Sequence record: OP557969.1
Strand: one strand, 5' to 3'
Length of the DNA: 64,000 bases
Under the pieces are notes generated by a model. It did no database searches. It saw only the letters and a program-made list of their open reading frames with translations, and had not been told where the DNA came from. The position numbers and the translations under genes are program-made. This document shows positions 1-64,000 of this stretch, piece after piece (the stretch's first letter is position 1; every line of letters begins with the position of its first letter).

Positions 1-16
1 CCTTTTCAAAAAACTG

Positions 17-265
17 ATGTATGTTAATGATAATAATTATAGTGTTAAATTATCATTCGATATTGTGTTGGATAAATTAACATTTACGGAATACACTACC
101 AATAAAACTTCATTTTTACACAAGTATAATAGAAAGGTATATAATCATATTTCTAGTTATTTAAATGAAGAATATTACTTTCAACAATCTACAATAGAAA
201 AAGTATTATTCAGTACTGAAGAATTAAAAGAATTATATTATTGGTATGAGAAATTTACATCTTGA
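17..265 (+). CDS. hypothetical protein, EExxFQxS[TL][IV]-motif family (may be 5'-truncated)
   Basis: Contains EEYYFQQSTIE. Confidence 0.7.
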   Translation: MYVNDNNYSVKLSFDIVLDKLTFTEYTTNKTSFLHKYNRKVYNHISSYLNEEYYFQQSTIEKVLFSTEELKELYYWYEKFTS

Positions 266-320
266 CATTATGGTGGTTTCATCTTACAATACAAGATAAT
301 GATGCGTTGAGGACAAATTC

Positions 321-731
321 ATGAGTATAGATTTACACAATGAACTACAATATTTTTTTGATTTGGATATATCACGTTTGAACAGACATGTCAATCATAT
401 ATCCAGAACTATATGGTGGTCTGATGAGGCTGATGAACCAAGGATTCAGATTTGTGATAATTTGTCAGTTTTAAGATTGTATGTTCTTGATACCGAAATG
501 AATATTATGATAACATACGTACCACCCACAAACAAACTTCTAATCAACACACTAAACCCAGATACAGTACTGAAAATTTTTGATTTGGATACGATACAGT
601 CAAGCGAAACACTATTCCAACGTTCATTGGTTGATGATCTAGGGGGTATTTCTTTTGACGATATATTAAAATTGAAGAAGATGTATAATGAATTATTAGA
701 GATTAAAAATACCGTTCTAATGGGGATTTAA
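321..731 (+). CDS. hypothetical protein, EExxFQxS-motif family
   Basis: SETLFQRSLVDDLGGISFDDI; RBS-like GAGG upstream. Confidence 0.85.
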   Translation: MSIDLHNELQYFFDLDISRLNRHVNHISRTIWWSDEADEPRIQICDNLSVLRLYVLDTEMNIMITYVPPTNKLLINTLNPDTVLKIFDLDTIQSSETLFQRSLVDDLGGISFDDILKLKKMYNELLEIKNTVLMGI

Positions 732-732
732 T

Positions 733-1137
733 ATGGTAAGTTTATTAGATATTGATAATACTAGTCTGGTTCTGGTGAAAAAAGGATTAATTCCAAATTC
801 TAACAAGATTGATTATGCTGTTATTGAAACAAATATTGGGAATATCTGGTACGACTCTGAAAGAGACATTGTGTTTAGCTGTGTAGATAGTGATCGTTCT
901 GAGTGCTGTAGGGTTGGGCATGACGGACAATTTATTTTCGAATTTCGTTTCTGGAAAGATTCCAGATTTCACCAGGAGCATGTTTCAATTACAAATGTAA
1001 ATTGTAATGAAGAATCATTCTTCATGGAAAGTACTATTAATGATTTTGGCTCAGTTACTTTTGAGTACTATAAAAAAGTATATAACTTGTACAGAGAAGT
1101 AATTCGAATCATAAGAACCTCTGAGGGTCAAGATTAA
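733..1137 (+). CDS. hypothetical protein, EExxFQxS-motif family
   Basis: NEESFFMESTINDFGSVTFE. Confidence 0.85.
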   Translation: MVSLLDIDNTSLVLVKKGLIPNSNKIDYAVIETNIGNIWYDSERDIVFSCVDSDRSECCRVGHDGQFIFEFRFWKDSRFHQEHVSITNVNCNEESFFMESTINDFGSVTFEYYKKVYNLYREVIRIIRTSEGQD

Positions 1138-1138
1138 T

Positions 1139-1516
1139 ATGACTACTACCATATATAATATTTTAGGTAACTTGAATAAAAACATAGATAATGATTTTGT
1201 TATAGTTGAAAACACTAAAAATATAATTCATCTACCATTGGGTACACCAGATAGGTTAATTTTTAACATATACGCTAACACACTGACATACATACACGAT
1301 GGTATGGTTATCGTTGTGCTTGATATTAAAGAAAATACAATACGATATGCATATGACTTTAACGTTTATTGGTCAAGAACTCATAGTATTGATATTGAGG
1401 AAGATGAACTTTTTCAATTATCGTTAATTGAGAAAAATGTAATAGGAGTTACCGAGATTGGTATTGTTAAAAAAGCTTTGGAATATGCAAATAAAAAAAT
1501 AAATGGCGAACTATGA
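1139..1516 (+). CDS. hypothetical protein, EExxFQxS-motif family
   Basis: EEDELFQLSLIE. Confidence 0.85.
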   Translation: MTTTIYNILGNLNKNIDNDFVIVENTKNIIHLPLGTPDRLIFNIYANTLTYIHDGMVIVVLDIKENTIRYAYDFNVYWSRTHSIDIEEDELFQLSLIEKNVIGVTEIGIVKKALEYANKKINGEL

Positions 1517-1977
1517 TGAACATTGAGGAAATAAAAAATCATTTTGAAATTGCATTGTCTTGTGATTTTGATAGTTGTTATGTTACTGAACCAGAAGATA
1601 TAATTAGAATTTCCACATCGTTTTCAGAAGAATACAATATACTCATTGAGAAATCATATGACAGAACCGAACTCTCATTTTACAATAAGGATTTACGAAC
1701 AACATCATTTATATTATTATATAACACAACATCGGATATAATAGAGATTATAACAAGTAAAACAGGTAAAACAAGTAAAGATGTACATTATGAGACTATA
1801 CCAAATGTAAGTTATTGTTCAACAGAAGAAGGATACTTCCAGGAATCACTTATTAAAAATTTATCAGTTAGCTATTCTGATTTAAGCATTATAGTCAATT
1901 ATGTGGAAAAGTTAAATGATTTCGTTCTATCGATGTTTGATATCACTGAGCAAAAACCAAAGGAAATCAAATGTTAA
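1513..1977 (+). CDS. hypothetical protein, EExxFQxS-motif family
   Basis: TEEGYFQESLIK; ATGA overlap with previous gene. Confidence 0.85.
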   Translation: MMNIEEIKNHFEIALSCDFDSCYVTEPEDIIRISTSFSEEYNILIEKSYDRTELSFYNKDLRTTSFILLYNTTSDIIEIITSKTGKTSKDVHYETIPNVSYCSTEEGYFQESLIKNLSVSYSDLSIIVNYVEKLNDFVLSMFDITEQKPKEIKC

Positions 1978-2426
1978 ATCCTGGACATTTTTTTCATTTA
2001 CTGGACATTACACCTATACCCGATTTGATCAGCGAGACTAATCATTATCGTGATATTGGAATTGTATCAATGGAATATGATTCACCTGACTTTAAATGTT
2101 ACGTAACATACGATCAGGTGGCTTATGAGTCAGAGCCTGAGATTAAAAAACCATCATATATTTTTGTGTTCATATATAATGATTATAGTGGTGATGTACT
2201 GAATGATGTTCATATTGACACATTTGAAATATGTGGTAATATTATATCAGATGATTCAGCATCCACATTTGATTTGGAATTAAACAGTACTGAAGAGTCA
2301 CTTTTTCAGTTGAGTACTATATGTGATACTATATTAACTCTAGATGACATTGAGAAATTTAAAGAACAGCTTGACGCAGTTCGTGAGATGTTCTATAATC
2401 ATTATCCAGAAGTAGAGTTCAATTAA
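1971..2426 (+). CDS. hypothetical protein, EExxFQxS-motif family
   Basis: TEESLFQLSTICD. Confidence 0.85.
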   Translation: MLNPGHFFHLLDITPIPDLISETNHYRDIGIVSMEYDSPDFKCYVTYDQVAYESEPEIKKPSYIFVFIYNDYSGDVLNDVHIDTFEICGNIISDDSASTFDLELNSTEESLFQLSTICDTILTLDDIEKFKEQLDAVREMFYNHYPEVEFN

Positions 2427-2440
2427 CTAAAGGTAATAAA

Positions 2441-2701
2441 ATGACAAAAGTAGTTCGTAAACGCCACATGATGAATATGGATGAATTTCGTACATTTGAC
2501 AAATATCGTACTATGTTTCGTATGCTGTCACAGGGTCGCCCAATCGTCATTGTAACAGAGAATTACATGTCACCTGAGATTATGTTTGGTAATTACGAAA
2601 AGGTCTTCATGTTGTACGTGAAGCGTGGATTGCTTACAATCAAGACATTAGCTGAAGCAACTGATGATGATATGGATGGAGATAATACCTTTACCATGTG
2701 A
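2441..2701 (+). CDS. hypothetical protein
   Basis: Intact ORF with AAGGT upstream. Confidence 0.75.
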   Translation: MTKVVRKRHMMNMDEFRTFDKYRTMFRMLSQGRPIVIVTENYMSPEIMFGNYEKVFMLYVKRGLLTIKTLAEATDDDMDGDNTFTM

Positions 2702-2779
2702 GGAAATATATGTCTGAAAAACCAAAAGAACCTTTAGATCGTGATGATGATTTTTATGACGAACGATATGGAGATGATA

Positions 2780-3031
2780 ATGAGTAAAAATAGTGCGGTG
2801 CTTAAAAAGATTTTAAAGGAAATTGATGGTGAATTTAATGTCACAGAAGAAGAATATCAGCATTGGAAGAAAGATTTCGAACAACTAACCGAGTATGATA
2901 AAGTGTTCAATATGATTGGCGTAATTAGCCAGTACTTACTTGGTGGAGGACGTGCAAGTGCTTCAATTCTGGCATCTGCAATCATCTGCACATCACGATG
3001 GTGTGATGAAAAAAGTTTGGAAGATTTCTAA
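2780..3031 (+). CDS. hypothetical protein
   Basis: Start moved to the ATG at 2780 after GGAG. Confidence 0.65.
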   Translation: MSKNSAVLKKILKEIDGEFNVTEEEYQHWKKDFEQLTEYDKVFNMIGVISQYLLGGGRASASILASAIICTSRWCDEKSLEDF

Positions 3032-3083
3032 ATAAGATGCTATAATATATCAGAGTACCTTAACAATATAAAAAGGATTTTAT

Positions 3084-4964
3084 ATGAAACCTATCCGAGT
3101 ACTATCTCTTTTTAATGGAATGAGTGTAGGATACATGGCATTAAAAGATGCTGGTATCCCTGTTGAAAAATATTATTCATCCGAAATTGACAAATTTGCT
3201 ATAGCTGAATCCCAAGCTAACTTCCCCGATATAATCCAATTGGGTGATGTAACTAAGTGGAGAGAATGGGATATTGAATGGGACAAGATAGATCTACTGA
3301 TGGGTGGTTTTCCATGCTTCCCAGCAGGAACTATGATAATGACAAATAAAGGTCATAAAGATATAAAAGATATAAAAATTGGTGATATGGTTCTTACACA
3401 CACTGGACAGTACCAAAAAGTATTGAGTACTGGTGTTAAAAAGGCTCCCACTCGTATTATTACGGGTCAAGGTCACCTTCCAATTGAATGTACCGATAAT
3501 CATCCATTTTGGAGTAGGGAACGTCTAGCCAATAAATGGAATAATCAACGCCGAAGATATGATTCTGTGTTTTCTGAACCGCAATGGGTAAATGCTATAG
3601 ATCTTACTAAACAAAGTTATATTTGTAATGTTAAAAATATTACACATAATACTGTAAGTGATAAAGATGAAAAATATTGGTATTTTGTTGGTCGTTTTAT
3701 GGGTGATGGATGTGCTAGTGTATCTAATAACAAATACAGTATTACTATTGTAGATTCATTAGATAAAGTTGATGAATTGAAAAAATGCTTTGATGATTTT
3801 GGATACAAATACACATTAGCTATTAAAGATAATCATGTAAGATGTGATATATATAGCAAAAAGCTTTATGATGAATTAATATGTATTGGGCATAAATCAC
3901 AAAACAAATGTTTACCACCTGAAATATTCAATGAAACTATCAATAACAAAGAAGCATTTATTAAAGGATACATGGATGCAGATGGTTGTGAGGATAAACA
4001 CAATAAAAAATACAAATTTACCACCACAAGTTATAAAATAGTTCTTGGTATGCAACAGTTAATCTTAGATACTTATCAAAGTCATTGTACTATTAGCCAA
4101 ACTGTTCCAAAAACAAAAAAATATATAAAAAATAAGTTGGTTAATCAGCTTCCGTATTGGAATGTTCATTTTAGCTATAATAAAATTAAAAGAGATGATG
4201 TAATATATGATGAAATTTATATATGGAATCGTGGTGTAAAAAGTAATGTACCAACCGGAGAATGGAAAACCGTTTACAATATTGAAGTTGCAGTAGATAA
4301 CACATATACAGCGAACAATATTGTAGTTCATAACTGCCAAGCGTGGTCAGTTGCAGGTAAACAGGGTGGAATAAATGATCCTCGTGGTATGTTATTCCAT
4401 ACAATGGTTGATATTTACCAGCACATAAAAAGTCTCAATCCAGACTTGAAAGTACTGTTCGAGAATGTTAAAATGAAAGAAGATTTCAAGCAATACATTA
4501 ATAGTGTTCTTGAGATGACACCAGTACTGATAAATTCCCAGCATTATACGCCTCACTTCAGGCAGCGATATTACTGGTACAGTACTGATAAACTTTTTAT
4601 ACCACCTGCATTATCCAATGCACCTAAACTTCAAGATATTATTGAAGATGGTTGGTACACTGACAGAACCGCTTCGTACTGTATAGATGCTAACTATTTT
4701 AAGGGTGGTGATTGTAACCAGTACTTTAATAAATCAAGAAGACAAATTGTTTTCAAAGAACCTGATATCGATAGGGATTTCCTTCTTGAACATGGTAAGC
4801 GAAATGTGGACTATCGTCATTTAACAGTACAAGAGTGTTGCATGTTGCAAGGAATTGATGTAAACTACTTCAAAGTTAGTAGTTCAACACAAGCATACAA
4901 AATGCTTGGGAATGGATGGACTATGCCAGTTATATCACACTTACTACGAGATATATTCTTTTGA
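3084..4964 (+). CDS. DNA (cytosine-5)-methyltransferase, intein-containing
   Basis: Motif I LSLFNG, SEIDK, GDV, motif IV GGFP|CQ split by an intein, ENV, RQRYYW, LTVQECCMLQG, YKMLGNGW. Confidence 0.93.
   Translation: MKPIRVLSLFNGMSVGYMALKDAGIPVEKYYSSEIDKFAIAESQANFPDIIQLGDVTKWREWDIEWDKIDLLMGGFPCFPAGTMIMTNKGHKDIKDIKIGDMVLTHTGQYQKVLSTGVKKAPTRIITGQGHLPIECTDNHPFWSRERLANKWNNQRRRYDSVFSEPQWVNAIDLTKQSYICNVKNITHNTVSDKDEKYWYFVGRFMGDGCASVSNNKYSITIVDSLDKVDELKKCFDDFGYKYTLAIKDNHVRCDIYSKKLYDELICIGHKSQNKCLPPEIFNETINNKEAFIKGYMDADGCEDKHNKKYKFTTTSYKIVLGMQQLILDTYQSHCTISQTVPKTKKYIKNKLVNQLPYWNVHFSYNKIKRDDVIYDEIYIWNRGVKSNVPTGEWKTVYNIEVAVDNTYTANNIVVHNCQAWSVAGKQGGINDPRGMLFHTMVDIYQHIKSLNPDLKVLFENVKMKEDFKQYINSVLEMTPVLINSQHYTPHFRQRYYWYSTDKLFIPPALSNAPKLQDIIEDGWYTDRTASYCIDANYFKGGDCNQYFNKSRRQIVFKEPDIDRDFLLEHGKRNVDYRHLTVQECCMLQGIDVNYFKVSSSTQAYKMLGNGWTMPVISHLLRDIFF
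3315..4334 (+). mobile_element. intein (340 aa) with LAGLIDADG homing endonuclease domain
   Basis: Starts CFPAGT, block B IECTDNHPFW, LAGLIDADG-like YFVGRFMGDG and FIKGYMDADG, ends VYNIEV...IVVHN followed by Cys+1. Confidence 0.93.
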
Positions 4965-4966
4965 AC

Positions 4967-5446
4967 ATGAACAACTACCCCACTTATACAGAACGTGCAA
5001 TGGAATTTAAACGTCAGTTAGCCAAGGATGAATTAGAATTTAATTTGTATTATCCTAATATTGGTGATGAGGTATTGTATAGTTCTCATGCTAAGAATGG
5101 AACTTTACTTCATTCCGGTAAAGGTATTGTTGTGGATATGATTAGTACGTTTAAAGGAAAACTTAATGTAATGTACAAAGTACAAGATTCAAGTACTAAG
5201 TGTATTCATGAAGTGATGCATAATATACCTACATACCCAAAAGATTTTGTTGAGCTAATATCTCGAAGGGAGAAACCTATGTTCTATTGTGGTTACGACA
5301 AATTAACCAAACAAATTATTCCTAATACTATGGGAAAATTTAAAAGTGATGTAAAATCTGAACTTAATAAGAAATTAGGTTCTTCATGGGAAACTGAAAA
5401 CGAGTTTATCGAAATTCGTTTAATTGAAGTTACTATTCTTGATTAA
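4967..5446 (+). CDS. hypothetical protein
   Basis: ORF directly after the MTase; followed by hairpin aaatccacgc-att-gcgtggattttt. Confidence 0.7.
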   Translation: MNNYPTYTERAMEFKRQLAKDELEFNLYYPNIGDEVLYSSHAKNGTLLHSGKGIVVDMISTFKGKLNVMYKVQDSSTKCIHEVMHNIPTYPKDFVELISRREKPMFYCGYDKLTKQIIPNTMGKFKSDVKSELNKKLGSSWETENEFIEIRLIEVTILD

Positions 5447-5489
5447 TTATAAATCCACGCATTGCGTGGATTTTTTCATAGGTGCATAT

Positions 5490-6005
5490 ATGACAGTTCC
5501 GTATGTTAAAATTATTAACAATATCCTTGATTTATGGGAAGATGTTATTACCGGTAAAAAGAATCCAATACCAGTACACGTACTAACTGGAAGACTACAA
5601 TTCAGAATGTCTAACAAAACTGAAACGTTTAATAATCATGATATTTGTATTACATTAAAAACACCTGTTAGTATTGTAATTAAAAAAAATAAAGATGATG
5701 AATTGTCATTATCTATTGGTCGTGATAAAATTATTTTAAGTAATTTGTCTGAAGAAGAATTCTTTCAAAGAAGTACTATCATCGACATGAAAGATTTCAC
5801 ATATGAATCATTAGTAGAACTCAATACACGTTTTGATGATATTCAGGAACGATTGCGACCAATACTCCGTAGAGAAGAAGAAGCCTGGATTGAAAGTATG
5901 AAGAAGATGCAAGAAATGTTAAAAGAAAATATTAACAATCTTGGTAAAACAACAATGGAAATTGGTAAAACTTTAAAACTCAACTTTTCAAAGGATCGTA
6001 AATGA
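5490..6005 (+). CDS. hypothetical protein, EExxFQxS-motif family
   Basis: SEEEFFQRSTIIDM; start moved to after AGGTG. Confidence 0.85.
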   Translation: MTVPYVKIINNILDLWEDVITGKKNPIPVHVLTGRLQFRMSNKTETFNNHDICITLKTPVSIVIKKNKDDELSLSIGRDKIILSNLSEEEFFQRSTIIDMKDFTYESLVELNTRFDDIQERLRPILRREEEAWIESMKKMQEMLKENINNLGKTTMEIGKTLKLNFSKDRK

Positions 6006-6454
6006 AAATCGATGAACTGATTTATATTTTAGGTAACTTGCACAAAATATTGTTACATCGCAACGAGATGAATAAACTAGGGTATAATATAACTAATTTA
6101 AATGAAACATCATTTAAATATAACTCAATCACTGGTGGAAATTATAATATTGTGTATTGTCATGAAACTGACCCTGACTGCTATCAACTTACGTTATACT
6201 TTTATCCAACAAACCCTACCATTGTTCAAGACATATCATCAATATCACTTGACCCAGATGGTGAAATGAGTATAGAATATAGCTATGATTCTAAAAAAGA
6301 ATGTTACGTTGAAGATATGAAAAATATGTTTAACGATGCATATGTGTTCCAGCTAAGTACTGTACATGATGTTGGAAGTACTAATGGGCAATTTTGGAAT
6401 ACATGCTATTATCATATGATTGGAATTTGTAAATTACTAAAAGGCGATGATTAA
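6002..6454 (+). CDS. hypothetical protein, EExxFQxS-motif family
   Basis: NDAYVFQLSTVHD. Confidence 0.8.
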   Translation: MKIDELIYILGNLHKILLHRNEMNKLGYNITNLNETSFKYNSITGGNYNIVYCHETDPDCYQLTLYFYPTNPTIVQDISSISLDPDGEMSIEYSYDSKKECYVEDMKNMFNDAYVFQLSTVHDVGSTNGQFWNTCYYHMIGICKLLKGDD

Positions 6455-6837
6455 TGAAATACAGCATTGAAGTACATTACACTACTGGTGATACTGAAAA
6501 TCAATATAACATAGTTAAGACCATTGATGTTCAATGGGATACTAAAGAGGAAGCAGTTGCTGCTTTACAGTGTCTAAAAGAGCATTGGGTGTTTTATATG
6601 AAGCAAGATAATTGCCATACAAAAGAACGCGAAACTATCGTTAAAAATGCTAAACAAAAAGAGTGGTTTGACCCAATTTCACCAGAATATTCATTTTTGG
6701 TTAAAGTTGGTGGCGTGACAGTACCCTTACGAACACCGTGGAACGGCTACTTTGAAACTCTTCATAATGCACGAGTTGTCGCTGTTGACAATCCTGAACA
6801 AATCGATTTTGATTCATTGGACTGGAAAAAATTATGA
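6454..6837 (+). CDS. hypothetical protein
   Basis: Coupled start/stop overlaps on both sides. Confidence 0.8.
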   Translation: MKYSIEVHYTTGDTENQYNIVKTIDVQWDTKEEAVAALQCLKEHWVFYMKQDNCHTKERETIVKNAKQKEWFDPISPEYSFLVKVGGVTVPLRTPWNGYFETLHNARVVAVDNPEQIDFDSLDWKKL

Positions 6838-7277
6838 CAGTACTGCACCAATTGAAGAAGGTTAAGCATCCAGTTGTATATGAGGACTGGAAACGTCAGA
6901 AGCTGATGGGTGACTTTTATTACCCAAAATCTAAAGTTCTTGCGAATTCAAGATGTACATATATCAAACATAACGATAAAGATACAGTATTTGTTGAAAT
7001 GGGGTTCAATCCATCAAATACAATGTTCAGTACTAACCAAACATTTTACAAATTTCATATCCAAAAAGATGTATTTTCTATTAAAATTATAAAACATTTA
7101 GTTGAAGATCTGGTATACAGTGAAGAAAGAGTTCCTTTATCATTAGTGGATATTCCTTATAATAATTTAGAGGAAATGTACTTCCAACAGTTGACAGTAC
7201 AAGAAAACTTTGGTATGATAGGACTTCAAGAGTTAGAGATGATTAAGCAAATTCGTGATATCTACTTTAAGGGGTAA
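6834..7277 (+). CDS. hypothetical protein, EExxFQxS-motif family
   Basis: LEEMYFQQLTVQE. Confidence 0.8.
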   Translation: MTVLHQLKKVKHPVVYEDWKRQKLMGDFYYPKSKVLANSRCTYIKHNDKDTVFVEMGFNPSNTMFSTNQTFYKFHIQKDVFSIKIIKHLVEDLVYSEERVPLSLVDIPYNNLEEMYFQQLTVQENFGMIGLQELEMIKQIRDIYFKG

Positions 7278-7746
7278 CTATGCCAGTACGTAACAGTACT
7301 TCACGCTTTACGCTTCAACAGAAAGCAGATCTTTTGAATATGGCAAACAAAGATTCTAATTATTACTATCTAGTACTCGGTGGTTCAGTTGAAAAGATTG
7401 ACCTACGTGCGTGTATGAAATAACAAAGGGGATAAAATGAGCTTACGTGAATCATGGGAACAATTTAAAGAAGAGATTGGTTATCGTGGTGTTAAGATTG
7501 AACAAATCAATCGTACTGAAAGCATCAAAGCTAGTACTAATGGAACTACCTATGATCGTTATGATGAAAAGTATGGTTTACATTCTAAACCAAAGGATAC
7601 TGAATAATGGTGTATACTAACATTTTTACTGGTATTATGCGTAAGTTTGTTAATGGTATTGGATATGTATCCAATGACAACGGTAGTACATGGGTAAAAA
7701 ATAATACGTCCGAATCTTTAGTGAAAAGTCTTCCGTATTATAAAGC

Positions 7747-7775
7747 TTGACACATGAAAATGGAGTATGTATAAT
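7747..7775 (+). promoter_or_regulatory. consensus sigma70 promoter with an inverted repeat over the -10
   Basis: TTGACA-17-TATAAT; ggagta-tgtataa-tactcc overlaps the -10. Confidence 0.8.
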
Positions 7776-7807
7776 ACTCCAATATTAATCAAATGAGGAT
7801 ATGCGAA

Positions 7808-8380
7808 ATGGCTGGTGTTGATAAAATTTGTGAATTCAGTGGCGATTATGAAGGTTACGAAATGTACAAGTCCAAGCGTAATCACATTCAAGTACTGTCA
7901 AAATATCGAAAACATTTTCGTGGACATAAAGCAACATTGTATATTTTTGAGAATGGATATTCTGAAGTTTTCACAAGTGGTGGGTACAGTACAGCTAATA
8001 TGGCACATATCAACCCAAACCCAACTGAAGATGATTGGAATAGTGGTAATGCTTTTCGTATTTCAATTTTGAATAAAATGAATCGATACGACCGTTATTG
8101 TACATTCTTTGAAAATATTTCAGAATACAAGCAAGCATTAAAGAAATATAATCAACGCTTACTAATGAATTATGATTACATTCTTCATGTACCTACTGTT
8201 CCAGGTCAGGTTAATGGTCTGTACACGAACAGTACACATGATTTAACTGCGGTGAAGCGTCGTCTTAAACGTATGTTGGGTCATGGAAAACTAACTATCA
8301 AGATTATGCGTAATGAATCTATGTATAACTTTTTAAATGTTCTTCATTACACATTAAAGGATAAAAATGGAAGCGATTAA
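7808..8380 (+). CDS. hypothetical protein
   Basis: GAGGA RBS at about 7795; long ORF. Confidence 0.8.
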   Translation: MAGVDKICEFSGDYEGYEMYKSKRNHIQVLSKYRKHFRGHKATLYIFENGYSEVFTSGGYSTANMAHINPNPTEDDWNSGNAFRISILNKMNRYDRYCTFFENISEYKQALKKYNQRLLMNYDYILHVPTVPGQVNGLYTNSTHDLTAVKRRLKRMLGHGKLTIKIMRNESMYNFLNVLHYTLKDKNGSD

Positions 8381-8564
8381 GTTTATTTTTGAGGTACTTA
8401 TTGCATTCATCGTATGTACTGTATCTATTGCTATTTCTTTAATCCCAGTCATCATTTACCAAGTCTATGGTGGCACAGACCAAACAATTGATATGCTTCT
8501 TCGTTGTTTTGGTTTCTGTATATGGTTGATTATGTTTATGTACTATATGCATATTGAGGACTGA
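8367..8564 (+). CDS. small membrane protein
   Basis: Two hydrophobic segments. Confidence 0.7.
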   Translation: MEAIKFIFEVLIAFIVCTVSIAISLIPVIIYQVYGGTDQTIDMLLRCFGFCIWLIMFMYYMHIED

Positions 8565-8566
8565 TT

Positions 8567-9397
8567 ATGTCATTGGAAAAATTAATCATTTCCGAATTCC
8601 GAAAGTACATCATGGATTGTGATAGAGATATCCAGCGTAAATTCAATGAGTATCTTGACAAATATCCATATTTGATGTTTAATCCATTTGAAACTCAAAC
8701 CGATGTTAAACTTGGATTTTACATTGGGTTTACTCAACGAATTCTACAACAATATGAGATGAAACAGGCAGAGGTTTGGGTAGAAACTGATTCGAATGAG
8801 ACGAATGTTTTTTACCTGTACTCTTATTATGCGGAAATTGTTAGTTCAATGACACTAGAAGGGTATCTATTCGTCAAAACATCTGATATTGAAAAAATAT
8901 ACATAGAACCTGTATCTTTGGATATGGTTGCCCAGCTTCCGACTATCCAGCAAATGGATGCGAATGAATTGACATATTCAGTATTTGAGTACCTTAATAG
9001 AGATGATTTAACTCAAGAAATTGAGAATATGGTTGCATCATATACTTCAACTCTTATATCTAATGGTTCACTTAGAATAGAACTGATTTACGACGATACT
9101 AGTACTAATGCAGTACGAGGTACTCGAATTGGAAAAGTTACTATACGTGTTGTCCACAATGATGTAGTACTTGGTTATATTTCGAAACGTGGTCATGACT
9201 TGTGTATGATTAACGCATATGTTATTGACCGAAAAGAATGGAACGATTTAATGCAAAAAATCGTAGACGGAAGTGGAATTCGTGATATAATGAGTAATGA
9301 AACAGTGATAATTAATCCTGATATTGACTGTGATGTATATTTTCCAGTTCCTGGATTTACACTACGTAATTTTGGTAAATTAAAGGATACAAAATGA
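8567..9397 (+). CDS. hypothetical protein
   Basis: 276-aa ORF with GAGGA RBS. Confidence 0.8.
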   Translation: MSLEKLIISEFRKYIMDCDRDIQRKFNEYLDKYPYLMFNPFETQTDVKLGFYIGFTQRILQQYEMKQAEVWVETDSNETNVFYLYSYYAEIVSSMTLEGYLFVKTSDIEKIYIEPVSLDMVAQLPTIQQMDANELTYSVFEYLNRDDLTQEIENMVASYTSTLISNGSLRIELIYDDTSTNAVRGTRIGKVTIRVVHNDVVLGYISKRGHDLCMINAYVIDRKEWNDLMQKIVDGSGIRDIMSNETVIINPDIDCDVYFPVPGFTLRNFGKLKDTK

Positions 9398-9684
9398 AAA
9401 TTTTAGAAGTTTTACTTGAAAAAGATGCATCTGGTACTCTTTATGTTGGTAATGATTTCAGTCCTGATCCAATTGATATGATACAGCGTATTCAATCACT
9501 GACCCAATCAATTTCAGTTAAACAACCTTTCCTAAAAGAATTGGAAATTCATTGCGATAAAGACATGGAGCAGCATGATAATGTTATTTCTGATATCAAA
9601 AATCTGTTGACAAAGAATGGATATGTGGAGTATAATCCTCCTATCGTAATCGTTATCCCTGACTTCATGAGAGGAACATTGTAA
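9394..9684 (+). CDS. hypothetical protein
   Basis: ATGA coupling. Confidence 0.75.
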   Translation: MKILEVLLEKDASGTLYVGNDFSPDPIDMIQRIQSLTQSISVKQPFLKELEIHCDKDMEQHDNVISDIKNLLTKNGYVEYNPPIVIVIPDFMRGTL

Positions 9685-9953
9685 TGACGAAAGAAGAAAT
9701 GAAATCTCGCTTAAGCGAACTGAAGAAAGAACGCAAACTAGTCCGTTTGGACTGGGACATTCTTAACAAAAAAGATGAGCAATCATATGCTAACTGGAGT
9801 TCTGATAAAGTTCGCAATGAACGTAGTAAAGAAGACAACAAACAGTTTATGGCACTGTCCAAGCGTTTATCTTCATTGAACAGTGAGATTACTGGTCTTC
9901 AAAAGGAAATTATTTCAATTCTTCGAGCGGAAATTAACTCACTATATGAATAA
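9684..9953 (+). CDS. coiled-coil hypothetical protein
   Basis: Charged heptad-like sequence; GAGGA RBS. Confidence 0.75.
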   Translation: MTKEEMKSRLSELKKERKLVRLDWDILNKKDEQSYANWSSDKVRNERSKEDNKQFMALSKRLSSLNSEITGLQKEIISILRAEINSLYE

Positions 9954-10242
9954 ACATGAAGTATTAGTATTAGATAATAAATTCTATGTACCAAATGATG
10001 ATAGTACTGAAACATATTATCTAATTAATAAAATTATGACTGAAACTAATACTTGTTGTCGTCAAATCCCAGGAAAATATGAGTTCAGTCAGTCTATTGG
10101 CTATTATCGTTATAATCCATTGGAATCATTTACAATTGACGTGTTGAAAATCATTGACATTCTTGTACAGAATGGGTATAATGAAAAACATGTAAATAAC
10201 TCAGAGTTACCAGTTTCAAAAATCGTTATTTCTAATAATTAG
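9946..10242 (+). CDS. hypothetical protein
   Basis: Start moved to the ATG at 9946. Confidence 0.65.
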   Translation: MNKHEVLVLDNKFYVPNDDSTETYYLINKIMTETNTCCRQIPGKYEFSQSIGYYRYNPLESFTIDVLKIIDILVQNGYNEKHVNNSELPVSKIVISNN

Positions 10243-10356
10243 AATTGGATAATAACAGATGATGTGATATAATGTTTTTATCGGCAGATGTTAAAATGCA
10301 AACCATTCCTCAATGATGAGGGTTTTTTCATTAAAAAGAAATAAAAGGGTATTAAA

Positions 10357-10566
10357 ATGGCTAAAGAAATTCACGCACAAGTACTAGATATCACCGACTT
10401 CGACCGCACTGTGAACTACATTCAATTCCAGATTCATCAAGCTGAAGAAGCTCTTGCTGCATTCCATGGTACTGGTGCAAGGCCAATCCGTTTTGCTCAC
10501 CTAGTTGCATGGAAGAAAAGTCTACAAGAAGAACTGTCTGAAATGCGTAAAGCAAATCGTAAGTAA
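10357..10566 (+). CDS. hypothetical protein
   Basis: Own promoter upstream; GC-rich terminator hairpin at about 10575-10600. Confidence 0.8.
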   Translation: MAKEIHAQVLDITDFDRTVNYIQFQIHQAEEALAAFHGTGARPIRFAHLVAWKKSLQEELSEMRKANRK

Positions 10567-10629
10567 TCTGTTTTCGCCCCATCAATTTTGGTGGGGCATT
10601 TTAATCACATAAATCAAGAGGATTAACAC

Positions 10630-11136
10630 ATGAGTATCGAGTATTGGTTTTTGTTTGTGTGTATTGGAACACTTGCATTAATTACAATTGGATTAATTTT
10701 TAATACAATGATTACTGGAAGTAAGTACTTTAAAACATTCCAGCTTTTAATGTCAGCTATGCCATATAGTGCAGAAGCCGAAAAAACAATTTCTCTAATT
10801 TTAGATAAGTTCGATGCAAATCTGTTAGTTGCGAAAATTTCGGATTGTAATACAAATATGGTATTTTATTCTACCGTCGATGAATCAGGTACAAAATATG
10901 ACAAATGTACATCTCCTATAGTTGCTGAAATTTTTATTGGTTCAAAATATTATGCTTACGGGTATGTAAGAAAATATTATTCTGAAGCAAAAGCTGAGTT
11001 AACGAAGAAACGCCCATCGGTAAAAACATTAAAACGTATCATTGCGTTGGAAAATAAACTTCGTGGCGAAATTAATACAAATGAACCACCATCAGTAATT
11101 AAATCAAAAAATAATATTGTCGTGGAGTTAGAATGA
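10630..11136 (+). CDS. membrane-anchored hypothetical protein
   Basis: N-terminal TM segment; GAGGA RBS. Confidence 0.8.
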   Translation: MSIEYWFLFVCIGTLALITIGLIFNTMITGSKYFKTFQLLMSAMPYSAEAEKTISLILDKFDANLLVAKISDCNTNMVFYSTVDESGTKYDKCTSPIVAEIFIGSKYYAYGYVRKYYSEAKAELTKKRPSVKTLKRIIALENKLRGEINTNEPPSVIKSKNNIVVELE

Positions 11137-11137
11137 G

Positions 11138-11425
11138 ATGCACCCTGAAAAATCAAAACAAATCCTTATTGATGTACAAGCTAAATTATTAGATGTTATG
11201 AAAATCATCGATGAGTTACCACAGGGTTATAAGTACAAAGTTCGTGAGATGTTATCGTGTGCCGAAACTGTTGTTTCTATGTATGATGATGTACAGAACG
11301 GAATTATTCCTGATATTTTAAACGATGATGTTAATAATACCGAAGTGAAAGAGACTATCACAGAAACAGAAAATGTATCTAATAAAAAAGTTCTTGATAT
11401 TAGTGGTATAAAAATTAATATCTAA
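11138..11425 (+). CDS. hypothetical protein
   Basis: Intact ORF, GGAG upstream. Confidence 0.7.
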   Translation: MHPEKSKQILIDVQAKLLDVMKIIDELPQGYKYKVREMLSCAETVVSMYDDVQNGIIPDILNDDVNNTEVKETITETENVSNKKVLDISGIKINI

Positions 11426-11553
11426 AATATTCAATAAGAGAATTAATGAATTATTAAATAGTTAGATATCAAAACACATACATTCGTAGTTACGTCCAAA
11501 AAATCACTTTATGTTACCCAGTCATGTACTGGGTATTTTTTTAAGGAAATAAA

Positions 11554-11946
11554 ATGACTGAATCAGAACTACATGAAATGATAGATTTCATTTATGAAAT
11601 GATACAAGATAAAAATATCATTAATACAATTACTTCTGGTCCAAGACAAATTGGTAATCAAATGACATATTCTTTATCTTTATGGATAAACCAGAACTAC
11701 AAAGTTGATTGTTTGTATTTCCGTCCTGATATTGATGCTTATTATTTTGTCAATCATGATGCATTAATGAAACCACATAAGCGTCCAGTTGATGATAACT
11801 TTGTGACACACCCATTTTACCTTGCTGAATCAGAGGAAGATGAGTTTCAAAAGAACACAACGTTAAGCCCAGGTGAAATTTGCATCCCTTACACACTAAA
11901 AGATAAAATGATTTACATCACAGAAGTTATGAAAACATGCTGGTAA
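11554..11946 (+). CDS. hypothetical protein, EExxFQxS-motif family (divergent)
   Basis: SEEDEFQKNTTL. Confidence 0.75.
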   Translation: MTESELHEMIDFIYEMIQDKNIINTITSGPRQIGNQMTYSLSLWINQNYKVDCLYFRPDIDAYYFVNHDALMKPHKRPVDDNFVTHPFYLAESEEDEFQKNTTLSPGEICIPYTLKDKMIYITEVMKTCW

Positions 11947-11993
11947 GTGCAATGAAACTCAGATATAATACTATGACTTACTAAGGAGAACAT

Positions 11994-12563
11994 ATGAACT
12001 TTATTAAATTCAACACATCTGAGTCAGAAGCATACTTTAATACAAATAATAAATTTAATATTATTCTTAAAGACGGAACGGTTGTTATCGGAGTATCATT
12101 GCTTTCATTTGATGGCGAAAAACTCGAAACTGTTTATAAATTCACCAATCTTGATGGTGATTATTGGGATACATCAGATGTATCTAAAATTTGCACACAT
12201 TATGTATTTGAATCTATTGAAGTTGGTGATGGCTGGGCATTGACCTGCAATGGTAATAAAGTATTTTCTGGTAACATATTTGGGGTAATTTCCAGTAAAG
12301 AAATAGTAGACCATCATCTTCATGTTCTCAATAATAACGCCAACACTTATACACCTGATAATATCAAAATTCACGATATTGTAACATATATTGATTATAA
12401 TGGTTTCAGACATAAAGCAATTGTAACTGAAATTAAAAAACCAAAAAATTATTTCGATCACGGTTTGATTGAAGTATATATGGTAGGTGGCGAAAAACAA
12501 TACTTTGAACATTTCACTTATACTGGTTGGGATAGATTCCTAACCGTTATTGAGGAATACTAA
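11994..12563 (+). CDS. hypothetical protein
   Basis: AAGGAG RBS. Confidence 0.8.
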   Translation: MNFIKFNTSESEAYFNTNNKFNIILKDGTVVIGVSLLSFDGEKLETVYKFTNLDGDYWDTSDVSKICTHYVFESIEVGDGWALTCNGNKVFSGNIFGVISSKEIVDHHLHVLNNNANTYTPDNIKIHDIVTYIDYNGFRHKAIVTEIKKPKNYFDHGLIEVYMVGGEKQYFEHFTYTGWDRFLTVIEEY

Positions 12564-12564
12564 C

Positions 12565-13053
12565 ATGCCGATTCGTGGTGTACCAGACCCAATACGTGAA
12601 ATTCTTAAGCACATTCGCATTGAAACACTAGAAGTTAACATGCGTCGTTATAATATATATTACTTTAAAACTTCCGAAATGAGTTCTGTACAGATTGTCA
12701 TTGGTACATCTATTAAGATTACTCGTGTACTTGATGGCAGTACTGACTTTGTTGAATACAACGTACTTACTAATAAAGTAACACATACATATAAATGGAG
12801 TGGATATAAAACTATTAAATATGAGTTTGACTTAGCTAGAACCGAAGAAGAACGATTCATGTTGAGTACTATAAATCCAGAAAACTATCCTGACATTGAT
12901 ACATTTTTGCTAATTTTAAAATTGTATAATAAAGCAAATGAGAAAGCTAAAGAGTACAATAGAATCATGTATGAACGCAAAAAAGAACGTGTACAAAAAA
13001 GTTATGATCTGTATGATAACCCATACGTGAAATATAGTAAGGGAAAGAAATGA
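12565..13053 (+). CDS. hypothetical protein, EExxFQxS-motif family
   Basis: TEEERFMLSTIN; GAGGA RBS. Confidence 0.8.
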   Translation: MPIRGVPDPIREILKHIRIETLEVNMRRYNIYYFKTSEMSSVQIVIGTSIKITRVLDGSTDFVEYNVLTNKVTHTYKWSGYKTIKYEFDLARTEEERFMLSTINPENYPDIDTFLLILKLYNKANEKAKEYNRIMYERKKERVQKSYDLYDNPYVKYSKGKK

Positions 13054-13454
13054 ATAATGAAGTTCAAATTATCATTACTCCACCTATACAAAGTCTGGAT
13101 GTAACCATTAGCGATTTTTTGGAAAAATACTATGAATGGTTTAATGAAGATTCAGTCATTTATAACCATTCATTAACGGATGGTTTTGTTGAGCTTATTG
13201 AATTAAATTCCAAATCGCTATATTTCTGTGTCGAATACAATGATTATATGACCGATGAAGCATATCGCTTTCGTTGTACATTATATCCTAACCATTTTTC
13301 TATTGGTTATAAAGACTATCAGTACTGTACCACTAACTATAGTGAAGAGGAAGAATTTCAGTACAATTTACTTTATCCAGATTTGGATTATACTATCGCA
13401 GTACTGTTGTCTAAAATCATGGATTTTTATAAAGGTAAATGTAATGCAACCTAA
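13050..13454 (+). CDS. hypothetical protein, EExxFQxS-motif family
   Basis: SEEEEFQYNLLY. Confidence 0.8.
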   Translation: MNNEVQIIITPPIQSLDVTISDFLEKYYEWFNEDSVIYNHSLTDGFVELIELNSKSLYFCVEYNDYMTDEAYRFRCTLYPNHFSIGYKDYQYCTTNYSEEEEFQYNLLYPDLDYTIAVLLSKIMDFYKGKCNAT

Positions 13455-13629
13455 AACATTCGATGAGTGGTATCAAATACATTACAATATAAATGCAGCA
13501 GATATATACTATTTTAAGCTTGAATTGTATATATCATTGCGTGACCCAGTTGAGTACTATAACAACATTATCAATTGTGATGATTTTGGTACATATTTTA
13601 GCATTGCAGTTATGGATAAAATAAGATGA
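13444..13629 (+). CDS. small hypothetical protein (MQPKTFDEW...)
   Basis: Start moved to the ATG at 13444 after AAGGT; loosely resembles the MTHEEW family. Confidence 0.6.
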   Translation: MQPKTFDEWYQIHYNINAADIYYFKLELYISLRDPVEYYNNIINCDDFGTYFSIAVMDKIR

Positions 13630-13808
13630 CACACAAAGAATGGTTAGATGAACTAAAGTTCAAACATGATCATTTTGGTCTTGGTATACGCCAGGGTCAT
13701 TATGATGTGTTAAAAGATAAACAACTTTTCAAATCATTTGTACTTGATGAGGATAGTAATCACTGGTACATCTATGAGCTTGCGGTTAGAGACAAAAAAA
13801 TTGACTAG
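13626..13808 (+). CDS. MTH[EK]EW microprotein
   Basis: Paralog of 14354..14524 (G.R.GHYD.L.DKQ.F...VLDED.N.W.IYELA.R). Confidence 0.85.
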   Translation: MTHKEWLDELKFKHDHFGLGIRQGHYDVLKDKQLFKSFVLDEDSNHWYIYELAVRDKKID

Positions 13809-13853
13809 TACTGATATATATGCTATTGTTTTGTTTTAAACAGGAGAACAATA

Positions 13854-14357
13854 ATGCTCATTACGCATGTACCGGAAAGTATTACTGAGATTTTAAGTAA
13901 AATTAATGTTAATGAATTTGAACGAACAGTTCGAAAACAAGGTACTTATCACTATAAGCACAAAGATGGTGAACATCAAATAAGCTTAGATCAGAATTAT
14001 CAAACTCTAACAATTAAAATGGTTACTCGCTGGAATTTTATTCGTAAAGATACTATTATCTGTGATTTTGGTAAAAGACTACTTAGAAAATGTTTCTCTG
14101 AAACAAATGGTATCTATCCAAACCCGAATAGAATTTTCACATATAAATACATCACAGATGAAGATGTACATTTTCAAGAGAGTTTGGTATGTGATAATAA
14201 GTACTTTCCCGCATTTTCAGATAATTTGAAGTTAAAAGAACTATATAACTATTTCTTAAACGACAATATTCAGTGGGATGAAGAATTAAAACAACGACAG
14301 ATAGAACGTGAAAAGAAAAAAGTCTGGACTGGTTCACATTGGATGCAACGTAAATGA
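13854..14357 (+). CDS. hypothetical protein, EExxFQxS-motif family
   Basis: DEDVHFQESLVCD; GGAG RBS. Confidence 0.85.
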   Translation: MLITHVPESITEILSKINVNEFERTVRKQGTYHYKHKDGEHQISLDQNYQTLTIKMVTRWNFIRKDTIICDFGKRLLRKCFSETNGIYPNPNRIFTYKYITDEDVHFQESLVCDNKYFPAFSDNLKLKELYNYFLNDNIQWDEELKQRQIEREKKKVWTGSHWMQRK

Positions 14358-14524
14358 CACATGAAGAATGGATGTCTATTATGAAAGAACGATATGATCT
14401 GTTTGGGAATGGATTTCGTGATGGTCATTACGATATTTTACGAGACAAACAACAGTTCGATTTATATGTACTAGATGAGGATGGAAATCGATGGTTCATA
14501 TATGAGCTTGCATTTAGGGAATAG
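14354..14524 (+). CDS. MTH[EK]EW microprotein (56 aa, not in ORF track)
   Basis: Translated by hand: MTHEEWMSIMKERYDLFGNGFRDGHYDILRDKQQF...YELAFRE. Confidence 0.85.
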   Translation: MTHEEWMSIMKERYDLFGNGFRDGHYDILRDKQQFDLYVLDEDGNRWFIYELAFRE

Positions 14525-14534
14525 AAGATATATT

Positions 14535-14827
<293 letters not shown>

Positions 14828-14870
14828 TTTTTCATTGACAACCTCAGTATATTTGCTATAATCACTTCAG

Positions 14871-15098
14871 ATGAATAAATCCACGAGGTATCCAAAAATG
14901 ACCAAAGCAGAACTTGTTGCATTATTGGAATCATACCCTGATGATGCATGTATTGAAGTTGTACATACTGCACGACATTTTGACATTGAAGATGTAGTAC
15001 GTTATAATGATAAAGGTGTACCAATAATGGAACTGTGTATTGGTGAAGTGAAAACTGTACCTGAATCGGAAAAACGTAAAAAAATTAATCAGGAGTAA
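14871..15098 (+). CDS. hypothetical protein
   Basis: Downstream of a TTGACA/TATAAT promoter; true start may be 14898. Confidence 0.7.
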   Translation: MNKSTRYPKMTKAELVALLESYPDDACIEVVHTARHFDIEDVVRYNDKGVPIMELCIGEVKTVPESEKRKKINQE

Positions 15099-15102
15099 TA
15101 TT

Positions 15103-15375
15103 ATGCATTTTGAAAAATTCAACACAAGTCGTGACACACGCATTGATGCTCTTTATGAAACCCAAGACTCAATTAGTATTCGTACATGTAGTGGTGATGT
15201 ATATCATGACTGTACTATTGGTTGGGAACAGGGAAGAACACGTAGTGCAGAATTCGATAACTATCGCTTCTACCAAGGGGACACCACAATCTGGCCTGAA
15301 GACGTAGAAGATATTGCAATTGAAGATGAACATAAAGATGAATTTATCAAATTTAATCCCGAAACCGAATCATAA
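15103..15375 (+). CDS. hypothetical protein
   Basis: AGGAG RBS. Confidence 0.75.
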   Translation: MHFEKFNTSRDTRIDALYETQDSISIRTCSGDVYHDCTIGWEQGRTRSAEFDNYRFYQGDTTIWPEDVEDIAIEDEHKDEFIKFNPETES

Positions 15376-15380
15376 ATAAC

Positions 15381-15505
<125 letters not shown>

Positions 15506-15512
15506 CAAAAGA

Positions 15513-15586
15513 CGGGGTATAGCACAATTGGATAGTGCAAGAGAATTCTAATCTCTAGGTTGGGGGTTCAAGTCCCTCTACCTCGG
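15513..15586 (+). tRNA. tRNA-Arg(TCT)
   Basis: CGGGGTA/TACCTCG acceptor, AGAGA-ATTCTAA-TCTCT arm, TTCAAGT T-loop. Confidence 0.88.
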
Positions 15587-15610
15587 CCTACTTTAATTAA
15601 AGGTTAAACC

Positions 15611-15775
15611 ATGACGCATGAAGAATGGATGAATGACATTAATTTTAGATATGCAGGTATCGGTAACTGGAGAAAGTATCATTGGGAAATCATATCAGAC
15701 CCAGCAGAATACGATAAACTTATGAATCATGAAGTGTATCCGTGGTTCTTTATTGAAATAATGGTACGATTATGA
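15611..15775 (+). CDS. MTHEEW microprotein (54 aa, not in ORF track)
   Basis: MTHEEWMNDINFRYAGIGNWRKYHWE...; AAGGT RBS. Confidence 0.85.
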   Translation: MTHEEWMNDINFRYAGIGNWRKYHWEIISDPAEYDKLMNHEVYPWFFIEIMVRL

Positions 15776-15932
15776 CACATGAAGAATGGATGAATGACAT
15801 TAATTTTAGATATTCGGGTATCGGTAAATGGCTAAAGTATCATTGGGAATTCATTTCAGAGCCACATCTGTATGATAAACTTATCAACGATTCTGCATAT
15901 AAAATGTACTTAATTGAACTACTGGTACGAAT

Positions 15933-15936
<4 letters not shown>
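15772..15936 (+). CDS. MTHEEW microprotein (54 aa), tandem duplicate
   Basis: MTHEEWMNDINFRYSGIGKWLKYHWE...; ATGA overlap. Confidence 0.85.
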
Positions 15937-16105
<169 letters not shown>

Positions 16106-16108
16106 AAG

Positions 16109-16553
<445 letters not shown>

Positions 16554-16581
16554 GTATCTTAATAACAGAAGGTATATTGAA

Positions 16582-16821
16582 ATGAGTAAGTATTTTGTGA
16601 GTTATAGTTATAATGTATCACGAAAGATTCCACGTGGTGACGGAATGGGATGGTCTTATGATGCATATACTTTAAATGAGTCATGTATCATCGAATTAAA
16701 AGAAAAAGACCTTGACATTTTAAAAATCAAACAATATATTCTTGATGTTGAATTGGCACATCGTACTGATATCTATCCAGATGTAAATAACATCAGCATC
16801 TTAGTACTAACCAAAGTATAA
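16582..16821 (+). CDS. hypothetical protein
   Basis: Start moved to after promoter 16522 and GAAGGT. Confidence 0.7.
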   Translation: MSKYFVSYSYNVSRKIPRGDGMGWSYDAYTLNESCIIELKEKDLDILKIKQYILDVELAHRTDIYPDVNNISILVLTKV

Positions 16822-16827
16822 GATAAA

Positions 16828-16861
<34 letters not shown>

Positions 16862-17208
16862 GAATTCCACAATCAGACGTATATGGTGTAAGTTACGTCG
16901 ATGCAATCCAGAACAAGATCTCTGGTACTCTAGGAAGTGGTTAATGTTAACCTAGACGGGTTTGATAATTGGACGATAGGCAATTATTACTTGACTAGCA
17001 GGTTTAAACTAGAGGTGACTATCCTTCACCAAACTGGAAAACCGGATGGACTTTTATTTAAAAGGGTAAGGCGTGGAAATATGTTTACAGTAGTTGCTTT
17101 TAGTAGCCTGTACGCCCCACGTCAAGGTAGCCGAAAGGCAAGTTAAAACGGGTGGTTATAAAGCTGAATTAACAGCGGCGTTTAAAAGCGTCACCATCCA
17201 TTTTTTTT
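16862..17208 (+). ncRNA. candidate structured ncRNA (about 345 nt)
   Basis: Starts at promoter 16833-16861, many hairpins including GCC-GAAA-GGC, ends in T8. Confidence 0.55.
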
Positions 17209-17224
17209 AATTAAAGTTGGTGAT

Positions 17225-17863
<639 letters not shown>

Positions 17864-17936
17864 CTTTTTAATTTAAAAGTACTTTACTGTAGTGTTTAGT
17901 ACCGTATAATGTAAACAAAAGGATAAAATAAAACTC

Positions 17937-18461
<525 letters not shown>

Positions 18462-18483
18462 TTAAAAAATCAGTACTTTATTA

Positions 18484-18697
<214 letters not shown>

Positions 18698-18700
18698 TCA

Positions 18701-18868
<168 letters not shown>

Positions 18869-18889
18869 TTCACATGATATAGGGTACAC

Positions 18890-19147
<258 letters not shown>

Positions 19148-19159
19148 ATAAAAAGAACG

Positions 19160-19427
<268 letters not shown>

Positions 19428-19436
19428 TAATTGACG

Positions 19437-19487
<51 letters not shown>

Positions 19488-19504
19488 TACAACCGACAAT
19501 GACT

Positions 19505-19571
<67 letters not shown>

Positions 19572-19746
19572 GAAGAAACTGCTAAACAGCTTGAAGAACT
19601 TTGTAGTGCTGCACCGATGCCGACTCTTGGCTTAATCAAGTTGATGCGTCGAAATAAGAAAAATTTAAAATAATACAGTAAGATGGCCTCCCCTCCATAT
19701 CATGAGAGTATAGAGACTTGTTGGTTATCTTACTTTTAAACAAACT

Positions 19747-19820
19747 GCCTCAATAGCAAAATTGGTAATGCACACGTTTTGTAAGCGTGAGATTTTTCCG
19801 TTCGAGTCGGAATTGGGGCA
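19747..19820 (+). tRNA. tRNA-Thr(TGT)
   Basis: GCCTCAA/TTGGGGC acceptor, CACGT-TTTGTAA-GCGTG arm, TTCGAGT T-loop; CCA not encoded. Confidence 0.9.
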
Positions 19821-19837
19821 CAAAATAAAGGCACACT

Positions 19838-20254
19838 ATGACATACAATATTGTTAAAATGGTGAACTATGTATTAAAAAACAACTCATGGTCACTGCAT
19901 GATGTACAATTAGAAGATATTGGTGAAGTTAGAGTATTTTGCTATGATGAAGAATTGAATGAAACCACTGATTTGAATAAATGTTTTAATATTTTTCTTG
20001 GTTATGAAATCAATGATCATTTTTATTCATTTGATGTGTATTTTGAAAAAGTTAAAATCAGAATTTCTAATGTAAATAGTGATTATTTTGACACTAGAAT
20101 TGAATTGAATTTTGACGATATTGATACTGAAGAAAAATTCTTTCAGTACTGCCTCGTAAACGACCTAAATGGCTTGACATTTGAGGACATTAGTGCTATA
20201 CTTAAAGTTCAAAGATTGATTCCAGAAGAGGTTTCAAATCCGTTTAATGACTAG
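19838..20254 (+). CDS. hypothetical protein, EExxFQxS-motif family
   Basis: TEEKFFQYCLVNDLNGLTFEDI. Confidence 0.85.
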   Translation: MTYNIVKMVNYVLKNNSWSLHDVQLEDIGEVRVFCYDEELNETTDLNKCFNIFLGYEINDHFYSFDVYFEKVKIRISNVNSDYFDTRIELNFDDIDTEEKFFQYCLVNDLNGLTFEDISAILKVQRLIPEEVSNPFND

Positions 20255-20612
20255 TTTAATAACTCGTATAATGCAAGATGTTCATAGGAATCTTTATACT
20301 GGTAATTTTGATGATCCTAACATAAAAATATTATGTTATGATGGGTTCACACTAGTACACCCATTAGAATCTAATAATATATACATAGCATATAATTCAC
20401 CTAATCTTTTGTATCAATTTGATTTATATAGTACATTAGCGAAAGTAATCTTAGATGTTTCTAAGGAGCCATTTTTTATTGCAGTACGTGATTTTGAGTA
20501 CACAGAAGAATCATTATTCCAGTACTCGATGATAAATGATATTGGTGACTTGACATTAGAAGAAATAAATGCAATAGTTGGTGTGTGTCGTTTGATTAAT
20601 ACCCACAATTAG
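20247..20612 (+). CDS. hypothetical protein, EExxFQxS-motif family
   Basis: TEESLFQYSMINDIGDLTLEEI. Confidence 0.85.
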   Translation: MTSLITRIMQDVHRNLYTGNFDDPNIKILCYDGFTLVHPLESNNIYIAYNSPNLLYQFDLYSTLAKVILDVSKEPFFIAVRDFEYTEESLFQYSMINDIGDLTLEEINAIVGVCRLINTHN

Positions 20613-20621
20613 GAGATTCAT

Positions 20622-20813
20622 ATGTTCTGGAATTTATTATGCTTGTTTGGTCGTACATTAGTTCTTGCAATTATTCATACACCTGGCATTCGTAATTATG
20701 TTTCTTATGAATTTAAGAAAAATTATCACAACAATACTGAAGATCGTGCAACTAAGATGTGCAAAGACTTCAATGTAGATGTTCCACCATTCAAGAAGTA
20801 CGAGGATGAATAA
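20622..20813 (+). CDS. small hypothetical protein
   Basis: AGGAG RBS. Confidence 0.7.
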   Translation: MFWNLLCLFGRTLVLAIIHTPGIRNYVSYEFKKNYHNNTEDRATKMCKDFNVDVPPFKKYEDE

Positions 20814-21097
20814 TGGAATTTATTGTTGCACCTGATGAACTAAAAACATTCACGTTCCGAGACAATAACAATTATCCTTATACAAATCATTCATTGAATT
20901 CATTACATGTTATTTCAATCATTGCATCTGAATACAGAGACAATCCATGTATTGATTTTAAAACCACTGATGGTGAATATACATGGGTGATCCCAAAAGA
21001 TAAATATAGTTATCAAGGGGCAGTAGAAATTCGCGACTCGATTCTACAGCAAATTGAAGATGGACATACTCATCCTAAACTAAACATTCAGTACTGA
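20813..21097 (+). CDS. hypothetical protein
   Basis: TAATG coupling. Confidence 0.7.
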   Translation: MEFIVAPDELKTFTFRDNNNYPYTNHSLNSLHVISIIASEYRDNPCIDFKTTDGEYTWVIPKDKYSYQGAVEIRDSILQQIEDGHTHPKLNIQY

Positions 21098-21247
21098 AAT
21101 CGCTTATCAGAATAACTTCTAATAATAATTATTTTTCTCTACTATCTAACAGTATTTTACAAGAATTCTGTATTTTTGAAGTTGATTTTTGAACTTCTTA
21201 TATGTTATACTTACGGCTGATTCAATTATGAATCAGCCTTTTTTCTT

Positions 21248-21679
21248 ATGAGGATTAATATAATGAATAGAGAAGTTATTAGTTTAATGGATGAGTATAT
21301 AAACCAAACGCATCGTTTGATATTTTTAAATGAATTCGAGTCCAGAACAACGTATTATTCTGGAGAATATGAGATAACGACTGGTTCATTTCTGAACGGA
21401 TATATGGAGTTTTTTGAACAAAGCGATAATGTTTTTATTTCCATATCTGAAAAACATGGTGATGGTTGTGTTATTGATGTATGGCCCAATAAAGTAGAGA
21501 TTGATACTTCACACAAAATTGTAATTGATGTAGACGAATCATTATATGATTTAACTGAAGATATGTATATGCAGCTAAATTTTGTATATGACCTAACTAA
21601 TATAAGTTATTGTAATTTAAGTAAATTATTTTATATTTGTGGCGTATTACATAATAATACACAACAAAATAAAGGATAA
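21248..21679 (+). CDS. hypothetical protein, EExxFQxS-motif family (divergent)
   Basis: TEDMYMQLNFVYDL; true start may be 21263. Confidence 0.75.
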   Translation: MRINIMNREVISLMDEYINQTHRLIFLNEFESRTTYYSGEYEITTGSFLNGYMEFFEQSDNVFISISEKHGDGCVIDVWPNKVEIDTSHKIVIDVDESLYDLTEDMYMQLNFVYDLTNISYCNLSKLFYICGVLHNNTQQNKG

Positions 21680-21687
21680 ACATTTAA

Positions 21688-22092
21688 ATGTTGAAAATTC
21701 CACAACAGGCATTATCTATACTAATTGAAAATGGTGTAATATTTTCTGAAGGATGTAGTTCATTCTATACATGTGATGTGGACCAGTACACATTTGAATA
21801 CCGTTCATTTAAAAATACATTGAGTGTTTCATGTGAAGCTTCTGACAACATTGTACTTGTCGTTTCTTTCTATGGTGTACCAAAATTCTTCATTGATATA
21901 TATTATGATTCTTTTAAGATACAAACATACGACCATTTTCTTGGTGAAGTGCTCTTGCAAATGCCAATTGAACATGTTACTATAAATGAAGATATGTTCT
22001 TTCAGCTATCTACTGTATATGATATGTGTGGTTTGACATTTGACAACATTAATGGTATTTTTGAAATTGCCAGAACCCTACGAGGAAGATGA
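21688..22092 (+). CDS. hypothetical protein, EExxFQxS-motif family
   Basis: NEDMFFQLSTVYDMCGLTFDNI. Confidence 0.85.
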   Translation: MLKIPQQALSILIENGVIFSEGCSSFYTCDVDQYTFEYRSFKNTLSVSCEASDNIVLVVSFYGVPKFFIDIYYDSFKIQTYDHFLGEVLLQMPIEHVTINEDMFFQLSTVYDMCGLTFDNINGIFEIARTLRGR

Positions 22093-22093
22093 T

Positions 22094-22501
22094 ATGGTCA
22101 AAATTTTAAGTGACAATACAGTTGATATTGTTATTGATGTACTTGAAAACAGTAATACATTTGAGAAGAAACACAGTACTGTATACTTCGGTAAAGATTG
22201 TTGGCTGAACTATACATCTGATAGTTCATTTATAATTCATGTTGAAAAGGGTGATATTGGATTAACGATACATGCTTCCTATAATAAAACAATCACTGTT
22301 ATTGCCAACAAGCCAAGTACTTCTGATTTCTGGGATATAATTGATGATTGTGATCATTTCATGTCAACATTCTATAAAACAGAAGAAGAACATTTCATGG
22401 ATAGTACTGTTCGAGAATTACAAATTCCATTTAAATTAATGAAAGCGGTAAGGGATTTTATTTCAAAATACAAAAAAACAGGAGTATGTGATGCAATTTA
22501 A
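22094..22501 (+). CDS. hypothetical protein, EExxFQxS-motif family
   Basis: TEEEHFMDSTVRE; start moved to after GAGGA. Confidence 0.85.
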   Translation: MVKILSDNTVDIVIDVLENSNTFEKKHSTVYFGKDCWLNYTSDSSFIIHVEKGDIGLTIHASYNKTITVIANKPSTSDFWDIIDDCDHFMSTFYKTEEEHFMDSTVRELQIPFKLMKAVRDFISKYKKTGVCDAI

Positions 22502-22952
22502 TGGTAATGTTTCTAAAGTTGCTTTAGTATTTGAAAATTGTGAGTGTGTGTATATTGATGTAAAAGATGTTTTATGGATGCATATTGGTGATGAGAAGAC
22601 ACTTTGTAGTCGTTTTTCGAATGGGCTGACAATTAGTACTGGTATTGGTGAGTTTGGTATTGCGTTGCGTAGTAATACCCCAGCGGATTTCATGGACAAC
22701 ACCACACTGTTGGAACGTTTAAAAATGCGTGACGTTACACATGTTTATCTATATGATAATCAAGACGTAGAACGTCATTATGTTGTTGAATGGTCAGATT
22801 ATAACATGAATGGGCAATATTCAGTAAACCAGCGTGTACAAATTACGCCAGGTGGTAATATTGTATTTGTTAGTACAACAGGTAAATTAATCAACGTAGA
22901 TGATAAAAATATCGATCTATTTACATCATACGATAGTTATAATTTGAGGTGA
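22488..22952 (+). CDS. hypothetical protein
   Basis: AGGAG RBS. Confidence 0.75.
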   Translation: MMQFNGNVSKVALVFENCECVYIDVKDVLWMHIGDEKTLCSRFSNGLTISTGIGEFGIALRSNTPADFMDNTTLLERLKMRDVTHVYLYDNQDVERHYVVEWSDYNMNGQYSVNQRVQITPGGNIVFVSTTGKLINVDDKNIDLFTSYDSYNLR

Positions 22953-22956
22953 TATT

Positions 22957-23319
22957 ATGAACTTGTGGATATTTACACTTATTTGTTGTATTACTATTGT
23001 ACTTTGTCGTCTAATTCATGTATACTCATATCATAAAGCGTTACGTATTGAGCAAGAGACTTACTTAAAAAAACAGCCACCGAAGAAGTTACCATCACCG
23101 TATGGGTTGAAACGTGAAATGCACTCCAAAAGCAAAGAGTGGGGATATGCAATCACAAAAAATGGGTATATTTACACAGCGAGTAATGGTTATTTTCAAA
23201 TTCACCACAAATTAGAGGTAGCAGTTAAGATTTTGTGGGAAATGGAGGATATTGGTGGTTATGAGCGTACTAAGTTTGAATACATATCAGATGATCCAGG
23301 AACTTCACGAGAAACATGA
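22957..23319 (+). CDS. membrane-anchored hypothetical protein
   Basis: N-terminal TM segment; GAGGTG RBS. Confidence 0.75.
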   Translation: MNLWIFTLICCITIVLCRLIHVYSYHKALRIEQETYLKKQPPKKLPSPYGLKREMHSKSKEWGYAITKNGYIYTASNGYFQIHHKLEVAVKILWEMEDIGGYERTKFEYISDDPGTSRET

Positions 23320-23466
23320 TATAATTATCGATGTTAAGAAGAAGGAAGTTGTTATGAAAAAACAAGAATATCGCATATTAGATCACTTCCATCTAAAAGC
23401 ATTTATAATGAAGTTCTGTACAGATGAACATCTTACTGGACGAGTAATACGTAAGGAGTTGTAAAA

Positions 23467-23808
23467 ATGAACTTAAGTTCAACAATTCAGTTTTTGAGCA
23501 ATAACTTTGATAGGATCATATCTCGCGGTGGGATGATTGTACATCCTGATACAGACGAAATGTACATCATTGGATTTGATAAAAATTCTTATGATCAAGT
23601 GCTTGTAATTTCAAAGTTAGAAAGTTATAATGAAGTCGTTCAGTTTTGTTGTACCGAATTTGGTATATACATTAAAGATGCTGAAACAAATACGATTTCA
23701 CATTATTTTTATCACACACTGATGGGTACTAAAGACTTCGGATTAAAGTTTGATGATTTAGTACAATGTCATTATATGTTTAAAACCTTCCCTGTTAGTG
23801 GTCACTAA
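23467..23808 (+). CDS. hypothetical protein
   Basis: AAGGAG RBS. Confidence 0.75.
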   Translation: MNLSSTIQFLSNNFDRIISRGGMIVHPDTDEMYIIGFDKNSYDQVLVISKLESYNEVVQFCCTEFGIYIKDAETNTISHYFYHTLMGTKDFGLKFDDLVQCHYMFKTFPVSGH

Positions 23809-23822
23809 GGAGTGTATCAAAT

Positions 23823-24608
23823 ATGAACAACATTTTCTTCAAAACTATTTCTTTCAAAAAAGAATCTTACTCATATTCCTATGTTGATGGTAATGTGCTT
23901 AATATTGTTCTGAATGGGGTAGATGTTCCTGTGAAATTCGACTCACATGAAGAAGCAGTCGATGGGGCAAAAGAATTGAATTCAATTCTCAATGGTGAAG
24001 ATAGTCAAAAACAAAAGGTAAAATCAGATTTAGATGCACTTTTGGAAAAAATCAAAAGTGGTGAAGTTCTTGAAATTTTAGAAAACTGTAATGAAAAACT
24101 ACGTAAAGTAGTCAATGATGTTCATGACCAGATTCAAGAAAAAGCACTAGACCAAGCCTTTAAGCATGTATCTAAAAAAGCTGAATCACGTATTGATAAT
24201 ATGGTCAAAAACATTGATGATGTACTTTCACATCTCTTTACCAAAGAATACGAATGTGACACAGACGAGCCAGTTACTGAATCTAAAAAAGAAAAACGCA
24301 ACTTTGGTTCAAGTGATGATGTATTTGGTTTTTCTAATGTACGAACAAGTGCAGATGAACCAAAGGAAATCAGTGAGATGCTCATTGGTGACATGACAAC
24401 AAAGCAACTTCGTAATGAAATTGACAAGTTTGTTACTACATCTATCAAATCTGAACGTGCACAAAATATGTTCAAAAGTATCAGTGCTAATTTTGGTACT
24501 GAAGCCACCGAACAAGCACTAAATGCATTTAAAGAATTGATTTATAATGTTGCCATTCGCAATCCAGAAAAAACACTCGAAGAAGTCCTACGAGAAAATT
24601 TCAAATAA
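23823..24608 (+). CDS. hypothetical protein
   Basis: AAGGAG RBS; terminator aagccactacactgtagtggcttttt follows. Confidence 0.85.
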   Translation: MNNIFFKTISFKKESYSYSYVDGNVLNIVLNGVDVPVKFDSHEEAVDGAKELNSILNGEDSQKQKVKSDLDALLEKIKSGEVLEILENCNEKLRKVVNDVHDQIQEKALDQAFKHVSKKAESRIDNMVKNIDDVLSHLFTKEYECDTDEPVTESKKEKRNFGSSDDVFGFSNVRTSADEPKEISEMLIGDMTTKQLRNEIDKFVTTSIKSERAQNMFKSISANFGTEATEQALNAFKELIYNVAIRNPEKTLEEVLRENFK

Positions 24609-24877
24609 TTAGATAAAAGTAAAGCCACTACACTGTAGTGGCTTTTTTTATTATTCGTTGTAACCATCAAATACAGGTGAAATAATATTATCTATATCAT
24701 AAACGATAATACTACATCCACTAAGCTTATATCTTCCCCCGATATAATTGTTCTTGACATTTATTCCACCATTGGTATAATTATTATAACATATTTATTA
24801 GGTATAACAAAAAAGTGCTTGACTGGTGCATGACAAAATGCTACTATATAGTGAATGAATAAATGAGGTGTTTTTTT

Positions 24878-25462
24878 ATGAATGTTATTGACGATAGACT
24901 AGTACTGAAAAATGGAAAAATGACTGTTAAGTTATATAAAGACGAAGCTGATTCATTCATGGCAAAAGCTATTGAAAAATCAGAACGATATAAATTATTA
25001 GCACCTGCTAGTAAATCACCGTATGGTTTTAATCATGCCCATAGTCATTTTGTAGGAATGGTTTGTGAACATGCATCTTTAGTTCTTTTTAATGAAATTG
25101 AAAATAATACTGGTATTAAACTTAATATTGATCCTGCATTTCAAAATGATGCACGCGATGGGGAGTGTGATATTAAGGTAAACAACCTTCGTATCGAAGT
25201 CAAAGGTATTAAGTATAAATCATGGACCGACTTTGGACCATGTGTCAGTACTCGACAGTTGAAAAATATCCAAAAAAAAGCTGACGTAATATTATGGGTA
25301 TTGTATAATGAGAAAAAACAAGAGTTCACTTTTGAGGGTTTCAACTATGTGAAAGATATTAGTTCTATCCCAGTTGTACTCACGGGTGTCCCAGGCAGAC
25401 CAATGATTGAAAATCATCCAGTACTGAGTATTATCAAACCACTTCAGGAGTTACCGTTATGA
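24878..25462 (+). CDS. putative PD-(D/E)XK restriction-like nuclease
   Basis: CEHAS...E...CDIKVNNLRIEVKG matches the E...D-x-(E)xK arrangement. Confidence 0.5.
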   Translation: MNVIDDRLVLKNGKMTVKLYKDEADSFMAKAIEKSERYKLLAPASKSPYGFNHAHSHFVGMVCEHASLVLFNEIENNTGIKLNIDPAFQNDARDGECDIKVNNLRIEVKGIKYKSWTDFGPCVSTRQLKNIQKKADVILWVLYNEKKQEFTFEGFNYVKDISSIPVVLTGVPGRPMIENHPVLSIIKPLQELPL

Positions 25463-25686
25463 TTACAGCCACTGTATACCAAGATATCAATGAAAAGTTT
25501 AATTCCAAAATTGCATTTTTACAATTCCCAGTTATCCCACCAGTTGGGGCAACATTAAATCTAACCATTTGTGGGTTTGAAAAATATTACGAAATTCTAG
25601 ATATTGAGTACTGTGCTGATGTGTATTCATGTAATAGTGAATTTGCCATTCCGGTATCAATCGATATTATCGTTAAAGAGGTTTAA
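25459..25686 (+). CDS. hypothetical protein
   Basis: ATGA coupling. Confidence 0.7.
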   Translation: MITATVYQDINEKFNSKIAFLQFPVIPPVGATLNLTICGFEKYYEILDIEYCADVYSCNSEFAIPVSIDIIVKEV

Positions 25687-25689
25687 AAT

Positions 25690-26145
25690 ATGTTTAAAAA
25701 TTTTATTGTTATTGTAGCAGTACTGTTTGGTGCATCATGTTTTATTACACCAGTACATGCAGAAGAACAACGTCAAACTATTAAAACTATTGGTACTGGT
25801 AAAACACCACCTAAACGTACTGCGGAAGAATACATGCCGGAAATCCGTGAGCGTTATCGTCAGACATACAGGGAAAAACATGCAAATGACAAACCAATCA
25901 AAAAGCACAAATGGGAAGTAGTTAAATCCCCTTCATTTTGTGCTGGTTATGCAAAGGTAAAGGTTGAACAACACAACAACCAGTACTATAAGGATATGTA
26001 TTACTTCTATGACTCCAGAATTTCTGACACTGATTTGATGGCAGGGAAGGTTGATAAAGAAGAATTTCTTCAAGGTTATGATATGATGGATGATGCTAAG
26101 ATCATGGAATGTGTAGATGTGTATGAAAAATATAGAGGGTTCTAA
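25690..26145 (+). CDS. secreted hypothetical protein
   Basis: Signal peptide ending VHA|EE. Confidence 0.75.
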   Translation: MFKNFIVIVAVLFGASCFITPVHAEEQRQTIKTIGTGKTPPKRTAEEYMPEIRERYRQTYREKHANDKPIKKHKWEVVKSPSFCAGYAKVKVEQHNNQYYKDMYYFYDSRISDTDLMAGKVDKEEFLQGYDMMDDAKIMECVDVYEKYRGF

Positions 26146-26606
26146 TGATACTACTAGTATTATTATCAAGCCCGTTTGCTTATTTTATTCTGTATAATAT
26201 TTTTAGTAATGCTCATCATTTTAAATACGCACAAACAATTGCAAAACATGAAGGATGGTGGCATTATTTTCCAGCACTACTGTGTTCATATATGTTCAAT
26301 GAACGCTATTTTATTTTTCCAGAATATACAAAGCACTATTATGATACTAAAATAAATGGCATAATTGAGTACTGTCTACGTAATTATCTGAATAATACAG
26401 ATAATGTTAAAGTGAATTTATTAAATGGAAATTCACCAAGAATAGTCTGTACGTCTTACATAGAAGACCCCATTTACTTATATCTATATGATCATAGTAT
26501 TTCGGTTCGTTGTTCTATGCGTAGTAGTTGTGAGTACTTTATCTTACCACCTACACAAATAAGATTAATAGAAAAATACTTGAAATTGATTGACAAAAAA
26601 GATTAG
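26145..26606 (+). CDS. membrane-associated hypothetical protein
   Basis: N-terminal hydrophobic segment. Confidence 0.7.
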   Translation: MILLVLLSSPFAYFILYNIFSNAHHFKYAQTIAKHEGWWHYFPALLCSYMFNERYFIFPEYTKHYYDTKINGIIEYCLRNYLNNTDNVKVNLLNGNSPRIVCTSYIEDPIYLYLYDHSISVRCSMRSSCEYFILPPTQIRLIEKYLKLIDKKD

Positions 26607-26650
26607 TAGTGTTATAATCACAAGACCAACCGATAAAAGAGGAACTGAAA

Positions 26651-27109
26651 ATGGACGTATTGGCTACCAATTTCAAACGTAACACAGAAGAGCGTGAAGG
26701 ATACCTTAGTATTAGTGATGTAGTTGCTGATAACTTCAAACAATACATTTTTAATAGTGCGATTAAGTTAAAATGCACAAAGGATGCTCCAGACCGTAGT
26801 TTTACTAAATGGATTGCATATTGGGAAGATTCACCAATTGCAATTGAAATGACAGTTATTACAACAGTTCTGGAAACGGGATATATCAAAGCTATTGTAG
26901 TTGATAAGAAAGTCAGATCTCTTGATGAAATTAACCCATATCCAGCCCGAAATTCTAAAGTTTTTGGGTTTTTGGTTGAAGGTAAGTTTATGATTGAAAA
27001 AGATGCAAAAGAATATGTAATTAATATGCTACAAACACCAACCGAGAAAAAAAAGGTCGTTGACCAGAATGCTATTGATTCAATCAAGAAAGCATGGGGA
27101 CTTAAGTAA
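26651..27109 (+). CDS. hypothetical protein
   Basis: GAGGA RBS. Confidence 0.8.
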   Translation: MDVLATNFKRNTEEREGYLSISDVVADNFKQYIFNSAIKLKCTKDAPDRSFTKWIAYWEDSPIAIEMTVITTVLETGYIKAIVVDKKVRSLDEINPYPARNSKVFGFLVEGKFMIEKDAKEYVINMLQTPTEKKKVVDQNAIDSIKKAWGLK

Positions 27110-27110
27110 C

Positions 27111-27533
27111 ATGTTCACACTAAGTAATACAAAATATCTTTTTCTTATTAGTATTATTGGTTGGGTTATGGCTCCAGTGCTTAATGCACTGGGGATTCCA
27201 GAGGGACACAAACTTGTCAATATTTCAGGTTTAATCCAAGCTATTTCGTGGTATTCATTAATCATATTTTTTGTGTGTATTAACACATTTGCACGCGAGT
27301 ATCGACGCTTACTTTATTTTAAAGTTTTCGGAACTACATACTATAGTTTTCTTTATACATTTATTTTAGTTCCATGTGTAGTATATGCCTTTGTTTATGA
27401 TTACTATACATATATGTGGGTGTGTAGTACAATGTTTGTTATGTTAGAATATACAAGAACTGTTCAAAACTCATATGCAGAAGAGTTTCATGATCAAGAA
27501 GTTAAACGCAAATTAACGGAGCTAAACAAATGA
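27111..27533 (+). CDS. membrane protein
   Basis: About four hydrophobic segments; start moved to 27111. Confidence 0.7.
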   Translation: MFTLSNTKYLFLISIIGWVMAPVLNALGIPEGHKLVNISGLIQAISWYSLIIFFVCINTFAREYRRLLYFKVFGTTYYSFLYTFILVPCVVYAFVYDYYTYMWVCSTMFVMLEYTRTVQNSYAEEFHDQEVKRKLTELNK

Positions 27534-27955
27534 GAGTATATAATAAAATTTGTATTTTTGTATTTTTAGTTTGTGCGTTCAATTCCTTTGGTTATTACTG
27601 CAACGAAAACAATATTTCATATGGATTAAATCCTTTGTGGTTTTCAATTTCAAATGTAGTTCAAATTGGTATTGCTATTATGTCTGCCCTTATGTTCTGT
27701 CCAATTGTCACAATGGATACTGATCATGAAAGGCTTGGATTTATCCGTGATACTGGTGACGAACCTTACAGTAGATTGATTGTGTTGTATCCATTTGTTG
27801 TTATATTAGGTACTAATATCCAACTTGGGTCTTTATCTAATAGTATTACTTCAGCAGCCATTACCATCTTTGCATTCACATTTTTTATTGTACACAAATC
27901 AGTACTTAAATGGTATATCACCCAATTGGCAGAGAAGGGTACGGAAATCAGTTGA
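27530..27955 (+). CDS. membrane protein
   Basis: About four hydrophobic segments; ATGA coupling. Confidence 0.7.
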   Translation: MRVYNKICIFVFLVCAFNSFGYYCNENNISYGLNPLWFSISNVVQIGIAIMSALMFCPIVTMDTDHERLGFIRDTGDEPYSRLIVLYPFVVILGTNIQLGSLSNSITSAAITIFAFTFFIVHKSVLKWYITQLAEKGTEIS

Positions 27956-28014
27956 CGTGATGTATCGAGTCATATATAATTATTACATCAAAACGATCAA
28001 ATGGTAAGGAACTT

Positions 28015-28266
28015 ATGAACATTGATAAGGTCAAAGAACTTAGTGCAGCACTAATTAAGAACGAAGAAGTATGTGAAGAACTTCGCAGTACTATCAAAGT
28101 GGAGTATGCACGTCTTCAAGCTATGCTTCAGGAGTCAGAATGGGTTGTAACAAAATCTATCGAATCCATCTATAAGGATATCGAATCTCTTTTCAACAAG
28201 AAAAGTAAAATCGAATCTGATTCATATAACAAACGCAAAGAATTAAATTCAGTACTTGGAATCTAA
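28015..28266 (+). CDS. coiled-coil hypothetical protein
   Basis: AAGGA RBS. Confidence 0.75.
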   Translation: MNIDKVKELSAALIKNEEVCEELRSTIKVEYARLQAMLQESEWVVTKSIESIYKDIESLFNKKSKIESDSYNKRKELNSVLGI

Positions 28267-28342
28267 AAAAAGTAGTTGACATAAAACAAAATATGGAGTA
28301 CAGTGTGCTCCATAATTAATTATAAGATAAAAGGAAACCGTT

Positions 28343-28603
28343 ATGAAATCTATTCTCGTTGCAGTTAACCAGATTGCTTCTCCATCTTTCAACTTCAAAC
28401 AAGCTGTTGCTGATAAATTGAAGAAAATCTGCCCCAACGCTGAATTAACGTTCTGTGTGTTTGATTCTGAAAAAGTATCAACGGTTGATCTAAACTATAT
28501 CATCAACGACATTAAAAGCATTTCAGGTGAAAGTAATTTAAACTTACTAAATGAGATTGCTGATGATTATGATCATACACTAGTAATTTCGGAGAAATAT
28601 TAA
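28343..28603 (+). CDS. hypothetical protein
   Basis: Promoter and AAGGA RBS upstream. Confidence 0.75.
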   Translation: MKSILVAVNQIASPSFNFKQAVADKLKKICPNAELTFCVFDSEKVSTVDLNYIINDIKSISGESNLNLLNEIADDYDHTLVISEKY

Positions 28604-28608
28604 ATTAA

Positions 28609-29028
28609 ATGATTAGATTAATTCAGTACTTAATCATTAAATTTTTTGGCTGTCATACAATTGAAGGAAAAGCTTCACTTGCACATAAAATTTTTGTAGC
28701 ATTGTGTACAGGTGATTATGACGTATTGAATAAGTACTGTAAATCTCAAGCATGTATTGATATAATGGCACTTCGTATCTATGAGTGTCAATTCAATAGA
28801 TATAATTTTTACCAGTACAGATATGATAAACAAGAATTTGATAGTTTTGAAATGTTAAAAAATTTATGCAACAATAAAAAGAATATGCATATATCTGAAT
28901 TTGTTGCTTTGTATTTTTATTTAAAAAGTTCATTGTTCATAACCACGAGTCAACTTTTTGATACTAGATTTAATGCATTCAAAGGTAAAGAATTTTACAT
29001 ATATGATAAATTCTTAGATAAGGTTTAA
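28609..29028 (+). CDS. hypothetical protein
   Basis: Intact ORF. Confidence 0.7.
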   Translation: MIRLIQYLIIKFFGCHTIEGKASLAHKIFVALCTGDYDVLNKYCKSQACIDIMALRIYECQFNRYNFYQYRYDKQEFDSFEMLKNLCNNKKNMHISEFVALYFYLKSSLFITTSQLFDTRFNAFKGKEFYIYDKFLDKV

Positions 29029-29029
29029 T

Positions 29030-29527
29030 ATGACAACAGTTTACATTGATAAACGATTAAATTTATTGATTACTGATTCTAGAGTTACATTAACCATACC
29101 ACGAAACTTATTTGGTATTTTCCCACTAAAACCAAAATATCAATATGGAGTTGTTAATCAAAAAACTTTATATGTACATGACCGTTTATTCAGTGCTAGT
29201 GGGGCAATAAGTGAAATTGATAAAGTACTGAATTGGTTAATTAACAAAGAACCTGTTATACCGCATAAAAAACTAGGTTGTCATTGTGTTCTACTATCCA
29301 AAGATTATATCATTCACATGAATATATCTAATGGTAAGTTCACTAAGAAACTTCAATATCTTCATAAAGACTATACTTTCTTTATGGGAAGTGGTGGAGA
29401 GTATATGGTAGATGCAGCAATACATGAAGACACTACGACTTTATGTAATAAAGTTTTTAGTACATTCATGGACGTTCATAACCATGATTCTTTTACCGAT
29501 AGCAATATTAATGTGTATAAATTTTAA
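29030..29527 (+). CDS. HslV/proteasome-beta-like Ntn hydrolase (putative peptidase)
   Basis: N-terminal M-T-T, DSR at about residue 16, FSASGA, MGSGG. Confidence 0.6.
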   Translation: MTTVYIDKRLNLLITDSRVTLTIPRNLFGIFPLKPKYQYGVVNQKTLYVHDRLFSASGAISEIDKVLNWLINKEPVIPHKKLGCHCVLLSKDYIIHMNISNGKFTKKLQYLHKDYTFFMGSGGEYMVDAAIHEDTTTLCNKVFSTFMDVHNHDSFTDSNINVYKF

Positions 29528-29548
29528 TTTCGTCAATAGGAGAAGTAG

Positions 29549-30514
29549 GTGAAAAAACTTGATTTGAATACAATTGCAGATGAAGTTCTGGATGAATGCT
29601 TTGGTAATGAAGAAGTGAATACGCTGGATGCGTTAGAACCAGTTCAAGAAAAAGATAACATTGACGAGAAAAATAATGGTAATTTCAAGTTTAATATTAG
29701 TCTTAAGCGACCAGCAAATGTAACAAATGAAGATATTATTCGTGATATTCAAGCAGGTATTAACGTAAAGAAAAATACTGAACTATTAGTTCGTTATAAT
29801 TACGGCTTGATTATTGATGTTGCAAGTAAATGCACGTGTTATATTCCATTTGAAGATAAGATTTCATATGGTATCGAGGGATTCATGCGAGCATTAAAAA
29901 CATTTGACCTTAGTAAGAATGTAAAGTTCGCTACGTATGCATCGTCAAGTATCTATATGACTGTATACAATGAAAGTTCAGATGCTAATCATCTGGTCCA
30001 TTTCCCTCGTTACATGAGTGTTAATAAGATACAAGTGAAACGCTTCTGTCATAATTATGAGCGTCAGCATGGTTGCCGTCCTACACCAGAAATTATTTCT
30101 GAAGAGACTGGTATTGAAATCCAGCACGTTAAGAATTGTTTATTATTCCAAAGTGAATATACTTCACTGGATGCACCATTGGATGGTGTTTCTGATGGGA
30201 CGATGAGTGATATTCTGCATTCATCTGAAGGTGATTATAATCTTAATGTTGACAGTATTCGTGCACCGTTGCGTTATACCATCAACGAACTAACTAATGA
30301 GTTGAGTGCTAAGGAATGTGAGATTATTCAACGTGTTCATGGGTTAGGTGAATTTAATCCTGAAACACTACGTGAAATTGCTGATAGTGGTTTTATCGAT
30401 GACAACGGTAAGTGTGTAAAATCCAGATCTTCGGTTCATCGTAAATACAGTGATGCTCTTAAGAAACTCAAGAAATTAGTGCTTGCTAAAGGGTACGAAT
30501 ACGAAGATTTCTAA
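29549..30514 (+). CDS. RNA polymerase sigma factor, sigma70 family
   Basis: Region 2 LLVRYNYGLI..EDKISYGIEGFMRALKTFD...KFATYA; PTPEIISEETG; SLDAPL; region 4 ETLREIA...SRSSV; GTG start after AGGAG. Confidence 0.9.
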   Translation: MKKLDLNTIADEVLDECFGNEEVNTLDALEPVQEKDNIDEKNNGNFKFNISLKRPANVTNEDIIRDIQAGINVKKNTELLVRYNYGLIIDVASKCTCYIPFEDKISYGIEGFMRALKTFDLSKNVKFATYASSSIYMTVYNESSDANHLVHFPRYMSVNKIQVKRFCHNYERQHGCRPTPEIISEETGIEIQHVKNCLLFQSEYTSLDAPLDGVSDGTMSDILHSSEGDYNLNVDSIRAPLRYTINELTNELSAKECEIIQRVHGLGEFNPETLREIADSGFIDDNGKCVKSRSSVHRKYSDALKKLKKLVLAKGYEYEDF

Positions 30515-30519
30515 ATTGT

Positions 30520-30547
30520 AAAGGTTGGCATATGCCAACCTTTTTTA
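30520..30547 (+). terminator. intrinsic terminator
   Basis: aaggttggc-atat-gccaacctt followed by a T-run. Confidence 0.8.
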
Positions 30548-30549
30548 TT

Positions 30550-30577
30550 GGGACAAAGCATAAATATATGATATAAT
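30550..30577 (+). promoter_or_regulatory. GGGACAA-N12-TGATATAAT promoter, copy 2
   Basis: Exact motif and spacing. Confidence 0.65.
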
Positions 30578-30579
30578 AA

Positions 30580-31036
30580 TTATGTACAATCCTGTTGAAT
30601 GCAGAAATGCATATAAATTAGAACCTGATCCTATCGAAAACGTAGATGGCAGATGAGCAGTTCAGCAGTGCGATGAGCAGAAGAAACCCGTCAGAAGTGG
30701 GCATAGTTTGAACCCCTCACGGCAATGCGGCTCAATAAAGAACTCCGATAAGCATACAGAGAGTTCCTAGATAGACATATAAGGAATCACACCTTACCAG
30801 ATTTGCTAAGGGAGTCTTGAAATAAGACAGCTTGAACTTTGATTGTATAGAGTTTCAAGTGAGTGCTGGGATGAAAAGACCAGTGACCGTTGCATATGAC
30901 CGTGATAGGGAGAAACAGAGCAACCCGCTTCCGTTTGTGATTGATCATTTTTACAATATAGATCCGTCCAAAATTCACGATACAATAATATCCGATGCCA
31001 TCAGCGTCAAGAAGAGACTTAATTGTCTCTTTTTTA
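30580..31036 (+). ncRNA. candidate large structured ncRNA (about 450 nt)
   Basis: Promoter-to-terminator unit with no credible ORF; long-range pairings 30645/30996 and 30717/30900; terminator at 31012-31036. Confidence 0.6.
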
Positions 31037-31194
31037 TTACTTTCATTCCCCTGTGGGGGATGAAATAGTCCTCAACAAATCCCGTCAAGTATTAAAAGTC
31101 CTAGACAGTTATGAAACATTCGCGTATAATACGTAGTATTAGAAGCGAACAGACATCTCGAAGAGATGGATGATTAACTATTAAGGAATATCCA

Positions 31195-31404
31195 ATGAAT
31201 TCAATCATATTTTTAGTAGTAGCTTTTTCTGTTAATTCCGGTGTACAAATAACCCCAATGAATTCCATGAATCAATGTATAGCAGTTCGTGATAGTACAT
31301 ACGAACAAGTAAACAAAAATATTAGAATGACAGTTAGTAAAGAACAAATGTGGTGTTACAATAGTAATACTAACGCAAAGCTTATTGTAGGACAAACTCA
31401 ATGA
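31195..31404 (+). CDS. small secreted/membrane hypothetical protein
   Basis: Hydrophobic N-terminus; AAGGA RBS. Confidence 0.7.
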   Translation: MNSIIFLVVAFSVNSGVQITPMNSMNQCIAVRDSTYEQVNKNIRMTVSKEQMWCYNSNTNAKLIVGQTQ

Positions 31405-31631
31405 GTTATGGTGTTCGTTTTGAGATTCGCTCTATTGTTATTAATGATAATAAGAAAGCATCGTTAGATAGTGACATACGTGAAATTTATCTATCATGTA
31501 TCCGTGCAAAATCTGAAGCAGATGCATTAGCACAAATGTATATTTTTAACTTTTCAAACGGATTTAATTTGGAACGAGTTATTGAAGTGAAAAAAGTACT
31601 TATAGGTTGTAGCATAGAAGGAATCGTGTAA
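31401..31631 (+). CDS. hypothetical protein
   Basis: ATGA coupling. Confidence 0.7.
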   Translation: MSYGVRFEIRSIVINDNKKASLDSDIREIYLSCIRAKSEADALAQMYIFNFSNGFNLERVIEVKKVLIGCSIEGIV

Positions 31632-31632
31632 A

Positions 31633-32421
31633 ATGTGCACTATAGATGAATTAATTAGACGGAATTCAAAATACTACAAACCATCAGAAATTGTAGGCAA
31701 CATTACTAAATCAGAGTTCGGACCAAATACACGAAAACTCATTCATGTAATGTTACGTGATGGCTTTAAATGTGATTGTTGTGGTGAATCCAATGTGGTA
31801 TTCACTTTACATAAGCACAGTACTAAAGAACGTTATAAATTCAGACCTTATGTACTTAAAGGGAAACGCCTTGTACGCATGACGTTAGACCATAATGTAC
31901 TGGACTGTCTTCAGGGTGGTAATGACAAAGAAAACATGACTGCACTGTGTGAGGATTGCAATGCATTACGCCAGCATAAATTTGCTGAGTACAGTGAGTT
32001 TAAGTTCTGGTATCATAACGCAGATCGTTCCATTGAACCTGACGTTAACTACTGCTTTATTGAGTACATTAAGAATGCAAAAGATACATACATTCTTAAA
32101 TCAATGTCACCTATTACAGTGTTTCCTGAGAATCTATTCACTACATTAAAGAATAGTTTTATGGTAGGTGATATTGATGCATTCAAGTATTTTGACAAAG
32201 GTGCAAAACATTTTGAAGTTCAATGTCTTAGTACTGCACTATGTGAACTTATTAAAATTTACATAAAAGATTATTTGGGTATTGACAATGTACGCGTACC
32301 AGAGTATACTTTTTCTATTGATTTCGATTGTGAATCAATCAAAGAGTTTGGGATTCTTTTCAATAAACAAATAGAACTTGCAATTCAAAACGAAATCAAG
32401 TACTATAATACTAACATTTAA
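31633..32421 (+). CDS. HNH endonuclease-domain protein
   Basis: RDGFKCDCCG ... MTLDHNV...GGNDKENMTALCEDCN. Confidence 0.8.
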   Translation: MCTIDELIRRNSKYYKPSEIVGNITKSEFGPNTRKLIHVMLRDGFKCDCCGESNVVFTLHKHSTKERYKFRPYVLKGKRLVRMTLDHNVLDCLQGGNDKENMTALCEDCNALRQHKFAEYSEFKFWYHNADRSIEPDVNYCFIEYIKNAKDTYILKSMSPITVFPENLFTTLKNSFMVGDIDAFKYFDKGAKHFEVQCLSTALCELIKIYIKDYLGIDNVRVPEYTFSIDFDCESIKEFGILFNKQIELAIQNEIKYYNTNI

Positions 32422-32436
32422 TCAGAGGAAATTATT

Positions 32437-32619
32437 ATGCAAATCATCATTCTTATCGTAGGTATCATTCTTGGTGTATATGGTCACTCCTGGATGAACG
32501 AGAAGTTCCCTAATACCCGTCCTGAGTATTGCAGTACGAATGTATACCAGAATGGTGAGAAACCAAAGGAAAGTATTGGTAAAAAGCTGGACAAAGTACT
32601 TGACGTTATCAACGAATAA
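32437..32619 (+). CDS. small membrane protein
   Basis: N-terminal TM segment; GAGGA RBS. Confidence 0.7.
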   Translation: MQIIILIVGIILGVYGHSWMNEKFPNTRPEYCSTNVYQNGEKPKESIGKKLDKVLDVINE

Positions 32620-32628
32620 GGGTAAAGT

Positions 32629-32829
32629 ATGTTTAAATCAAATACAAATGTTGGTAAGAAGGTTCAATTACTTGAGGATGTATCCACCTTGAGTGGAATT
32701 TTCCCAAGAGGTCACATCATGACTATTATTGCCGAAACATCCCGTGGCTGGGATTTGGAAGATGCTGATGGTAATCGCATCCTTGAGGCTGGATTCTATG
32801 GTCATCGTGAATATAAAATCATTGATTAA
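32629..32829 (+). CDS. hypothetical protein
   Basis: Intact ORF. Confidence 0.7.
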   Translation: MFKSNTNVGKKVQLLEDVSTLSGIFPRGHIMTIIAETSRGWDLEDADGNRILEAGFYGHREYKIID

Positions 32830-33046
32830 GGATGCAACATGACTTTAGAAATTGTCTTTGGTATTCTTAGCTTAGTAGTCTGTGTGGGTTGGTTTGGGTA
32901 TCTGATGATTTTTGGTGATTAATACTTGACACAAGATATCAGTACTGTATAATGTTTATATCAAAGGGAATGCAGTGAAAGGAAAGACAGCATAATCGTA
33001 CTCGTCACTGTGTTCCTGTACTTTTAAATTAAATGAGGAATTAACT

Positions 33047-33355
33047 ATGTTTCAAACTAACACTCAAGGTTTTGTAATCATTGATTTGAATCAAAACAGC
33101 GGTAATTGGATGAAACCTACTGACGCATGTATGCAGTTTGATTTCTTAGGTTACAGAATTAGTGTAAGTACTGGTGCTTCTGTACTGAGTGGTGGTTGTA
33201 TCGTCGAACATCTGGTAACTGATCCAGAAGGTCGTGAGTATGAAATTGCAGGTTCAGTACAAGATGCCATTATGTTTGTATGTCAGCGTGAAATGAATGG
33301 TTCGAATTCAAATGCACTGACTTATGCTCTTTCTCAAGAAGTGGAGATTCGTTAA
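33047..33355 (+). CDS. hypothetical protein
   Basis: Promoter at about 32926 and GAGGA RBS. Confidence 0.8.
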   Translation: MFQTNTQGFVIIDLNQNSGNWMKPTDACMQFDFLGYRISVSTGASVLSGGCIVEHLVTDPEGREYEIAGSVQDAIMFVCQREMNGSNSNALTYALSQEVEIR

Positions 33356-33606
33356 TGAAATACATTGTAGCAGTACTCGTCGCATTTTTACTCACTGCAT
33401 GTGATGCTTCAACCAAAGAACGCACAAGTGATTTTATTCTCCCGACTGAATTAAAAGAAGCCGGATGTAAGATTTATCGTATGCAAAAGGACGGTGCTGA
33501 TGTAACCTTGTATACAGTCTATTGCCCTAATGCAAATACCAGTACTGGATACACTAGCGGTAAAACACGAGTCAATACTTCAGTGATTAATGGAGCACAA
33601 CAATGA
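33355..33606 (+). CDS. putative lipoprotein
   Basis: Lipobox LLTA-C. Confidence 0.75.
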   Translation: MKYIVAVLVAFLLTACDASTKERTSDFILPTELKEAGCKIYRMQKDGADVTLYTVYCPNANTSTGYTSGKTRVNTSVINGAQQ

Positions 33607-33971
33607 GCCTTGATACAACCCGTACATCAGATTTATTAACTCGTCTGAATGATGAAGAATATCTTGCTGAAATAAAGTACAAGCTTGATAAACTGGTTCG
33701 AAGTGCTGAAGTAATTGAAGTTGAAGGTCACTTACCAATGGATCAATTCCATACGTTCAACGAAGATATGGTTTATTATCCTAATGAAATTTGGATTGAG
33801 TGGCAACATTGGACTGGTAAAACACTACGTATTGAAGGGTATTGTGTGAAGTATGAACGTGATCCTGGTTATGTGACAAAAACTTTGTCAATTTGGTGTA
33901 CAAAAACACATGAACTCGTTGAGGTGAATTTGAATTATATGAATGGCTTCCGTTGGGGTGATGTTCAATGA
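33603..33971 (+). CDS. hypothetical protein
   Basis: ATGA coupling. Confidence 0.75.
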   Translation: MSLDTTRTSDLLTRLNDEEYLAEIKYKLDKLVRSAEVIEVEGHLPMDQFHTFNEDMVYYPNEIWIEWQHWTGKTLRIEGYCVKYERDPGYVTKTLSIWCTKTHELVEVNLNYMNGFRWGDVQ

Positions 33972-34243
33972 TTAAAAAACTATTGACAGTTGTCTTTGTA
34001 TTCTGTACAATGATTCTTACAGCATGTAATGATGACGGCAGGTTTAGTGCAAAAGACTTAGTTCGTCAGGATTGTACATTCACAGGTAAGTCTTTTATTA
34101 ACGAGTATGAAATATGTACACAATCAGGTCGTATCTGTGGTGGTTGGGAAAAACGTCAGGAGCGATTGTATGTATATGAATGCCCTGGACATCACAACAA
34201 AGTACTAAGCACACACAAACTTGTTTATGATAAGGTTGAATAA
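33968..34243 (+). CDS. putative lipoprotein
   Basis: Lipobox ILTA-C; Cys-rich. Confidence 0.75.
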   Translation: MIKKLLTVVFVFCTMILTACNDDGRFSAKDLVRQDCTFTGKSFINEYEICTQSGRICGGWEKRQERLYVYECPGHHNKVLSTHKLVYDKVE

Positions 34244-34458
34244 TGACTACCAATGAAATGATGCAGGTTATTTGGGATAAAGGTTGTGATATTAAAATCA
34301 CTAGTACTGATGTTCGTGTATTCAAAACTGAATATATGGAATACTTGGACCTTGATACTTATAATAATATTGTATCAATTGAACACAAAGGTGCAGTACT
34401 TGAAACTATTGATGTGGTTCTGAAGAAAGCAACAGACCTATTAGGTGCGTCAGTGTGA
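34243..34458 (+). CDS. hypothetical protein
   Basis: TAATG coupling. Confidence 0.7.
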   Translation: MTTNEMMQVIWDKGCDIKITSTDVRVFKTEYMEYLDLDTYNNIVSIEHKGAVLETIDVVLKKATDLLGASV

Positions 34459-34609
34459 ATAATAAAGAGTGGGAAGAATACCGAAAAAAATGCCGAGAGT
34501 TTGATAAAGAACTAACTGGTACTATTAATGCAGTAATGGGTGTATCTGTTTTTATTTCAGTTGTGTCATTATTTGCTGTTATTATTAATAAATTTTTATA
34601 GGAAATCCC

Positions 34610-34807
34610 ATGTTTACTTTATATCTCGCAGTGGTTCTTACTAATGGTGAAATCACTCGTACTATTGGTGAAGGTGTATATAAAACGCCTGAGCAATGTT
34701 ACTCTGCTACACATTGGCCTCGTGATAGTGATGATACTCGTACCGAATTCAAATGCATGAAAGTAAAAGGTGATTTTGTTAACCTTAAAGTTATTGAGGC
34801 TAAATGA
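34610..34807 (+). CDS. hypothetical protein
   Basis: AGGA RBS. Confidence 0.7.
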   Translation: MFTLYLAVVLTNGEITRTIGEGVYKTPEQCYSATHWPRDSDDTRTEFKCMKVKGDFVNLKVIEAK

Positions 34808-35322
34808 TGAATATTAATGAGTTGTTAATATTATTGTTTAATCGTGGAAATGATGTAAGACGTACTATATATCAAGACAAAATACACATTGAAACTGATA
34901 AATGCTATGGTAAAACAACTCATGAGATTTTAAAACCAAACGGTAAGCGATATGCCGACGTATGTTTTCATGAACGTAGTGATGGTAGTGACATAATCAG
35001 TACTGATATTGTGTTTTATGCTAGGTCATCGGCAGAATCTTATGAAATCGAACTTGTATATTGCCCTAGTTCAAAAGCACACAATAAGCGTCAGATATTA
35101 TATGATGTTTATTCACCACCAGGTGTAGCTGAACATTTTGTTATCGATTACAGTACTGAAGAAAGTGTGTTTCAACAGAGTTTGATTCATAACTTCCAGT
35201 TGAACGATCCAAATGTACCAAAGATGTTCAATCTACTCGATGCAATTGATGTTGATTTTGAATTTGTTATGTGCATCAGAACTTCTTTAATCGATGAATT
35301 TATGGAACTACTTAATATATGA
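34804..35322 (+). CDS. hypothetical protein, EExxFQxS-motif family
   Basis: TEESVFQQSLIHNF. Confidence 0.85.
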   Translation: MMNINELLILLFNRGNDVRRTIYQDKIHIETDKCYGKTTHEILKPNGKRYADVCFHERSDGSDIISTDIVFYARSSAESYEIELVYCPSSKAHNKRQILYDVYSPPGVAEHFVIDYSTEESVFQQSLIHNFQLNDPNVPKMFNLLDAIDVDFEFVMCIRTSLIDEFMELLNI

Positions 35323-35540
35323 ATCGTTACTACATTGTTTATGAGCATGTATCTGAGTTTAATAATATACGTGGATATAAGAAAGAAGTTCAGAAGATTG
35401 ATGTATTTGTACGTGCTTTAAATCCTACTCATGCACTAATGAAACTTTTTGATGAAGTAACTAAGTACAACACACCGAAAACACAACGCTATGTTGAAAC
35501 TGTACATTGTGTAATGCTTACTGAATATGATGGAGAATGA
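35319..35540 (+). CDS. hypothetical protein
   Basis: ATGA coupling. Confidence 0.7.
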   Translation: MNRYYIVYEHVSEFNNIRGYKKEVQKIDVFVRALNPTHALMKLFDEVTKYNTPKTQRYVETVHCVMLTEYDGE

Positions 35541-35543
35541 CAA

Positions 35544-35762
35544 ATGAATTTATATCTTGTTGAAGGGTCAGTGCAAGTGTACACCGTAGATGGTGAAGGT
35601 TATCGCTTTTCACATGTAGAAGATTTTAAGTACGTTGTACAAGCGGAAGGTCAGTATGACGCAGAAATTCAGGTTAAAGAATCATTCCGTAATAAGAATG
35701 CAATTGGAAAATTCAAATACCAGAACTTACAATTCATTGTATGGCCCAGCATTAATGACTAA
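35544..35762 (+). CDS. hypothetical protein
   Basis: GGAG RBS. Confidence 0.7.
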   Translation: MNLYLVEGSVQVYTVDGEGYRFSHVEDFKYVVQAEGQYDAEIQVKESFRNKNAIGKFKYQNLQFIVWPSIND

Positions 35763-35967
35763 GATGTGGTGGTGTCATGGTGTCTATAACGTGTATGTAA
35801 ATGGTCGATATAAAATGTCTAGTACCTATGCTAGACGTGTTCATGCGAAGAATAAAGTTGATGCGGCGTGTGATATCATTGAGTGGTATGCTGGGTTTAA
35901 TACATTTGACTATATGTACGAAATAATCACAATAAATGTTGTACAAATTGACACGTCTTTGATATAA
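35755..35967 (+). CDS. hypothetical protein
   Basis: Start moved to the ATG at 35755. Confidence 0.6.
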   Translation: MTKMWWCHGVYNVYVNGRYKMSSTYARRVHAKNKVDAACDIIEWYAGFNTFDYMYEIITINVVQIDTSLI

Positions 35968-36001
35968 TAACTTTATCAAAACAACTTCATCTGAGGATTT
36001 T

Positions 36002-36664
36002 ATGTTAGTAAATCTTAATTTCATCACATCTCCTGATTGGGCATTGCGTGGTGTTTCTTTGAACTTTAAAGAAACTAATTTCGACCACATTGGTGATTGT
36101 ACTTTAGTTAATGCTACATTTGATCCACATCATCCTTTTTGGGCTAAAATTCACGATCCAAATGTAAACAATAGTACATCAGTCATGACTATTGTTCAAA
36201 CGAAACATCCTGGTATTCTTGCAGGATACCGTCCTGAACATGCAATTGAACACTTCACTGATTACGATGTGGTTGATGAATATCCAATGATCCATGAAGA
36301 TGGAAGTTTATACACATCCGAAGACTTCCGTGCTATATTTAATAGTACTGATGATATTCTACCAAGTGGTCGTCCACGCCCTGAGACTTATTGTATGCAC
36401 ACATCATATGGTGTTGCAGATACACTTGAACAGATTTTAACGAAGTACAAGAACCTTATTGAAGGTCCAGAAGAAATTGTTTTATGCTATCATCCAGTAC
36501 TGAAGTCTGACCAACCAGAGAGTGGTGGGTGGCGTTGGCATAAGAATGGGGAGTACATCGGTACTAAGCGTAGTAAAGAACGCTTTGAGTACTTGTATGA
36601 TGAGCCAGATGTTGATGTTGTTTTGTGTTATAATTTTCTTAAGGTGAAAAAGAAATGTATCTAG
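36002..36664 (+). CDS. hypothetical protein with GGWRWHKxGxYIG motif
   Basis: YGVADTLEQI...GGWRWHKNGEYIG; GAGGA RBS. Confidence 0.8.
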   Translation: MLVNLNFITSPDWALRGVSLNFKETNFDHIGDCTLVNATFDPHHPFWAKIHDPNVNNSTSVMTIVQTKHPGILAGYRPEHAIEHFTDYDVVDEYPMIHEDGSLYTSEDFRAIFNSTDDILPSGRPRPETYCMHTSYGVADTLEQILTKYKNLIEGPEEIVLCYHPVLKSDQPESGGWRWHKNGEYIGTKRSKERFEYLYDEPDVDVVLCYNFLKVKKKCI

Positions 36665-36879
36665 TATTGAATTTTGTAGTTGTGTTTTTGTTTATGTTCT
36701 ACCCTACACTAGTAGCATTAGCCACTAAACGAACATGGACACATATTATTACTGTTTTCTTTCTTAACGTTGTACTTGTATTTGTGTCTATTATTATTCC
36801 AATAAGCTTTACATATACTGACATTGTATTGGTATTCCTCTTTGTGTTCAGTTATCTTATGCTCATTGATGAAAAATAA
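36655..36879 (+). CDS. small membrane protein (possible Imm-like immunity protein)
   Basis: FMFYPTLVALATKR...VFFLNV resembles Imm-type membrane proteins (by eye). Confidence 0.5.
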   Translation: MYLVLNFVVVFLFMFYPTLVALATKRTWTHIITVFFLNVVLVFVSIIIPISFTYTDIVLVFLFVFSYLMLIDEK

Positions 36880-36954
36880 TATTGACAAACGTTCTTAGAA
36901 CTGTATAATAGCTACTGTAGTTTAAAAAAACACTTTATTTTGAGGATATGAAAT

Positions 36955-37275
36955 ATGTTATCAGTATTGTTTTCGATTCCATCCCTAGTTCTGATTTGGC
37001 TTATTGTTTACGAATTCTTTATCACTGATGTTAATGATAAAAAAGAGTTTGTACAGTTGTTTCTGCTAGATTCACCGATTGTCCGAATTTATTATACTAT
37101 CGTTTGTGTTTCAGTACTTGTATGGATTGTGAGTTTTATTTTCCCATTGGGTTCATTAGTATATACGTTGAATTTTATGGAAAATGTAGTTGCTATTCTA
37201 TGGCTAATTGCAGCATGGTATACAGGTAATGTTAGTATTTGGATTGATATTTTAAAATCTAAATTCACAAAATAA
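36955..37275 (+). CDS. membrane protein
   Basis: Three TM segments; GAGGA RBS. Confidence 0.75.
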   Translation: MLSVLFSIPSLVLIWLIVYEFFITDVNDKKEFVQLFLLDSPIVRIYYTIVCVSVLVWIVSFIFPLGSLVYTLNFMENVVAILWLIAAWYTGNVSIWIDILKSKFTK

Positions 37276-37358
37276 TATTTAATAGTAAAAAATACCCCCT
37301 ATGACATTAAATACTTCTATACTATATGTACAAATGTATTTTTCTATAGGGGTTTGTT

Positions 37359-37718
37359 ATGGGTAGATATATAAAATTAATAGCATTTGTTTGCTTATTA
37401 TTTTCATGTTTTAGTTATGGTTCGTCATCTGTAACACAATGTCGTAGTTCAAATGGAACTATATATTCATTGACAAACGATCCGAATAATGGTAAAAACA
37501 TTGTTATCAATGGTGTAACTTATCGTGTTAAAGCTCAGAGTACCATCGGTAATAAAAAGATAACGACTTATGTAAATGATTCTGGAACAATTGCGAATGT
37601 TATATTAATCGTTAACCCAATAACAGGTAATGGTGATATCTATATTGTGATTTATTTGGATACAGCATTACAACGAGAACTAAATTTGGATGAATTAAAT
37701 CTGCACTGCAAAATATAG
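37359..37718 (+). CDS. secreted hypothetical protein
   Basis: Signal peptide. Confidence 0.7.
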   Translation: MGRYIKLIAFVCLLFSCFSYGSSSVTQCRSSNGTIYSLTNDPNNGKNIVINGVTYRVKAQSTIGNKKITTYVNDSGTIANVILIVNPITGNGDIYIVIYLDTALQRELNLDELNLHCKI

Positions 37719-37728
37719 GATATAATAT

Positions 37729-38106
37729 ATGCTCAATTCTATTGTGATTTGGTTTTTAAGTATTCCAATTATTTTATCTTTTGTAATTTCTATTTGTATG
37801 ATTTTATATTTTATTTTTGCTGGGGTGTATTTTATTTTTACAAACAAAGATATTTTTATTTCTAAGCTTGATTCTATATTTGCATGTGAATCGTTAGCTT
37901 ATAATTTGTGGATAATTTGTTCTTGTATCATGGGCATGGCATTCCTACTACACGAATTTAATGTCATTGATGATAATGTTGTATATATTAGTACTGGGTT
38001 AGCATTATATCCAGCTACATGGTACTTGATTTATGTTGTCGATATATGGTATAGTACTTACAAAGAATACCATTGTAAAAAATCAGCAAAAGATGAGGGA
38101 AAGTGA
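37729..38106 (+). CDS. three-TM membrane protein (probable family member)
   Basis: Same TM layout with YF after TM1 as the 43.8 kb and 52.5 kb arrays. Confidence 0.7.
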   Translation: MLNSIVIWFLSIPIILSFVISICMILYFIFAGVYFIFTNKDIFISKLDSIFACESLAYNLWIICSCIMGMAFLLHEFNVIDDNVVYISTGLALYPATWYLIYVVDIWYSTYKEYHCKKSAKDEGK

Positions 38107-38459
38107 TAATGAAAATTATTTTGTTTTTTGTATCTATGTTAGTTTGTGGTTTAGTGTCAGCAGAACCGTTGGCAGGTGTTATTTGTACTGATGGAAATAC
38201 CAAACACACATATCAAGGTGATAGCTATGACCGCGATATCGTTTATATTGATGGTCAACAATACAGCTTTGTTAAAGAACATACCATTGGTGACATTAGC
38301 TTTACTGAGTACGCTAAAGATAAGAATCCGAAGGAATTAGCATTTATTGAAGTTGATTTGTATGAAGACAGTAATGGCTCTCAATATGCTAAACTTGTAT
38401 TGATGCGTCGTGGTGCAAAAGAAACAAGTTTTGGTGGTTTATGTAAATACAAGGACTAA
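38103..38459 (+). CDS. secreted hypothetical protein
   Basis: Signal peptide ending VSA|E. Confidence 0.7.
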   Translation: MIMKIILFFVSMLVCGLVSAEPLAGVICTDGNTKHTYQGDSYDRDIVYIDGQQYSFVKEHTIGDISFTEYAKDKNPKELAFIEVDLYEDSNGSQYAKLVLMRRGAKETSFGGLCKYKD

Positions 38460-38464
38460 ATTTT

Positions 38465-38656
38465 ATGTTGATTTATCAATGTGACGGTATTCGTGTTCTA
38501 CAACATCCTTATCTTCAAATCTTTCATGTTCAGATGTTTATGGAAGGTGATAATCCGAGAACTTATGAACGCACATATGATTATTTCACGGTCAAAGAGT
38601 GCGACAATATCGATGAAGTACGACGATTAGTACATGAACTCCAAAACAAAGGTTGA
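38465..38656 (+). CDS. hypothetical protein
   Basis: Stop codon lies inside the following terminator/promoter module. Confidence 0.7.
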   Translation: MLIYQCDGIRVLQHPYLQIFHVQMFMEGDNPRTYERTYDYFTVKECDNIDEVRRLVHELQNKG

Positions 38657-38696
38657 CTTCGGTCAGCCTTTTTTGTTATAATTATTTTATATTCTA

Positions 38697-39152
38697 ATGG
38701 AGTTTAAAATTATGTTAGTATATCGTTTTGAACTTAAATTTAGTTACATTGAACCTGATTTGAAACCAGCAACAAATGTTGGTCCATTTGCACGGTATTC
38801 TTCAAAATACAGTACTAAAAATGGTTTTGACCGTTTGTATATGTCTACGCCTACTCAGTTCCAACCTGAACCAACTGATGATGGAATCTATTCAATCAAA
38901 TATGGATGGGCATTTGGCTGTCAAAGTTTGAATGATTTGTTTCGGTTCTTTACTATGGACTTGGGAAAATTACATCGTGCTGGGTTTGCTATTTCCGTAT
39001 ATGACGTACCTGATAATCATGTGGATATTGGTCGTAATCAGGTTCAGTACTATTGCGGTAGTGCAATATTGGTTCGTATCATGTCAGTTAAGGATGCAAA
39101 GGTGGTGAACCGTCAAAGTAAAAGAGTAATACATGAGGTTCTATATGGATAA
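38697..39152 (+). CDS. hypothetical protein (possible ADP-ribosyltransferase-like fold)
   Basis: VYRFE...FGCQS...GRNQVQY pattern; weak. Confidence 0.45.
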   Translation: MEFKIMLVYRFELKFSYIEPDLKPATNVGPFARYSSKYSTKNGFDRLYMSTPTQFQPEPTDDGIYSIKYGWAFGCQSLNDLFRFFTMDLGKLHRAGFAISVYDVPDNHVDIGRNQVQYYCGSAILVRIMSVKDAKVVNRQSKRVIHEVLYG

Positions 39153-39489
39153 GACACAAATAGAATTGAAAAAATTTGTATCATTTTATCTACCAAATGA
39201 TCCACGTATGTCACAAAAAGATTTGGAATATTATAATATCCTAAGTAAACAGCTAATGAGAAAGTTTCAACAGTGTTTAAGTATATTCAATACTGATGGT
39301 AGACGTAGATACCGAATCATTTCAATGAATGATGAAAACGCAAACTACTTTGATTATGATGTTGTTTTTAGAGCATATAATGATGACCGAATTAAATTAA
39401 ATTATGATCAAATAATATTTGATCTAAGTGCTATATCTGTTATAATTACTCACATCGCCGAGATTAATGGTTTTAAAGAGTGGTATTGA
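39133..39489 (+). CDS. hypothetical protein
   Basis: True start probably 39145 after GAGG. Confidence 0.65.
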   Translation: MRFYMDKTQIELKKFVSFYLPNDPRMSQKDLEYYNILSKQLMRKFQQCLSIFNTDGRRRYRIISMNDENANYFDYDVVFRAYNDDRIKLNYDQIIFDLSAISVIITHIAEINGFKEWY

Positions 39490-39503
39490 ATAGAGGACAA
39501 TAT

Positions 39504-39770
39504 ATGAAGCTTAAATTGCAATATAATGGATTTACTTTACGTAATGATACTGAGTTTGTCAATCGTTCACCTGGTGCTGAACTTTTTTTGCGAGAGATGA
39601 ACATTCCTTTCATTATCACTACTGTAGGGGATCGTGAAGTTTTACAATACGCAGAACATCCTATTATTGATGTTCCTTGGTACTCTGAACATATGTACAT
39701 GGATATGGCACGTCGCTACAACTGTAAGTTCATAGTAGAAGGTGATAAAATTACAGTACAATTTAAATGA
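39504..39770 (+). CDS. hypothetical protein
   Basis: GAGGA RBS; start moved to 39504. Confidence 0.75.
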   Translation: MKLKLQYNGFTLRNDTEFVNRSPGAELFLREMNIPFIITTVGDREVLQYAEHPIIDVPWYSEHMYMDMARRYNCKFIVEGDKITVQFK

Positions 39771-39896
39771 TCATTTAAGCATCATTGCAAATGTAGAAAT
39801 GGTGTACATGAAGTATAATATAAAAAGGGAAATCATATATGGCTTCCCCTTTTTCTTATTACGTACAATTAAGTACATATATTAATTGGGGAAATT

Positions 39897-40469
39897 ATGA
39901 ATCGTAAAGGTCGTTTTAAGGTATCAAAGAAGAACAAAAGTTCTAGATTTAAGCCTATAGTTTTAACCGTTAAAGCCAAAGCGGAATTAACTGCACTTAG
40001 TAAAAAGATTATTTCATCTAAGATCAAAATATCATATATAAATTCAGTAAAATATCATAATGTCAAACCACGAGATCAACTTATTTCACTCATATTTAAA
40101 CGTAATGATTTTGAGATATCAGTGGATGATTATAGAGCCTATAATGCTGGTTTCATTAATGTTATTTGTACTACAGAACTAACTGAATTAGAACATTTGT
40201 CATGTATAGTAAATCTCGATAAAGGTGTAGTGAAATACCACTTTGTACATTTTACTAATATTAATGATGGAAAGGGTGTACAATCCAGAACTATAGTACC
40301 TACATGTGATGTGACTAAATTATCAAAGCTCAATGACGAAGAATATTTTCAAGAAAGTACTGTAACTGAATATATAGATGAAATTATAGCAACTTACAAA
40401 GAATGTATATGGGTTTTAAATGCAATGAAGCCTAAATTATGTTTGATGAATATTGTACGTGATTTATGA
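39897..40469 (+). CDS. hypothetical protein, EExxFQxS-motif family, basic N-terminus
   Basis: NDEEYFQESTVTE. Confidence 0.85.
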   Translation: MNRKGRFKVSKKNKSSRFKPIVLTVKAKAELTALSKKIISSKIKISYINSVKYHNVKPRDQLISLIFKRNDFEISVDDYRAYNAGFINVICTTELTELEHLSCIVNLDKGVVKYHFVHFTNINDGKGVQSRTIVPTCDVTKLSKLNDEEYFQESTVTEYIDEIIATYKECIWVLNAMKPKLCLMNIVRDL

Positions 40470-40482
40470 ATAAGGAATTGAA

Positions 40483-40926
40483 ATGTGTTGGGTAAATGTA
40501 AACAGTATTGAACTTAATGAAAAAGATATTTTTGCATTTGTAAATTTAACAAATAATACAGTTCTAAAAGGTCGATTGTTCAGTTCCAGTACTGGTGAAA
40601 AATGGATTTCATTGATGAATGATTGTGGTGAGATTTATAATGTGATGTCTTTACCACAATGGGTCTATAGTAACACTGCGGATGATGTTCTTGCAGCAGT
40701 TATGCGTGAGTTTGAAAAACTTCCCGGTGGTGATATCAAAAACAAAGTTTTTAATGCCGAGCGTAAAAATTATACAGCACAACAATTAGAATCACTCGCT
40801 ATTGCTGCATATCAAGCTGCTATTAAGAAGCCCGAATGTGTTATTCTTAAGTATATTCCAGACTTAAAACTCACGTTGGAAGATATGGACGCATTCATTT
40901 TTACATCTGAACTGGACCAGTACTGA
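40483..40926 (+). CDS. hypothetical protein
   Basis: AAGGA RBS. Confidence 0.8.
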   Translation: MCWVNVNSIELNEKDIFAFVNLTNNTVLKGRLFSSSTGEKWISLMNDCGEIYNVMSLPQWVYSNTADDVLAAVMREFEKLPGGDIKNKVFNAERKNYTAQQLESLAIAAYQAAIKKPECVILKYIPDLKLTLEDMDAFIFTSELDQY

Positions 40927-40935
40927 TTTAACTTT

Positions 40936-40963
40936 GGGACAAACCTTCCTATAATGATATAAT
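40936..40963 (+). promoter_or_regulatory. GGGACAA-N12-TGATATAAT promoter, copy 3
   Basis: Exact motif and spacing. Confidence 0.65.
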
Positions 40964-40996
40964 TTTTTTGTCAGTTTATTTAAATGACATATGAAA

Positions 40997-41004
40997 TATA
41001 AATA
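40997..41004 (+). promoter_or_regulatory. T4-type late promoter TATAAATA
   Basis: Exact T4 late consensus upstream of 41040; second copy at 41463-41470. Confidence 0.6.
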
Positions 41005-41039
41005 TTATTGTAAAGTTTATCTCTTATAGGAGTTATAAA

Positions 41040-41423
41040 ATGGTTGATAAATGGAATAAGAAAGAACCATCTCATGATGTGGATATTTCTGACCTAGATA
41101 ATGAACATAAACACAAGTACCTAGATTCACTAGGTCTACTAAAGCCGGACCAAAGTATTGCACATGATCGTCCTTCACGTGAAAAAGCATTCAGTCTGGA
41201 ATCTCTAGGTCATGAGCTAAATCGTGTGTTTGAAGAACACCCAATCTATGTACGTGATATTATTGAGAAACTTAAAGTAACTCCTAAAGAGCACTTTAAA
41301 GCAACTGTACACTCTGCATTCAATGCATTACATGAAGCACTTAAGAAAACTCACAACCTTCGTAAGATTCATGATGATATTGTAAATGCAATTGAAAGTG
41401 AAAAACATAAATTCAAGAAGTAA
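41040..41423 (+). CDS. charged protein, possible late/internal virion protein
   Basis: AGGAG RBS, late promoter; shares YLDSLGLL...EL..VF...P..V..I...L...PKE with the next gene. Confidence 0.8.
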   Translation: MVDKWNKKEPSHDVDISDLDNEHKHKYLDSLGLLKPDQSIAHDRPSREKAFSLESLGHELNRVFEEHPIYVRDIIEKLKVTPKEHFKATVHSAFNALHEALKKTHNLRKIHDDIVNAIESEKHKFKK

Positions 41424-41488
41424 TAGAAAAGAGGTTGACTTCGGTCAGCCTTTTTTATATATTATAAATATAGTCATAGAGAAAAAAC

Positions 41489-42760
41489 ATGAAATCTATG
41501 GAGAGAAATCAAATGCCAAGTAATTTTACTGATAAAAATGGTGGTAACATGGCAGGTCACTCGGATAAATGGAGTGAACGCAACCGCCGCCCAAATAGTT
41601 ACCAAGCAGGTCAAGGTTCCCGTGGCTCCAGAAACCAAGGAACTGGTCTAGCTGGTAAAGCAAATGCTGAACCAGGTGAAGTTAAAAGTACTGAGAACAT
41701 GACTGAGCTAGAAAAGCTACGTTATGTTAATTCATTAGGACTTCTTAATGCTACACAAAAACAACGTCTAGCTGATATGGAACGCGAAGAAAAAGAAAAA
41801 ACGACTGCTAAAGAAGAACCAAAACAGGAAGCACCGAAGCCGTCTAATCCTGTCAAAGAACTGTCTGATAAGTTAGGTAAGATCTTTGCAAATAAACCCC
41901 AACTTATTCAAGGTATTGTCAAAGAATTGCAATCTGTACCTAAAGAAGAATTAAAAGTCAAAGCACAAGCTGTTCTGGATGCAATGAAAGGAAATACCAG
42001 CACTGAGCCAACTGAAGTGTTCAGCACTATTATGCGTGCACTGGAAGGTAAACAACAAGGTGAAGAACGTGGTGATGAAGTAAGTCTTGAACGTGTTCTT
42101 AAAACATTTGATAGTATTGGGAAAGAAGACCGTGTTAATGCACAACAGGTTAAAAATGTACTAGCAAAATTGGAAAACCGTCTAGAAGGTAAAGATGATA
42201 AGATTAAATTGGTATCTGATGCAGTTGACAATGCACTTAAATCTTATGTACAAGGTGAAAAGAGTCGTTTTGTGACCGCGATGGATGTAGCATTCAATAC
42301 AATGAAAAAGTATGAAGCTGACCATGGTGAGAAGGTTACACCTGATGGTTATCTGATGCGTGATGATGAAGAAGGTGCAGTAGAACAGAATGATGTTCAT
42401 TCTGACGAAGATATTGATGATATGGAAGCTGAACTGTCACAAGATCGCCAAATGACTGAAAAATCACACAACGAACTAAAGAAATTAATGCAGTGGGTCG
42501 CTGATGTTGGAGAAAAAGCGGGTGCTGATAAGAAAAGTATAAACCGAAATCTTAGTTGGATTAAAGATAAAGTAGGTAACAACGCTCGTAAACTACAAAA
42601 AGCATGGACTGATGTAGTGAATGGTGCAGTAGATATTGACGTTGAATCTGGTGAAGCATATGATTATGCATTGACTACACTTGATGATTCTTTTCGTGAC
42701 TACGAAAAAGGAAACGTAACTCCTTGGGAAAAGGACATAATGAGCAAATACGGCAAATGA
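41489..42760 (+). CDS. large hydrophilic protein, possible late/internal virion protein
   Basis: Late promoter at 41463; very charged; start may be 41513. Confidence 0.85.
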   Translation: MKSMERNQMPSNFTDKNGGNMAGHSDKWSERNRRPNSYQAGQGSRGSRNQGTGLAGKANAEPGEVKSTENMTELEKLRYVNSLGLLNATQKQRLADMEREEKEKTTAKEEPKQEAPKPSNPVKELSDKLGKIFANKPQLIQGIVKELQSVPKEELKVKAQAVLDAMKGNTSTEPTEVFSTIMRALEGKQQGEERGDEVSLERVLKTFDSIGKEDRVNAQQVKNVLAKLENRLEGKDDKIKLVSDAVDNALKSYVQGEKSRFVTAMDVAFNTMKKYEADHGEKVTPDGYLMRDDEEGAVEQNDVHSDEDIDDMEAELSQDRQMTEKSHNELKKLMQWVADVGEKAGADKKSINRNLSWIKDKVGNNARKLQKAWTDVVNGAVDIDVESGEAYDYALTTLDDSFRDYEKGNVTPWEKDIMSKYGK

Positions 42761-42829
42761 TAACAAAAAGGTTGACTTCGGTCAGCCTTTTTTGTTATGA
42801 TGGTGCTATCCACTATTGAGGCCAGAGAG

Positions 42830-43453
42830 ATGACCAAGCAAGAAATATTCAAAACTTTAATTGATATATTACGTCCATCTAAATTACGGTGTGCAATGGA
42901 GTTTGATATTCCTTATGCTGAACAGGTAATCTTTCCACAAGTGAAATCAGCAGGACTTACGTTGCTTGGTATGGGAATGTACTCTGTTGTAGTTGAACAT
43001 GAAAACTATCCTGGGCGAGCATTTAAAGTGACAACATCACGCTGGGATGGCTTTCGTGCATATGCAAAGTACTGCATTGAAAACGCAGGAACTAAATTTC
43101 TTCCTGTTATATACAGTGCAAATGAGCAAGGAAACTTCGGCTGGTATGAGATGGATAAGTATTACCCTATAATTAAACAAAAAAATAATTACGATGATTT
43201 TGTGAGTACTAAAATTGGTGATTTATATTCGTATGCACATGCTGGACAGTATGCTTCATCACTATCTACTATGTGTGGTAGCCCAGAAGAAATTGCTATT
43301 GCAACAGTTGTTGCGAACATAATGAAAGAGTTTCATGGTCGTTTTGTACCAGACATTCATTCCAGAAATGTAATGATGGACAAAGATGGCAACGTATACA
43401 TCACAGATCCTATTTCATGTGATGTACGGCGAGAAATACCAATCACACAATAA
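42830..43453 (+). CDS. protein kinase, T7 gp0.7-like catalytic domain
   Basis: LLGMGMYSVV.EH...PGRAFKV, DGFRAY..YC, FLPVIY, DIHSRNVM, YITDP. Confidence 0.85.
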   Translation: MTKQEIFKTLIDILRPSKLRCAMEFDIPYAEQVIFPQVKSAGLTLLGMGMYSVVVEHENYPGRAFKVTTSRWDGFRAYAKYCIENAGTKFLPVIYSANEQGNFGWYEMDKYYPIIKQKNNYDDFVSTKIGDLYSYAHAGQYASSLSTMCGSPEEIAIATVVANIMKEFHGRFVPDIHSRNVMMDKDGNVYITDPISCDVRREIPITQ

Positions 43454-43534
43454 GACCCAGTTTTTTGTTGACAGAACTTTAATACTGTTATATTATTTAA
43501 AAATGATAAACGAATTACATCTAAGGGTAAAATC

Positions 43535-43816
43535 ATGCGTTCATTTGAAAACTTAATCGGAAAAAACCGTTTAGCAGAAATTGAAGCAGATGTAAAAGAA
43601 TTGTCACAATCAAAAAGTTATATTCACTTAGATGAACTTTTTATTAAGTACGGTGAAATTGGATTTAAGACGTTATTTGTTTTTACTTTTAAAGTTCACA
43701 GTTTAAAGTACTTCGATTTAAGTTATAAAAATGGTCAACCGAATCTATATCATATGTATTATCTCAAGAATATAGAAGAGGCTCATTCCTTATTTTCTGA
43801 ATATCTGAAGGTATAA
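43535..43816 (+). CDS. hypothetical protein
   Basis: Promoter and AAGGGT upstream. Confidence 0.75.
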   Translation: MRSFENLIGKNRLAEIEADVKELSQSKSYIHLDELFIKYGEIGFKTLFVFTFKVHSLKYFDLSYKNGQPNLYHMYYLKNIEEAHSLFSEYLKV

Positions 43817-43817
43817 A

Positions 43818-44156
43818 ATGGAACAATATTTTGAATTAATTAATAAAGTGTCATTCTATGTAGTGTCATTGACGTGGGTTTATTTCATGTTTTGCTACAT
43901 TATTGCATTCTTCCGATATACTACTTTATATGAACGTATCTATTATGATGCACCAATTTCATTCTTGGTGTTCTGTGCATGTACGTGGGGAATATTAGAA
44001 GTACTGATATGTGGATATAGAACTGATGAATTAAATCTGGTATCGGTATTGACTGGGTTATCACTTGGTGTTATGATATCTTTCTTTCCAGTATGGTTGT
44101 TCTTTGAACTGATCCATCGCATTGATGTATGGCGTTCTAATATCCCTGAAAAATAA
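43818..44156 (+). CDS. three-TM membrane protein family, array A
   Basis: TM1-FFRY, C-terminal WRSNIPEK. Confidence 0.8.
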   Translation: MEQYFELINKVSFYVVSLTWVYFMFCYIIAFFRYTTLYERIYYDAPISFLVFCACTWGILEVLICGYRTDELNLVSVLTGLSLGVMISFFPVWLFFELIHRIDVWRSNIPEK

Positions 44157-44159
44157 GGA

Positions 44160-44507
44160 TTGATAATGATTTTCTACACTAATTCGTTTGCTTATGCTAT
44201 TGCATCAATCTACATTGTGTACTTCTTATTTGGTGGAGTACTGTACTTCTTTAAGTACAAAACATTGTTTAACAGAATGTATCCAAATCACCCAATTGTA
44301 GTAGTACTTTTGATAATTTCTGTTGCTCATATCATTGTAGAAACAATAATGGGTATCAGTGCAGTACATTACAGTCTAGGTACTATTGTAATTATTACTA
44401 TGATCATAGCATACATTTTAGTAATGGGTTCTGGTTTATTTGGGAATGTAGCAATGAAAATGTATAATCGAATCAAAACATTACGTGATAATCTACCGGA
44501 GCGTTGA
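44160..44507 (+). CDS. three-TM membrane protein family, array A
   Basis: TM1-YFFKY, C-terminal LRDNLPER. Confidence 0.8.
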   Translation: MIMIFYTNSFAYAIASIYIVYFLFGGVLYFFKYKTLFNRMYPNHPIVVVLLIISVAHIIVETIMGISAVHYSLGTIVIITMIIAYILVMGSGLFGNVAMKMYNRIKTLRDNLPER

Positions 44508-44853
44508 GTTGTATAATTTAAATTTAATATCATATATCATAACAACAATGTTTACTTTCTATGCCTTTGTTGGTATAATCCTACTGTACTTTAAATTTTA
44601 TAAAGTCTTTGACCGTTTATTTCCATCATTGGAACATGAATTCTTATTGGTGATGTACATCTGTTTAACGTGTATGTCTACATTTTTCACTGTATTTGAT
44701 GGTATCATTGGTATTAAAGCTGAATATCCAAATGGAAGTACACTTGTTGCCTTTATACTGGTAGGATTCTTCGGTACTTATATCACTTTCATTTCAACAT
44801 GGTCTGTGGTTGATTATCTCATTAGATTACGAAATAAAATGCCAAATCGATAG
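44485..44853 (+). CDS. three-TM membrane protein family, array A
   Basis: TM1-YFKFY, C-terminal LRNKMPNR; start uncertain. Confidence 0.75.
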   Translation: MIIYRSVELYNLNLISYIITTMFTFYAFVGIILLYFKFYKVFDRLFPSLEHEFLLVMYICLTCMSTFFTVFDGIIGIKAEYPNGSTLVAFILVGFFGTYITFISTWSVVDYLIRLRNKMPNR

Positions 44854-44862
44854 GGGATTGCT

Positions 44863-45120
44863 ATGTTTGCATTGCGTAATAAAAATACAAAAGAGATTCT
44901 ATGTATCTCAGCAGTATGGGATTGTGCAGGAAGTGAAATGATCCTCGAAGAAGGTTCAGGTGATTGTGTTTATGTTGTTCAGGATCGTCGTGAACTTGAA
45001 TCATTACTTGATGAATTTAATGCTGGTGGTAATCCTAAAAGTACTGAATTCCCTGTGATTATTAATCCAGCATCACCTGGTTCTTATGAAATTCTACAAC
45101 TGTGGGAGATGGATAAGTAA
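44863..45120 (+). CDS. hypothetical protein
   Basis: Similar to 46992..47261 (MF/YAL.NK.....). Confidence 0.75.
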   Translation: MFALRNKNTKEILCISAVWDCAGSEMILEEGSGDCVYVVQDRRELESLLDEFNAGGNPKSTEFPVIINPASPGSYEILQLWEMDK

Positions 45121-45500
45121 TGCGTCAAATGTACAAAGTAACCGAGCTAAACAAGCGTCTGATTAAACAATCAATGTTCGAGGACAAAGAGTCTTATTAT
45201 AACTTTAAACGTGCTGTAGAGGCTGCTATCCATATCCAGAAGCTTAAAGATAGTGGTTGTATTATTCTCGAAAATGGTTCTGATGTTGTAACGGATGACT
45301 TTAGTGTAGCGTTTGATGTTTCACCAGATGGCACACTATCAATGCCACGATTAGGAACTGGAAACATGACTGTTTGGGTCGGCTTCACTATGGGTAATGT
45401 ACCAGACACGGTGTATGTAGATGATATTGAGTTGAAAGAAAGCTTCAAAAACTTATCTTATCTTGAACCACAATACGCACATGAAATGAATTTATTTTGA
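45120..45500 (+). CDS. hypothetical protein
   Basis: TAATG coupling. Confidence 0.75.
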   Translation: MRQMYKVTELNKRLIKQSMFEDKESYYNFKRAVEAAIHIQKLKDSGCIILENGSDVVTDDFSVAFDVSPDGTLSMPRLGTGNMTVWVGFTMGNVPDTVYVDDIELKESFKNLSYLEPQYAHEMNLF

Positions 45501-45576
45501 GTTGACAAACAGATTTAGTACTGTATAATGTTTACCAACGGGATGAATTTCCCATCCCTACTATCGAGGAATTACC

Positions 45577-46131
45577 ATGATTACTTTTAAGAAAACAGCT
45601 AACCATATCCATGAAATTTACATTAACGGTCATAAAGCTGGGCTTCTTCGCTTACTGGCACATCATCCTAATGTAGACGTATCTGATAATGAACCTAAAG
45701 ATTGGCGTGTCTTTTTCTTTGGAAAGTACAGTGATTTTCAAGTATCAAATCTGAAGAATATTCGTTCAGTATGCACGTTAACTGAAATTAAAGAAAAGTT
45801 AGCAGAAGCACTGAAAACCAATCCAAATGGAATCCTTCCTCCTGATAACTTTGTAGATAAAGGTTATGCTTTAGCTCATTTCAAAGATGGTACTATTCAA
45901 TCTATTAGTACTGAATATGAATATCACTGGACTGAGTACTTCACTTATGGCTCACCTAATACATTGATGGCTTCACGTAGTAAATTGGAAGAAGTACTGA
46001 CGCGTATTAATGAACGCGAGCGTCAGTTCTATGACAAACCAGAAATGTGGAGTTCAACTTACATTGACCGTATTGACTATGTTATTATGACTCCAATCTT
46101 TAACACTGCTTACTATGATTCTTTGAAATAA
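45577..46131 (+). CDS. hypothetical protein
   Basis: TTGACA promoter at about 45502; GGAGGA RBS. Confidence 0.85.
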   Translation: MITFKKTANHIHEIYINGHKAGLLRLLAHHPNVDVSDNEPKDWRVFFFGKYSDFQVSNLKNIRSVCTLTEIKEKLAEALKTNPNGILPPDNFVDKGYALAHFKDGTIQSISTEYEYHWTEYFTYGSPNTLMASRSKLEEVLTRINERERQFYDKPEMWSSTYIDRIDYVIMTPIFNTAYYDSLK

Positions 46132-46142
46132 GGATAACTTAT

Positions 46143-46319
46143 ATGAAACTACGTACTCGTAATCGCCTGATGGATGCACTGTATCATGAACAGTATTCAT
46201 TAAATGAAGTAAAGCGTCAGCTAATGTATACATATCAGTTACCAGCCCGTACTGCGAAACAGCGTGCTAAAGAATTACTGAAAGAAGCTATCGAGTACTG
46301 GGAATCCGATTCGTATTAA
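46143..46319 (+). CDS. small hypothetical protein (58 aa, not in ORF track)
   Basis: MKLRTRNRLMDALYHEQ...YWESDSY; AAGGA RBS. Confidence 0.65.
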   Translation: MKLRTRNRLMDALYHEQYSLNEVKRQLMYTYQLPARTAKQRAKELLKEAIEYWESDSY

Positions 46320-46358
46320 TATTACGTGATATGTCACATTAATTAAGTGAGACGATAA

Positions 46359-46610
46359 ATGAAAATTTTATTAGTTCTAATACTACTAATTGTTTTACCA
46401 TTTACTTTAGTATCTCCTGAACTTGCATGGAATGTGTTTGTGTACTTGGTATGTACTATTGCGGTAAATGGTATCTTGTTCTTAGTTCTATTCATAAATG
46501 GAATAGGACACGGTGGTGGATGGACCAGTACTGCTAATATTGTACATAAAACCACTATGTCTTTATTTGTAGTGTGGAATTTATTCTGGACTTGGTTTGT
46601 GTTCTTCTAA
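46359..46610 (+). CDS. membrane protein
   Basis: Three hydrophobic segments. Confidence 0.7.
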   Translation: MKILLVLILLIVLPFTLVSPELAWNVFVYLVCTIAVNGILFLVLFINGIGHGGGWTSTANIVHKTTMSLFVVWNLFWTWFVFF

Positions 46611-46618
46611 TTAAAAAT

Positions 46619-46990
46619 ATGAATATAGATTTGAAAGGTTCAACACGAACTGTTATCCTTATTGGTGATTATGCTATTAAGATTCCAACCTTTAAAAGTT
46701 GGAAGTTATTCCTAACTGGAATGATAGCGAACCTCAATGAACGTTCATGGATGCAGTACTCCAATCGTAGTGATAGTGGAATATCCCCTACGCTGTGGTC
46801 CTCTCGTACTGGTTTAATAACAGTACAGAAACGTTGTAAACCTGTACAACATAGGGGTTTATTTTGGGTTGAGTTGTGTGCGTTGGCATCAAAATCAGAG
46901 TTGAATACTGACTTCTTCTATTCAGATGCGAAGCCAGAAAACTTTGGGTATCTGTGTGGTAAGTTGGTTAAACTTGATTATGGAGATTAA
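46619..46990 (+). CDS. minimal protein-kinase-like protein (123 aa)
   Basis: GSTRTV, YAIKIP, ANLNE, DAKPENFG, LVKLDYG. Confidence 0.65.
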   Translation: MNIDLKGSTRTVILIGDYAIKIPTFKSWKLFLTGMIANLNERSWMQYSNRSDSGISPTLWSSRTGLITVQKRCKPVQHRGLFWVELCALASKSELNTDFFYSDAKPENFGYLCGKLVKLDYGD

Positions 46991-46991
46991 T

Positions 46992-47261
46992 ATGTACGCA
47001 TTGTATAATAAAGAAAAGAAACGATTTGCTAAGGTTGAAATTTCGATTGATACATTTGACATGTTGGAGTACTGTATTGTAACGGATTTATATGCTAACT
47101 TGTATTACGTTCTTGATGACGTATCAGTACTGCAACGATTGCTTGAGAATTCCAAAAGTCAATGCCAGGGCATCTATGATGGTTCATCTTATGAAACACC
47201 TGAGTGTTCCTACGGCTATCTGGACGGGTATGAGATTGTAAAGTTGGGGATTGTTGAATAA
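46992..47261 (+). CDS. hypothetical protein
   Basis: GGAG RBS; start moved to 46992. Confidence 0.75.
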   Translation: MYALYNKEKKRFAKVEISIDTFDMLEYCIVTDLYANLYYVLDDVSVLQRLLENSKSQCQGIYDGSSYETPECSYGYLDGYEIVKLGIVE

Positions 47262-47273
47262 ATTGATTAAACA

Positions 47274-47687
47274 ATGAAGAAGTGTATCGCATGTAATATT
47301 GAAAAAGACATTAGTGAATTTGGTATAAGAAAAGATACTGGGAAACATAGAAATACATGCAAAGGTTGTAGTAATATTACCAGTAAGAAAACCAGAAATA
47401 AAAAAACTGATGTCAAAAAGCTTGAAGAAATCAAAAGAAAAAATAAAGATTTCATGACCAGAGTTAAATCATTTTATGGATGTAGTATTTGTGCGATGAA
47501 GTATCCAGAATGTTTAGACTTTCACCATCTTGACCCTAATACTAAAGAACATACACCAAGTTCTATGTTCAGTAAAAGTCGAGATGCTATCAAAGATGAA
47601 ATTCGAAAGTGTATGATTCTTTGTTCTAATCATCATCGCATGGTCCATTCTGGAAGACTATGTTTAATTGAAAGAAAAAAGGGTTGA
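47274..47687 (+). CDS. zinc-finger HNH endonuclease
   Basis: CxxC...CxxC N-terminus; CSIC...LDFHH.DP..K...CMILCSNHH. Confidence 0.8.
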   Translation: MKKCIACNIEKDISEFGIRKDTGKHRNTCKGCSNITSKKTRNKKTDVKKLEEIKRKNKDFMTRVKSFYGCSICAMKYPECLDFHHLDPNTKEHTPSSMFSKSRDAIKDEIRKCMILCSNHHRMVHSGRLCLIERKKG

Positions 47688-47743
47688 CTTCTGTCAGCCC
47701 TTTTTGTTATAATCATTTCATCGAAGCTTGAGGATATTAAAAA

Positions 47744-48226
47744 ATGAACTACTTAGATTTGATTAACTCATATGTAATTAGCCCATATATTAACGATGAA
47801 AGTATTAAATGTGTAGTATCAGTTGAGGATCACCCAACTGGTGCATTAAAACTATTTGGTGCAGGTCAAATTAACAACCGCAACGGGTATACATTTGAAT
47901 ATTTACCATCAAGTGATAAGTTTGGATGTTATGACCACGAAACAAATAAGGGATATATTTGGGGAACACACTTAAGTATTGCACAATCTTCGCTTTTCGA
48001 AGACCATAATGGGTATATGTGGCGATATTTGGGTGCAGTACTGCTTGATATCGCCCGTAGGTATAAGAAGTGTATAACATTAACTTATACTCATACAAAT
48101 GAATATAAAAACGAAGTTCAAGTTAATGATGAGGAATTTTTTAAAAATATTCCTTATATTGATTTTAACTGTCAAAATGGTTATGCTACATACCCAGCAA
48201 GTTTTGAAGGTGAAAGATACTTTTAA
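47744..48226 (+). CDS. hypothetical protein
   Basis: GAGGA RBS. Confidence 0.8.
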   Translation: MNYLDLINSYVISPYINDESIKCVVSVEDHPTGALKLFGAGQINNRNGYTFEYLPSSDKFGCYDHETNKGYIWGTHLSIAQSSLFEDHNGYMWRYLGAVLLDIARRYKKCITLTYTHTNEYKNEVQVNDEEFFKNIPYIDFNCQNGYATYPASFEGERYF

Positions 48227-48319
48227 AAAAGAGTTGATTTAAAATGTATAAGTGATATACTTATCATATCAAGACGAAACAACAACCAACATGTAAACGC
48301 TACTAATTAGGAGACACAC

Positions 48320-48730
48320 ATGATCAACAAACATTTCGCAGTTTCCAAAACTGTAACCATCGATAATGAATGGGAAATTACCATTCTAAATGATACGGCT
48401 CGTGGACTACTGGCAGAGAATATTCTCCAGAAGTATATTGACTGTGAATCTGAGTTGATCATTCATGAACGCACTAAATTTCTTCTAATTGGTGGAAAGA
48501 AATGTAAAGTTCTGGTATTCACTGACAAAATGACCCGTGCAGATATCATTACTAAATTGGTTAGTTCTTCACGTCATCGTCCAGGTGTTAATAGATCAAT
48601 CGATGAGATTAAAGAAATGAAGCCAGGTGATTTATTCATTGTCGCGGGGTTTGATTCAAAAACGAGAAAAATGAGTATTTCAGAAATGTATACTAATGCT
48701 GAAATGCGTAATAAATTCTTTTCTAACTAA
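48320..48730 (+). CDS. hypothetical protein
   Basis: Own promoter; AGGAG RBS. Confidence 0.8.
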   Translation: MINKHFAVSKTVTIDNEWEITILNDTARGLLAENILQKYIDCESELIIHERTKFLLIGGKKCKVLVFTDKMTRADIITKLVSSSRHRPGVNRSIDEIKEMKPGDLFIVAGFDSKTRKMSISEMYTNAEMRNKFFSN

Positions 48731-48776
48731 TCAACCCGTGTAGTGTAATTTTATACACATTTTAGATGGATAAAAT

Positions 48777-49982
48777 ATGATCTTCGAAACTGAAAAAACA
48801 TTACTTGAAACTTACACTTTGGATAATCTAGTTAAACTTAACCTTGAACGACCAGATATCCAACGCAATTGGCAATGGAAAAATAATAACCAAAACAATC
48901 TTATTATTTCTATTCTAAAGAATTCTCCAATTGGTCAATTTTTGGTATGGAATGAAACTAGCTCGAATACTATGTACATCACTGATGGTCGTCATCGCTA
49001 TACAGTAATTTCAAACTTCATGAACAATAAATTTCCAGTCACTGTTAGAACTGAAGATGGGACTAAGGATTATTATTATGGTTCTGATGATCCAGTAGAA
49101 GAAGAAAACATTTCACTGAAACTTGGTGGAAAACGTAAAACATGGGATTTTTTATCTAAAGAAGAGCGTGATGCGTTTCGTGCAAAGGAAGTATCAGTAA
49201 CATTCGTTCATACCGACGATGCTGAAAAGATTTCAGATATGTTTATTGCAATTAATACTGCATCATCTAATCTATGTAAAGTGGATTTGTTAGTATGTAA
49301 GCACCACACAAATACATATATGAAACGTATTGATAAGCTATTTTCAATTGAGTTTGGTAAAGATGAACCCATGGCATCATTAGTTAGTGATTTTTACCGT
49401 GCAATCGGTCATTGTTGTGTTAATGGTAATCATGAGAAACACTTATCAAAGCTTAAAGCTAACCCTAAAGTACAGAAGCGTGAATTTTTTGAAATGTTCT
49501 TTATGGTCAAAGCGTTCGCGAAATTATGTGCTAGTGCACTAGATGGTAAGCTAAACTCATACCGTATGCCAAAGATGAACCAACAAATTGAAGAAGCAAT
49601 TATTAGTACTGAATCTCTTAGTGAGAAACATGCTGATGCTGATTTTGTTCAGTTTGTTAATGCAGTTCGTGAGATGAATTTAGTATCACCTGTAAAATCT
49701 GCACAAAAATTTCAATTTATCCATGAAGATATGAAGAATACCTTTAATAAGAGACTCTTTTGTATTTTGATGGGATTGTTTTATGCTTATGGTACAAGAT
49801 TGCCATTACATTTTCGTGATGTATGGGGTGACATTTATAATGAAATGTCAGAAAAAAGTTCAGAACTACCTACTAATGGAACCGATAGTCCTTCCGCAAT
49901 TTTAGCTGGCATTGAAATGATTGAACCATACTTTAGTTCAGCATTCAATAATATTCCATTGAGTGCTTACGTGGGAAAGTGA
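48777..49982 (+). CDS. DUF262 (GmrSD-N / ParB-like) domain protein
   Basis: RPDIQRNWQW, LIISILKNSPIG, ITDGRHR, DMFIAINT match the DUF262 QR..W / SI..P / DGQQR / F..IN motifs. Confidence 0.8.
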   Translation: MIFETEKTLLETYTLDNLVKLNLERPDIQRNWQWKNNNQNNLIISILKNSPIGQFLVWNETSSNTMYITDGRHRYTVISNFMNNKFPVTVRTEDGTKDYYYGSDDPVEEENISLKLGGKRKTWDFLSKEERDAFRAKEVSVTFVHTDDAEKISDMFIAINTASSNLCKVDLLVCKHHTNTYMKRIDKLFSIEFGKDEPMASLVSDFYRAIGHCCVNGNHEKHLSKLKANPKVQKREFFEMFFMVKAFAKLCASALDGKLNSYRMPKMNQQIEEAIISTESLSEKHADADFVQFVNAVREMNLVSPVKSAQKFQFIHEDMKNTFNKRLFCILMGLFYAYGTRLPLHFRDVWGDIYNEMSEKSSELPTNGTDSPSAILAGIEMIEPYFSSAFNNIPLSAYVGK

Positions 49983-50191
49983 AAAAACGTGGTGTACTAA
50001 ATACACTACAAAAACAATATCTTTTGAAAAGATATTCTTTGTGTTATCTTTGTGGACAGAAGATATCGGATTCAGATATACTACATTTTGACCATGTTCA
50101 ATCATTAAAAGATGGTGGTAGTAATGAATTAAGTAATATACGACCAACGCACTCCATTTGTAATTTACGTAAAGGTGCTAAGAGTATGTAA
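49979..50191 (+). CDS. small HNH endonuclease (70 aa)
   Basis: CYLCG...HFDHV.....GGSN...NIRPTHSICNLRKG; GTGA overlap with the DUF262 stop. Confidence 0.85.
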   Translation: MKKRGVLNTLQKQYLLKRYSLCYLCGQKISDSDILHFDHVQSLKDGGSNELSNIRPTHSICNLRKGAKSM

Positions 50192-50240
50192 AGCTAATAC
50201 TCCCCAAAGATGGGGAGTATATATAATTAAAGGGATTTAT

Positions 50241-51077
50241 ATGAGTATTAAAAATAAATTAGATCAGTATTATACAAATCCAGAGTATGCTAAAAAATGT
50301 TATACTAAATCATTAGAGTTTATTTCGTCTCGAATGGACATTAATTCATCTTATTATATGGAGCCTTGTGTTGGGACTGGTTCGTTTTATCTACAGTTTC
50401 CTGAATCCCGTCGATTTGGGTGTGACATTGATCCGGTACATCTTGATGAAAATGTTATCCATTCCGATTTTTTACTTGAATTTGGTATCAATGCAAGAAG
50501 TAAAGGTGAACCAATACTTGTTATAAGTAATCCACCTTTTGGAAAAATTTCTTCTTTAGCCATTAAGTTTTTTAATAAATGTGCATCAATGCCTGAAGTG
50601 AAATATATTTGTTTTATTGTCCCTATGACATTTCGAAAAGCAGCAACACAAAATAAACTCAATGAGATGTTTCACCTGGTATTGGATGAAGATTCTCCAA
50701 ATGACGCTTTTATACTGCACGGAGAACCACATCATGTACCATGCGTGTTTCAGATATGGGAACGTAGGGATACAGTTCGTGAGAAACATGAGATTAAGAA
50801 CAAATCAGACTATTTCGATTATTGTACTAAGGAAGAGGCTGATGTTTTTATAAAACGTGTAGGAACCAAAGCAGGTGAGTATGCCGAGCCAGGGAAAGAA
50901 CACAAAGATGCAAGTATGTACTACATCAAAACTAAGTATGTTGATGAAATCATTAAGGTTTTGAAAAGTAAAGATTACCTTGATGAGATAAAACGTATAC
51001 GTAAAACCACAGCAGGGGTATACTGTGTGTCCAAATCTGAAATCGTTCTTAATATTGAAAAACGTTTGAATCTTTGA
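50241..51077 (+). CDS. DNA amino-methyltransferase (N6-A or N4-C), gamma-type motif order
   Basis: DQYYT, motif I EPCVGTGSF, motif IV SNPPFG. Confidence 0.8.
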   Translation: MSIKNKLDQYYTNPEYAKKCYTKSLEFISSRMDINSSYYMEPCVGTGSFYLQFPESRRFGCDIDPVHLDENVIHSDFLLEFGINARSKGEPILVISNPPFGKISSLAIKFFNKCASMPEVKYICFIVPMTFRKAATQNKLNEMFHLVLDEDSPNDAFILHGEPHHVPCVFQIWERRDTVREKHEIKNKSDYFDYCTKEEADVFIKRVGTKAGEYAEPGKEHKDASMYYIKTKYVDEIIKVLKSKDYLDEIKRIRKTTAGVYCVSKSEIVLNIEKRLNL

Positions 51078-51145
51078 AAATTATAGGTTGACTTCGGTCA
51101 GCCTTTATTGTTATAATCATTTTATATAAACAAGAGGATGATTAC

Positions 51146-51649
51146 ATGACACGCATTAATTTAGTACACGTTAAAGAGCTTGCTGACCAACATTTGATGG
51201 CTGAATATCGTGAACTTCCACGGGTGTTCGGTGCTGTACAAAAACACGTCCAAGCACGTAAGAGTGTCCGTAATTTCAAAATTAACAGTACTTATCTGTT
51301 AGGTTCAGGTCATGTGACATTTTTCTACGACAAGTTACTGTACTTACAAAAGCGTCATGTTGAGATTGTCAACGAATGTTTGCGTCGTGGTATGAAGATT
51401 CAAAACACAGAAGTAAACGACATTAGCAGCTTCCCTGATGAGTTTTGTAATGACTACGTACCTTCGGAGTCAGAGATTAAAATGTCTCGTGACCGTTTGA
51501 TTGAGAAGCTCCAGATGAAGCCTAAGTGGTATAAGTTTACTGCTGTTGAAATTCCACAGTACGTTAAAGATATGCAGAACGTAAAATCTAGTACTGATAT
51601 GTTCGAAGAAATTGAAGAGCAAATCAAAGATGAAATGAATAATTATTAA
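51146..51649 (+). CDS. denV: endonuclease V, pyrimidine-dimer DNA glycosylase
   Basis: MTRINL...[19 protein letters not shown]...[13 protein letters not shown] as in T4 DenV. Confidence 0.95.
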
Positions 51650-51716
51650 AGGTAAGGGTTGACTTCGGTCAACCCTTTTTGCTATAATCATTTCATCAAC
51701 TACAGAGGGTAACGAA

Positions 51717-52490
51717 ATGAACCGTACAGAAAAAGCACTTCAAATCGAAAAAAACTTCAACTCTATGATGGCAGCACTGGAATGTCTTCTGGATACACAA
51801 ACCAACTCCATCAATTCTTTGATTGTATCAGGAAAAGGTGGTGTTGGTAAAACTTACAACGTTGACCAGCGTTTACGGAAAGCGGATGATAACTTTGAAA
51901 TTGACTACAAAAAAATCAGTGGTAAAGTAACTACTGTGGGTCTGTACGAAGCACTGTATCGTTCACGTCATGCTGCTTCTGTACTGTTGCTGGATGATGT
52001 TGATATCTTCTCTGATGAGACTAACATTGACTTACTCAAAGCTGTATTGGATACATCTGAAAAGCGTGTAGTATCATATGCAACATCTGCTAAGTACCTT
52101 GAACAGCAGGGTATTCCTAAGCAGTTTGAATTCCGTGGTAAGGTTATCTTCCTGACGAACAAAAACCTGTCACAGATTGCTAAAGGTAAAAGTAGTTTAG
52201 CACCACACATCGATGCACTTATTACTCGTAGCATCTTTGTTGACCTGCAACTGTTTACAAATGAAGAAGTAATGATTCACATTGAAAACATTATGAACAA
52301 AACAAACATCCTTGAAAACAATGGTGTTAACAAAAATGGTTGCAAAGCAATTCTGAATTGGATGCTGAACAATGAAGATCGTCTGCGTAGCCCATCACTG
52401 CGTATGCCAGTACTGATCGCTGGTTTGTATAATAAATTCCCATACGACTGGGAGTCAATGGCAGAGAATATGTTCCTTGAGAAAATTTAA
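51717..52490 (+). CDS. AAA+ ATPase
   Basis: Walker A GKGGVGKT, Walker B LLLDDVD, FLTN sensor, TRS Arg-finger-like. Confidence 0.85.
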   Translation: MNRTEKALQIEKNFNSMMAALECLLDTQTNSINSLIVSGKGGVGKTYNVDQRLRKADDNFEIDYKKISGKVTTVGLYEALYRSRHAASVLLLDDVDIFSDETNIDLLKAVLDTSEKRVVSYATSAKYLEQQGIPKQFEFRGKVIFLTNKNLSQIAKGKSSLAPHIDALITRSIFVDLQLFTNEEVMIHIENIMNKTNILENNGVNKNGCKAILNWMLNNEDRLRSPSLRMPVLIAGLYNKFPYDWESMAENMFLEKI

Positions 52491-52552
52491 TTATATGTGT
52501 TGACGATTCTACTATAGTGTAGTACTATAATACTTCATTCTGGAGATACGAT

Positions 52553-52894
52553 ATGCTTGAGTTTTTTAATTCAAATACAATGCTTGGTATTACTTTAATT
52601 TACATGTTTGTATTTTTGTTTTATCATTCAATTGTAATTAGCCTGTGGTATTTTAAAAGGAAAGTTGTTTTTAAATTGTATTCGTATGATAATGTATTCT
52701 TAGTTGTATATAGTATTGTACAAGGTGGGTTTATTTTATTTGGTATTATGACTTATTTCATTTATCGATTGGAAATTGATAATACACCACACATTACACA
52801 ATATGTTGTGTTTTCTGGACTAATCGTGTGGTTGTTGACATGTGTCGTGTACTTTATTATTAAAGCTCGTGACAAAATTAAAGGGGAATTCTAA
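52553..52894 (+). CDS. three-TM membrane protein family, array B
   Basis: LWYFKRK; C-terminal ARDKIKGEF. Confidence 0.85.
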   Translation: MLEFFNSNTMLGITLIYMFVFLFYHSIVISLWYFKRKVVFKLYSYDNVFLVVYSIVQGGFILFGIMTYFIYRLEIDNTPHITQYVVFSGLIVWLLTCVVYFIIKARDKIKGEF

Positions 52895-53232
52895 TGTTAA
52901 CATTTTTTCAGTCAGATACAATGATTAGTATTACGTTGATTTATCTGTTTGGATTTTTCTTTTATCATGCACTAGTTGTAGTACTATGGTATTTTAAAAA
53001 GAATATAGTTTTCAAACTGTATCCTAAAGGAAACGTTTCATTACTTCTTTTCACTATTATCCAAGGTATCTTTGCAATTTTTGGTATTACTGCACATTTA
53101 ATTTATTGTGCTAATCCACATTTGAACTCAATATCACAATACATTGTATTTTTTGGATTACTAATTTGGGTACTAATATACGTAACTAATCTCATCATTA
53201 ATGGTAGAGCTAAAATTCACGGAGACTTTTAA
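52894..53232 (+). CDS. three-TM membrane protein family, array B
   Basis: Close paralog of the previous gene. Confidence 0.85.
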   Translation: MLTFFQSDTMISITLIYLFGFFFYHALVVVLWYFKKNIVFKLYPKGNVSLLLFTIIQGIFAIFGITAHLIYCANPHLNSISQYIVFFGLLIWVLIYVTNLIINGRAKIHGDF

Positions 53233-53579
53233 TGTTTGAATCTTATCTTGACTTTTTAAGGAATAGTCCAGTAGCACACTCACTTGCTGGGATTGTTCTA
53301 TCAGGCTATATCACATTTTGGGTAGTTATGTTTCTAGGATGGTATTTTAAACGACAATTCTATAAGCGTAACGGTGAAGATTTTATGAATTCTGCTATTA
53401 ATCAATCGTTGTTTGCATCAACATTGATAGCATCAATTGTAGCAACACTCACTGGTGCAGTTCTATCAGCATTCGCCGCAGTTTACGGCACACTTGGAGT
53501 GGTATGTTTATCTTTAATATTGATCATTAAACTTTGTTGTGTTATGATTGAACTTCGAAATAAGATACCGGAGGAATGA
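53232..53579 (+). CDS. three-TM membrane protein family, array B
   Basis: GWYFKRQ; LRNKIPEE. Confidence 0.85.
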   Translation: MFESYLDFLRNSPVAHSLAGIVLSGYITFWVVMFLGWYFKRQFYKRNGEDFMNSAINQSLFASTLIASIVATLTGAVLSAFAAVYGTLGVVCLSLILIIKLCCVMIELRNKIPEE

Positions 53580-53914
53580 TGGAGTATTTTATTGATTTAC
53601 TGCCGTGGTATATGAAAGTGAGTATTTTATACTATATTATTAGTACTGGATTCTACTTCCTGATGTGGTTTTTTAAACGACCAATTTCAGTGTACATTGC
53701 TGATAACATGCTGCAATTAAAATTACAAGCATGGTTTTATATGGCGATGTTTATGCCTATTATTCACTATTCAATGATTAGTCTAGGTTTACGTTCTAAT
53801 GGTGAACCAATTGTATTAGTATTCTATTGGACTTCAACTCTAGTATATGTCGGTTTGTTGTTATACCCAATCGTTCATATATTACGTGCTAAAGTTCCTG
53901 ATGCGAGGTACTAA
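53576..53914 (+). CDS. three-TM membrane protein family, array B
   Basis: MWFFKRP; LRAKVPD. Confidence 0.85.
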   Translation: MMEYFIDLLPWYMKVSILYYIISTGFYFLMWFFKRPISVYIADNMLQLKLQAWFYMAMFMPIIHYSMISLGLRSNGEPIVLVFYWTSTLVYVGLLLYPIVHILRAKVPDARY

Positions 53915-54228
53915 TGGATATAGTAACATTGATTTACACGTTGTATTCATTCTATTTTATTATGTGTTGGATTGGATTTTTATTTGTACTGAAGACGTTT
54001 GATTATGTTGAAAGACAGATAAAAGAATTTTGTATTCCTTTTATTGGGTCAACCATAATTAGTATTACTTGTTTGTATTATTTGGTATGTGATCCACCAG
54101 ATAACACTGCAATGATTGACTTTATGTTAGCACCAACTACTGTTATTTTTTTATGTAGTCTGCTGCCACCTATTAGTCGTGGGTTAGCAGAATTTAGACG
54201 CAAACAAAAGCTTAAACGAGGGATGTAA
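53914..54228 (+). CDS. three-TM membrane protein family, array B
   Basis: Three TMs, basic C-terminus. Confidence 0.8.
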   Translation: MDIVTLIYTLYSFYFIMCWIGFLFVLKTFDYVERQIKEFCIPFIGSTIISITCLYYLVCDPPDNTAMIDFMLAPTTVIFLCSLLPPISRGLAEFRRKQKLKRGM

Positions 54229-54596
54229 TGGAAATCACACTTATTATATTAACTTCTATGTTGTTTATTAGTACAGTTGTTATTATTGGCAAGTTCTTCT
54301 GTGTATCCTTCTTGGAAACCGTATATGATGAAATTGCAGATGATTATGAATTAGAAGCAGGATTTTTTATTACGTATTGGGTTAGTTTATTACTGCTTAT
54401 CACAGTATGGGTTTTGCATATATTCCAATGGGGTATGGTTGGTGATGATCCATTACTGGGAATTATTTGTGCGACATTTGGGCTACTGACTGGTGCTGCC
54501 CACAATCTGATAGTAATTGTGCAAACTATAAAATGCGTATTAGTTCCACATTTTCAGAGAATGCACCAAAACATTAAACGCCGCAAACGAGGTTAA
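54228..54596 (+). CDS. three-TM membrane protein family, array B
   Basis: IGKFF; basic C-terminus. Confidence 0.8.
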   Translation: MEITLIILTSMLFISTVVIIGKFFCVSFLETVYDEIADDYELEAGFFITYWVSLLLLITVWVLHIFQWGMVGDDPLLGIICATFGLLTGAAHNLIVIVQTIKCVLVPHFQRMHQNIKRRKRG

Positions 54597-54597
54597 T

Positions 54598-54960
54598 ATG
54601 AACGGGATAGAGTTATCTGTGTTTGGTCAATCACTAATAATTATTAATACTTTCTTTTTCTCACTTAATTCATTTATGTGTATTGGGAAGTATTTTCATA
54701 AACGACCATTATCAAATATATATGATGTAATTCAAACGAGATATAGTCCAGCATATACTATAGTTATTAGCAGTTTCAATTTTGGTTTTGTTTTATTAGT
54801 AATTGGAATGTTAACATCAACGTTGAATATCATCACATTCGGTCTTATGATATGTTCATTGGCATTAACATTAGTTATATGTTGTTTAGTACTACACCTT
54901 ATGGTTCTATTATATTTAAAGATATATGAAATTCACCACCGCTTAGGTACGAGGAAATGA
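54598..54960 (+). CDS. three-TM membrane protein family, array B
   Basis: IGKYFHKRP; IHHRL. Confidence 0.8.
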   Translation: MNGIELSVFGQSLIIINTFFFSLNSFMCIGKYFHKRPLSNIYDVIQTRYSPAYTIVISSFNFGFVLLVIGMLTSTLNIITFGLMICSLALTLVICCLVLHLMVLLYLKIYEIHHRLGTRK

Positions 54961-54961
54961 T

Positions 54962-55333
54962 ATGAGTTATCGTGAAGTATTTTCTATAATTTCAATTATT
55001 ATGTTCAGTGCTGGAACATTGATTTGGTTACTATACTTTTTCTGTATTAATCCAGTGTATAATATGTTATGCAATATTAAATCAAGTACTGGCTATATGA
55101 CTTTTATGATCTTTATGGGATATTATTGTCTAAGCATTTTAGGTGTTTTTTTTGTTGTTATATTTGATATAGGGCCAAACAAGGACGGTCTACAAATGTA
55201 TGAGTTAATAACTATGTTTGGGTGTATGATACCAACCGCACTAATGTTTGTAGCTATTGGTTCTGGATGTATAAAGTTATACAATTATTTAAAATCCATT
55301 CATCATTACATTCATAATAAACGTATGTCCTAA
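54962..55333 (+). CDS. three-TM membrane protein family, array B
   Basis: LLYFFC; IHHYI. Confidence 0.8.
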   Translation: MSYREVFSIISIIMFSAGTLIWLLYFFCINPVYNMLCNIKSSTGYMTFMIFMGYYCLSILGVFFVVIFDIGPNKDGLQMYELITMFGCMIPTALMFVAIGSGCIKLYNYLKSIHHYIHNKRMS

Positions 55334-55378
55334 TAAAAATCCAGTACTGAATAGTACTGGATTATTTGAGGTAGAGCA

Positions 55379-56026
55379 ATGAAATCGAAATTAGGTTTGT
55401 TTTACAGTAATTATTTTGTTAAGCAGCGTAAATTTATAAAGAAATACTTCTCCACAGAGAAGTCCGGTCCTATTATTTTTAAAAGATCAAAATATCATAC
55501 TTACTTAGCTGGTGTTAAACAGTCTAAAAAATTTATTGCTCTATTAAATAAAAATAAAGTGAAAGCTTCTTATGTTGAAACCAGAAAGAATTCCCCTATA
55601 ACTCCTAGTGATTTTATTGAGTACGGGTGTTTTTATATTGAGAATAATGGTAACACCTATTTTATGGATATTGATTGTAATACATCGAATCTTTTTAACA
55701 TTGTAATAAAACCATCAAAACAATATAATATTTATGGTGATGCTATTATCAAATTGATCAAAAACAAAGATTGGTTTGATTTTGAAATAAATGTTTTAGA
55801 TGAAAATTTTGATGAAGTACCCATTAACCCTGAAATTTGTGATATTCTAAATAGTTTAAAAGGTAGTAGCTACAATATAACATCTGATTTAATGTTTCAG
55901 TACTCTTTAATACATAAAGATATTGAAGATTATATTGTGTGTGCTAAAATCTTGAATTATCTGTATGATGAATTTAAAAAGAGTTCTAAAATCACAGCAT
56001 TCACCCTTTATAATATTTCTGTATAA
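55379..56026 (+). CDS. hypothetical protein, EExxFQxS-motif family (divergent), basic N-terminus
   Basis: TSDLMFQYSLIHKD. Confidence 0.75.
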   Translation: MKSKLGLFYSNYFVKQRKFIKKYFSTEKSGPIIFKRSKYHTYLAGVKQSKKFIALLNKNKVKASYVETRKNSPITPSDFIEYGCFYIENNGNTYFMDIDCNTSNLFNIVIKPSKQYNIYGDAIIKLIKNKDWFDFEINVLDENFDEVPINPEICDILNSLKGSSYNITSDLMFQYSLIHKDIEDYIVCAKILNYLYDEFKKSSKITAFTLYNISV

Positions 56027-56037
56027 TTTAAAATATT

Positions 56038-56063
56038 AAAGCCAGTGCTCTCGTACTGGCTTT
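56038..56063. terminator. bidirectional terminator between convergent genes
   Basis: aaagccagt-gctctcgt-actggcttt. Confidence 0.8.
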
Positions 56064-56067
56064 AATA

Positions 56068-57213
56068 TTATTTTTTCCAAGGAAGTAACGAAGTTGGAAT
56101 TTTGATAGGTATATTTGATGAAACAACATCAGGAAAATTTGCATCCCCACAAACATACAAATTATCGTCTTCGTCTATCAACAATATATAGTTGTAACTT
56201 CTACAAAACCCATTTAAACTTCTTCCCTCTAATGCAGATAAATTTATTTCAGTGAATTGTGTTATATATGTTTCATTTGAACCAACACCACATTGACCAT
56301 TAGCATTTATACCACAAGTAAGCAATTTATTATTGTTTTGAATTATACATGATGGTCCAGCAAGGTTCGTACCTAGTTCACCTACAACATTAACCTCACC
56401 TTGTAATGATAAATTTGGAATCACTGTACTCATTGGGACACGAGATGTATTTCCAACACCGGCTTGACCTGAACCATTAGTGGATGCTACTTTAACAGTA
56501 CCGTCATTAAGAAAAATATAAGATGTTTCGATTGTATTAACTGCTTGAGTAGCTGATGTTATTGACGTATCCTGTTTGAAACTAAGTACATTTGTTGTTG
56601 TCGAACCAGAGATAAATGTAGCACCTGCGTACCAATATGTTCCATCCTGGAGTACTAAACCAGTACTTCTAATTGAACACCCAGCACTTCGAACATTTTC
56701 TATATGACTATATGTAAAGGTTGATACAATTGAAGATTCACCATTACCGAATACCCCACCAGTACCTGCACCACAGAAAAACCATTTGCCGTTTTTCAAA
56801 AATACACGCATACAAGCAGAAATAACCACACTATCAATATCACTTGCAGTTACACCAAAATCGGTAAAGAAATGAGTTATATCAATCCAATTGCCACCAG
56901 TATTTGATGGGAGATGTGGAATTACCACTCTAGTCCCTGTGTACCAGATTGTATCATCATCTTTAATAACAAGCGTACCTTGAACACCACCCCAATACCT
57001 GATTACATTAGTATTAACAAGTGTCCACTCAGTAGATGATTCCGTTGAGCCATTACCACCTTGACCATATGATGATGAACCACACCAGTATAAATCGCCA
57101 TTTTTATTTAAATAAAATTTTGCATCAGCCGAACATTGTAATCTGTATTTGAATACTGTTTTTGGTGCTGGTGCAATATTTGCATACTTAATCATTCTTC
57201 CAAAAGGTATCAT
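56068..57213 (-). CDS. RCC1-like beta-propeller protein, MLPFGR-leader family
   Basis: True start MIPFGRMIKYANI at 57213; GDLYWCGSSSYGQGGNG and LLTCGINANGQCGVG repeats. Confidence 0.85.
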   Translation of the reverse strand: MIPFGRMIKYANIAPAPKTVFKYRLQCSADAKFYLNKNGDLYWCGSSSYGQGGNGSTESSTEWTLVNTNVIRYWGGVQGTLVIKDDDTIWYTGTRVVIPHLPSNTGGNWIDITHFFTDFGVTASDIDSVVISACMRVFLKNGKWFFCGAGTGGVFGNGESSIVSTFTYSHIENVRSAGCSIRSTGLVLQDGTYWYAGATFISGSTTTNVLSFKQDTSITSATQAVNTIETSYIFLNDGTVKVASTNGSGQAGVGNTSRVPMSTVIPNLSLQGEVNVVGELGTNLAGPSCIIQNNNKLLTCGINANGQCGVGSNETYITQFTEINLSALEGRSLNGFCRSYNYILLIDEDDNLYVCGDANFPDVVSSNIPIKIPTSLLPWKK

Positions 57214-57284
57214 ATTTCCTCCTTTATCCATTGTACTGTATTTAATCCAAATTAGAAAAGCCAGTATCAAGTACTGGCATTGTA

Positions 57285-58634
57285 TTATTGTAATGGAATT
57301 TCAGTGAGTGTTTTATATGTACTTCCGTTATACACCCCTCTCCAATATACTTTACCATCAGTGCTAATCACTAATAATCCATATGTTGTAAACCCAAGAG
57401 TACCACCAACATACATAGCATCTTTGATTCTAATACCAATGTCTTCATATGTAAATGACGCGACCGCACCCGCTTGCCATGAAGGACTAGCGTAGTAATC
57501 ACTATAAACACCATGTGCTTTATATATTGATGTTGTTCCTGGTTCAAAAATTACAGTTCCACAGTAGTTCATTCGTATTTTAGTACTGGATGACGTTGGT
57601 ACATTTATACCCACGTCATCTTTTATCCCTGTGGTTAGAACGTTAAAACCCCCCGCCACACGGTTGACATCATTCTCACCGATTGAATACATACCAACGT
57701 TGTAGCCCATATAATACACACTAGAACTTCCATTCCAGAAAGAAAAACCACCACCATTACCACAGCGATATAGTTGTGAATTTGAGCAGTACATCATACC
57801 TTCGTTTGTTGCATCAAATTCATCTGCTGTTCCGATCACAGCCACTGTAGTCCATGTTTTAATCACTTGGTTTGCACTAGCGGGTTTTTGAATACCATAT
57901 CGTATATTATATCCTTTACCGACTATTGTACCATCTTCTAATTTGGCATAAAGTACAGGTCTATTACCAACAAAATACATATTATTGTGTGACATGTCTA
58001 TTGTACGTCTTAATGAAACTACTTTTTTTGTCAATTGATTATCTTTAGTAAAAGACGTAAAGTAGTAATCCGATGTTGAATTGTTTATTAAACCTTGTAT
58101 TGACAACCCCATATACCAGATTTCTCCCTTACTATTCAAAGCTGCCAAAATACAACTATATTTTGAAGTGTATGTTGGGTTTACTGAAGTTGCTGGTCCT
58201 TTGTCATATCCACCACAGAATACCATCTCCACAACTTCACCTACGTTAGCAAAATAAGAAGATACGTTGATAAAACCATTTGTTATAAAAGGTGCTGTAT
58301 TTATACTTGAATGTGTGAATATCCCATTTGCATATACACCACAAAAATGATATGAACCATCATTATCTTGGACTATTATCCCATTTGATAGTAACCAAAA
58401 ATTGTTTACATTTTTTCTTACTAATTCGATTCCTGCCCCATTAGTTGGTGTTATACCAAAAGAAACATATTTTGTTTGACCAATTCCATATAAATTTCCA
58501 TTTGATGCTAATATTGCACCAAACCAATTACCACCACCATTCTTGTTATGACCCATGCCGATAGAATCGAATTTCTTAACAGTAGGAATTTGTACTTTAT
58601 TTCCATAATTCATCATCCTTCCAAAAGGTAACAT
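57285..58634 (-). CDS. RCC1-like beta-propeller protein, MLPFGR-leader family (divergent)
   Basis: MLPFGRMMNYGNK; GNLYGIG, GEIWYMG, DGKVYWRG repeats. Confidence 0.8.
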   Translation of the reverse strand: MLPFGRMMNYGNKVQIPTVKKFDSIGMGHNKNGGGNWFGAILASNGNLYGIGQTKYVSFGITPTNGAGIELVRKNVNNFWLLSNGIIVQDNDGSYHFCGVYANGIFTHSSINTAPFITNGFINVSSYFANVGEVVEMVFCGGYDKGPATSVNPTYTSKYSCILAALNSKGEIWYMGLSIQGLINNSTSDYYFTSFTKDNQLTKKVVSLRRTIDMSHNNMYFVGNRPVLYAKLEDGTIVGKGYNIRYGIQKPASANQVIKTWTTVAVIGTADEFDATNEGMMYCSNSQLYRCGNGGGFSFWNGSSSVYYMGYNVGMYSIGENDVNRVAGGFNVLTTGIKDDVGINVPTSSSTKIRMNYCGTVIFEPGTTSIYKAHGVYSDYYASPSWQAGAVASFTYEDIGIRIKDAMYVGGTLGFTTYGLLVISTDGKVYWRGVYNGSTYKTLTEIPLQ

Positions 58635-58705
58635 ACTTCCTCCTTATTCATCATACTATATTTAATACAAATAAGAAAAGCCAGTATCAAGTACTGGCTT
58701 TTACA

Positions 58706-59896
58706 TTACAATTGTCTAGGTGTATCCAGAACATATCTATTTGTTTTAGGACCACCATCATCATAAGTTCCGGTTGAATATATATTTTTCATATCAGCAG
58801 TTAGGAAAGTACGCAACGAACCGCGATATATTTTTATTTTATCATACATAGAATATGTTATTTCTGACGGCAATGGACATGCAGTAAATTTACCAATGGT
58901 AGCATCATAACCAACACCCAATGTGCCAGCATAACTACTCGCATTTAAACCAGTTGCATATACACCTGCACTCGTAACTAGTATACTAGATTGTGCTGGG
59001 TATCCAGTATGGATTGAATAATAAGTACCGGGTGGTAATGTAGCACTATTATTTCCTAAAACTCCATTAACATTGCTAGATGTAGTTTTATTTCCCCATG
59101 CTCCATTATTAGCTAATCCACCAACTAGAAACTGACGTGCTCCTGTACTTGGATTCTCTACTAAAGCACTGACAGCACCAAATGAACAAACAGTATATTG
59201 TAATGTTTTTGTATATGTGGTACTTGGCTGATATAAAGTATATTCATTAAATGGTGTCCATGTGGTACTAGTACTTATGCCAGATGTACTACCACCAATA
59301 TATAAATTATTTTGTGTATCAAAAAACATTGCACAGTAATTTGTTGACTGTATTTGTGCAATATCTACATCTGGTGTTACCGCTTTAACAAATGAACCAT
59401 CTGATATTTGATAAGTAGTTCCTGTACCATCTGCGAATTGTCTAGCACTATTCCACCCTGTACTCCATATTGTATTATTATCCATTAAGAAAGTAAACCA
59501 CGTAGTACCTGCATACATTTGTTTAATTGAAGTACTTGAACTTTGTTTGTACAAATTTTCAATATATTGGTTATAACTTAAAAACGTAGTAGTACTAGTT
59601 TCTAAACCAATATGACTACCATATCCACAATAAAAATAATTTAAGTCATTATCTTGAACTAACAAAGTTCCTTGTGTCATCCAGCAATCTTTGACATTTT
59701 CTCTAATTAATGTCCACGACCTTACTGCATTATTATTTCCTCTACCAAACTTCCCCCAACTATTACTGCCTCGTGCGTATAGTTGACCGTCGGTATAAAG
59801 TACAACAACCTCAGTATCAGTTGGTATTATTTTCTTAATTTGAAGTGGGACGGGTACAATATTCCCGTACTTAACTATTCTCCCAAAAGGTAACAT
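58706..59896 (-). CDS. RCC1-like beta-propeller protein, MLPFGR-leader family
   Basis: MLPFGRIVKYGNI; GQLYARGSNSWGKFGRG. Confidence 0.85.
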   Translation of the reverse strand: MLPFGRIVKYGNIVPVPLQIKKIIPTDTEVVVLYTDGQLYARGSNSWGKFGRGNNNAVRSWTLIRENVKDCWMTQGTLLVQDNDLNYFYCGYGSHIGLETSTTTFLSYNQYIENLYKQSSSTSIKQMYAGTTWFTFLMDNNTIWSTGWNSARQFADGTGTTYQISDGSFVKAVTPDVDIAQIQSTNYCAMFFDTQNNLYIGGSTSGISTSTTWTPFNEYTLYQPSTTYTKTLQYTVCSFGAVSALVENPSTGARQFLVGGLANNGAWGNKTTSSNVNGVLGNNSATLPPGTYYSIHTGYPAQSSILVTSAGVYATGLNASSYAGTLGVGYDATIGKFTACPLPSEITYSMYDKIKIYRGSLRTFLTADMKNIYSTGTYDDGGPKTNRYVLDTPRQL

Positions 59897-59966
59897 ATTC
59901 CCTCCTTATTCATTATACTATATTTAATACAAATAATAAAAGCCAGTATCAAGTACTGGCCTATAT

Positions 59967-61136
59967 TTAAACTGGCGAATCTAATATAAATTCTAAACTA
60001 CTAATGCCACCATATGTGACATCTGTTCCCGTGCTATATACAAAATTACCATCAGTTATATAAGTTCGGTTATAACTACCTGCCATCTGTGACTTACTAT
60101 AATCAAACCCATCAGGTACGATTGCTTTGGTATATACTAATGCATTAGTAGATGTACCAATACCTAACATACCAGCTTGTGTAGATTGATTGTAGCCGCA
60201 ACAATATATACCATCTGTTGTAGCAATAACTTGGTTATAATTTGAAGTATTGTTAGCAATGCTTACTACATCACCAGGTGGCATTAGTGATGCTGTTTGT
60301 ACATCAAATGCTCTATAATCTTTGAGAGAACCATCTTTCCCATCTGCTTGTGCACCAAATATTCTTGAACCACCATTTGCGATGATAGTTTTACCAGTGG
60401 GATCAGTGCCTATTGCCATTGCCATTGAAGTACCATTATTCACATAGTACTTTATATTAATTGTATTACTTAAGCTGGTAGGAGCACCATAATATATATT
60501 ATATAACTTACTTCCTGAACTTGTAACTGCATTGACTCTTCCTGTATAAAATAACCATCCTTGGCTTGTAACATAACCGTGCATTAAATTACTTGCAAAC
60601 AATTTAACAGGTAATTGATTTGCTGCGGTAGGAACAGTACTTTTGACGAATCTACCAGAAACATTGTTAATTGTTGTCCCATCACCCAACTGACCATCCG
60701 ACCCTACTCCAGTACTCCATATTGTTTGGTCTGATAGTAACACACTTGTAGTCTGATAACTAACGGCTATATCTAATATTGGTAATGTTAATGTATTGAA
60801 TATAGGCATAGCAGATGTCCATATTGATACTCCTGACCCTTTCATACCAACAGTTGTTGAACTTCCACTGTACCATATTTCATTATTGCTTTTCTTAACA
60901 ACTATCGACGTGGCTCCCATCCAAAAATCTTCAACACCAGAAGTACTAAAAGTCCATGTAGTAACAGTATTTTTGTGACCTAAACCCAAAATACCATATG
61001 CATTATCACCACGCACATATAAATCACCACTGTTTGTTAAAACAGCAACATTATAGTTGTTAGCAAGTATTTTTTTAATATTTGGTTTAGCAGGTGCAAT
61101 ATTCCCGTACTTAACCATCCTCGCAAAAGGTAACAA
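59967..61136 (-). CDS. RCC1-like beta-propeller protein, MLPFGR-leader family
   Basis: TTG start MLPFARMVKYGNI; GDLYVRGDNAYGILGLG, IWSTGVGSDGQLGDG. Confidence 0.85.
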   Translation of the reverse strand: MLPFARMVKYGNIAPAKPNIKKILANNYNVAVLTNSGDLYVRGDNAYGILGLGHKNTVTTWTFSTSGVEDFWMGATSIVVKKSNNEIWYSGSSTTVGMKGSGVSIWTSAMPIFNTLTLPILDIAVSYQTTSVLLSDQTIWSTGVGSDGQLGDGTTINNVSGRFVKSTVPTAANQLPVKLFASNLMHGYVTSQGWLFYTGRVNAVTSSGSKLYNIYYGAPTSLSNTINIKYYVNNGTSMAMAIGTDPTGKTIIANGGSRIFGAQADGKDGSLKDYRAFDVQTASLMPPGDVVSIANNTSNYNQVIATTDGIYCCGYNQSTQAGMLGIGTSTNALVYTKAIVPDGFDYSKSQMAGSYNRTYITDGNFVYSTGTDVTYGGISSLEFILDSPV

Positions 61137-61213
61137 AATTAAATCTCCAAAATTAAAATAATTATATAGTATTTACAAAAAATACTAGTACATATTTCAG
61201 TACTGGCCTATTA

Positions 61214-62335
61214 TTAAAAGGGCAACGGTAACTCAGTAAAAGTACTTACGTCCGGTAAACCATACATTGAATTAGCATCACCACAGTAATACCACTTCGT
61301 AGAATCATGTACCACCGATAAACGCTGTGCACATAACACTTCCTGTATGTCATTAAACACCATCGGGACTAACTCATATGTATCCGCAAATGAAGATACA
61401 CCACCACTCGCATGAAAAGTATTCGTCCCAGCATAAAATAACTGATTAGTGTTCTTACCCACAGCAAATGTCATCAAATCCCCATCATTCTCCCATAAAG
61501 AAGAAAACTTATCAACACTACCAGAAAGCTCTGTGTAAGTACTCGTAATGGCATTCGCCGCCGCCGCATTACCCATCTGTTTATTCAAGTTCTGTCCAGC
61601 AATAAAATATCTCGTTCGTGCACTAGAATCAGTATATAATAACCCAGTGTTCGTAGTCATCATTCCAATGTCCTTAATCGTCATACCAGTCTGTGAATAA
61701 CTTAGATACGAAGTTAAATTAACATTATTACCCAACGAACCGTTAGAACTCATACCACAACGATGTAATATACCACTTGTATCAACGTAGATAGTACTAA
61801 CTAAACTCGTATACAACTCTTGTACATTATTCGCAATAAACACAGCAGTCGCCTTATTACTAACCCCACCAAATGATAGGTTATTATCAAATCCCTTAGC
61901 GTATAATTGATTATTAGTAGTCAATAATCCAATCGTGTAATAAGACATTTTCATATCCCTTACTGTACTCAAATCTACTGCCCCAAATTGATACGTAACA
62001 TCTGTCCATTTGAAAATCTGTGCACTACCAACACCACCCGTTTCAAACCATTTGTCACCACAGTACAATATGCGATTATCCTTAGTAAAGATAACTGTTA
62101 ACAATCCACTACCACACGCAAACTTTACATCACTTCTAACCTTCGTCCAATCACGTACATAGGTAGTGGTGTTATTACCTATACCTAACTTGCCATAACG
62201 GTTATAACCACGCACCCATAAATCACCACTCTTAGTAATTAATAGTAATGCGTCTCCTGTACTTATTATTCGAAATCCCGATCTAGGATCAGGTACAATA
62301 TTCCCGTACTTAACCATTCTCCCAAAAGGTAACAT
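61214..62335 (-). CDS. RCC1-like beta-propeller protein, MLPFGR-leader family
   Basis: MLPFGRMVKYGNI; GDLWVRGYNRYGKLGIG. Confidence 0.85.
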   Translation of the reverse strand: MLPFGRMVKYGNIVPDPRSGFRIISTGDALLLITKSGDLWVRGYNRYGKLGIGNNTTTYVRDWTKVRSDVKFACGSGLLTVIFTKDNRILYCGDKWFETGGVGSAQIFKWTDVTYQFGAVDLSTVRDMKMSYYTIGLLTTNNQLYAKGFDNNLSFGGVSNKATAVFIANNVQELYTSLVSTIYVDTSGILHRCGMSSNGSLGNNVNLTSYLSYSQTGMTIKDIGMMTTNTGLLYTDSSARTRYFIAGQNLNKQMGNAAAANAITSTYTELSGSVDKFSSLWENDGDLMTFAVGKNTNQLFYAGTNTFHASGGVSSFADTYELVPMVFNDIQEVLCAQRLSVVHDSTKWYYCGDANSMYGLPDVSTFTELPLPF

Positions 62336-62438
62336 ATTTCCCTCCTTTATTCATCATCTCATATTTACCCCATAAAGAAAACACTTGACACCCTTTCAGT
62401 ACTGTTGTACAATAGAAGGAATATAAGGAGAACTACAC

Positions 62439-62666
62439 ATGACAAATACACTTAAGTACTACATTAATACTCTGTCCGACCTAGAGTACGCGAAGTTTCT
62501 CGCGGATAGTTCGTGGTTGATTGGACTAAAAACACATAACAGCCCCGGATGCACCCTTATGATGTACAATGCTATTGATACCCTTATAGTGAGTATTTTA
62601 CATAGCAACATCTACGGGGATAACAATAAACAATTATCAAAAATCTTAGTACTGCTATCTCTATGA
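62439..62666 (+). CDS. small protein, terminal tandem array
   Basis: Promoter at about 62385 and AAGGAG RBS; KYYINTLS. Confidence 0.75.
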   Translation: MTNTLKYYINTLSDLEYAKFLADSSWLIGLKTHNSPGCTLMMYNAIDTLIVSILHSNIYGDNNKQLSKILVLLSL

Positions 62667-62875
62667 ACACTATGAGCACTGAACAGTTCTACATCAATGC
62701 ACTACCAACTAAAAGTCTTCAAGAAAGCCTACTGTATACACAAAAGAATCTTAAAAACTTCAAACATTGCCCTAAACTACTGAACTCGTACAGAAATAAT
62801 ATCATAAGTAATGTTTTACAAGGAGAAGAAAGTATGCAATACTATCACATCCTTATCCTTATATTGGAGTACTAA
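62663..62875 (+). CDS. small protein, terminal tandem array
   Basis: Paralog of 63074 (YINALP..LKN...N...N.LQG...Y..I). Confidence 0.75.
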   Translation: MNTMSTEQFYINALPTKSLQESLLYTQKNLKNFKHCPKLLNSYRNNIISNVLQGEESMQYYHILILILEY

Positions 62876-62876
62876 T

Positions 62877-63062
62877 ATGTATAAAGATTTCTATTGCAGT
62901 AAACTACACAAGCAATACAGGGATACATTCCCTAAAGAACCTATGCAAATGAATAGTCCCTTTTATAAATTTGACTTCAGACTGGAGACACGTTATGCAA
63001 TAGAACATCAATTCCATGAAACTAAGTACTTATCTATCATGAACCTCATCTTTAAGTTCTAA
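62877..63062 (+). CDS. small protein, terminal tandem array
   Basis: Start moved to after GGAG; KY..IM.LI C-terminus. Confidence 0.7.
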   Translation: MYKDFYCSKLHKQYRDTFPKEPMQMNSPFYKFDFRLETRYAIEHQFHETKYLSIMNLIFKF

Positions 63063-63073
63063 AAGAGTACTAT

Positions 63074-63286
63074 ATGAAAACTATGAACATACACCAGTAC
63101 TACTTAGATATTCTCCCTAAAGATGTACAGTTCATCCTTAAACAAGAATACAGTACTTTAAAAAACCTTAAAAGAACCGCACCGAATGCATTAATCCTGC
63201 ACCAAAAAAATGTAGTTGATAATATTCTACAAGGTGTACCAGGGACCGAGTACTTTAACATAATAAGGCTAATTACATTACCATGA
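63074..63286 (+). CDS. small protein, terminal tandem array
   Basis: QYYLDILP; NILQG. Confidence 0.75.
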   Translation: MKTMNIHQYYLDILPKDVQFILKQEYSTLKNLKRTAPNALILHQKNVVDNILQGVPGTEYFNIIRLITLP

Positions 63287-63468
63287 ATCATATATTATAC
63301 TATTACCAAAATCTATCCGACAGGGACAAGTACACCCACAACTCCAATGTATGGTACTACAAACGCGGTAGTATAAGAGACAAACAACATTACTTCTGTA
63401 TTGCTATAAAAGAAGCACTAACAACTAAGTACACGTACAGAGCAGTACTGAAACTTATTGATATGTAA
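63283..63468 (+). CDS. small protein, terminal tandem array
   Basis: KYTYRAVLKLI. Confidence 0.8.
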   Translation: MNHILYYYQNLSDRDKYTHNSNVWYYKRGSIRDKQHYFCIAIKEALTTKYTYRAVLKLIDM

Positions 63469-63478
63469 AGAGAATAAT

Positions 63479-63661
63479 ATGAGCATTGAATTGTACTTAA
63501 GTAAATTACAGCCTGGCGATAGATTCATCTACAATAAGTTCGAATCCAACTACAAGAACGGGAGCAACAAATATCGTCGAGGATACCTATATACAAGCAC
63601 AAGAGATGCACAAAACGAAAAGTACACATACAGAGAAGTACTAAAACTTATCTCTATATAA
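63479..63661 (+). CDS. small protein, terminal tandem array
   Basis: YKNG; KYTYREVLKLISI. Confidence 0.8.
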   Translation: MSIELYLSKLQPGDRFIYNKFESNYKNGSNKYRRGYLYTSTRDAQNEKYTYREVLKLISI

Positions 63662-63669
63662 GGTAATAT

Positions 63670-63855
63670 ATGAACAATTTTGAGTACTATACCAATAAAC
63701 TATCTATGCCTGAAAGATCTCATCTCTATGTGTGGAGAAATGCGTATAAAAACGGAAATAAACTTATACAAAGAAATTCCCTTACAGTGTGTACCAATTT
63801 AATTAAAGCAGAGTACCGTACATATATTGAAGTACTGAAACTTATCTCTATCTAA
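63670..63855 (+). CDS. small protein, terminal tandem array
   Basis: YKNG; TYIEVLKLISI. Confidence 0.8.
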   Translation: MNNFEYYTNKLSMPERSHLYVWRNAYKNGNKLIQRNSLTVCTNLIKAEYRTYIEVLKLISI

Positions 63856-63863
63856 GGTACTCT

Positions 63864-64000
63864 ATGCAAGAATTCTATATCTATAATCTCCAGCACAAAG
63901 ATAGATACAACTATAATCAATTCCAAAGGTACTACACAGTCGGGAACATCAAAGATAAAAAACGATACCTGTTATCATGTACTGTAGATGCACAAAACAA
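63864..64000 (+). CDS. small protein, terminal tandem array (runs off the window)
   Basis: MQEFYIYNLQHKDRYNY...DAQN, similar to 63479. Confidence 0.65.
   Translation, partial: MQEFYIYNLQHKDRYNYNQFQRYYTVGNIKDKKRYLLSCTVDAQN

What the first reader, a model, noticed from the sequence alone, without database searches (positions are those of the whole stretch)
48777..51077. Phage-encoded DUF262 + overlapping mini-HNH + amino-MTase: split GmrSD-like nuclease module beside a methyltransferase
Seen: a 401-aa protein with DUF262 motifs (QRNWQW, SILKNSP, DGRHR, FIAIN) ends on a GTGA overlap with a 70-aa HNH gene. A hairpin (tactcccc-aaagat-ggggagta) and an NPPF-type MTase follow, then denV. Knowledge: GmrSD/BrxU type IV enzymes are DUF262 NTP-binding domains fused to an HNH-like DUF1524 nuclease and cut modified-cytosine DNA such as T-even glucosyl-hmC; SspE also uses DUF262. 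These are normally bacterial defence genes. Inference: a lytic phage may carry a two-chain modification-sensing nuclease to destroy co-infecting modified phages or host DNA, with the MTase marking self. The overlap implies 1:1 translational coupling, or possibly a frameshift fusion that rebuilds the GmrSD architecture.
Basis: partly seen in the sequence, partly recalled or inferred. Interest (0 to 1): 0.75.

Follow-up and report, generated by a model that had tools for sequence, protein, structure and literature searches.

The report
Frameshift-fused DUF262–HNH nuclease in jumbo phage
A giant E. coli phage carries a GmrSD-like DNA-sensing gene whose HNH cutting domain can apparently be made only when the ribosome slips back one base at a conserved lambda-type slippery site, and this recoded nuclease travels with a small partner gene and a DNA methyltransferase.

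Summary
Window 48777-49982 encodes a 401-aa DUF262/GmrSD_N protein, 49979-50191 a 70-aa HNH domain that GenBank does not annotate, 50241-51077 a gamma-class adenine methyltransferase, followed by denV. The window is Escherichia phage ph0011 (Asteriusvirus).

The main result concerns how the HNH domain is made. It lies in the -1 frame. The DUF262 ORF ends on G_GGA_AAG (49973-49979), the slippery heptamer of lambda G/GT. The heptamer is present in the correct phase in all nine homologous lineages found, down to 21% protein identity. The 0-frame stop lies 0, 1 or 6 codons after it. Only two lineages have a start codon at the junction, and two have none upstream of the catalytic residues. The HNH frame is under purifying selection. 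Distant relatives carry DUF262 and HNH in a single ORF of 409-586 aa.

I therefore read the gene as a programmed -1 frameshift giving a 401-aa sensor-only product and a 471-aa sensor-nuclease product, not two coupled chains.

A 136-aa partner gene co-occurs in seven of the eight lineages where the upstream gene can be seen, and the methyltransferase in seven of nine. Function is inferred only: a phage-borne restriction-modification-like or selfish cassette. No protein or cleavage data exist.

The parts
47263..51083 (+). Accessory segment of about 3.8 kb, present in ph0011 and absent from phage 121Q, where gp216 is followed directly by denV
   Evidence: Alignment of both junctions with 121Q. 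A megablast of 48300-51700 finds full coverage only in ph0011; the other 35 records match only the denV end.
47274..47687 (+). Free-standing HNH endonuclease (137 aa), homing-endonuclease type
   Evidence: phrog_2255 HNH endonuclease at E 3.9e-32. It is 48% identical to GAP32_516, which also sits just upstream of the module in GAP32.
47744..48226 (+). 160-aa protein of unknown function, shared only with the closest relative (L003)
   Evidence: No Pfam, PHROG or PADLOC hit. It is 82% identical to the L003 neighbour.
48320..48730 (+). 136-aa partner protein co-conserved with the DUF262 gene; possibly a PD-(D/E)XK (restriction-endonuclease-like) fold
   Evidence: Homologues lie immediately upstream of the DUF262 gene in window, L003, L005, L008, L013, L015/16 and GAP32. 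dN/dS is 0.04-0.09. The AF2 model has pLDDT 75 and pTM 0.71. The best structural neighbours are nearly all PD-(D/E)XK enzymes, but weakly so (Z up to 5.8). No clear (D/E)xK motif is present.
48777..49982 (+). 0-frame ORF of 401 aa: ParB-type DUF262 NTPase/sensor domain plus a helical NsnA-C/ParBDB-like domain. This is the termination product.
   Evidence: Pfam GmrSD_N at E 9.9e-18. PADLOC NsnA at E 2.1e-15 aligns residues 25-386 to 68-379 of 385. A profile hit to BrxU 7p9k covers the N-terminus. Q29, R30, W34, D70 and R74 are invariant. dN/dS is 0.06-0.10.
49973..49979 (+). Slippery heptamer G_GGA_AAG, the proposed -1 ribosomal frameshift site, followed at once by the 0-frame stop TGA
   Evidence: It is in X_XXY_YYZ phase and conserved in all nine lineages. 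The chance of this codon choice is 0.0076 per lineage. It is the same heptamer as lambda G/GT (PMC3296357) and is described as highly shift-prone in E. coli (PMC5009743).
49989..50009 (+). 8-bp stem-loop starting 9 nt after the heptamer; a possible frameshift stimulator
   Evidence: MFE fold with z = -3.3. L003 keeps the stem through compensatory changes. The 50007 T>C change seen in four metagenome assemblies turns a G.U pair into G-C. Comparable stems occur in only 5 of 9 lineages.
49979..50191 (+). -1-frame extension of 70 codons encoding a zinc-finger HNH nuclease domain (CxxC...DH...N...HxxC). Predicted to be made as the C-terminus of a 471-aa trans-frame product.
   Evidence: Pfam HNH at E 1.1e-11. 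It aligns across nine lineages with catalytic residues kept. dN/dS is 0.12-0.31. The -1 frame is open for only 1-9 codons upstream of the heptamer. The gene is unannotated in GenBank.
50198..50219 (+). Conserved G+C-rich hairpin between the HNH stop and the methyltransferase ribosome-binding site
   Evidence: Read directly from the sequence. It is kept with compensatory changes in L003, L005 and L008 and is absent in GAP32. It did not meet the terminator scan criteria.
50241..51077 (+). Gamma-class N6-adenine-type DNA methyltransferase (278 aa; motif I EPCVGTGSF, motif IV NPPF)
   Evidence: PADLOC MTase_II at E 5.7e-34 and phrog_5172 at E 1.7e-89. It is 69-72% identical to the GAP32 and L016 copies and adjacent to the recoded gene in 7 of 9 lineages. 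dN/dS is 0.05-0.07.
51085..51117 (+). Hairpin with embedded TTGACT-N18-TATAAT promoter; right-hand boundary of the accessory segment, upstream of denV
   Evidence: Scan result. Similarity to 121Q resumes here.

Best explanation
Window 48777-50191 is one recoded gene. Most ribosomes terminate at TGA 49980-49982 and release a 401-aa protein made of a ParB-type DUF262 NTPase/sensor domain and a helical DNA-binding domain, the NsnA-like architecture. A fraction of ribosomes slip back one base on G_GGA_AAG (49973-49979), with tRNA-Gly re-pairing GGA to GGG and tRNA-Lys re-pairing AAG to AAA. They then read 70 further codons and produce a 471-aa protein with a C-terminal zinc-finger HNH nuclease. 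That product has the architecture of single-chain bacterial DUF262-HNH proteins and is functionally analogous to GmrSD, BrxU and SspE.

The recoded gene forms a unit with the 136-aa upstream gene and usually with a gamma-class adenine methyltransferase. The unit lies in a mobile accessory segment of jumbo phages.

Inferred function: a phage-borne restriction-modification-like weapon. The DUF262 and helical domains read the modification state of DNA, the HNH domain nicks or cuts DNA classed as foreign (host or co-infecting phage DNA), and the methyltransferase marks the phage's own genome. Frameshifting fixes a low ratio of nuclease-bearing to nuclease-free protomers.

What is shown and what is inferred:
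- Shown by sequence comparison: the domains, the frame relationship, conservation of the heptamer, the missing start codons, purifying selection and the synteny.
- Inferred: that frameshifting actually occurs and at what efficiency, the substrate, the direction of modification dependence, and the role of the small protein.

My confidence is about 0.85 for the frameshift fusion and about 0.45 for the restriction-modification-like function.
For: **Heptamer conservation.** The heptamer is in the correct phase at the end of the DUF262 ORF in all nine lineages: window, L003, L005, L008, GAP32 (L010), L013, L014, L015/16 (also L025) and L017. These span 21-88% protein identity and form five clusters below 50% identity. 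GTGGGAAAG is the only long invariant block in the junction alignment. From the window's own codon usage, the probability of G at the preceding third position plus GGA plus AAG is 0.0076 per lineage, or about 2.5e-11 for five independent clusters.

**Frame layout.** The 0-frame stop lies 0 codons after the heptamer in seven lineages, 1 codon in L005 and 6 codons in L008. The -1 frame opens only 1-9 codons before the heptamer.

**Start codons in the HNH frame.** Only window and L003 have a GTG at the junction. L017 has no ATG, GTG or TTG at all, and L014 has only a TTG at codon 64. The other five lineages have candidates only 12-18 codons downstream.

**Selection.** The HNH catalytic and zinc ligands are conserved, and dN/dS of the HNH tail is 0.12-0.31.

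**Natural fusions.** Ten distant DUF262 relatives of 409-586 aa carry GmrSD_N and PF01844 in one ORF. Atlas neighbours include bacterial clusters with GmrSD_N plus HNH.

**Controls.** A second in-frame GGGAAAG at window 13041 is lost in relatives about 90% identical. A DUF262 gene from a P22-like phage has neither heptamer nor HNH.

**Literature.** GGGAAAG is the lambda G/GT slippery site (PMC3296357), and G_GGA_AAG is described as highly shift-prone in E. coli (PMC5009743).

**Downstream structure.** Stem-loops start 4-12 nt after the heptamer in 5 of 9 lineages, with covariation between ph0011 and L003.

**Module.** The small gene is co-conserved, and the methyltransferase is adjacent in 7 of 9 lineages, in a different order in L014. 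Within Asteriusvirus the methyltransferase and the DUF262 gene occur together in ph0011 only.
Against: - No protein-level evidence exists for the 471-aa product, and frameshift efficiency is unknown.
- Two lineages (GAP32 and L016) show no downstream stem-loop.
- In ph0011 and L003 a GTG at the junction would also allow independent initiation or termination-reinitiation. In five lineages an internal ATG, GTG or TTG 12-18 codons downstream could give a truncated HNH.
- On function: related methyltransferases stand alone in the replication modules of rV5-like and phAPEC8-like phages, with no DUF262 gene nearby. L013 and L017 have no recognisable methyltransferase next to the gene. The pairing may therefore be physical linkage only.
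- The methyltransferase is 69% identical between ph0011 and GAP32, while DUF262 is 22% and the small protein 20%. The parts do not share a simple common history.
- The structure model of the DUF262 protein failed (pLDDT 33).
Confidence: 0.6

Rival explanations
1. Two separate polypeptides. The DUF262 protein and a free 70-aa HNH protein are made in about 1:1 ratio by translational coupling at the GTGA overlap and then assemble into a GmrS/GmrD-like two-chain enzyme.
For: In ph0011 and L003 a GTG overlaps the stop as G-TGA. E. coli CT596 GmrS and GmrD are separate subunits acting in complex (PMC12707154).
Against: Seven of nine lineages have no start codon at the junction, and L014 and L017 have none before the catalytic motif. 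There is no Shine-Dalgarno sequence at a useful spacing, since GGGA ends 2 nt before the GTG. Coupling does not explain the absolute conservation of the heptamer phase.
Confidence: 0.07
2. A selfish homing-type cassette. The recoded nuclease mainly cuts cassette-free relatives during co-infection so that the cassette is copied in by repair. The methyltransferase, the small protein or both protect the carrier genome. Defence or host degradation would be secondary. This reading overlaps mechanistically with the best explanation.
For: - The segment sits between conserved genes (gp216 and denV) and is absent from about 35 Asteriusvirus genomes, several of which carry an HNH endonuclease gene next to denV.
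- Free-standing homing-type endonuclease genes flank the module in ph0011 (47274), GAP32 (gp516), L013 and L014.
- Near-identical copies occur in at least 16 public runs from sludge and gut samples.
- Module parts have discordant histories.
Against: Known homing endonucleases do not use an NTPase sensor domain or a companion methyltransferase. No target site has been identified. All genes are under strong purifying selection over deep divergence, which argues for a function useful to the phage.
Confidence: 0.2
3. The DUF262 protein is mainly a DndB-like DNA-binding regulator or partition-type factor for the neighbouring methyltransferase. The HNH tail is a rare, dispensable by-product.
For: There is a weak Pfam DndB match (E 5.4e-05, below the family cut-off). 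The abundant product lacks a nuclease. The NsnA-type architecture is regarded as a sensor and DNA binder (PMC12065111).
Against: The HNH frame, its catalytic residues and the heptamer are conserved across all lineages, with dN/dS below 0.31. That is not expected for a dispensable by-product.
Confidence: 0.1
4. A decaying gene or a sequencing error: a once-fused DUF262-HNH gene broken by a 1-nt indel.
For: Single-ORF DUF262-HNH relatives exist.
Against: The same frame arrangement occurs in nine lineages and in four independent assemblies with no indel. Both frames are under purifying selection.
Confidence: 0.02

Closest known systems
GmrSD / BrxU (type IV modification-dependent restriction enzymes; BrxU structure 7p9k)
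   Same: An N-terminal DUF262 ParB-type NTP-binding domain with the QR...W and DGxxR motifs, a helical middle domain, and a C-terminal His-Me finger nuclease. GmrS and GmrD also exist as a split version (PMC12707154, PMC12065111).
   Different: The nuclease here is PF01844 HNH with zinc ligands, not DUF1524. It is joined by a ribosomal frameshift, not by fusion or complex formation. It is encoded by a lytic jumbo phage and linked to a methyltransferase. The substrate is unknown.
Single-ORF bacterial and phage DUF262-HNH proteins (for example the Halobacillus naozhouensis protein P0086 and the jumbo-phage-like contig protein P0044)
   Same: The same domain order and a similar size (409-475 aa, against 471 aa for the predicted trans-frame product). 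The HNH tails match an HMM built from the phage tails.
   Different: They are encoded in one frame. P0086 sits alone in an integrase/retron-type island with no methyltransferase or small partner nearby. They share only distant DUF262 similarity with the ph0011 protein. I found no functional study of them.
Lambda G/GT tail-assembly chaperone frameshift
   Same: The identical slippery heptamer G_GGA_AAG. A -1 shift near the end of the upstream ORF gives a short major product and a C-terminally extended minor product in a fixed ratio (PMC3296357; PMC5009743).
   Different: The protein family and purpose are unrelated. Here the extension is a catalytic nuclease domain and the stop codon usually abuts the heptamer.
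IS3-family transposases (IS911 OrfA/OrfAB) and dnaX tau/gamma (comparison from my own knowledge)
   Same: A -1 frameshift decides whether a DNA-binding N-terminal protein is made alone or fused to a further functional part. In IS911 the short form modulates the long form.
   Different: The slippery site is different (A_AAA_AAG), and so are the families. No transposition or replication role is expected here.
SspABCD-SspE and Menshen NsnA
   Same: SspE is a DUF262-nuclease that works with a self-modification module. NsnA has the same DUF262 plus helical DNA-binding architecture as the 401-aa product (PADLOC NsnA at E 2.1e-15; PMC12065111).
   Different: No ssp, dnd, nsnB or nsnC genes are nearby. 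The modification gene here is a methyltransferase, and the effector is in the same gene through recoding.
Phage self-marking plus nuclease strategies (T4 hmC with endonucleases II and IV; chlorovirus restriction-modification systems; comparison from my own knowledge)
   Same: A virus marks its own DNA and encodes a nuclease that can destroy unmarked DNA.
   Different: This is an analogy of logic only. There is no homology and no experimental link here.

Membership tests
GmrSD family (DUF262 + DUF1524 type IV enzymes) | N-terminal DUF262/GmrSD_N domain with the conserved QR...W and DGxxR nucleotide-binding motifs | tested here: met
   Pfam PF03235 at E 9.9e-18, 65.4 bits against a cut-off of 33.2. 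Q29, R30, W34, D70 and R74 are invariant in nine sequences.
GmrSD family (DUF262 + DUF1524 type IV enzymes) | C-terminal DUF1524 (PF07510) His-Me nuclease domain | tested here: not met
   The -1-frame domain matches only PF01844 HNH and PF14279 HNH_5. No DUF1524 match appears at E up to 0.1.
GmrSD family (DUF262 + DUF1524 type IV enzymes) | NTP-stimulated cleavage of DNA with modified cytosines (hmC, glucosyl-hmC) | not testable with these tools
   Needs a biochemical assay.
Programmed -1 ribosomal frameshift site | X_XXY_YYZ slippery heptamer in the 0 frame inside the overlap of the two ORFs | tested here: met
   G_GGA_AAG at 49973-49979, phase checked in nine lineages.
Programmed -1 ribosomal frameshift site | Downstream ORF in the -1 frame with no independent initiation signal | tested here: met
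   Seven of nine lineages have no start codon at the junction. L017 has none at all and L014 none before codon 64. ph0011 itself does have a GTG.
Programmed -1 ribosomal frameshift site | Conservation of the heptamer beyond what the encoded amino acids require | tested here: met
   GGA and AAG are minority codons here (23% and 25%), and G at the third position is 13%. Joint probability is 0.0076 per lineage. An unrelated in-frame heptamer at 13041 is not conserved.
Programmed -1 ribosomal frameshift site | Stimulatory element (downstream stem-loop or pseudoknot, or upstream SD-like sequence) | tested here: inconclusive
   Stem-loops start 4-12 nt downstream in 5 of 9 lineages (z -1.5 to -4.4) and none in GAP32 or L016. 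No consistent upstream SD-like element was seen by eye.
Programmed -1 ribosomal frameshift site | Detection of the trans-frame protein | not testable with these tools
   No proteomic or ribosome-profiling data were available.
Single-chain DUF262-HNH proteins (GmrSD_N + PF01844) | Both domains in N-to-C order in one polypeptide of about 410-475 aa | tested here: inconclusive
   The predicted trans-frame product of 471 aa has this layout, and ten natural single-ORF examples were confirmed. The polypeptide itself is not demonstrated here.
Menshen (NsnABC) | NsnA-like DUF262 plus ParBDB protein followed by an NsnB ABC-ATPase and an NsnC effector | tested here: not met
   An NsnA-like match is present, but the neighbours have no ATPase or NsnC match in Pfam, PHROG or PADLOC.
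Type II restriction-modification system | DNA methyltransferase with SAM-binding motif I and catalytic (D/N/S)PP(Y/F) motif | tested here: met
   EPCVGTGSF and NPPF are read from the sequence. PADLOC MTase_II at E 5.7e-34.
Type II restriction-modification system | Adjacent endonuclease whose cleavage is blocked by the cognate methylation | not testable with these tools
   Candidate nucleases are present: the HNH fusion, and the 136-aa protein with a weak PD-(D/E)XK-like fold (best Z 5.8). Specificity and methyl-sensitivity need experiments.

The most novel reading that the evidence does not exclude
A family confined to jumbo phages uses programmed -1 frameshifting to set the ratio of nuclease-free to nuclease-bearing protomers of a DUF262 sensor. 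Mixed oligomers, together with the small PD-(D/E)XK-like partner and the methyltransferase, form a phage-borne self/non-self DNA discrimination system that destroys host or rival-phage DNA. Because slippage on AAG depends on tRNA-Lys modification and supply, nuclease dosage could also respond to the state of the host translation apparatus. This would be a new use of recoding in the phage-host and phage-phage arms race.
Probability: 0.25. Interest if true: 0.85.

Novelty: new variant of a known kind. Interest (0 to 1): 0.72.

Why it matters
DUF262 nucleases (GmrSD, BrxU, SspE) are known as bacterial anti-phage enzymes. Here a lytic jumbo phage carries one, and the nuclease domain appears reachable only through ribosomal frameshifting.

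If this is confirmed, four things follow:
- It adds a nuclease to the short list of phage genes that use programmed -1 frameshifting, which so far consists mainly of tail chaperones, dnaX-like genes and transposases.
- It would show a way to dose a potentially self-toxic nuclease and to build sensor-only and sensor-nuclease mixed complexes.
- It is a candidate phage-versus-phage or phage-versus-host weapon linked to self-methylation.
- It exposes an annotation gap. The HNH ORF is missing from the GenBank records of ph0011 and GAP32, and gene callers skipped it in most of the metagenomic contigs examined.

It also matters for phage-therapy candidates such as ph0011, because a restriction-like cassette affects co-infection and cocktail design.

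Tried and rejected
- **AlphaFold2 of the 401-aa protein** with four close sequences gave pLDDT 33, which is unusable, so I ran no fold search on it.
- **PDB sequence searches.** DUF262 matched only the BrxU N-terminus. The methyltransferase matched nothing. The HNH gave only marginal hits.
- **Small-protein structure searches** returned only weak matches. They are consistently PD-(D/E)XK enzymes but below the tool's own noise guide of Z 8. No catalytic motif was found, so I do not call it a nuclease.
- **Small protein versus the small genes next to the methyltransferase homologues** in rV5 (gp097) and the phapecoctavirus nieznany (gp203). HMM E was 2e-4 in a three-sequence database and hhalign probability 7%. 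This is suggestive at most and was not adopted.
- **The L014 141-aa gene** in the partner position shows no detectable homology to the small protein.
- **Searches for more family members.** IMG/VR scans with five queries found only one more copy, from the GAP32-like lineage in a 355-kb contig. The scan of 185,579 species genomes found only an unrelated DUF262 motif match in an archaeal MAG. The JGI metagenome scan found nothing. A profile search of 1.84 billion representatives found only five full-length clusters.
- **The alignment of nine sequences** was too divergent for pattern-based locus search.
- **Second in-frame heptamer at 13041.** Checked and rejected as chance.
- **Transcriptional slippage.** The A6 run after the stop exists only in ph0011 and is not conserved, so I rejected it.
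- **Literature searches** found no description of a recoded DUF262-HNH gene.
- **RNA runs.** Those holding this sequence were few and held little of it, so transcript ends were not examined.


Full report
**Identity of the window and check of the observation**

The region is 100% identical to Escherichia phage ph0011 (OP557969.1, genus Asteriusvirus, 348 kb).

- A 401-aa ORF at 48777-49982 with Pfam GmrSD_N/DUF262 (E 9.9e-18) and the cited motifs.
- A 70-aa ORF at 49979-50191 with Pfam HNH (E 1.1e-11), overlapping the first as G-TGA.
- A hairpin at 50198-50219.
- A methyltransferase at 50241-51077 with NPPF (PADLOC MTase_II at E 5.7e-34, phrog_5172 at E 1.7e-89).
- denV at 51146-51649.

The GenBank record annotates the DUF262 gene as hypothetical and does not annotate the HNH ORF. 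Contigs from four unrelated metagenome studies are over 99% identical over 48300-51100 with no indel at the junction, so the frame arrangement is real.

**Genomic setting**

In phage 121Q, gp216 is followed directly by denV. Aligning both junctions shows that ph0011 carries an extra segment of about 3.8 kb (window about 47263-51083) between the gp216 stop and the promoter-hairpin upstream of denV. Of 36 phage records that match the region by DNA, only ph0011 covers more than the denV end.

The segment contains, in order:

- a free-standing HNH endonuclease of homing type (47274-47687, phrog_2255);
- a 160-aa ORF of unknown function;
- a 136-aa ORF;
- the DUF262 gene with its HNH tail;
- a hairpin;
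- the methyltransferase.

**The key finding: the HNH domain is in the -1 frame behind a conserved slippery heptamer**

The DUF262 ORF ends ...GTG GGA AAG TGA. The seven bases G_GGA_AAG (49973-49979) form an X_XXY_YYZ slippery site. After a -1 slip the ribosome reads GGG AAA GTG AAA AAA CGT..., which is the HNH frame. The product would be 401 + 70 = 471 residues.

GGGAAAG is the slippery sequence of the lambda G/GT frameshift (PMC3296357, Table 1). G_GGA_AAG is described as highly shift-prone in E. coli (PMC5009743).

I collected every relative I could find:

- Four close clusters came from a 5.8-billion-protein search.
- Five full-length clusters came from a profile search of 1.84 billion representatives.
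- Cronobacter phage GAP32 came from tblastn.
- I then read their contigs.

This gives nine lineages, with DUF262 identity to ph0011 of 88, 75, 76, 32, 28, 23, 22 and 21%. They fall into five clusters below 50% identity.

In all nine lineages:

- The ORF ends with the heptamer in the correct phase.
- The 0-frame stop lies 0 codons (seven lineages), 1 codon (L005) or 6 codons (L008) later.
- An HNH domain follows in the -1 frame.
- The -1 frame is open for only 1-9 codons upstream of the heptamer.

In the DNA alignment of the junction, GTGGGAAAG is the only long invariant block apart from the methyltransferase start.

Start codons in the HNH frame vary. Only ph0011 and L003 have a start codon (GTG) at the junction. 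L017 has no ATG, GTG or TTG anywhere in the HNH ORF, and L014 has only a TTG at codon 64. The other five have candidates only 12-18 codons downstream, which would cut off a conserved basic segment.

From the window's own codon usage, GGA is 23% of Gly codons, AAG is 25% of Lys codons, and G is 13% of third positions. The joint probability is 0.0076 per lineage, or about 2.5e-11 for five independent clusters.

Two internal controls behave as chance would predict:

- A second in-frame GGGAAAG at 13041, also two codons before a stop with the next ORF in the -1 frame, is replaced in relatives about 90% identical.
- A DUF262 gene from a P22-like phage contig (P0155) has neither heptamer nor HNH.

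The HNH tail keeps its CxxC, DH, N and HxxC residues in all lineages. Its dN/dS is 0.12-0.31 where measurable, against 0.06-0.10 for DUF262, 0.04-0.09 for the small gene and 0.05-0.07 for the methyltransferase.

Stem-loops start 4-12 nt after the heptamer in five of nine lineages (ph0011, L003, L013, L014, L017; z -1.5 to -4.4). The ph0011 stem (49989-50009) is kept in L003 through double compensatory changes. It is strengthened by 50007 T>C in four metagenome assemblies. GAP32 and L016 have no such stem. Lambda G/GT also works without a strong structure (my own knowledge), so I treat this element as supportive but not required.

**Natural fusions**

An HMM built from the nine HNH tails hits the C-termini of distant DUF262 proteins returned by the profile search. 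Pfam confirms GmrSD_N plus PF01844 HNH in ten of them, 409-586 aa long.

- One (P0086) lies in the Halobacillus naozhouensis chromosome, in an integrase and reverse-transcriptase island with no methyltransferase next to it.
- Another (P0044) lies in a 371-kb contig made of small unannotated genes, probably a jumbo phage.

The ESM Atlas neighbours of the ph0011 protein are DUF262 clusters that include 'HNH endonuclease family protein' and GmrSD_N plus HNH families. The predicted trans-frame product therefore reproduces an existing single-chain architecture.

**What the two products are**

The 401-aa product aligns over residues 25-386 with the PADLOC NsnA model (E 2.1e-15). That corresponds to a ParB-type DUF262 NTPase domain followed by the helical 'ParBDB' DNA-binding domain that NsnA shares with the middle regions of GmrSD and SspE (PMC12065111). 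The profile also hits the N-terminus of BrxU (7p9k). The long product adds the HNH nuclease.

This is not a strict GmrSD member, because the nuclease is PF01844 rather than DUF1524. It is not Menshen either, because no NsnB or NsnC is nearby.

**The module**

A homologue of the 136-aa gene lies immediately upstream of the DUF262 gene in seven lineages. In L014 a 141-aa gene with no detectable similarity holds that position, and in L017 the contig ends too early to tell.

The AF2 model of the small protein is moderately confident (pLDDT 75, pTM 0.71). The GAP32 counterpart is its top structural match (TM 0.76). Its other neighbours in four libraries are overwhelmingly PD-(D/E)XK enzymes such as ThaI, I-Ssp6803I, NhoI, DpnI and HinP1I. 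Scores are below the tool's noise guide (best Z 5.8) and there is no clear (D/E)xK motif. I treat this as a restriction-endonuclease-like fold at low confidence and leave the role open.

The methyltransferase is adjacent in seven of nine lineages. It is downstream in most and upstream in L014. L013 and L017 have other genes there.

Between ph0011 and GAP32 the three parts differ sharply in divergence:

| Protein | Identity, ph0011 vs GAP32 |
|---|---|
| Methyltransferase | 69% |
| DUF262 | 22% |
| Small protein | 20% |
| Neighbouring core protein | 51% |

So the sensor-nuclease and its partner evolve together and fast, or are exchanged as a unit, next to a conservative methyltransferase.

More distant members of the methyltransferase family (35-37% identity) stand alone in the replication modules of rV5-like and phAPEC8-like phages. 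The enzyme can therefore work as an orphan phage methylase. Within Asteriusvirus the methyltransferase and the DUF262 gene are present together in ph0011 only.

Homing-type endonuclease genes flank the module in four lineages. No close family member was found in 185,579 species genomes. All contexts that can be judged look like large phages.

**Mechanism, and what is shown versus inferred**

Shown by comparative sequence analysis:

- the domains and the frame relationship;
- the conserved slippery site;
- the lack of independent initiation in most lineages;
- purifying selection on both frames;
- the existence of in-frame fusions elsewhere;
- the synteny with the small gene and the methyltransferase.

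Inferred:

- that ribosomes shift at a useful rate, giving a short major and a long minor product;
- that the long form is an NTP-dependent nuclease or nickase;
- that the DUF262 and helical domains read DNA modification state, by analogy with GmrSD, BrxU and SspE;
- that the methyltransferase marks the phage genome as self.

The conserved pairing with a methyltransferase makes the second at least as likely. A selfish, homing-like role is a serious overlapping alternative.

**Novelty**

Full-text searches found no description of recoding in DUF262 or GmrSD-like genes, or of this phage module. The reviews I read list DUF262 systems as bacterial defences. I class the finding as a new variant of a known kind. 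The domains and the frameshift signal are known. The new points are their combination, the phage location and the three-gene module.

**Limits**

- There is no protein, transcript-end or activity data.
- The DUF262 structure model failed.
- The family is small (five deep clusters), so the synteny statistics are descriptive.

Noticed in passing
window 13041-13047 (ORF 12550-13053 and ORF 13050-13454): A second in-frame G_GGA_AAG lies two codons before a stop, and the next ORF is in the -1 frame. It looks like a second frameshift site. The heptamer is replaced (GGGGTCG, GGGGAGA) in UE-S1, PBECO4 and phAPEC6, and the downstream ORF has its own ATG, so it is most likely chance. It served as a negative control.
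   Followed up: yes
window 49979-50191; L010 (GAP32) 6131-6364: The HNH reading frame is not annotated in the GenBank records of ph0011 or GAP32. Gene callers skipped it in most metagenomic contigs, calling it only in L004.
   Followed up: yes
window 47684-47713, 51085-51117, 51654-51688: A recurring intergenic unit: a G+C-rich hairpin (AGGTTGACTTCGGTCA[A/G]CC) whose 5' arm contains the -35 box TTGACT, followed 18 nt later by TATAAT, with a TG extension. It appears to be a combined terminator and promoter punctuating this gene array, and it marks the right-hand boundary of the accessory segment.
   Followed up: partly
window 48320-48730; L011 (rV5) 3782-4240; L012 (nieznany) 2560-2991: The small genes beside the methyltransferase homologues of rV5-like phages (gp097, 152 aa) and phAPEC8-like phages (gp203, 143 aa) are homologous to each other. 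They show a faint, collinear similarity to the 136-aa partner protein (HMM E 2e-4 in a three-sequence database, hhalign probability 7%, a BFVD hit at TM about 0.5). If real, the ancestral pair would be small protein plus methyltransferase, with the recoded DUF262-HNH gene inserted between them.
   Followed up: partly
window 47274-47687; L010 3581-4360; L013 234-1487; L014 6453-7145: Free-standing homing-type endonuclease genes (phrog_2255, phrog_681/559) flank the DUF262-HNH module in four lineages. Several other Asteriusvirus genomes carry an HNH endonuclease gene next to denV. The gp216/denV junction looks like a hotspot for mobile nuclease genes.
   Followed up: partly
window 50217-50230: One metagenome assembly (X2) has four extra bases (TATA) in the TA-repeat just after the hairpin between HNH and the methyltransferase. 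X2 and X5 also share A>T changes at 50208 (hairpin loop) and 50226.
   Followed up: no
window 52553-54228: A tandem array of at least five similar small genes (104-115 aa) encodes hydrophobic, probably membrane, proteins with related N-termini. They overlap head to tail (ATGA-type junctions) downstream of the AAA-like gene. GAP32 has 'putative membrane protein' genes in the corresponding place.
   Followed up: no
window 48300-51100: At least 16 public runs from sludge, gut and aquatic samples hold near-identical copies of the cassette (word share 0.29-0.85). Phages with this cassette are therefore commoner in nature than the single isolate genome suggests.
   Followed up: partly

Follow-up and report, generated by a model that had tools for sequence, protein, structure and literature searches.

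A short N-terminal leader as a putative virion-incorporation tag on interchangeable late-type cassettes of RCC1-like propellers in the jumbo phage ph0011

Background

Paralogous RCC1-like "DNA condensation" genes have been reported from the phages phAPEC6, 121Q and PBECO4, in multiple copies, with eleven in phAPEC6 and eight of the products found in virions by mass spectrometry (PMC7247149, PMC5259590). In Asteriusviruses, such multi-copy genes have stood as an oddity of annotation since 2013-2020. The array described here belongs to the same gene family and occupies the same locus. The papers cited above are silent on a shared N-terminal tag, on Kelch or lectin bodies, on promoter-terminator cassettes and on shuffling, and no paper came up in a full-text search of the literature with the leader strings.

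Two systems of T4-type phages show similar features. The internal proteins of T4 likewise carry a constant N-terminal tag of ~10-13 residues on unrelated proteins, are encoded in a hyperplastic locus and are directed into the particle (PMC3012670). The tag of ph0011 differs from theirs in sequence, is followed by no conserved protease cleavage site and sits on large beta-propellers or lectin folds, whereas the T4 internal proteins are small. In PeSL cassettes a terminator hairpin and a promoter are repeated around single ORFs, and it is at these repeats that related phages recombine and shuffle their modules (PMC2839356, PMC4122927). The ph0011 cassettes resemble them in both respects, but their promoter is of the late TAAATA type and not early, which makes them an analogue rather than a member. 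Moreover, the ph0011 repeat extends into the coding leader, so that recombination preserves an in-frame tag.

The seven-bladed propellers of RCC1, UVR8, the HERC RLDs and BLIP-II match the ph0011 family in fold and profile at 13-19% sequence identity, but bacteria lack both the Ran and the chromatin context. Phages with multiple receptor-binding proteins (CBA120, phi92, K64-1 type) carry alternative binders on one virion, with a shared N-terminal anchor and variable C-terminal specificity modules. The anchors known from such phages are folded and at least ~100 residues long, and belong to trimeric spikes or fibres whose bodies are enzymatic or fibrous; in ph0011 a mere peptide of 13 residues would do the anchoring, attached to a compact propeller.

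In place of the "DNA condensation" label we propose a model in which unrelated binding folds, encoded in recombination-ready late cassettes, are sent to the virion by a 13-residue tag. If true, minor virion proteins of a whole jumbo phage group could be predicted by a sequence rule, and the hairs and fibres of phAPEC6 and CBB, so far unexplained, would gain candidate building blocks. The tag would also be a short natural means of attaching cargo to jumbo phage particles or packing it inside them, and the model would help in understanding how phages considered for therapy change the way they interact with their hosts. With its five cassettes, ph0011 is the simplest genome for testing the model.

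Organisation of the array

The window, the whole stretch of DNA analysed here, is the last 64 kb (64,000 nucleotides) of Escherichia phage ph0011 (OP557969.1), an Asteriusvirus and giant (jumbo) phage of E. coli with a genome of 348,217 bp. As described in a first-pass annotation made from the sequence alone, it contains five tandem tagged genes, all on the minus strand and spanning 56068-62335, each of which opens with M[LI]PF[GA]R..Y[GA]N. In transcription order these are g5 (cassette 1; 61214..62335; 373 aa; body type K), g4 (cassette 2; 59967..61136; 389 aa; body type D), g3 (cassette 3; 58706..59896; 396 aa; body type B), g2 (cassette 4; 57285..58634; 449 aa; body type J) and g1 (cassette 5; 56068..57213; 381 aa; body type A). 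Four are RCC1-like proteins, and g2 is a divergent member of the family. The start codon of g4 is TTG, which is ATG at the same position in TH47. The longest ORF of g1 opens at TTG 57270; we place its true start at ATG 57213, since the leader and the ribosome-binding site are located there. Among the tagged arrays compared, the five genes of ph0011 are the smallest set seen, and relatives have up to 15.

Each gene had been credited with a promoter of its own, and a TAAATA core indeed lies 24-33 nt upstream of the start codon in all five cassettes. The cores, all on the minus strand, are at 62362..62367 (g5, 26 nt before ATG), 61170..61175 (g4, 33 nt before TTG), 59921..59926 (g3, 24 nt before ATG), 58659..58664 (g2, 24 nt) and 57239..57244 (g1, 25 nt). 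The reported ribosome-binding sites are likewise present, with GGAGG ahead of g5 (62341-62345), g3 (59901-59905), g2 (58639-58643) and g1 (57218-57222), and GGAG (61145-61148) ahead of the TTG-start gene g4. Scored at 20-45 nt upstream of the start, TAAATA precedes 46 of the 263 ORFs with a ribosome-binding site genome-wide, against 2% by chance (P 3e-28), and it also stands ahead of the sheath, neck and long-tail-fibre genes. ATAAATA is the predicted late promoter of this phage group according to the CBB paper (PMC5259590). Sigma-70-type promoters are not enriched within the array; ph0011 encodes a sigma-70-family factor. The enrichment and the structural-gene promoters give motif-based support to the earlier proposal of late expression, and g1-g5 would be transcribed late.

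A hairpin with a T-run follows every gene, and the claim of a similar terminator in each cassette holds for four of the five (dG -10 to -17 kcal/mol, z -4 to -7.6). Minus-strand hairpins follow g4 at 59940..59962 (GCCAGTAC..GTACTGGC with a T-run; dG -12 kcal/mol, z -4.1), g3 at 58676..58702 (dG -13.6 kcal/mol, z -4.6) and g2 at 57260..57278 (dG -10 kcal/mol, z -4.0). The array is closed after g1 by a longer, bidirectional 17-bp terminator (56032..56069, assigned to neither strand; dG -17.2 kcal/mol, z -7.6), common to the convergent gene 55379-56026. The minus-strand hairpin after g5 (61185..61206) was picked up by the hairpin scan and is degenerate (dG -6.3 kcal/mol, z -0.8). With this one departure, the cassette anatomy is confirmed.

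Fold and composition of the bodies

The description of the bodies as RCC1-like is supported by profile matches of g1, g3, g4 and g5 and by a structural model of g3, and fits g2 less well. PF25390 and PF13540 of Pfam match these four genes, the PF25390 matches scoring under its curated cut-off. In g5 the match to the RCC1-like domain PF25390 has E 7e-19, g4 matches RCC1, RCC1_2 and RLD, and g1 matches RLD (E 5e-16). PHROG 4219 matches all five genes (E 1e-56 in g5). Compared with the PDB, the family profile finds HERC1 RLD3 (E 7e-32), RPGR (5e-31) and RCC1 (7e-20), while its match to BLIP-II is insignificant (E 0.41).

Two proteins, g3 and g2, were folded. The AF2 model of g3 is a seven-bladed RCC1-like propeller (pLDDT 76, pTM 0.82), for which Foldseek returns UVR8 (E 1e-17, TM 0.73-0.79, ~390 columns). 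There is no Pfam match in g2, RCC1 included; it joins the family through PHROG 4219 (E 4e-16) and a partly confident model (pLDDT 59) with confident blades at residues 1-265 and 415-449, only ~4-5 blades, which matches HERC2 RLD1 (E 1.5e-8). Viral relatives were also recovered.

Residue composition agrees with what had been noted before, with G+S+T+N making up 36-40% and aromatics 10-14% of residues. The dN/dS of the bodies (0.13-0.5) indicates that they are functional.

The leader peptide and its presence in virions

The 13-codon leaders, all on the minus strand, are MLPFGRMVKYGNI in g5 (62297..62335), (M)LPFARMVKYGNI in g4 (61098..61136), MLPFGRIVKYGNI in g3 (59858..59896), MLPFGRMMNYGNK in g2 (58596..58634) and MIPFGRMIKYANI in g1 (57175..57213). 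The wider consensus of this tag is M-L-P-F-x-R-[MI]-x-x-Y-G-N, over 12-13 residues, with L2, P3, F4, M/I7, Y10, G11 and N12 conserved. Its charge varies between a K class (xRMVKYGN) and a D/E class (VRM[FL][DE]YGN), and K, N, D and E all occur at position 9. In the model of g3 residues 1-12 have pLDDT <50 and the leader is unpacked against the propeller. No conserved sequence was found downstream of the tag. Across 66 cassettes there is no conserved Glu or prohead-protease site (hydrophobic-x-Glu) in or after the leader, so that the tag is probably retained.

The tag was found in 61 records of RaK2-like jumbo phages, in 1-15 copies per record, and is entirely absent from K64-1. It is carried by three unrelated folds, namely RCC1-like, Kelch and Laminin_G_3 (a ConA-like lectin). 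Its presence in virions is documented by published mass spectrometry of phAPEC6, CBB, JP4 and GAP32 particles, that is, of other phages than ph0011 itself. Nine of the 11 tagged genes of CBB were detected in virions, compared with 55 of 554 ORFs overall (P 2.4e-8), and those detected include genes outside the array. The corresponding figure for phAPEC6 is eight of 13 tagged genes (P 1.4e-5), and JP4_577, JP4_581 and GAP32 gp1 are further tagged virion proteins. The low number of unique peptides per tagged protein (1-8) implies that these are minor virion components.

The first-pass annotation had considered the proteins probably virion-attached and the leader a common assembly or docking tag. 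The former view is supported by orthologues of g4 and g1 in phAPEC6 virions and by the tagged CBB, JP4 and GAP32 proteins, the latter by the occurrence of the leader on three unrelated folds, by its unpacked state in the model and by its power to predict virion presence even for CBB genes that lie outside the array. We lean towards the view that the leader marks interchangeable binding modules from late cassettes for incorporation into virions. Five late-transcribed, individually terminated cassettes would each yield a non-enzymatic RCC1-like beta-propeller binding module behind a flexible N-terminal tag of 12-13 residues, which would act as the common virion-incorporation signal. Docking of this short hydrophobic peptide probably takes place at one common site of the particle, and any body bearing the tag would thereby enter virions. 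In this way the tag probably equips the virion with an exchangeable set of binders. The bodies would be old lineages under purifying selection, and most likely serve as accessory adhesins or as binders of a lectin-like kind that the particle displays; candidate sites are the "hairs" and fibres of phAPEC6 and CBB, which are so far unexplained.

An alternative, which we consider rather unlikely, is a T4-like capsid-targeting tag, by which the propellers would be packed into the core or inner body of the prohead, leave it together with the DNA on ejection and bind host proteins, for example as tight inhibitors of defence enzymes, in the way that the RCC1-like BLIP-II inhibits beta-lactamase and T4 IPI* inhibits GmrSD. 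T4 internal proteins are highly diverse and have nothing in common but the conserved capsid-targeting sequence at the N-terminus (PMC3012670), which is the architecture seen here, and these phages possess a prohead protease and scaffold of T4 type, and an inner body that is visible (PMC7247149). The low abundance in mass spectrometry would fit such a location, as would the role of RCC1-like and Kelch propellers as classic protein-protein binders. However, a conserved Glu-containing protease site is missing behind the tag, and Laminin_G_3 bodies, like surfaces rich in G/S/T/N and aromatic residues, are more typical of fibre carbohydrate binders. Rigid propellers of 41-49 kDa are also poor cargo for a tail tube. 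An external position is further favoured by the six CBB virion proteins that the authors list as lacking in GAP32: all six are tagged, two of them outside the array, and the CBB authors argue that the proteins of the external hairs should be encoded by morphological genes that GAP32 lacks (PMC5259590). A related scenario takes MLPF..YGN as a portable virion-addressing peptide and the array as the counterpart of the T4 internal proteins, consisting of injected propeller-type inhibitors, tight binders like BLIP-II, of host defence or surface-remodelling enzymes whose cassettes are exchanged in an arms race; this too appears unlikely to us.

Leader DNA and shuffling of cassettes

A degenerate 37-nt leader pattern has five matches in the window, against none in 100 shuffles, and exactly five in the entire genome, which are the only copies in ph0011. 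Leader DNA is 74-97% identical among g1-g5 over codons 1-13. By contrast, DNA identity between codon-aligned bodies is 38-44% (about 40%) and protein identity between bodies 22-30%, so that the strong divergence of the bodies noted earlier is confirmed. The near-identity of leader DNA is equally evident, with 43 of 45 bases the same between 59852-59896 and 62291-62335.

The junction repeats between cassettes measure 63-112 nt and are 83-86% identical. A junction unit of ~110 nt, comprising terminator hairpin, TAAATA promoter, ribosome-binding site and leader, recurs between cassettes and would provide the homology for their gain, loss and reordering and for leader conversion, with a different repertoire in each isolate as the outcome. 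The idea that cassettes are swapped at these repeats is supported by comparison between isolates, in which both the content and the order of the arrays differ: 26 body types occur across seven genomes in differing orders. In alignments of types B and D, the hairpin and either flank of the leader are where homology begins or ends. Metagenome contigs splice other bodies at 62299, the leader boundary. Leader DNA identity is 0.87 for paralogues of the same genome with bodies 28% identical, and 0.855 for orthologues with bodies 84% identical. Leader identity tracks the genome at least as much as orthology, and a leader variant goes with its genome rather than with the type of body behind it.

These patterns also bear on the proposition that the leader is kept for nucleic acid reasons, as part of a repeated promoter, ribosome-binding and initiation cassette made uniform by gene conversion or by selection for expression, while the bodies cause virion association. 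Paralogues show unusually high identity at the synonymous sites of their leaders (g3 and g5, for example, agree in 11 of 11 codons), which an RNA-level constraint could explain, the leader repeat continues upstream through ribosome-binding site, promoter and hairpin, and the leader variants, as noted, track their genomic neighbourhood. Nevertheless, we regard this proposition as very unlikely. The peptide motif persists across genera despite diverged DNA and without intergenic repeats, as in CBB and BF, where genes are packed 10 nt apart, and in the dispersed CBB_144 and CBB_247. Furthermore, unrelated folds with the tag all reach virions, which is hard to explain from the bodies alone.

Relation to the DNA condensation annotation

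The proteins have a pI of 5.4-8.6, with 24-33 K+R against 22-29 D+E per protein. The chromatin role of RCC1 is that of a Ran exchange factor on nucleosomes, which are lacking in bacteria. The GenBank annotation, also put forward for phAPEC6, would make the propellers "DNA condensation" proteins that organise the packaged genome at the inner body. This reading draws on name transfer from eukaryotic RCC1, on virion presence and on speculation (PMC7247149) repeated for phage W70 (PMC11370258), and is highly improbable given this near-neutral charge balance, a hydrophobic tag at the N-terminus in place of any basic DNA- or histone-binding tail, the same tag on Kelch and lectin-type bodies, and copy numbers of 1-15 with body sets differing by isolate, unlike a core packaging function; the annotation is unsupported.

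Orthologues in other isolates

The orthologues of two ph0011 genes were detected in phAPEC6 virions, namely gp003, which is 79% identical to g4, and gp551/gp001, which is 60% identical to g1. The body types of g2 and g5 (J and K) are absent from phAPEC6, and the g3 orthologue is unannotated in the phAPEC6 record and was therefore undetectable by its mass spectrometry. Orthologues of g3 are 85-97% identical, and those of g2 occur in A4 and Turkey5. The g5 orthologue is present in TH47 and is 97% identical in UE-S1, where the g1 orthologue is 94% identical. Pieces of the array are also present in contigs of wastewater RNA libraries.

Organization of the propeller array

The 6.4-kb array region is a 100% match to Escherichia phage ph0011 (OP557969.1, Asteriusvirus, 348,217 bp), and the window makes up the final 64 kb of this record. 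Its five genes lie on the minus strand at 56068-57213 (g1), 57285-58634 (g2), 58706-59896 (g3), 59967-61136 (g4, with a TTG start) and 61214-62335 (g5), and carry the GenBank labels "putative DNA condensation protein", "hypothetical protein" or "X-linked retinitis pigmentosa GTPase regulator". For g1, a start at the upstream TTG (57270) was rejected in favour of the ATG at 57213. All five proteins open with M[LI]PF[GA]R[MI]xxY[GA]N[IK]. A 37-nt degenerate pattern of this leader, or tag, matches five times in the window (none in 100 shuffles) and exactly five times in the whole ph0011 genome, in which protein searches found no further paralogue. Between paralogues the leader DNA is 74-97% identical versus 38-44% for the codon-aligned bodies (the remainder of each protein), whose amino acid identity is 22-30%; the constant leader and diverged bodies described in the first-pass annotation are thus borne out. 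Identical leader residues tend toward the same codon (11/11 in the leaders of g3 and g5, against 34/75 in their bodies).

Each gene forms a cassette with its own signals, largely as first described. TAAATA is located 24-33 nt upstream of all five genes and GGAGG 4-8 nt upstream, with GGAG instead in the TTG-start gene g4. A hairpin (GCCAGTAC..GTACTGGC) with a T-run follows each gene (dG -10 to -17 kcal/mol, z -4 to -7.6); the similar terminator claimed for every gene is degenerate after g5. Hairpin, promoter, ribosome-binding site and leader together constitute a direct repeat of 63-112 nt with 83-86% identity, and these repeated hairpin-promoter units find a parallel in the PeSLs of T4-type phages (PMC2839356, PMC4122927). 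The g4 start (61134-61136) is a TTG behind a weak GGAG, where phage TH47 has ATG in an otherwise identical upstream region; the g4 cassette may be poorly translated in ph0011.

Tagged proteins in virions

Multi-copy RCC1-like genes and the presence of their products in virions have been published (PMC7247149, PMC5259590). In phAPEC6 the virion proteins gp003, 005, 006, 007, 009, 010, 549 and 551 were reported (PMC7247149), and all eight are tagged, with the numbering confirmed against the phAPEC6 record. Thus 8/13 tagged proteins of this phage occur in virions compared to 62/551 overall (P 1.4e-5). Two of them are orthologues of ph0011 proteins, gp003 being 79% identical to g4 and gp551 60% identical to g1, which supports the virion association initially thought probable. 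The g3 orthologue (91% identical) is unannotated in the phAPEC6 record and therefore undetectable by mass spectrometry, and phAPEC6 has no orthologues of g2 and g5. The same record (MK817115.1) holds two full cassettes (2434-3543, 6063-7253) and most of a third (7325-8059) without annotation, all three consequently beyond the reach of mass-spectrometry searches. Its last 2,421 bases (350178-352598) repeat bases 3-2423 exactly, reflecting either an assembly overlap or a real two-cassette duplication.

In the distant phage CBB we found 11 tagged genes. Nine of these (CBB_144, 247, 536, 537, 548, 549, 551, 552 and 553) are in virions, against 55 mass-spectrometry-detected proteins among 554 ORFs (hypergeometric P 2.4e-8). 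The authors of the CBB study regarded six virion proteins absent from GAP32 as the candidate pool for the tail "hairs" (PMC5259590), and all six are among the nine detected tagged proteins. Two of the six, CBB_144 and CBB_247, are encoded far from the array amid metabolic and recombination genes. GAP32 gp1 was likewise detected by published mass spectrometry, as were JP4_577 and JP4_581 (PMC12648861 supplement), and the virions of the unrelated phage W70 contain three PHROG-4219 proteins (PMC11370258). Peptide counts of the tagged proteins are low, which makes them minor virion components. The tag predicts incorporation into the particle independently of fold and genomic position, and this is the strongest argument for an addressing or docking signal.

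Spread of the tag over phages and folds

The first 21 residues of g3, used as a tblastn query, recovered the tag from 61 phage records, all of RaK2-like jumbo phages: Asteriusviruses of E. coli and Salmonella, Salmonella phage Munch and relatives, Klebsiella phage fENko-Kae01, Mimasvirus CBB and GAP32, Eneladusvirus BF and fHe-Yen9, Erwinia phages and Xanthomonas phage XbC2. Copies per genome range from 1 to 15; the five of ph0011 are the fewest among the Escherichia records listed, equal to the count in TH47. Klebsiella phage K64-1 (Alcyoneusvirus) lacks the family and has no ORF of at least 150 residues starting M[LIVM]PF. Of the nine array genes of Serratia phage BF (record 348437-356836), most have a shortened tag, MLPFPIIS..., without YGN, which identifies MLPF as the most conserved core.

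More than one fold carries the tag: the bodies behind it in IMG/VR loci and CBB include RCC1-like and Kelch propellers as well as Laminin_G_3 (ConA-like lectin) domains. Of the ph0011 proteins, g1, g3, g4 and g5 have RCC1-like Pfam matches and g2 has no Pfam match. PHROG 4219 takes in all five. A word-index homologue search gave only six close g3 orthologues, and alignments used paralogues from IMG/VR loci. A 24-sequence family profile matched solved RCC1-like domains, from HERC1 (7e-32) through RPGR and UVR8 to RCC1 (7e-20). The AF2 model of g3 is a closed propeller (pLDDT 76, pTM 0.82) with best structural matches to UVR8 and HERC/RPGR domains (TM 0.73-0.79). Its residues 1-12 have a pLDDT below 50, which suggests that the leader is a free extension rather than the closing strand of the propeller. 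The g2 model is weaker (pLDDT 59), with confident blades at residues 1-265 and 415-449 that match HERC2 RLD1 (1.5e-8).

Function of the leader

In the best supported interpretation, the leader serves as a tag for virion incorporation, carried by interchangeable, non-enzymatic binding modules that are expressed late. The tag would load such modules into the virion, and homologous recombination at the repeated cassette junctions would add, drop, reorder and re-tag them. In the searchable literature we found no description of the common tag or of its appearance on other folds, nor of the tag as a predictor of virion incorporation, the anatomy of the cassettes or the uncoupled evolution of the leader.

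As to the location, we favour surface display, i.e. accessory adhesins on fibres, hairs or capsid, although not decisively. Lectin-type bodies carry the same tag, compositions are lectin-like, the GAP32-absent virion proteins of CBB are all tagged, and a protease site is absent after the tag. Internal packaging, as with the internal proteins of T4 (PMC3012670), is a serious rival. A cleavable capsid-targeting sequence was rejected, since the conserved Glu site is absent. The proteins are near-neutral (pI 5.4-8.6), with 36-40% G/S/T/N, matching the residue bias first noted, and 10-14% aromatics, a composition that does not fit DNA-condensing proteins. The tag was also not taken for an N-degron or a membrane signal: methionine is retained before leucine at a protein N-terminus, the charge of the tag is not conserved, and its hydrophobicity is too low for a membrane signal.

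Candidate docking partners among the structural proteins came out as weak leads at most. A 259-aa protein is encoded beside the long-tail-fibre gene (record 154400-155179), and 0/6 of its peptide patterns of 6-8 residues match IMG/VR contigs, including 121Q; it is therefore variable itself and a poor hub, and was rejected as such. A phyletic screen (present in CBB and BF, absent from K64-1) returned 14 ph0011 ORFs, mostly metabolic. Its structural ORFs, a gp34-like fibre subunit, the neighbouring 259-aa protein and a 529-aa protein (record 260385-261974, homologue of CBB_321), are only a lead, as the screen has one negative genome. The 3322-aa virion protein (record 173164-183132) was considered as a repeat hub, but its C-terminal 2,278 residues (173164-180000) have no Pfam match.

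Late-type promoters

In ph0011, TAAATA also precedes structural genes, among them those for neck, sheath and long tail fibre, at a distance of about 25-45 nt. Genome-wide it is found at -75 to -15 in 46/263 ORFs with a ribosome-binding site versus 2.1% expected (P 3e-28), and ATAAATA is the late promoter predicted by MEME for CBB and GAP32 (PMC5259590). For sigma-70-type promoters the array shows no enrichment (32 found, 34.7 expected). On these motifs, late expression from self-contained cassettes would be the best supported reading. In RNA data, array fragments appear only in Logan contigs of wastewater RNA libraries, which carry neither timing nor strand information. The TAAATA promoters may be read by a sigma-70-family factor with regions 2 and 3 and a weak region 4, which the phage encodes at 29549-30514 (plus strand). 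A near-consensus sigma-70 promoter (TTGACA, 17 nt, TACAAT; 62385-62413, plus strand) faces away from the array and leads into a run of genes of 60-75 aa from 62440 onward, which suggests that the array adjoins an early-type transcription unit.

Exchange of cassettes

We assigned the cassettes of seven Asteriusviruses to types according to the similarity of their bodies. In transcription order the arrays read K D B J A (ph0011), E X A C N D B G F Y H I Z (phAPEC6), E A C A B G E F H I with F a fragment (121Q), L A A C D B M J (A4), K D I Q R S T (TH47), E K O C F G B M A (UE-S1) and N C L A D U O V B F H J W (Turkey5). This comparison between isolates, which the first-pass annotation had proposed, yields 26 body types in a partly conserved order with clear rearrangement.

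Leaders fall into two classes, xRMVKYGN and VRM[FL][DE]YGN, and one body type bears different classes in different phages, while neighbouring cassettes of one genome have a class in common. With type B, for instance, the leader reads GRIVKYGN in ph0011, ARMMNYGN in phAPEC6, VRMFDYGN in A4 and VRLFDYGN in Turkey5. Leader DNA identity is 87.0% between paralogues of the same genome (bodies 28% identical) versus 85.5% between orthologous bodies of different genomes (84% identical), which implies that leader and body have histories uncoupled from each other. The g4 cassette of ph0011 is a mosaic, with the upstream region as in TH47, the body as in A4 and Turkey5 and the leader class as in phAPEC6. 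Together with the shuffled arrays, two kinds of joints support the suggested swapping at leader and terminator repeats: homology of UE-S1 to the g3 cassette starts at the terminator hairpin, and in 2017-metagenome contigs other bodies or intergenic regions are joined at 62299/62300, the body-side boundary of the g5 leader. The same five-cassette array occurs in two animal-gut metagenomes that are perhaps related to the source sample and do not constitute independent support.

The bodies are strongly divergent, but the term "hypervariable" is misleading if read as rapid point evolution. Their dN/dS of 0.13-0.5 indicates purifying selection, and positive selection is unsupported by these values and by the variable sites, whose frequency in loops (0.27) is only slightly above that in strands (0.20). 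We interpret the divergence as that of old paralogues combined with turnover of the repertoire.

Genomic neighbourhood

Tandem small multi-pass membrane paralogues (53914-55333, plus strand, and back to about 43818) converge on the propeller array. At least five "putative membrane protein" genes likewise lie beside the tagged array of CBB, so the two arrays are syntenic across genera. Two untagged genes (314 and 674 aa) on the same strand at the array's downstream end in A4 (record 342745-345682) are absent from ph0011. For Asteriusviruses, direct terminal repeats of about 20 kb are reported (PMC13070987). About 460 bp separate the end of the tagged array of CBB (record 350196-355464) from the annotated 22-kb terminal repeat, which starts at 355924, and the ph0011 record ends 1.7 kb past its array; the array may adjoin the physical genome end.
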